From the NCBI GenBank assembly GCA_964647565.1, contig CAZYIM010000029.1, positions 17,148-39,009 of the forward strand: a stretch of DNA of 21,862 nt, in the 5' to 3' direction. The position numbers and the translations under genes were made by a program. Of this stretch, positions 1-21,862 are shown one piece after another. The DNA is from an uncultured Methanosarcinales archaeon. GTDB lineage: Archaea > Nanobdellota > Nanobdellia > Woesearchaeales > CAZYIM01. Each line of letters starts with the position of its first letter. The first letter of the stretch is position 1. The notes below the pieces were generated by a model. It was not told where the DNA came from. It saw nothing but the letters and a program-made list of their open reading frames with translations, and searched no databases.

Positions 1-1
1 C

Positions 2-1048
2 GATGTTTATGGTACGGCTCAGATCAAGTATCTCCCTTATGAAACCAAAACTCCTGTTGTGATAATTCCCTCAAAGAAAAAAACTCTGCTTCTAATTCAA
101 AAGGATCGGCCCACCACCATCGAGATCAACAACCAAGACATCGGAGAAGCATTTGTCGAGCAGTTCAACACTCTCTGGAACCAGGATGTCAAGATCATCA
201 AAGGATTTGAGAATGTGACTAACAAATTCACATCAATGCTTCATAAGATGAAAAAAGGGGAAGAATACCTAGTTTTGGGAGCCAACTATGGTTTGGGAGG
301 TGAGAAATTAAAAGATTGGTTCATAAAATATCACAAAAAAAGACATAAGAAAGGTATAAAAGCAAAGCTGTTAGCGCATCAAAGTCATAAAGGTGCTGTC
401 GAGCAATTGCATCAAGAAATAAACCAGGCAGGCAAAGATCCTTTTTCATTGGCACAATACAGGAAGCTACCTCCTGAATACAGCAGCCCAATGCAGATCA
501 ATCTATATGCGCCAGACAAAGTACTTATGTTCCTCTGGGAAGAAGAGATGGTCTGTTTTGAGATGAAATCCAAGACCATATATAACAATTTTAAGAGTCA
601 ATTTGAGAACCTCTGGAATCAAAATGTGAAGATCATAAAGGGTGAAACAGCTCTCAAGCAGTTTTTTTATGATTGCCTGGATGATTTTAAAAAAGGGGAA
701 GAGTATGGTGCTTTTGGTTCGACCAAGTTGGATAAGAAATTTATATCATTTTTCCAAGAATATCACCAGAAAAGAATAGAAAAAGACGTGAAGGTCAAGC
801 TTTTATTCAACAACAAGACTCTCAAAGGCCTAGAGAGTAATGCCCTCGTAAACTCAGAACTAAGACAATCGCCTCTTGAATTTGATTATCCTATGCTACT
901 GCAAGTGTTCAAAGATAAAATAGGTATTATTTTATACGATGAGAATATTGCAATTGAGATCGACAATAAGAAGATAAGGGACAATTTTAAGAATTTCTTT
1001 GATTCTATGTGGGCAATTGGAAAAGAATTTAAGAATAAAAAGAACTAG
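2..1048 (+). CDS. TrmB-family-like transcriptional regulator with tandem effector-binding domains, 5'-truncated by the window edge
   Basis: Frame is open from position 2 (DVYGTAQIKYLPYETKTPVV...), so the GTG at 59 is probably not the start. Repeated units end in FNTLWNQ, FENLWNQ and FDSMW; two begin VKIIKG and contain 'YHxKR..K.(I/V)K.KLL', resembling archaeal TrmB C-terminal domains. No HTH visible in the window. Confidence 0.7.
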   Translation, partial: DVYGTAQIKYLPYETKTPVVIIPSKKKTLLLIQKDRPTTIEINNQDIGEAFVEQFNTLWNQDVKIIKGFENVTNKFTSMLHKMKKGEEYLVLGANYGLGGEKLKDWFIKYHKKRHKKGIKAKLLAHQSHKGAVEQLHQEINQAGKDPFSLAQYRKLPPEYSSPMQINLYAPDKVLMFLWEEEMVCFEMKSKTIYNNFKSQFENLWNQNVKIIKGETALKQFFYDCLDDFKKGEEYGAFGSTKLDKKFISFFQEYHQKRIEKDVKVKLLFNNKTLKGLESNALVNSELRQSPLEFDYPMLLQVFKDKIGIILYDENIAIEIDNKKIRDNFKNFFDSMWAIGKEFKNKKN

Positions 1049-1233
1049 TCTTCTTCTACTTTGATTGCTTCGACAGGGCACTGTACTTCGCAGGCCTTGC
1101 ATGCAATGCAATCACCCTCATTTTTCACAATGACCTTACCATTCTCATCCTTGGCAAAGACTTCAACAGGGCATATATCAATACAATTTCCGCATTCAGT
1201 GCATTTTTCCTTATCAATTGTGACTTTCGGCAT
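1045..1233 (-). CDS. 2[4Fe-4S] dicluster ferredoxin
   Basis: 62 aa with two CxxCxxCxxxCP motifs (CTECGNCIDICP, CIACKACEVQCP); GAGGT SD upstream; stop overlaps the convergent gene's stop (CTAG, 1045-1048). Confidence 0.95.
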   Translation of the reverse strand: MPKVTIDKEKCTECGNCIDICPVEVFAKDENGKVIVKNEGDCIACKACEVQCPVEAIKVEED

Positions 1234-1256
1234 CTTTTAACCTCTTAGAATAATGA

Positions 1257-2315
1257 TTATTTATCTTCAGACTTTTTCTTGTTAGATTTGGATTTAGTAG
1301 TGGTAGTCTTCTTTTTGGCAGTCTTTTTCGCCGCAGGTTTCTTCTTCTTTTCTTCTTTAGCTTCAGGCACTTCTTTAGCTTCTTCCTTCTTCTCTTCCTT
1401 GCTTTCTTCAGCGTCTTTACCTTCTTCCTCGACTTCAGCTTCTTCCTTCTTCTCTTCGCCTTCTTCAGCTTCCACTTTCTCTTCAGCAGCTTCTTCCTTC
1501 TCTTCGCCTTCTTCAGCTTCCACTTTCTCTTCAGCAGCGTCTTCCTTTGCCTCAGGAGCTTCTTCTTTCACATCTTCAGGTTCATTTTTGGTCTCTGGTT
1601 TTTTCTGCTCTGTTTCTGTTGTACCCTCTTCAACTGGCTGAGATTCTTCATCTACTTCTTCAGAAGCCTTCTCTGTCTCTTGTTTTGCAGCCCTTTCTGC
1701 TCTAGTCTTTGATCTTGACAATTCTTTTTTAACATTAAGATCTTTTGTTTCAAGCTTAAATGACCTAATTTCGCAAGTCCTGATTGGGAAAACCTTTGAA
1801 ACGGAGTCCCTTAAGAATCGTTGCAGTTTATAGTTAATCAAGTCTGTAAGAATAGTATCGAATGTATTTTGTGCAAGCACATCATGGATAATTTTCCTTG
1901 CAGCAAGCCGAATCTTAGTAAGAATGTTCTTTTTAGCCTTATAGCTTGTGATTATCAGAGGTTTTACTCGAACAACCTTCTTATCTGATGTAACAGATAG
2001 GAATGAATCATCGATCTTAGCCCTGTCTCTCCTGACAAGCCTTTTTACTGAGCTGGCTGACATGAAGTAACCTAGGACCTCAGTATGGCCTTTGCCATCC
2101 ACAACCTTGTTAACCTTGAAGATAAGATTAATATGCTGTCTTTTAGGATCTCCTGTAATTGTCATCAAATTCAGGGTCATTGGTTTAGACTCAAGCAAGC
2201 TTGGATCTATCAAAAGGCTGTCTCCAAGTAACTTTTCACCTAATAGTTTAGGAGCTACAATAGGAAACCATCGCTTCTTCTTGACCTTTTTTCCTGACTT
2301 CTGTTTTGTTGCCAT
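1257..2315 (-). CDS. rps3ae: 30S ribosomal protein S3Ae (eS1) with long Glu/Lys/Ala-rich C-terminal extension
   Basis: KKRWFPIVAPK, LMTITGDPKRQHINLIFKV, VKRLVRR..KIDD and KVFPIRTCEIR motifs typical of eS1 in the first ~190 aa, followed by ~160 aa of low-complexity tail. Confidence 0.93.
   Translation of the reverse strand: MATKQKSGKKVKKKRWFPIVAPKLLGEKLLGDSLLIDPSLLESKPMTLNLMTITGDPKRQHINLIFKVNKVVDGKGHTEVLGYFMSASSVKRLVRRDRAKIDDSFLSVTSDKKVVRVKPLIITSYKAKKNILTKIRLAARKIIHDVLAQNTFDTILTDLINYKLQRFLRDSVSKVFPIRTCEIRSFKLETKDLNVKKELSRSKTRAERAAKQETEKASEEVDEESQPVEEGTTETEQKKPETKNEPEDVKEEAPEAKEDAAEEKVEAEEGEEKEEAAEEKVEAEEGEEKKEEAEVEEEGKDAEESKEEKKEEAKEVPEAKEEKKKKPAAKKTAKKKTTTTKSKSNKKKSEDK
1448..1538. repeat. 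48-bp-period intragenic tandem duplication in the rps3ae tail (AAEEKVEAEEGEEK twice)
   Basis: ttctcttcgccttcttcagcttccactttctcttcagcagc ends at both 1490 and 1538. Confidence 0.9.
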
Positions 2316-2338
2316 TATGCTCCAGAAAATGAGGTTTA

Positions 2339-2346
2339 TTTATAAA
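2339..2346 (-). promoter_or_regulatory. Putative TATA box for rps3ae-ferredoxin
   Basis: TTTATAAA about 24 bp upstream of the rps3ae ATG (2315). Confidence 0.6.
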
Positions 2347-2445
2347 GTTTTGCCTATGAAATAGGGAAAACTCAAGGAATGTAATGACAGAGTTTTGCCT
2401 ATGAAATAGGGAAAACTCAAGGAATGTAATGACAGAGTTTTGCCT
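2346..2445. repeat. Perfect 45-bp tandem repeat, about 2.2 copies
   Basis: Unit agttttgcctatgaaatagggaaaactcaaggaatgtaatgacag at 2346 and 2391, plus agttttgcct at 2436-2445; no spacer between copies. Confidence 0.95.
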
Positions 2446-2517
2446 CCCAAGAGATGCTTATAATTAAGATATTAATGATCGTATATATATCAAACGTAGA
2501 TATAAGAATCCAAACCT

Positions 2518-4470
<1,953 letters not shown>

Positions 4471-4544
4471 TCACTATCAGAAATGATAAGAATATAGATA
4501 TAATCAATAGGGATTTCTTTATATATCTTTCGATTGAAATTTGC

Positions 4545-4563
4545 GGTTTCAGGGCCTGAAACC
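4545..4563. promoter_or_regulatory. Perfect 9-bp inverted repeat between the operon 3' end and the gyrB upstream region
   Basis: ggtttcagg-g-cctgaaacc is directly visible; a regulatory role is inferred only. Confidence 0.4.
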
Positions 4564-4636
4564 TTTAAATTCGGGCATTTCATCTGTTCAAATACCGGGG
4601 TTTGAAGGGTTAAGAAGCATAGTATCCTAGAACAGA

Positions 4637-5332
4637 CTATTTATCCAACAGTCGCTCGGCCATTTTTATGTCCGCAGGATAGTTTATGTTAATAAAATAA
4701 CCGATGTCTGCAGCCATTATAAGATGCTTGGACGCGAGTTCATCCATTGCATACGCAAAGCTCATATCCTGTTTATTTTTCAGAGGCTCATCAAGTTGAT
4801 CCAAGAAATCATGCTTCATAAATGCATTATAAACTAAAACATAATCCTTCAAATCTCTGCTTGCACTTATTATCCTATACTCTCCTGAAATAGAGTCAAG
4901 TTTAACTCTTTTCAGAGTCTCAGGCTCGCCAGTTTCAATAGTAAAGGTTGCATCAGCAGCCATGAGATTGTTGAAGGAAACGATTTTTTTGATCTGCCAA
5001 GGAAATAAAATATTATCTCCACAAAAACAAAAAGCATCAGAACCATTAAGATACTTTCTAGCAGAAAGAATAACACTCTCAGGCCCTTTACCTTCAGCCT
5101 CAAAATAACTGATACGCACTCCTAAGTCAGCTCCATCTCCAAAATAATCTTTTATCTGCTGACCAAGATAACCTACATTTATCAGGTAATCATCAATTCC
5201 TGCTTCTAGAGCATAACTAATAGCATGCTCAAGGATTGGTTTGTTATTTACCTCTACCAAAGGCTTAGGTTTTGTATCTGTCAACGCGCCCATTCTTCGG
5301 CCTCTCCCTCCTGCAAGCACTATTGTTTTCAT
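4637..5332 (-). CDS. Sugar-phosphate nucleotidyltransferase (NTP_transferase / NDP-sugar pyrophosphorylase family)
   Basis: LAGGRGRRM...KPKPL signature, GYLGQQIKDYFGDG, CGDNI and NINYPAD; no left-handed beta-helix domain. Confidence 0.92.
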   Translation of the reverse strand: MKTIVLAGGRGRRMGALTDTKPKPLVEVNNKPILEHAISYALEAGIDDYLINVGYLGQQIKDYFGDGADLGVRISYFEAEGKGPESVILSARKYLNGSDAFCFCGDNILFPWQIKKIVSFNNLMAADATFTIETGEPETLKRVKLDSISGEYRIISASRDLKDYVLVYNAFMKHDFLDQLDEPLKNKQDMSFAYAMDELASKHLIMAADIGYFININYPADIKMAERLLDK

Positions 5333-6102
5333 TTTTCAAGCACCTTGAAATATTTATCAACAGTTGATTTAATATTGCCTACAATCATGTTTGGAGTGCC
5401 TGAACTATCTATGAACTTCAGACTACTCACCAAATCACCCAATGCCTTAAAATTGCGCTTAACTCTACTAATATAATCTGGCTTTTCATTTGGATAAATG
5501 ATGCCTCCTTTTTCTGGAGATCTCTTCATAACCCGATCATAGGCTATCAGAGTTTCGCATTCCAGAACAAAACTAATATTAGACACAGGATCAAAATCAG
5601 AGATCTTGATTAGCTCTGTCAGTTCAGTTTCATTCGATGCATGATACGCCAACTGTGAAAGATAACTCCTGTTCTGGATCACTAGATTTTGTTCATCACT
5701 CAAGTAAGGCAAAAGAAAGCTATAAACAAAATGTTTTCTGCCTGCTGTCAACAAGAGAATGGAACAATCATTCCCAGGATGCATATCATGATTTTGCCAA
5801 AGATATTTAGCCACCTGTCTAAAAGGATCCTGTTTTTTCTGGACAAACATCACTATATTGTAATCCTGATAAAATGCATCAGCCCCCAGTTTTTGCTCAA
5901 GCAATTCGATCTGCGTATCTTTGCCTGCTCCGCTATGTCCGTCCACAGTTATGAGTTTGCCCAATTTAGGATAATCCTTTTCAAGAGGTCTTTCCATTTC
6001 AAACATGCCTAAAAGAAAAGAATAAAGCCGTTCAACTGATTCAGAGGAATTGTTTAGAGACTGTGTAAAAGAAATAACTTCTTCAAACTTATTTTCTTTC
6101 AT
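5329..6102 (-). CDS. Thymidylate-kinase-like nucleoside monophosphate kinase (divergent)
   Basis: P-loop ITVDGHSGAGKDTQ; VIQNRSYLSQLAY resembles the TMK DRxxxSxxAY motif; PNEKPDYISRVKRNF lid-like segment; ~45-aa N-terminal extension; ATGA overlaps at both ends. Confidence 0.85.
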   Translation of the reverse strand: MKENKFEEVISFTQSLNNSSESVERLYSFLLGMFEMERPLEKDYPKLGKLITVDGHSGAGKDTQIELLEQKLGADAFYQDYNIVMFVQKKQDPFRQVAKYLWQNHDMHPGNDCSILLLTAGRKHFVYSFLLPYLSDEQNLVIQNRSYLSQLAYHASNETELTELIKISDFDPVSNISFVLECETLIAYDRVMKRSPEKGGIIYPNEKPDYISRVKRNFKALGDLVSSLKFIDSSGTPNMIVGNIKSTVDKYFKVLEK

Positions 6103-6815
6103 CGGTCTCTCCTAAATCTATCAAGAACAGAATTGATAATTGTCGTTGTGGGGGTAGCTCTTTGGTTCTCTAATTTAGGAAACAGCTTCAGCGTACCACC
6201 AAAGGATTTGACTGCATCAATCTCGCGTTTGACAATATCTTGATCAGATATATCTCTCTTTTCTTTAAAGAAATAAGCAGGTCTAATTTTATTTATTGCG
6301 TCTAAACAATCAGGTTTTTCCAAAGGAATAACAAAATCTATTGCTTTTATCTTCGATAACATGTTCAGCCTTTCATTTATATGCAATATAGGTCTGGCTG
6401 CACCTTTTTTTTCAGAAATATCTTTGTCTAAAAGGACTAAAACACCTAGCTTAAAATTAGGAGTGCTCCCCATTTCCTGCTTGACCAAATGCATATTACG
6501 GGCATGCCCAATGTGACAAAGATCATAACATCCTGATACCAAACCAAGAACATCACCAGTCCTAACACTATGTTCTGCCATTTCAGACACACTTCTAATT
6601 TTTTCAGATATGCACATATCAGGTTTTTCAGGCTTCATCCCATTCTTGCCAAGTATCCTATTCAGAAGAACATCTGAAGACCTGTTCTGCATATCCAGAT
6701 TAAGTTCAGTCGTCAGAGCATCACAGCCTTCAAAATAACCCAGATACTCAATCCATTCTTCTGGAGTATAAAAATCAAGATGCTTCAGATTCCATAATAT
6801 TTCTTGGACATTCAT
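6099..6815 (-). CDS. HxGH cytidylyltransferase-like protein (RfaE/HldE domain II or TagD-like) with ~85-aa N-terminal extension
   Basis: SGCYDLCHIGH, KKGAARPILHINERLNML, IDFVIP and TTTIINSV motifs. ATG at 6815 overlaps the upstream TGA (ATGA) and is preferred over GTG 6824. Confidence 0.88.
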   Translation of the reverse strand: MNVQEILWNLKHLDFYTPEEWIEYLGYFEGCDALTTELNLDMQNRSSDVLLNRILGKNGMKPEKPDMCISEKIRSVSEMAEHSVRTGDVLGLVSGCYDLCHIGHARNMHLVKQEMGSTPNFKLGVLVLLDKDISEKKGAARPILHINERLNMLSKIKAIDFVIPLEKPDCLDAINKIRPAYFFKEKRDISDQDIVKREIDAVKSFGGTLKLFPKLENQRATPTTTIINSVLDRFRRDR

Positions 6816-8074
6816 TTTGTACACCCTGAAACATTAACATCCTTGACACAATAGGGATCATGACCATCGAGATCTCCATCAAAGACATAAGCCATGACAG
6901 GGCAGCCACCGTTGCATTTTACTATGTGATACTTACAGCCCTTACAGCAGGCTCTGGTGACATTTCTTGCTTGGTTAAGAATATCAGAATTATACCATAT
7001 CTCTAATAAGTCCTTACCCCGAACATCTTCACCTATCCATCTTTCTAAATTGACAAAGTATCCACAAGGCACCAACCGAGCAAAAGCATCTAAGGTCATA
7101 CCACTTGATCCCAAAGGACACTTAGAGTTATCAAAAGGAAATGGAGAATACTTTCCTAAAACTCTGCCTTTGTTTTCAGCTGCCCCTTCACAAAAGATAT
7201 CGAAGTTTATCCTAGCCTTGTACTTGGGCAACCCTGCCCGTGCTCTAAGTTCCTGCACCTTTTTAGCAGCAACAACTATCTCCTCAGGTGTCAGCATATC
7301 TTCTTTTCTAGCTCTGCCAGTTGGCCTCAATAATCCCAAGCTTATCAAAGCATTATACTTTTGGGCCAGATTAAACATTTCCTCAATAAAAATCTTGTTA
7401 GTTTTCATCAGAACCATGTTTATGGTCAGTTGAACAGGAGTATCAGATTTTTTATTATATTCCGAAATGCCAGTCAAGGTTCGAATAATTTTTTCATAGG
7501 TTCCCTGTCCCCTGATCTGATCATTGAGTTTCTCAGGACCATCCAGGCTCACCCTTATATCATTTATACCTGTTGCCAGGATCCTATCAAGCATTTCCTT
7601 TCCAAATAGTCCATTGGTATTCAAACCTATCCTGACACCCTGCTTATGGATGAACTCAACAATATTAAAAAAATCTGTCCTTGTTGTGGGTTCACCACCT
7701 GTAAGCCGGATATAATCGCCACCCGATTCTGAAAACTGTGTCAATATATCCTTAATTTCATTTAAAGTGGCCTCTTTTTTTGGCCACTTCTTTGCATTCG
7801 AGTCCATAAAACATTCAACACAGGACCCATTGCATTTTTTTGTTATCTCAAAAAACATGGCCCGCGGACTTGAAGTGGCATTTTGGGGAAGGCTATATCC
7901 TTTCTCAGTCAAATCAACAAATTTAACCCAGTCTCCTGTTGAACGAGCAGATAATAAATCTAACTTTTTTTGCACATATTGTCCAGGACTTAAAAAGATA
8001 GACTCACCTGTCGATGTATCAACAAATAAACCACCAAATGACTCTTTTCTTAATATCAGTTTCTTTCTTTGCAT
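6812..8074 (-). CDS. Radical SAM/SPASM domain enzyme
   Basis: CNGSCVEC, LTGGEPT, NTNG, VSLDG; C-terminal CPLG...LVPC...CKGCKYHIVKCNGGCP...DPYC full SPASM cysteine pattern. Confidence 0.95.
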   Translation of the reverse strand: MQRKKLILRKESFGGLFVDTSTGESIFLSPGQYVQKKLDLLSARSTGDWVKFVDLTEKGYSLPQNATSSPRAMFFEITKKCNGSCVECFMDSNAKKWPKKEATLNEIKDILTQFSESGGDYIRLTGGEPTTRTDFFNIVEFIHKQGVRIGLNTNGLFGKEMLDRILATGINDIRVSLDGPEKLNDQIRGQGTYEKIIRTLTGISEYNKKSDTPVQLTINMVLMKTNKIFIEEMFNLAQKYNALISLGLLRPTGRARKEDMLTPEEIVVAAKKVQELRARAGLPKYKARINFDIFCEGAAENKGRVLGKYSPFPFDNSKCPLGSSGMTLDAFARLVPCGYFVNLERWIGEDVRGKDLLEIWYNSDILNQARNVTRACCKGCKYHIVKCNGGCPVMAYVFDGDLDGHDPYCVKDVNVSGCTK

Positions 8075-8082
8075 TTTAATTA

Positions 8083-9219
8083 TCAGACAAAACTATTGTG
8101 ATATTTCGGGCTTTTAAAATATTCAATAATCTCATTGTAACGGCTCATAGGATGCGTGCACCACTTAATGCATTCAATCTTTTTTATCCTTTTAAGGACA
8201 TCTGTTCTTTTTTTGCTTTCCCAAATCTGTTTGAATGTCTGACCGTTTGCATAATCGAGAGTACCGATATTCCACTCACTAACAAATCGTAGGTTGCAAC
8301 ATGGATAAACCTTCTTGTCCGCAGTAATTACCGTAAATAAAGGCGTGGCAAGGCATCTTCCTGTGATGTGCTCAATCCCATTAGCGCCTTGCCGCATATA
8401 TCCCCCTCTCCTGGGCGATTCCTCTCTTGAAGATATTTTTTTCGCGTCAAAATCAGATATCCAATAATCAATCAGAATCCGCATCTCTCCAGTATATGCC
8501 TGCTTTTGTCTTTCGAATTCAGTGATAAGCTTCTTTTTCTGCTCAACAGTCATCGAAGACTTCCTACCTGCCTCCTCAAAGAAAGGCGGCCTAAAAAATA
8601 CATAGTCTACGCCAGATATATCCCCCAGTGCAATCGCTTCTTTGACAAGATGTATCATCGCATAATCCATTGCAAAAGAGAGACCGACAATAGGATGTCT
8701 CTGCTTGTTTTTCTTTCTGAGTATCATAATTTGAGAGACGCCATCCATTATTTTAGAAAAGTCGTTGCTCCTGTGCAATTTGTTGTGGCTCTCTGATGTA
8801 GGACCATCAATGCTGACCCTGACATAGCTCGCAGCAGATACTATGCTTTTATGGAGTTTTGCCAGCTGGCTACCATTAGTGACAATGCCGATTTCAAAGC
8901 CAAGCTCTTTTGCTTCATTAAGAATATCTGCAAACTGTTGGTGAAGGGTAGGCTCACCTCCACCCTTGAACACAACACCTTTCACACCCAAAGATTTGAG
9001 TTCTATGAGTAATTTTGAGACAAATGATCTTTCTAAAGAATTATTGCTGTGAGCAGGATCAACACACCACCAGCAATTGTGGTTACAAAAATCTACCAGG
9101 TCCAATTCTACTGTGACTGGAAAGACGTCTTTATCATGAGCCAGGTTTCTGATTTTATCTATATGGTTTAGATACTTATATGGACTAAATTCTATATCCT
9201 CAAATGAATCCCCTAACAT
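8083..9219 (-). CDS. Radical SAM enzyme with Twitch-like auxiliary-cluster domain
   Basis: CNHNCWWC, KGGGEPT, VTNG, VRVSIDG; C-terminal CLATP...VYPCC...IGTL...IW...CIKWC. Confidence 0.93.
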   Translation of the reverse strand: MLGDSFEDIEFSPYKYLNHIDKIRNLAHDKDVFPVTVELDLVDFCNHNCWWCVDPAHSNNSLERSFVSKLLIELKSLGVKGVVFKGGGEPTLHQQFADILNEAKELGFEIGIVTNGSQLAKLHKSIVSAASYVRVSIDGPTSESHNKLHRSNDFSKIMDGVSQIMILRKKNKQRHPIVGLSFAMDYAMIHLVKEAIALGDISGVDYVFFRPPFFEEAGRKSSMTVEQKKKLITEFERQKQAYTGEMRILIDYWISDFDAKKISSREESPRRGGYMRQGANGIEHITGRCLATPLFTVITADKKVYPCCNLRFVSEWNIGTLDYANGQTFKQIWESKKRTDVLKRIKKIECIKWCTHPMSRYNEIIEYFKSPKYHNSFV

Positions 9220-9230
9220 CTTACCCCCAT

Positions 9231-9701
9231 TTATTTCAGGACACCCTTTAGGACATCCAGATGTGTTTTATTGACTTTCTGATGCTCCAGATCATCCAGA
9301 TCCGCCCAAAATACTTCACTAACCTCTCGCGTATCAATGATTTTAATTTCTTTATCTCCAACAATCTCAACTAAAAAAAATGTCGGCTCTGAATGAAAAT
9401 ATCTGTCAATATCATCAGCATAAAAAAATTCCTTCTTGGTCTTGATAGGAGTTTTATTGACTAAACTTATATTGAGACCTGTCTCTTCAAAGAACTCTCT
9501 TTTCAAACCCTCACCCAGGGACTCGCCAGGCTTTACTGCACCACCAGGTAGACTAATCAATCCACCTTTCCAATTTGGTTTGACCAATAAAACCTTTTTT
9601 CCATCTCGGACTAGGCCATAGACAGACAACCTCTTATGAACTTCTCTATCTTTTGGTTTGATGCAACTCTTACCTTGTCTATCCCTAAATTGTTGAGCCA
9701 T
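9231..9701 (-). CDS. NUDIX hydrolase
   Basis: Nudix box PGGAVKPGESLGEGLKREFFEETGL; ATG at 9701 is preceded by a GGTGAT SD and is preferred over TTG 9713. Confidence 0.95.
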   Translation of the reverse strand: MAQQFRDRQGKSCIKPKDREVHKRLSVYGLVRDGKKVLLVKPNWKGGLISLPGGAVKPGESLGEGLKREFFEETGLNISLVNKTPIKTKKEFFYADDIDRYFHSEPTFFLVEIVGDKEIKIIDTREVSEVFWADLDDLEHQKVNKTHLDVLKGVLK

Positions 9702-9715
9702 CTTATCACCCAATT

Positions 9716-11026
9716 TCAGCCAAGTATCTTCTTATAACAATACCATTCGCTAGTATTAAGTATTTGACCTTTAAGTTGATTTAAAACATCTGCGTTTGCA
9801 TTAATCTTGGCATAGTCTATATTCTGAATCGGACATGAACCCACGCATTGATGATTGGTAAAGTATTTACAAGCTATACAATCATCTGACTTAAGGGACA
9901 AGTCCCGAAATATGGTCCATGCGGATTCCTGCTTCCATATATCTAAAAAATGTGGAATATTGTTAATAGGGAATGTTCCTGCTAAAAAAGGTTTCCTTAT
10001 GGCAGGCGCCGCTTCTAAGTCTGTTGCAGGGCAATATGAACAACCATAAACAACAAACTCTTTGTTTTCTGCATCGTAATCAAGATTAGTGCCCTCTCTA
10101 CCCGCTGCACAGGAAGATTTTTTATTGAATACAGGATCTGAGTAAATTTGATCTTTGAAATCAGTCTCCATCGTGGTAGTAACCCTTATGCCAAGCTTTT
10201 TCTTGGCAATTACCAGTTGCTCTATGACATTTTTGAACTCTTCGGCAGTCACCATATCTTTCTTCATCTTAGGATCTCTTACCTGGGGTCTTAGAGGTAT
10301 AACAGTTATGCTTTCTGCATCCACATCCTTGGTTATCTTTCCAAGCTCCATCATCTGATCCTTGTTCTCCTTAGTAAGCACTGTTGTAAGTCTCAAGCGT
10401 ATCGACGGATTCTTGGATTTTAAGTATTTCAGATTACGAATAATAGTATCAAAGGTGCCTGACCTATATTTATTGTGAGTTTCCCTATTACCATCAATAG
10501 AGCATATTAACCATAAGTTTTTTTCTTCACATAATGCATCCATAATCTCATTACTGATCACACCGTTGGTAGCAACAGACACATAAACTCCTTCTTGCTG
10601 AAACTTGTGCACAATGTCCAGGAAATCAGGATGCGTTGTCGGCTCACCACCAGTCAGTCTGACTTCAATCAGGCCGCTTTGTCCCATGAACTCTGCAATC
10701 TCCATTATAGCCTTAGTAGGCACATGAGACCCTCCTTTTTTGGCCTTGATAAAGCAAGTCGGGCATTCCAGATTACAGTTTCTTGTAATCTGAAAATAAA
10801 TACGCCGTGGAAACCTTGTGTGAGTTTTTGGGGTTGAGCCTGCGAATATGATTACATCTTTGCCCTGAACTTTTTGGATATAAGCGTCTTTCATCACCTG
10901 TTCTGAGAAGTCATCAGGCAGATAGCTCTCGAAATCTTCTTGGGATATTACCAATCGCTTTCCACTCTCTGTGTCAAACTTGACATATTCATCAAATTCA
11001 GGATGTTCTTTGTATATTTTTAGCAT
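9716..11026 (-). CDS. Radical SAM/SPASM domain enzyme
   Basis: CNLECPTC, LTGGEPT, ATNG, SIDG; C-terminal CAAGR...GCSYC...CIACKYFTNHQCVGSCP...WYC. Confidence 0.95.
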   Translation of the reverse strand: MLKIYKEHPEFDEYVKFDTESGKRLVISQEDFESYLPDDFSEQVMKDAYIQKVQGKDVIIFAGSTPKTHTRFPRRIYFQITRNCNLECPTCFIKAKKGGSHVPTKAIMEIAEFMGQSGLIEVRLTGGEPTTHPDFLDIVHKFQQEGVYVSVATNGVISNEIMDALCEEKNLWLICSIDGNRETHNKYRSGTFDTIIRNLKYLKSKNPSIRLRLTTVLTKENKDQMMELGKITKDVDAESITVIPLRPQVRDPKMKKDMVTAEEFKNVIEQLVIAKKKLGIRVTTTMETDFKDQIYSDPVFNKKSSCAAGREGTNLDYDAENKEFVVYGCSYCPATDLEAAPAIRKPFLAGTFPINNIPHFLDIWKQESAWTIFRDLSLKSDDCIACKYFTNHQCVGSCPIQNIDYAKINANADVLNQLKGQILNTSEWYCYKKILG

Positions 11027-11029
11027 TTT

Positions 11030-11713
11030 TTAACCTTTTACAACAGGCACAAATATCTCTGGCTCAAATTTAGTCAACTTATCACCCTCAAATGTCAGTT
11101 TGCTAACCGAACCGTTCCCTAAGTATAAATTATACGCTTCTTTACCTCCAATGCCTGCAAGTAGTGCAATAGACCACGCGATAGCACATCTGTGAGTAAA
11201 CAATCCAATCGACTCATAACCTTGGTTTAATATATCTGATTTAATATATCCTATCACTCGAGATGCTACATCATCAGGAGACTCCCCATTTGGAGGGCGT
11301 TCGTACCATAATTTTTCAACATCTTCTGATGATGTTATATATAATCCAGTCGGAATGATATCTGATCTTTTTCTCAACTCCCAATCGCCCATGGATTGCT
11401 CAAGCAGTTTGTCTGTCACACCCATATCCCTCATTTTAGCATAAAAATCTTCTTTATCAAAAAGTTCTTCTGTACTATACCTCGCAGTTTGTTGTGCTCT
11501 TACAGCAGATGAGGATACTATTTTATCTAAAAAAATTCTTTCTTGTTTAAAGTACAGACCTGCCAGTTTAGACTGAGTTATACCCTTGGGAGTCAGCTCA
11601 CTCCAGACATTTCTACCCCAGATAAGTTTTGATTCAAGCGGCAGTGATTCTTGTATCTCATTTGTTTCACATTCACCATGCCTAATCAAATATATCTCAC
11701 ACCGCTTCAGCAT
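11030..11713 (-). CDS. Histidine phosphatase (phosphoglycerate mutase superfamily)
   Basis: IYLIRHGE, LTPKGITQ, SSAVRAQQTA, LLEQSMGDWE, PPNGES and FTHR (second His). Confidence 0.95.
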   Translation of the reverse strand: MLKRCEIYLIRHGECETNEIQESLPLESKLIWGRNVWSELTPKGITQSKLAGLYFKQERIFLDKIVSSSAVRAQQTARYSTEELFDKEDFYAKMRDMGVTDKLLEQSMGDWELRKRSDIIPTGLYITSSEDVEKLWYERPPNGESPDDVASRVIGYIKSDILNQGYESIGLFTHRCAIAWSIALLAGIGGKEAYNLYLGNGSVSKLTFEGDKLTKFEPEIFVPVVKG

Positions 11714-12684
11714 TTTAACTGCCTCACCTGATACTCGCTTGTCTGTCTTTTTGTGTCCAACGGCTGGCAGTACTGGCAGTTAAGACAGGGAAGCTGCTTG
11801 GTGAAGGTTATTAACGAATTGTCACCTTCAAATTGTGCCTTCCGAATGGCAGTAAGCTTTTTGCCATGCCAGATATCTTTGATTGATTCTTTAGTGGTGT
11901 CTCCGATAATCCAAGATCTATCCATCGAAGGACCTTTAAACAACTCATTAAAGCATATAACAACAGATCCATCACAATCTATATTGAATCTGCTCCAGTG
12001 GACCTGACAGGGCACCTGTGCGGGTTTTGTTTTTTTCTCACCTTCCCTACTTACAAGACCGTTATAGCTATGATAGCTCCTGATAAATGCATCTGCAAGC
12101 CAGCCACTCTTTTTCCAGTAGCTGACAAAAGCTGTATCGTAATCCTGATCATCGCTTTGAACCCTGCTGACAATTAATCTGGTCTTTAGATGGTTTTTGG
12201 CAATAAAATTATGCAGATACTCAATGTTGCTCTTGACTAATTCAAATGCATTCGTGCCTTTTGTAGAAGAGTAGTTATCTGGATCAATGCTGTTTACTGA
12301 AATTTCTACTATGGAACAATTCCTGACCAATGCTTCTAGAAGATGCCTATTCTTAGTCACTGCGTTGGTAAATATCCAGGAGATTACGCCTTTTTTCTTC
12401 ACATAATCCAGTCCGTCTCCAAGATGCTTCCACATCAGAGGCTCTCCAACTGAATGTATTCGCAGGGTTGAGTGCTTAAATTCTGAGACCTGGTCCACAA
12501 TATTTTTAAAAACCTCAAATGACATATCTTCATCGCCAAATTTGGTTTTCCTCTGTTCTATAGGAGTCTTTCCCAAAGGACAATGCACACAATTGGCTGT
12601 ACAGGCTCCCTTGAAGACGCACACATGTACTATGTTTGGAAACGTATATTGTTCTTGGGATGTAAAACCTTTAGGAAGTTTCAT
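11707..12684 (-). CDS. Radical SAM enzyme with Twitch-like domain
   Basis: CTANCVHC, HSVGEPL, FTNA; C-terminal PCQVHWSRFNIDCDGSVVIC...IGD...SIKDIW...PCLNC. Confidence 0.93.
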   Translation of the reverse strand: MKLPKGFTSQEQYTFPNIVHVCVFKGACTANCVHCPLGKTPIEQRKTKFGDEDMSFEVFKNIVDQVSEFKHSTLRIHSVGEPLMWKHLGDGLDYVKKKGVISWIFTNAVTKNRHLLEALVRNCSIVEISVNSIDPDNYSSTKGTNAFELVKSNIEYLHNFIAKNHLKTRLIVSRVQSDDQDYDTAFVSYWKKSGWLADAFIRSYHSYNGLVSREGEKKTKPAQVPCQVHWSRFNIDCDGSVVICFNELFKGPSMDRSWIIGDTTKESIKDIWHGKKLTAIRKAQFEGDNSLITFTKQLPCLNCQYCQPLDTKRQTSEYQVRQLKC

Positions 12685-12685
12685 T

Positions 12686-14275
12686 CTACACTACACCTCG
12701 TTTCAAATTGACTGACAGTACATTCTCTGTTTCTGACTGCATAAGCTTATCTATCAGGTTTTCAATCTTTTCTGTATTTTTACCAAGGATCTTGTAAATG
12801 GCCAGAAATGTAATTAAACCAAACAAAGGATGTGGAACAACACCCCTCCAGTCATATTTAGAAAGTGTCTCTTGCAAGAGCAGGTCTCTTAGTTTTAATG
12901 ACTGTTCAGCTAATTCACAGACCTCTTTTGAATCTGGGAGAATATTATCAGGCAAGGTAAACTGGGTATTATTACACTCGAAAGTGCGATAAGTAAAGAG
13001 TAATGAATCTGATTTGAGTATGCTTGATCCGGGATATACCTCCAAATAGCTATAGACTGTAAGTCTGGCACCTTTCTCAACCAGTTCAACAGATGCATCA
13101 ATCGTCTCAATTATATCGTTCACTGTTGATGTCGGATAAAAGAGTATAATGTTCATAAGAGGCGTTATTCCTGATTGAATTGTATTCTCAATCGTGTTAA
13201 AAATGACTTTTTTAACATCATTCCCAAGCATATTTTTATTCATATGGTGCAAAATGTTCTTTGAAAAAGATTCTACCCCATAAATAATGAATTTAAACCC
13301 AACATCATGCATCTTTTCTAGCAACTCACGGTCAAGCACACCTATTCTGGATAAACAGAAGAAAGTTAAGTCTTTAAGGCTTTCATCTGATTTCAAACAA
13401 TCACAGAACTCAGAGACCTTTTGCTTGTTCAAGAAAAAATCATCATCGCAAAAATAGAATGCCTTGACAGCAGGATGCTCAGCTCTTGCATTTTTTACCA
13501 AACGTATCATTTTGGCAGGATTAAGGAAAAGAACCTTTTGTTTACCGCAAATGGCGTTGTTAAGGAGGTGTGTTGAAGAGCAAAAACTACATCCCCTCGG
13601 GCAGTGACTAGTACTTACTAATCTGATAGTGTGCAGCATGTTTTCATTCTTCATTATCCTAAGATGCTCAGCAGTATATTGTTGCTCCATATAAGACCAA
13701 TACTCTTCAAAGGGTATTTGTTTAAAATCTAATGAGAGTGAAATTTCCTCAAACTGGGATTTTATGTAGGCTTGTGCTGGACCCGTATCAAATATCTCAC
13801 CTTTAGAATCTCTTCTTATGAAGAGCCCATTTATGTCGCCAAAGCGTTTTACTAAAGAACCCTTCCTTGAGAACTGTTGAATCATCTTTTCCATAGGAAA
13901 CTCGCCAAGACCCTTTATTATTATCTGTAGAGGCGTATTTTTAAGCAGAAAATCAGAGCTAAAGACAGCACCCTGCCCTCCTGCAACCAAAAGAGACTTC
14001 GGAACAAGTTTTTTTAATTTGTACATGAGATCTATATCATTGTGCCAGGTTTGATAGAGTAGGCTAAATCCAATAATATCTGGTTGTTTTTCTTTAATCA
14101 GATCAAATAACTTTTGTGTTCCTGAGAGATCAGGATCATATACCTCAACAGAAGCAGATGTTTTTTTTCTAAGATAAGAAGCAATTCTATGGATACCCAT
14201 AGGTGGACTAAAATACTGTCCCACTCTGAGCCCTTTATTCTTAAAAGGAGATATCAAAACTATCTTTAGTTTCAC
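12686..14275 (-). CDS. Cobalamin (B12)-binding-domain radical SAM enzyme
   Basis: N-terminal PPMGIHRIASYLR, PDIIGFS, VAGGQGA (B12-binding domain); CPRGCSFC, FCDDDF, YGVES (radical SAM core). GTG at 14275 follows a G-rich SD-like run and a TTTATAAA box, and is preferred over TTG 14338. Confidence 0.93.
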   Translation of the reverse strand: MKLKIVLISPFKNKGLRVGQYFSPPMGIHRIASYLRKKTSASVEVYDPDLSGTQKLFDLIKEKQPDIIGFSLLYQTWHNDIDLMYKLKKLVPKSLLVAGGQGAVFSSDFLLKNTPLQIIIKGLGEFPMEKMIQQFSRKGSLVKRFGDINGLFIRRDSKGEIFDTGPAQAYIKSQFEEISLSLDFKQIPFEEYWSYMEQQYTAEHLRIMKNENMLHTIRLVSTSHCPRGCSFCSSTHLLNNAICGKQKVLFLNPAKMIRLVKNARAEHPAVKAFYFCDDDFFLNKQKVSEFCDCLKSDESLKDLTFFCLSRIGVLDRELLEKMHDVGFKFIIYGVESFSKNILHHMNKNMLGNDVKKVIFNTIENTIQSGITPLMNIILFYPTSTVNDIIETIDASVELVEKGARLTVYSYLEVYPGSSILKSDSLLFTYRTFECNNTQFTLPDNILPDSKEVCELAEQSLKLRDLLLQETLSKYDWRGVVPHPLFGLITFLAIYKILGKNTEKIENLIDKLMQSETENVLSVNLKRGVV

Positions 14276-14311
14276 TGTTTCAACCCCCAAAACATTGGTA
14301 AAATTCAGGAG

Positions 14312-14319
14312 TTTATAAA
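14312..14319 (-). promoter_or_regulatory. Putative TATA box of the radical SAM operon
   Basis: TTTATAAA about 37 bp upstream of GTG 14275, in an AT-rich divergent region. Confidence 0.55.
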
Positions 14320-14414
14320 TCTTAATAATTATATCCAATATATTAAATATTGAATATATATAGTCGAATGAAAAAAAGCAAAAATTAAAATAAAAAAGAG
14401 CATTTCTGTTCTAT

Positions 14415-16463
14415 ATGGGGGAGGGTAATCAACAAACCAATTCTAGAAATAGCAATAGCTTCTTTGACAACAACTGGAACTATATGGCGGCAATTGGCTG
14501 TGGACTTCTGAGTTATTTTGGACTTGATATGTTCAAGGAAGTTGATTGGAGTGCAGTTGAGAAAATTGGCATACCCCTTTTTACAGCTTTTGGATCTGAC
14601 TTTGTTGTTTTTAACAATCTCAAGCAAAGGATGTTGATCAAGAAAAAAAACAAGAAGCTTTCAGAGCTTCTGGATGAACCTCTGCCAGAAGAAAAAAAGA
14701 GATTTGTTCCGAAAACATGGAATCCGTTGAAACATCCTTTTATCACTGGCTTGCCAGTCTCAGTCGGAATAGATTTGTTAGTGAACAAACTTATCAACTA
14801 TAACTCCCTGTCAATCTATGAAAACCTATTGACCAGATTGGATAGGACGTCAACTAAGATTGCCACACTTTTGCCAGAAGAGCAGGCAATATATAATCAC
14901 TCTCTTCCAAAATTAATCGGCCTTGCAGGATTATTCTATACTGCATCTGTTGTGGCTGTCAAGGCTGCAGACACAATTGTTGAAAACAAGCTTTGGCATA
15001 ATCTGATTGACTTCCCTGTTACACAGTTCTACAGGTTGACTGGGCAGAAAGCAAAAGCAGAAGAATACATGCTAAAGCAGTTTGAAAAAAAGAAACAAAC
15101 CGGTTTTTGGGCGTTAAATAAGATAGTAAAGATGAATCCTGAGAAACGAATTGCCTATCTCAGCAAGATAAGAACAGAACACAAAGGAAAAAAACAAAAG
15201 AGTTTCTTTCTAAATCAATATTATGCAGGCGAAGTTGCCAGGCTGGAGAAAAAACTAGGAAAAAAACCATCTGACAATACCACGCGCCTTGAGTTAGCAA
15301 CCATCTATCCCTTTGTTCCTGAAGATCAAAGCAATCTGATAAGCGAAAGTTATTGGAGAGAGGTGCTTGGCTCTGATCCTGACTCAATTGAGTTAAATCT
15401 CTTGAGAGGCCAGCATCTGGATTCAATTGGCAAGAGGGACGAAGCTGTCAAGCATTTTAACAAGGCAGTTGAGATGATTCTACAGGATAATCAGGGCAAT
15501 TTTGTTTCAAGGGGTGACTTCAGAAATGAAGTATTTGACCATTATGTCAATGAGTATTTTCATGGAATCCTATATTGGAAAAGAAACAAAGATCCTGAAA
15601 GGTTGAGGAAAGAAAATAAAAACCTAAAATTACTTGGCGAGAGATTCATGGATAGGTTGGCCATGCCAGTTGGTCTCAAAGATTTACCTCCTTTCTGGTA
15701 TTTTATAACCATATCAGAGGGCGAAAAGAATCTTTTTGATATGATTCCTGATCTAAATCAAAAACAGATCGAGTTTTTCCTGAAGGATGCAGCTAACCTA
15801 TGTACAGACATAACAAGCTATGGCAACTATCTGCATAAGAAAGGTCGTCTGGAGTTAAAGACAAGTGATGACAAAGAATTTTATTATAAGAGGATGAAAA
15901 ATCTCTTCTTCGATCCATTAGTAAAGTTGGTTCCAACCCTGGAATATCCTACTAAGACAGCGATCCTAAGATGTGAGGATTTTCTTTCTAAGCAATCTAA
16001 CAATCTCTTCTCGGGTTTTTACTCAGATTTCAACCATAAAAATTTGGTGCCAGTTGGTAAGCAGCTCAAGAAGGTTGATATGGAACATGATACTCAGATG
16101 CCATTATCCTATGAGCTAGTAAATCTGTTCGAGTTTGGAAAAGAACATCTGAAACTTGCAACTAAACAAAAACTGATCAACACGGTCTATGAAAATCTGG
16201 ATACAAAATTTAGCCAAGGCAGGATAAGAGCAGACTTTACCTTTGGCGCAATCCAGCGTCATGGCGATCTGTTTGGCTATCGGCTCAGGGATTACAATGC
16301 ATCTGGTGATGAACAGGACCTGGAGATGGCTAAGTTCCATTTCAAGTCAAAGGTCAACTATCTCAAGGATGCAGCATATTTTTTAAAATCAGATAAAGAC
16401 ACAGGATTCTTAGTTGATGGTTTGGTAGCTATGGAAGATGTAGCATCAAAGATAATGGAATGA
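14415..16463 (+). CDS. Membrane-anchored protein with helical/TPR-like middle and C-terminal APH/choline-kinase-like phosphotransferase domain
   Basis: Hydrophobic N-terminal segments (e.g. LIGLAGLFYTASVVAV); TPR-like LLRGQHLDSIGKRDEAVKHFNKAVE; YWKR..PERLRKE (K/E pair), YSDFNHKNL (HxDxxxxN-like loop) and KVDME (metal-binding Asp). Confidence 0.6.
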   Translation: MGEGNQQTNSRNSNSFFDNNWNYMAAIGCGLLSYFGLDMFKEVDWSAVEKIGIPLFTAFGSDFVVFNNLKQRMLIKKKNKKLSELLDEPLPEEKKRFVPKTWNPLKHPFITGLPVSVGIDLLVNKLINYNSLSIYENLLTRLDRTSTKIATLLPEEQAIYNHSLPKLIGLAGLFYTASVVAVKAADTIVENKLWHNLIDFPVTQFYRLTGQKAKAEEYMLKQFEKKKQTGFWALNKIVKMNPEKRIAYLSKIRTEHKGKKQKSFFLNQYYAGEVARLEKKLGKKPSDNTTRLELATIYPFVPEDQSNLISESYWREVLGSDPDSIELNLLRGQHLDSIGKRDEAVKHFNKAVEMILQDNQGNFVSRGDFRNEVFDHYVNEYFHGILYWKRNKDPERLRKENKNLKLLGERFMDRLAMPVGLKDLPPFWYFITISEGEKNLFDMIPDLNQKQIEFFLKDAANLCTDITSYGNYLHKKGRLELKTSDDKEFYYKRMKNLFFDPLVKLVPTLEYPTKTAILRCEDFLSKQSNNLFSGFYSDFNHKNLVPVGKQLKKVDMEHDTQMPLSYELVNLFEFGKEHLKLATKQKLINTVYENLDTKFSQGRIRADFTFGAIQRHGDLFGYRLRDYNASGDEQDLEMAKFHFKSKVNYLKDAAYFLKSDKDTGFLVDGLVAMEDVASKIME

Positions 16464-16465
16464 TT

Positions 16466-17389
16466 CTATTGCTCGAATAGTTTTGCAGCACCAGGAAATT
16501 TATCTTCTACAGTCAGGGTAAAATCGTGTCTTCCCGGATCATACATTTTACCCTCGGACAGAACAGTATGCCAGAATGTCGGATCCCTACAGTTATCGAT
16601 GGGTTCTTGGGGACTACTTGAAAAATAGAAATCAGTTTCATCTTTCTTCCCAAACATACGGGTTGACAATACATGTACATCCAAGAGAAGCGATAACCGC
16701 TCTCTGTCAGAATCAGGATAATTAAAACCATAAGGAGATTCAAGAGGCGGAATTCCTAGGACACCAACTCTTTTTATGATATTGTGCATTGCAGAATCCT
16801 GCATAAGTTTATGCTCTTTTTCTCTATCCTGGGTATAATAATCATCTGCAGGATCGCCCCTGTATCCCAAAGACCAAAAAATCGCATAAGCATCTAATCT
16901 TCTGTTCCCAGTTCTAACACCAGAGTCAGACTCCATCACCCAATCAGCCCTCTCACCATAAGGATCCTTGCTGAATTCTTCTAATTTGTGGCCGCGATGC
17001 AAAATAAGCATGTCTATATCATTGGGATTGGTATCTCCCCTTGCAAGTGAGCCAAATATTACGACGCCTTCAACTCCAACATCAAGATATGACTTCTTGT
17101 GGATGATCTCAGCAATATCCTTGGCCACCTCATAGTACTGACCGTCGAAATAATTCATCCATGGATCCATGAGGTTCAACATGCCCTGCAGCTGCGAGGA
17201 TTTCTCTTGCAGACTGTAGAAACCCTCTTTTTCCTGGATCAGATTCTGCTCCTGAAGCATCTTTAAAGGCATATCCAATCTGCCCTGTTTTATATGTAGA
17301 TACTTAGCCAAATCATCTAATGAAATAGGACCCTCATTTAGTTTCACCAACACCCTAAGGTTTGTCTGTACCATGTTAATCTTGAACAT
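16466..17389 (-). CDS. Winged-HTH plus DNA polymerase beta-superfamily nucleotidyltransferase domain protein
   Basis: N-terminal ISLDDLAKYLHI...LKMLQEQNLIQEKEGFYSL (wHTH-like); VVIFGSLARGDTNPNDIDMLIL is the hGS...DxD signature; LLDVH is a candidate third Asp. Confidence 0.8.
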   Translation of the reverse strand: MFKINMVQTNLRVLVKLNEGPISLDDLAKYLHIKQGRLDMPLKMLQEQNLIQEKEGFYSLQEKSSQLQGMLNLMDPWMNYFDGQYYEVAKDIAEIIHKKSYLDVGVEGVVIFGSLARGDTNPNDIDMLILHRGHKLEEFSKDPYGERADWVMESDSGVRTGNRRLDAYAIFWSLGYRGDPADDYYTQDREKEHKLMQDSAMHNIIKRVGVLGIPPLESPYGFNYPDSDRERLSLLLDVHVLSTRMFGKKDETDFYFSSSPQEPIDNCRDPTFWHTVLSEGKMYDPGRHDFTLTVEDKFPGAAKLFEQ

Positions 17390-17495
17390 ATAGAAAATTG
17401 AAATAAAAGATATTATTTAAACTTTATTTTGTCACCAGGACTTGACGACTAACATATAAAAAAATTTATATTAGTTCAGCTCTTAATTATAGATA

Positions 17496-17807
17496 ATGCC
17501 TAAAAAATTTGACATCAGTGCAATAATCATCCAGATAGAAAAGGCTTATTCAGAGGAAGATATCACTACAAATCTGGATGAAGAAATTCTTAACTGGATA
17601 GATCATGATTCAATGCAAGAGGATGGTTATGAGAATGAATATGAATGGTATTCTGATTATGGCAGGGGTGAAGCAGAAACAGTTGTAATCAAAGAATTGA
17701 TTGACAACTGGGTCTGCAATCATAATAAAGGCAAGAAACTAGAGATAAATCAGCATTGCAAACTTTATTCTGCAATCCAGGACAAGTTTGATTGTCTCAA
17801 ATACTAA
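17496..17807 (+). CDS. Hypothetical acidic protein, 103 aa
   Basis: Only sizeable ORF in this gap; ATG start after an AT-rich region with TTTATA; no recognisable motif. Confidence 0.7.
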   Translation: MPKKFDISAIIIQIEKAYSEEDITTNLDEEILNWIDHDSMQEDGYENEYEWYSDYGRGEAETVVIKELIDNWVCNHNKGKKLEINQHCKLYSAIQDKFDCLKY

Positions 17808-17842
17808 ACCCTAACTACTTTAGTGTAGTAAAAATAGAAATA

Positions 17843-17890
17843 TTTATAAAGGGATTTTGATTCTCCCGACTTAAAACTATTAAAGGTGAT
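17843..17890 (+). promoter_or_regulatory. Putative TATA box (17843-17850) and SD (17884-17890)
   Basis: TTTATAAA preceded by an A-rich tract; AGGTGAT just before ATG 17894. Confidence 0.6.
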
Positions 17891-17893
17891 GAT

Positions 17894-18886
17894 ATGATAG
17901 GAAAAGATGCAAAACAAGAAAAAACAGATTCTTTTACTGACACGTTCAAACGAACAGAAGCTATTGGTAAATTATATACGCTTGCAGAAGCACTTGCAAC
18001 CGAAGAAAGACCACTTCTCAATCAAAAACAAGAAGTGGAAACCAAAGAAAGTGGAGATATAAAGGTTCACACATTCTCTAATGTTCCTGTTTCAGACCAG
18101 CACCTGCTCGTCCTCGGAATAGGAAACCCAAAGACAGGATTCTACCAAGTCCCAATCATCAAGATCGCAGAAGACATAGATGTTATCGTATCAGGAACTA
18201 TAGATGATAAGGGAAAATCAACCAAGTTCAAAAAACAGAGAAAACTAAGCGAACACAGTTACGAAGCATTTGGACTAGGATTGGCCGGAGCAAAAAAGGT
18301 CTACGGCGTAGCACTAGTCCCAAAATCAGGTATTCTTGGAGAAGAGATGATTGTTGGTGGACACAACAACCATAAAACATTCTCACAAGGAATGTACAAC
18401 ATGATAGTTAATGGCTTTGCAATGGACAGGAAAGTGATTGGAAGCGGAGGCTATAGATTACCCCAAAAAGGGTTTACACCACTAATGTTCCCAGATGCAG
18501 ACGGCAATGAAAGATATTTGAAATTGACAGATATCCTTTCTGGAAAGGAAGTCGCACAGCTTGAGAAGGGAGGAGTCTTTCCAGGACTTACATTTGTTGC
18601 AGGACAGTTCCAGAAGTACGAACCTGTTTTCAGGTTAAATTTCCATTCAAAAAGTATTATGGATGGCGGCATGAAATTAATGGGCGGAGACATGCTTCTT
18701 GGAGATAATAGTAGAGATGCAGGAAGAGTTGGAGTAGATGTTGGATCTGAATCAAATGTCAAGTACGGCACAATCAATGGCGAAATCACAGGCATCAATG
18801 GAGTCCTAGCACTCAACTTCATAGGAGTCGAAGATAACGCACCTATTGGGAAAGTCCGAACAGCACTAGAAAAACTATATAACTAA
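17894..18886 (+). CDS. Hypothetical Gly-rich protein, 330 aa
   Basis: Long ORF with TATA box, SD and a downstream T-tract; no family recognised. Confidence 0.85.
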   Translation: MIGKDAKQEKTDSFTDTFKRTEAIGKLYTLAEALATEERPLLNQKQEVETKESGDIKVHTFSNVPVSDQHLLVLGIGNPKTGFYQVPIIKIAEDIDVIVSGTIDDKGKSTKFKKQRKLSEHSYEAFGLGLAGAKKVYGVALVPKSGILGEEMIVGGHNNHKTFSQGMYNMIVNGFAMDRKVIGSGGYRLPQKGFTPLMFPDADGNERYLKLTDILSGKEVAQLEKGGVFPGLTFVAGQFQKYEPVFRLNFHSKSIMDGGMKLMGGDMLLGDNSRDAGRVGVDVGSESNVKYGTINGEITGINGVLALNFIGVEDNAPIGKVRTALEKLYN

Positions 18887-18890
18887 ATTT

Positions 18891-18918
18891 AATTTTATTT
18901 TTTCTCTTTCTTTTTTTT
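18891..18918 (+). terminator. Archaeal oligo-T terminator-like tract
   Basis: ttttattttttctctttctttttttt directly after stop 18886, between convergent genes. Confidence 0.65.
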
Positions 18919-18919
18919 A

Positions 18920-19825
18920 TCACAACTTCAGACCCATCAATGGACCATTCATGTCAAAGGTGCTCTCAACAATTGAGTTGAAGAAGTAGAAAACCTTGAG
19001 TTCTTGTTTACTGCCCTTGAAATAACCAGGCATCTTGTCCCTCAGCTCATATCTTTTCTTGGCAAATCCAACCATGTTCCCCATCTCAAACTTGAAAAAG
19101 TTCTCATAGAAAATTCTGAAGAAGTCACTGATCTCTTTGAAAAGCTCAAGCTGACTCTTGGTAAAACTGTACTTGGTTTCATTTGAAAACAAGCAAAGAT
19201 CCCTGTACATATCGCTAATCTTCTCCAGCTGTTCGACAATGAAATATGCTGGTGGCGTCCTAAAACTCTCTTCTGTCAGACCTTGGTTTAGAACCCGTCT
19301 ACAGAAGTCTGCTATCTTGTTGACATCCTTGTCTCGTAATGCAATAGTTTTCAGAAACTCCTTGTCTTTTTGTTTTAGGGCTTCTGTCATGTCATCGCCC
19401 ATTGCCAGGATAATCAGGAACAACCTCCGAAGCATTGTGTTGAAGTTCTCTTTCTTGACTTCAGATATCTCTTTGGCCAGGATAGTGTTTTTCCTGTGGT
19501 CCACTATCTCAAAACCTATGAATTCCTCTCTGATCACTTCTTGGGCAGTCTCAAGCTCTTTTGATGTAGAGAACAAGATCTCCATCTCTGTGTAGCCAGT
19601 CTTATATATAGCTCCAAGCATTCTTTTTATCATTGGTGCTTTGCCTGAGATATCTATAGTGACCTTTTTTTCTTCTTTTTGGCCTTCCCCTTGAATCACT
19701 ATTCTTCCTGCTTCTTCAAGTATATCAATCTCATCTCCTTTTTTGAGATTATATTTTCTCGCCCATTTGCTAGGTATTGAAACTACAAGAGTCTTGCCTG
19801 CCAGTTGAATGATTTTACGCTTCAT
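18920..19825 (-). CDS. Archaeal phosphate uptake regulator (AbrB N-terminal domain plus PhoU domain)
   Basis: MKRKIIQLAGKTLVVSIPSKWARKYNLKKGDEI (AbrB/MazE-like); RDKDVNKIADFCRR and QLEKISD (PhoU-like helices). Confidence 0.88.
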   Translation of the reverse strand: MKRKIIQLAGKTLVVSIPSKWARKYNLKKGDEIDILEEAGRIVIQGEGQKEEKKVTIDISGKAPMIKRMLGAIYKTGYTEMEILFSTSKELETAQEVIREEFIGFEIVDHRKNTILAKEISEVKKENFNTMLRRLFLIILAMGDDMTEALKQKDKEFLKTIALRDKDVNKIADFCRRVLNQGLTEESFRTPPAYFIVEQLEKISDMYRDLCLFSNETKYSFTKSQLELFKEISDFFRIFYENFFKFEMGNMVGFAKKRYELRDKMPGYFKGSKQELKVFYFFNSIVESTFDMNGPLMGLKL

Positions 19826-19868
19826 ATCAATTATATAATTATATACCTTTATATAAATTATTAGGATT

Positions 19869-19899
19869 AATTATATATTTTCTAGAATAATATATAATT
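19869..19899. promoter_or_regulatory. 11-bp inverted repeat in the divergent PhoU/Lrp promoter region
   Basis: aattatatatt-ttctagaat-aatatataatt; arms are exact reverse complements, but the context is very AT-rich. Confidence 0.45.
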
Positions 19900-19952
19900 G
19901 TAAGATTTGCGAAAATTGACAAAAAAATTCACAAATCTCGGAGGCGATTTTT

Positions 19953-20420
19953 ATGAAAAGAAAAGACCTTTTGTTTTTAACGCATTTAAGGAAAAATGCC
20001 AGGGAAACCCTGACCAATATAAGCAAGAAGACCGACATCCCAATATCAACCCTCTACGACAAACTAAAGATACACGAAAAAGGCCTGATAAAAAAACATA
20101 CTACCTTAATTGATTTCTCAAAGCTCGGCTACAACTGCAGGGCGACCATCACATTGAAGGTTGACAAGGAAAACCGGAATGCAATGAGAGAGTCATTATT
20201 GAAATCTGAACACATCAATTCTGTATTTAAGATCAACAACGGTTATGACTTTATGGTTGAATGTATATTCAAGAACCTAAAAGAGCTGGAAGATTTCCTT
20301 GATAACCTTGAAGATAAATACAACATAATAGAAAAGCAGACCTATTATATAATAGAGGAAATAAAACGCGAGGGCTTTATGACAGATCCTGAAATTATTA
20401 ATATCCTTCCAACATTTTAG
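19953..20420 (+). CDS. Lrp/AsnC family transcriptional regulator
   Basis: LRKNARETLTNISKKTDIPISTLYDKLK HTH, IDFSKLGY linker, C-terminal RAM domain (GYDFMVE); GGAGG SD. Confidence 0.92.
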   Translation: MKRKDLLFLTHLRKNARETLTNISKKTDIPISTLYDKLKIHEKGLIKKHTTLIDFSKLGYNCRATITLKVDKENRNAMRESLLKSEHINSVFKINNGYDFMVECIFKNLKELEDFLDNLEDKYNIIEKQTYYIIEEIKREGFMTDPEIINILPTF

Positions 20421-20587
20421 TTGTTTTTGTTGTTCATTCGGATACAACATAAGTTTATATGCAAATTCTGGCTAGTATAGTATTAGATTTACGGATTTCC
20501 GACGTGGATTTCCGGAAAATCGTTTTTTAGTTGGCAAAAGAAAGGAACTAGCGATAGCTATATCCAAAACCAGCTAAGAGGTGAAAA

Positions 20588-21040
20588 ATGGTGACAAGAA
20601 AAGAAATGTTGATACTAAGCCAGTTGAGAAGGAATGCAAGACAACCCTTAATCAAGATCTCGAACAAGATAGGTGTGCCAATAAGCACTATCTATGACAG
20701 GATCAAGTCTTGCGAAGGGAATGTCATAAAGAAATATGCAACCATTGTGGACTTCCCAAAGATAGGATTCAACATAAGGAAAAAGATACTTGTCAAGGTA
20801 AAGAATCCTAATGAATTTCAGCGCTTTGCTTCTGAAAATCCCCATGTGAATTCTATATATAAGCTAAGTTCTGAATTCGACTTCCTTCTAGACTGCATCT
20901 TCATGTACATGAATGATCACGATAATTTCAACACCCAGATGGATCAGGCAGGAGTGTTGAAGAGAATGGAATTTTTTGTAACAGAGGCTCCAAAACAAGA
21001 GAGCTTCATGGTAGATCCAGAATTTGTAAACAAACTATAG
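20588..21040 (+). CDS. Lrp/AsnC family transcriptional regulator
   Basis: LRRNARQPLIKISNKIGVPISTIYDRIK HTH, VDFPKIGF linker, EFDFLLDC; GAGGTGA SD. Confidence 0.92.
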   Translation: MVTRKEMLILSQLRRNARQPLIKISNKIGVPISTIYDRIKSCEGNVIKKYATIVDFPKIGFNIRKKILVKVKNPNEFQRFASENPHVNSIYKLSSEFDFLLDCIFMYMNDHDNFNTQMDQAGVLKRMEFFVTEAPKQESFMVDPEFVNKL

Positions 21041-21052
21041 GAGGAGATACGT

Positions 21053-21544
21053 ATGGGAAAAAAACTGAAAACACTAGGAATTGTTGCTGTGCTTGCTGGG
21101 ACCATGGTGTTGGAATCACAGTTCCATCTGACCAACTATGTAAATCAGGGATTTCGAGCAACTAAAAACGCAGTTGTAGACGTCTTCACAAGGGACGATG
21201 AAGAACGAAGCGAGGGCGTAGTGAAGGCCTACAACAAGATAAAAAATCCAGTCTATCAGGGAAGCACTCTGGTAAAACTGGTTGAGAACGCGCCTGACGA
21301 ACTGCAGGCCAAGGTATTGGACGAGGTACTGGATGAAGCGCCTTACCATGCTGTCAAAGATGCTGTCTTTGAAGGTTCTGAAAAGCTGACATCCAAAGAT
21401 AATTACCAGCTGGCCAAGAAAACAGTAGGTAGGTTTAGTGAGGAGAAACAAAAGGAGTTTGTCAAGGAATGGAAGAAGACTGGTAATTTCTTTGAAAGGA
21501 TCTGGGAAGGCGCTAAAGACAAGTACGAACACATCAAGAAATAG
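21053..21544 (+). CDS. Hypothetical protein with N-terminal signal or anchor helix
   Basis: MGKKLK followed by hydrophobic LGIVAVLAGTMVL; GGAGGAG SD. Confidence 0.8.
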   Translation: MGKKLKTLGIVAVLAGTMVLESQFHLTNYVNQGFRATKNAVVDVFTRDDEERSEGVVKAYNKIKNPVYQGSTLVKLVENAPDELQAKVLDEVLDEAPYHAVKDAVFEGSEKLTSKDNYQLAKKTVGRFSEEKQKEFVKEWKKTGNFFERIWEGAKDKYEHIKK

Positions 21545-21556
21545 GAGCGTGAAAAA

Positions 21557-21766
21557 ATGGTACTAAGAACAATGAAAAGGCTCCTATACATCGGCGGCCT
21601 GATATTCATCGGCTATACCATGAGGGGTTGTTTTGATGATTGTCATGGCCAGACCATGAACAGTTATCATTCAACAGGCTCAAAAGCAACGATTGAGAAT
21701 GTTATGCAGACAGAGAATCCTGTACTGCAGGAATCGCCATTGGAGAAAATTGTCTATAAAAAATGA
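21557..21766 (+). CDS. Small hypothetical membrane or exported protein
   Basis: MKR followed by LLYIGGLIFIGY then MRGC; GGAG SD; 12 bp after the previous stop. Confidence 0.7.
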   Translation: MVLRTMKRLLYIGGLIFIGYTMRGCFDDCHGQTMNSYHSTGSKATIENVMQTENPVLQESPLEKIVYKK

Positions 21767-21862
21767 GTGACAACAAGAACGGATACAGGTTTGAGGTATG
21801 GGTGGAGAATCTGCTCAAGGATCTGCATATGATGCATGTAAAGAGAAACGTGTTGTATATAC
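21763..21862 (+). CDS. 3'-truncated ORF not in the supplied track, possibly the N-terminus of a PD-(D/E)XK/Mrr-like endonuclease
   Basis: ATG overlaps the previous TGA (ATGA); translates MSDNKNGYRFEVWVENLLKDLHMMHVKRNVLYI and stays open to the window end. G-x-x-F-E-x-x-V-x-x-L-L resembles the first helix of such nucleases. Confidence 0.5.
   Translation, partial: MSDNKNGYRFEVWVENLLKDLHMMHVKRNVLYI

Follow-up and report, generated by a model that had tools for sequence, protein, structure and literature searches.

A recurring cassette of radical SAM and nucleotide-handling genes in archaea and bacteria, possibly for remodelling nucleotide-linked substrates

Several described pathways resemble parts of the locus analysed here. 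In fosfomycin biosynthesis (Streptomyces), cytidylylation by Fom1 yields a CMP-linked substrate, which Fom3, a B12 radical SAM enzyme, methylates; hydrolysis by FomD then frees CMP, such that the nucleotide serves as a transient handle (PMC8158854). The tunicamycin cluster sets a radical SAM enzyme (TunB) alongside a histidine phosphatase (TunG), pyrophosphatases (TunN and TunH) and a methyltransferase (TunM) (PMC6965331), and its enzymes are described as working on precursors that are nucleotides or NDP-sugars (PMC6965331, PMC6105854). The ADP- and GDP-heptose pathway employs GmhA, a kinase (HldE or HddA), the phosphatase GmhB and a nucleotidyltransferase (HldE-II/HldC or HddC).

Within the window (the whole stretch of archaeal DNA analysed, 21,862 nt), ten co-oriented genes form an operon (Table 1). 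As in the earlier sequence-only reading, whose ten genes, domain assignments, ATGA overlaps and gaps of at most 14 nt are borne out by ORFs, junctions and Pfam, the genes are tightly packed: gaps of 1 nt (g1/g2), 3 nt (g3/g4), 14 nt (g4/g5, from the ATG of g5), 11 nt (g5/g6) and 8 nt (g6/g7) accompany a 7-nt overlap (g2/g3) and three 4-nt ATGA overlaps (g7/g8, 6812-6815; g8/g9, 6099-6102; g9/g10, 5329-5332). Two ORFs can start further out, g1 at a TTG at 14338 and g5 at a TTG at 9713. The spacer upstream of g1 contains several TATA-like runs and probably a promoter, and the positions 6-11 nt ahead of the GTG of g1 read GGGGGT, which resembles a Shine-Dalgarno sequence.

Table 1. Genes of the operon and the adjoining spacer, in window positions.
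Feature	Position	Strand	Description
g1	12686..14275	-	B12-binding radical SAM enzyme, 529 aa from GTG at 14275
g2	11707..12684	-	radical SAM enzyme, putative twitch-like/partial SPASM domain, 325 aa
g3	11030..11713	-	histidine phosphatase (branch 1), 227 aa, between g2 and g4
g4	9716..11026	-	radical SAM/SPASM enzyme, conserved ~70-residue N-terminal domain, 436 aa
g5	9231..9701	-	Nudix hydrolase, 156 aa from ATG at 9701
g6	8083..9219	-	radical SAM enzyme, putative twitch-like/partial SPASM domain, 378 aa
g7	6812..8074	-	radical SAM/SPASM enzyme, ~68-residue N-terminal domain, 420 aa
g8	6099..6815	-	cytidylyltransferase-like (HxGH) nucleotidyltransferase, 238 aa from ATG at 6815
g9	5329..6102	-	thymidylate-kinase-like P-loop kinase, ~45-residue N-terminal extension, 257 aa
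g10	4637..5332	-	sugar-1-phosphate-type nucleotidyltransferase, 231 aa
divergent spacer 5' of g1	14276..14414	.	AT-rich, 139 nt; from sequence only

Like fosfomycin biosynthesis, the locus combines a B12 radical SAM enzyme with a nucleotidyltransferase and a hydrolase, here one that cleaves pyrophosphates, and it would share the logic of a transient handle (PMC8158854). However, Pfam finds no PEP mutase, decarboxylase or epoxidase in the ten genes, the hydrolase is of the Nudix rather than the FomD type, four SPASM/twitch enzymes are additional, and the PhpK-family model gives g1 only 46 bits (cut-off 600). Like the heptose pathway, the cassette combines a kinase, a phosphatase and an RfaE-domain-II-like nucleotidyltransferase, with g8 matching rfaE_dom_II (its top NCBIfam match and the source of its likeness to heptose-1-phosphate adenylyltransferase) and g10 matching HddC, but both fall well short of the cut-offs (61.9 bits against 181.5, and 54 against 300); the kinase is thymidylate-kinase-like, and GmhA and PfkB or GHMP sugar kinases are missing from the cassette. 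The tunicamycin parallel lies in the company that a radical SAM enzyme keeps with a histidine phosphatase, a methyltransferase and a small pyrophosphatase (PMC6965331), whereas the window has not one radical SAM enzyme but four or five and lacks an SDR dehydratase/epimerase, glycosyltransferase, deacetylase, acyl carrier protein and ABC exporter. None of the ten genes reaches a curated-family cut-off in NCBIfam, all matches being far below, and searches of the literature yielded no description of such a cassette, in agreement with the original suggestion that the gene set belongs to no described pathway.

All five radical SAM genes encode CxxxCxxC. In ortholog alignments, at least seven C-terminal cysteines are conserved in g4 and g7 and five in g2 and g6, which fits full SPASM domains in the former and twitch-like or partial SPASM domains in the latter, as had been proposed from the sequence. 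Pfam recognizes Radical_SAM in g4 (5.9e-22) and g7 (5e-22), and Radical_SAM together with SPASM in g2 (1.1e-11 and 3.7e-11) and g6 (5.3e-14 and 3.2e-6). Within the cassette, conservation is highest in g4 (63-72% identity over ten lineages), and the best 120 of its 254 homologs at E<=1e-10 are all at least 53% identical; orthologs of g6 are 61-64% identical, those of g7, always followed by g8, 51-60%, and those of g2, present in every locus with upstream flank, 48-58%. Matches to characterized enzymes are all weak (33-55 bits) and chiefly cover the shared core. Among solved structures, g2 matches only the twitch region of BtrN (1.4e-8), g4 best matches BlsE (3.4e-12, core only), g6 viperin-like enzymes (1e-7) and BlsE, and g7 MoaA (4.4e-14), CteB and BlsE. 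The N-terminal domains of g4 and g7 adopt a strand-strand-strand-helix arrangement in low-confidence AlphaFold models (mean pLDDT 56.6 and 58.9); binding of a peptide or of a partner protein by these conserved, strand-rich domains is conceivable. The fifth radical SAM gene, g1, carries B12-binding (1.5e-9) and Radical_SAM (1.3e-14) domains, and its top NCBIfam match, HpnJ, reaches 57.8 bits (cut-off 577.6). It is only 19-24% identical to the B12 enzymes of related cassettes, which are 76-86% identical among themselves: g1 occupies the place of the usual B12 enzyme, yet is not its ortholog.

The remaining genes encode enzymes that handle nucleotides and phosphates. Pfam assigns g8 to CTP_transf_like (9.7e-9; HxGH motif SGCYDLCHIGH), and profile searches of solved structures place ethanolamine-phosphate cytidylyltransferase on top (1.3e-15), followed by 5x9q ("putative cytidylyltransferase") and choline-phosphate and glycerol-3-phosphate cytidylyltransferases. 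Enzymes of this class convert X-phosphate and an NTP to NDP-X. The ~90-residue N-terminal domain of g8 is also covered in 36 of the 38 best matches from 1.84 billion representatives, and is family-specific. The second nucleotidyltransferase, g10 (NTP_transferase, 6.5e-17; motif GGRGRRMG), resembles UDP-glucose pyrophosphorylase (4e-20), MurU and glucose-1-phosphate cytidylyltransferase among solved structures, and AglF (96.5 bits, cut-off 400) and MurU (89.5, cut-off 250) in NCBIfam. The kinase g9 (Thymidylate_kin, 4.8e-9; P-loop DGHSGAGKD), for which only 38 homologs were found, matches solved thymidylate kinases (best 1e-11) and DTMP_kinase (49.3 bits, cut-off 83.25), and retains thymidylate-kinase-like nucleotide-binding motifs. 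The Nudix hydrolase g5 (NUDIX, 1.2e-17) has a complete Nudix box and orthologs (44-47% identity) in three of the five full-type lineages. The phosphatase g3 (His_Phos_1, 5.3e-24) has an RHG motif, and L032 and L042 carry orthologs (33-35% identity) in the corresponding place; a Cof-type HAD phosphatase stands there, between g2 and g4, in L027, and this exchange of phosphatases at one position indicates a required dephosphorylation step.

Orthologs of g4 occur in 11 further distinct lineages, both in Nanoarchaeota/Woesearchaeota and on truly bacterial contigs. Seven distinct lineages have 5 kb or more of sequence upstream of g4 (L027, L029, L030, L031/38, L032, L036 and L039), and every one of them carries g2, g4, g6, g7 and g8, in the order g6...g7-g8...g2...g4. 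In 10 of 10 lineages having the flank next to g4 on that side, g2 is its immediate 5' neighbour or is separated from it by no more than a phosphatase gene; in L032, a phosphatase plus one further ORF stand between the two. The operon thus has syntenic counterparts, and because the same genes recur jointly in other lineages, their grouping is more than chance. The ten genes are not a fixed unit, however: the invariant core, where the flank suffices, is limited to those five genes, with g9 and g10 both present in five lineages, both missing in two and never found singly, the Nudix and methyltransferase genes optional, and the phosphatase modular too. Pfam detects no glycosyltransferase, epimerase, aminotransferase, peptidase or transporter domain in the ten genes, and the window contains no transferase or exporter that would point to the destination of a product, but the reported absence of a glycosyltransferase holds for the window and not for every version, since one cassette variant encodes an Anp1-like glycosyltransferase.

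Nor is the cassette a speciality of DPANN archaea: orthologs of g2 and g4 lie on contigs encoding bacterial DnaG, sigma-70, UvrC, QueA and L31, and g4 homologs named Chloroflexi, Thermoguttaceae and Desulfatibacillum are 53-61% identical. Its spread is sparse: among 400 more genomes from the same order, g8 occurs in one, and g4 is in none of 400 additional Planctomycetota genomes, and its flanks are unlike in every lineage, at times including IS elements or recombinases. The ten genes are best explained as one version of a horizontally mobile cassette, previously unstudied and common to archaea and bacteria.

Gene predictions from metagenomes include four fusion proteins, all of which retain CxxxCxxC and HxGH: P0179 (922 aa) joins g7, g8 and g9, P0178 (601 aa) joins a g7-like enzyme to g8, and in P0186 and P0194 g2 stands behind g8. 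These predicted fusions therefore tie the nucleotidyltransferase functionally to two radical SAM enzymes and the kinase. They support the nucleotide-linked logic proposed earlier, whose product may be an antiviral agent, a cofactor or a glycan precursor.

We propose, at a probability of roughly 0.5, that the cassette uses radical chemistry to remodel a sugar or alcohol phosphate carried on a nucleotide, and infer its substrate class, step order and product fate as follows. The g8 enzyme would couple a phosphate-bearing alcohol or sugar to a nucleoside monophosphate, as g10, where present, would do for a sugar-1-phosphate; the nucleotide-linked compound would then be reshaped by the SPASM/twitch enzymes g7, g2, g6 and g4. 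If the handle is kept, the product would be an activated donor; if not, the Nudix hydrolase may remove it (NDP-X to NMP and X-phosphate), followed by the phosphatase, and g9 might re-phosphorylate the freed nucleoside monophosphate or make the phospho-substrate. In line with this proposal, the cassette contains two NDP-X-forming enzymes, g8 and g10, and enzymes of small molecules or nucleotides (BlsE, MoaA, viperin-like enzymes and BtrN) are among the solved structures that its radical enzymes match best. Against it count the weakness of these matches, which extend to peptide maturases, the strand-rich domains of g4 and g7, and the lack in the window of a transferase or exporter.

The motifs of g9 also fit a modified nucleoside or nucleotide, such as an antimetabolite or viperin-style chain terminator for defence or competition, for which the kinase would charge a nucleoside monophosphate, radical SAM enzymes would alter its ribose or base, and Nudix hydrolase and phosphatase would trim it to the nucleoside. 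As in pVip systems, radical SAM enzymes adjoin a nucleoside-monophosphate-kinase-like gene, and PADLOC returns pVip models only, for g2, g4, g6 and g7 (27-73 bits); g9 comes on top of a housekeeping thymidylate kinase that adjoins ThyX elsewhere in the genome (C13), viperin-like enzymes are the best solved matches of g6, and the patchy occurrence of the cassette, sometimes beside mobile elements, points the same way. The same genome also encodes a second cluster (C45), in which a Nudix hydrolase and a kinase accompany a viperin-like radical SAM enzyme (121 bits), and the pairing of Nudix hydrolase and histidine phosphatase recalls TunN and TunG (PMC6965331). However, scores of 30.5, 67.6 and 56.0 bits are far under the NCBIfam viperin cut-off of 180, and, unlike pVip, the enzymes have SPASM/twitch domains. 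Such a route would not need NDP-X formers, yet g8 belongs to the invariant core and is joined to radical SAM enzymes in the predicted fusions, and g10 is a transferase of the sugar-1-phosphate type, whereas the parts that can be dispensed with are the kinase (in two lineages) and Nudix genes. We know of no viperin-type system that uses nearly as many as four SPASM/twitch enzymes, and consider a modified nucleotide unlikely.

Somewhat more doubtful still is a novel cofactor or prosthetic group of dinucleotide type, for which g8, acting like an NMN or phosphopantetheine adenylyltransferase, would join AMP or CMP to a moiety made by radical SAM chemistry, with g9 attaching a phosphate in the manner of dephospho-CoA kinase. 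NMNAT, PPAT and archaeal FAD synthetase are further members of PF01467, the family of g8; the conserved adjacency of g8 and g9 and the g7-g8-g9 fusion are reminiscent of adenylyltransferase-plus-kinase pairs, g5 weakly matches bifunctional NMNAT/Nudix enzymes in NCBIfam, and the strongest NCBIfam matches of g7 and g4, all below cut-off, are to radical SAM enzymes that build cofactors (AhbD, MftC, the tungsten-cofactor maturase, PqqE and MoaA). A cofactor should nevertheless come with a coherent set of genomes and a client enzyme, whereas the distribution is very sparse, flanks differ from lineage to lineage, and no candidate client is conserved beside the cassette. Maturation of a peptide (RiPP) or protein, with SPASM enzymes crosslinking or modifying a small precursor that nucleotidyltransferases and kinase decorate, is improbable: SPASM/twitch radical SAM enzymes are typical peptide maturases, anSME, SuiB, SkfB, CteB and PqqE are among the weak solved matches, and the modelled N-terminal domains of g4 and g7 could be recognition elements, but PqqD or other recognition-element families were undetected in these N-terminal pieces even at E<=10, the ten genes lack a peptidase or exporter by Pfam, no recurring peptide was seen by eye among short spacer ORFs, either in the window or at nine related loci, and the fused and invariant partners are nucleotide enzymes rather than peptide-handling ones.

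The contrast once drawn with a lineage of minimal biosynthesis is weak here: the host genome measures 2.68 Mb, and on three other islands 52 of 94 ORFs are radical SAM genes. The genome also has a GmhA-like gene, which lies elsewhere (C16), beside another nucleotidyltransferase.

Ten open reading frames (g1 to g10) are arranged head to tail on the window's minus strand, according to ORF calls and translations, and the catalytic motifs read in those translations are intact in all ten genes. Pfam bore out every domain assignment that the sequence-only reading had made and found no further enzyme class among the ten genes; the three ATGA overlaps that it had reported are present in the junction sequences, and its division of the radical SAM enzymes agrees with conserved cysteine counts in ortholog alignments, which fit SPASM enzymes for g4 and g7 and twitch-like enzymes for g2 and g6. 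Upstream of g1 is a divergent spacer of 139 nt that is AT-rich along its whole length. Every NCBIfam match of the operon proteins falls far under its curated cut-off.

Coordinates, Pfam content, junctions (from gene starts backed by orthologs) and NCBIfam scores (bits, cut-off in brackets) of the operon and of other features discussed
Feature	Coordinates	Content	Junction with next gene	NCBIfam match
g1-g10	window 4637-14275, minus	ten head-to-tail ORFs
g1		B12-binding + Radical_SAM	1-nt gap	HpnJ 57.8 (577.6)
g2		Radical_SAM + SPASM	7-nt overlap
g3		His_Phos_1	3-nt gap
g4		Radical_SAM	14-nt gap
g5		NUDIX	11-nt gap
g6		Radical_SAM + SPASM	8-nt gap
g7		Radical_SAM	ATGA overlap, 6812-6815	AhbD 131.6 (500); MftC 131.1 (265)
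g8		CTP_transf_like	ATGA overlap, 6099-6102	rfaE_dom_II 61.9 (181.5)
g9		Thymidylate_kin	ATGA overlap, 5329-5332	dTMP kinase (TIGR00041) 49.3 (83.25)
g10		NTP_transferase		AglF 96.5 (400)
g7 ortholog, L037	2659-3896	two overlapping pieces
Extra gene, L036	1752-3020
Extra gene, L027	4646-5932
Extra gene, L032	1765-2769	sub-threshold DUF4049
Extra gene, L032	6502-7353
GmhA-like gene, L065	C16 ~45831-46696	SIS_2
Apparently split radical SAM genes, L050	7442-8616; 8660-9843
Second cluster, L063	C45, 5532-10404
S3Ae	window 1257-2315, minus	352 aa
gyrB	window 2518-4452, minus	TAA stop of first ORF 2812-2814; ATG of second ORF 2811
HTH-nucleotidyltransferase	window 16466-17389, minus	307 aa
Lrp/AsnC-type regulators	window 19953-20420; 20588-21040

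The sequence-only reading had left its operon to a check of synteny elsewhere, and the gene set does recur together in other lineages, as a cassette around g4. A scan with the g4 alignment recovered nine loci in 185,579 species genomes and nine in a metagenome collection, seven of them orthologous; once duplicate loci were merged at ≥97% DNA identity in g4, there remained ten lineages other than the window with a whole g4 and one with a partial copy. The genes g6, g7, g8, g2 and g4 are present in constant relative order in all seven lineages with at least 5 kb upstream of g4, and in all ten assessable lineages g2 immediately precedes g4 or is separated from it only by a phosphatase gene (in locus L032 by a phosphatase gene plus an unknown ORF). 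Five lineages carry a full form that opens with a B12 radical SAM enzyme, continues with a Nudix gene (three of five) and then a class I methyltransferase (two of five) or an unknown 422-aa gene (one of five), and ends g6-g7-g8-g9-g10-g2-g4. Two lineages are missing both g9 and g10: L032, where a histidine phosphatase sits between g2 and g4, and L027 (genome G326), where a Cof-type HAD phosphatase takes that place and where an Anp1-like glycosyltransferase and an extra radical SAM gene also occur. The window unites both sets, in a block order that differs in that g2-g3-g4 precedes g5 to g10. Four extra genes of 283-428 aa are found among the variants: three have no Pfam family, the fourth matches only a sub-threshold DUF4049, and those of L036 and L027 share no similarity. 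At L037, where g4 is 99.8% identical to that of the G326 cassette, the two pieces in which the g7 ortholog aligns suggest a frameshift in that metagenome assembly.

The cassette is rare, with a g8 ortholog in 1 of 400 further same-order genomes and a g4 ortholog (E≤1e-60) in none of 400 further Planctomycetota genomes. In 401 same-order genomes (a tally that includes four unpublished ones, on which no individual finding rests), the g8 query gave generic cytidylyltransferase matches in 118 and a full-length ortholog only in G326 (42% identity, E 1.8e-56), whose contig carries orthologs of g6, g7, g8, g2 and g4; the runner-up (3.2e-16) matched the C-terminal domain alone. Same-order loci picked by similarity to g7 are radical SAM arrays with one weak Nudix match and no g3, g8, g9 or g10 match at E≤1e-3. 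A word-indexed search with g8 alone gave 0 matches, which marks a limit of sensitivity and not absence, because orthologs at ~40% identity exist. No match to g4 was found in 72,556 plasmids, 50,697 phage records or IMG/VR, and a search of sequencing runs returned eight DNA rows, which stem from two marine or seawater studies, with no RNA run listed.

Judged by its neighbouring and marker genes, the cassette crosses the boundary between archaea and bacteria. EF-1alpha adjoins it in two loci (L030 and L039), indicating an archaeal context, and ribosomal protein S3Ae is present in carrier bin G404; the flanks of other loci contain a bacterial DnaG primase, a sigma-70 factor and a serine recombinase (L034), QueA, L31, Rpe, FolD and Dus (L035), or UvrC (L033), and a Patescibacteria-labelled bin in which the cassette is complete has no S3Ae. 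At E≤1e-10 the g4 family numbers 254 members, the best 120 of the 254 all at least 53% identical, with source names (as given in the name column of the search results) that include Nanoarchaeota, Woesearchaeota, Patescibacteria, Chloroflexi, Anaerolineales, Thermoguttaceae and Deltaproteobacteria; one homolog bears the name of Desulfatibacillum aliphaticivorans, a sulfate reducer in culture, which could permit genetics and metabolomics. The g9 family is far smaller (38 members); for 14 of the 38 the longest contig has the same length as that of a g4 match, which suggests that both lie on the same contigs. Because a Brocadiaceae-labelled bin has no g6 ortholog (best match 30% identity), its 6-kb contig may be misbinned or cut. 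With g4 63-72% identical across families and two domains of life, the cassette is under strong constraint. Its flanks are unlike in every lineage and include mobile genes, namely IS1595 and IS110 transposases (L029), an integrase (L039) and the recombinase of L034, and the cassette moves between archaea and bacteria.

In the other cassettes the B12 enzymes are mutually orthologous, with 76-86% identity among archaeal lineages and 51-53% between the archaeal enzymes and the copy on a bacterial contig. Because g1 of the window is only 19-24% identical to these enzymes, and its genome holds no closer counterpart of them above 34%, g1 has either replaced the usual enzyme without being its ortholog or joined the operon as an additional neighbour; its spacing from g2 is its sole tie to the operon.

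A set of predicted fusions speaks most strongly for joint action of the nucleotidyltransferase and the radical enzymes. A HMMER search with the g8 alignment against 1.84 billion representatives gave 43 proteins at E≤1e-30; the N-terminal domain of g8 is also covered in 36 of the best 38 rows (≥139.9 bits), and rows under that score cover the generic catalytic domain only. Among the top matches, four longer metagenome-predicted proteins, known from protein sequence alone, join g8 to other cassette genes: P0179 (922 aa) corresponds to g7, g8 and g9 in order (39, 39 and 37% identity), P0178 (601 aa) to a g7-like radical SAM enzyme with g8 behind it, and P0186 and P0194 to g8 and then g2, their g2 parts being 47 and 43% identical to g2. 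All four keep both CxxxCxxC and HxGH. Three distinct predicted architectures that copy cassette neighbours are hard to explain as a chance artefact, and such natural fusions offer a practical clue to which of the enzymes act jointly.

By inference, both for the sequence of steps and for the product, a sugar or alcohol that bears a phosphate would be loaded onto a nucleotide handle, the nucleotide-linked compound would be remodelled by radical chemistry, and the remodelled compound would then be used or released. This pathway, to which we assign a probability of about 0.5, is the best fit because the cassette combines two enzymes of NDP-X-forming classes (g8 and g10, of which g8 is invariant and sometimes, by prediction, fused to a radical SAM enzyme), interchangeable phosphatases (the dephosphorylation position is filled by unrelated ones), an optional Nudix enzyme and an extra kinase. 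Radical SAM enzymes acting on nucleotide-linked small molecules are known to perform unusual chemistry, as in the fosfomycin, blasticidin, tunicamycin and viperin products. A more far-reaching version, which we offer tentatively and hold to be rather doubtful as a whole, is a new nucleotide-anchored radical pathway in which a nucleotidyltransferase is physically associated with, and in some organisms fused to, radical SAM enzymes, four successive radical steps yield a novel class of metabolite on the handle (e.g., a carbocyclic, branched or chain-extended sugar), and the whole is a mobile unit exchanged by ultra-small symbiotic archaea, ultra-small bacteria and free-living anaerobes. The cassette, in which a dedicated nucleotidyltransferase is surrounded by four conserved SPASM/twitch enzymes and a B12 enzyme, has no described counterpart, as had been surmised: the gene set was not found in the literature covered, which excludes subscription journals. 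It constitutes a small, testable set of 7 to 10 genes.

Among other possible products, a modified free nucleotide seems unlikely to us. The cassette resembles prokaryotic viperin (pVip) systems in having a nucleotide kinase, g9, in the same operon as radical SAM genes, and pVip models alone were returned by PADLOC, weakly (27-73 bits); however, g9 is missing from two of the seven cassette lineages with flanks. None of g2, g4 and g6 (30.5, 67.6 and 56.0 bits) reaches the prokaryotic viperin cut-off (NF038283, 180 bits), and this family is not among the 25 best NCBIfam families of g7. For archaeal MoaA (GTP 3',8-cyclase), g7 and g4 likewise stay below the cut-off (90.0 and 59.6 bits against 325). 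Nor does g9 reach the TIGR00041 thymidylate kinase cut-off or lie in a thymidylate context; a separate thymidylate-kinase gene on contig C13 adjoins ThyX and dCMP deaminase, and g9 is an extra copy. Searches of solved structures with profiles built from ortholog alignments, which speak to likeness at family level only, matched g9 to thymidylate kinases (best 1e-11), g6 to viperin-like enzymes and BlsE, and g2 to the twitch region of BtrN only.

The same profile searches placed g8 closest to ethanolamine-phosphate cytidylyltransferase (1.3e-15), followed by the putative cytidylyltransferase 5x9q and the choline-phosphate and glycerol-3-phosphate cytidylyltransferases, and g10 near UDP-glucose pyrophosphorylase, MurU and glucose-1-phosphate cytidylyltransferase. 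A dinucleotide cofactor is a still less probable product than a modified free nucleotide. A peptide substrate is very improbable: profiles of g4 matched BlsE, anSME, SuiB, SkfB and viperins, and those of g7 MoaA, CteB, BlsE and PqqE, but no recurring short ORF that might encode a RiPP precursor was seen by eye in the spacers of the window and nine related loci, the N-terminal pieces gave no PqqD-like Pfam family at E≤10, and none of the ten genes carries a peptidase or transporter domain by Pfam. Both g4 and g7 open with a conserved N-terminal domain that has no assigned role, and the N-terminal pieces of g4, g7, g8 and g9 matched no Pfam family even at E≤10. Single-sequence searches of solved structures gave no match for g9 and AprD4 only (0.0057) for g1, and ESM Atlas queries with g4 and g8 returned generic radical SAM/SPASM and cytidylyltransferase-like clusters only. 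AlphaFold2 models of g7 (mean pLDDT 56.6, from an 8-sequence ortholog alignment) and g4 (58.9, 10 sequences), with SPASM halves below 50, were judged too poor for comparison of folds.

Precedents for the nucleotide-handle pathway come from antibiotic biosynthesis: the fosfomycin route for the logic of the handle (PMC8158854), and the tunicamycin cluster for the combination of a radical SAM enzyme, a histidine phosphatase and pyrophosphatases (PMC6965331). Candidates for a nucleotidyltransferase (g8/g10), a B12 radical SAM enzyme (g1 or the B12 enzyme of the related cassettes) and a hydrolase that would free the nucleoside monophosphate (the Nudix g5) occur in the cassette, with low family scores, but PEP mutase and phosphonopyruvate decarboxylase are absent, by Pfam, from the ten genes and from the neighbours of six related loci. 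ADP-/GDP-heptose synthesis differs in its GmhA isomerase and PfkB/GHMP sugar kinase, both absent from the window operon and related cassettes, and a heptose nucleotidyltransferase identity was rejected on score for g8 (rfaE_dom_II) and g10 (54 bits against 300 for HddC). Elsewhere in the genome, the GmhA-like gene on contig C16 directly adjoins a g10 paralog (37% identical), and the pair looks like a separate heptose-type activation module.

The window's genome (a 2.68-Mb assembly in 86 contigs, 87% complete) shares its order with a MAG titled Nanoarchaeota (L027 = L028). Its lineage had been described as one of minimal biosynthesis, a view undercut by its wealth of radical SAM genes: the g7 query has 38 matches in this genome, compared with 0-11 in 40 same-order genomes, and three very large islands on contigs C12, C13 and C17 (L050-L057, ~124 kb scanned) contain Radical_SAM in 52 of 94 ORFs (≥100 aa), 13 of the 52 with a B12-binding domain. 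The organism is thus far from biosynthetically minimal. The islands also hold seven PMT_2-type GT-C glycosyltransferases, two GT2 enzymes, five GDSL esterases, a polysaccharide deacetylase, asparagine synthase homologs, an LPG_synthase_TM protein and a GcpE gene. Because the radical SAM genes are interspersed with glycosyltransferases, esterases and the deacetylase, the islands point to heavy radical chemistry on envelope glycans, which makes a glycan-precursor fate of the cassette product plausible. Two island radical SAM genes seem to be split from their SPASM domains.

Contig C45 carries another radical SAM cluster of nucleotide type, in the order Nudix, GTP-cyclohydrolase-II-like, radical SAM, thymidylate/deoxynucleoside-kinase-like kinase, PRAI-like and an unknown 413-aa protein; its radical SAM enzyme (284 aa) has prokaryotic viperin as best family, at 121 bits against the cut-off of 180. 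Within the window, gyrB consists of two abutting in-frame ORFs, the first of 546 aa (HATPase, DNA_gyraseB and Toprim) and the second of 97 aa (DNA_gyraseB_C), its ATG right behind the stop; the interruption could be a split gene, stop read-through or a sequencing error. In the S3Ae protein, the Pfam domain spans residues 4-190 and the remainder is a long, low-complexity tail rich in Glu and Lys. The window further encodes a protein that joins an N-terminal ArsR-type HTH to a minimal nucleotidyltransferase (NTP_transf_2/Pol-beta), and two Lrp/AsnC-type regulators.
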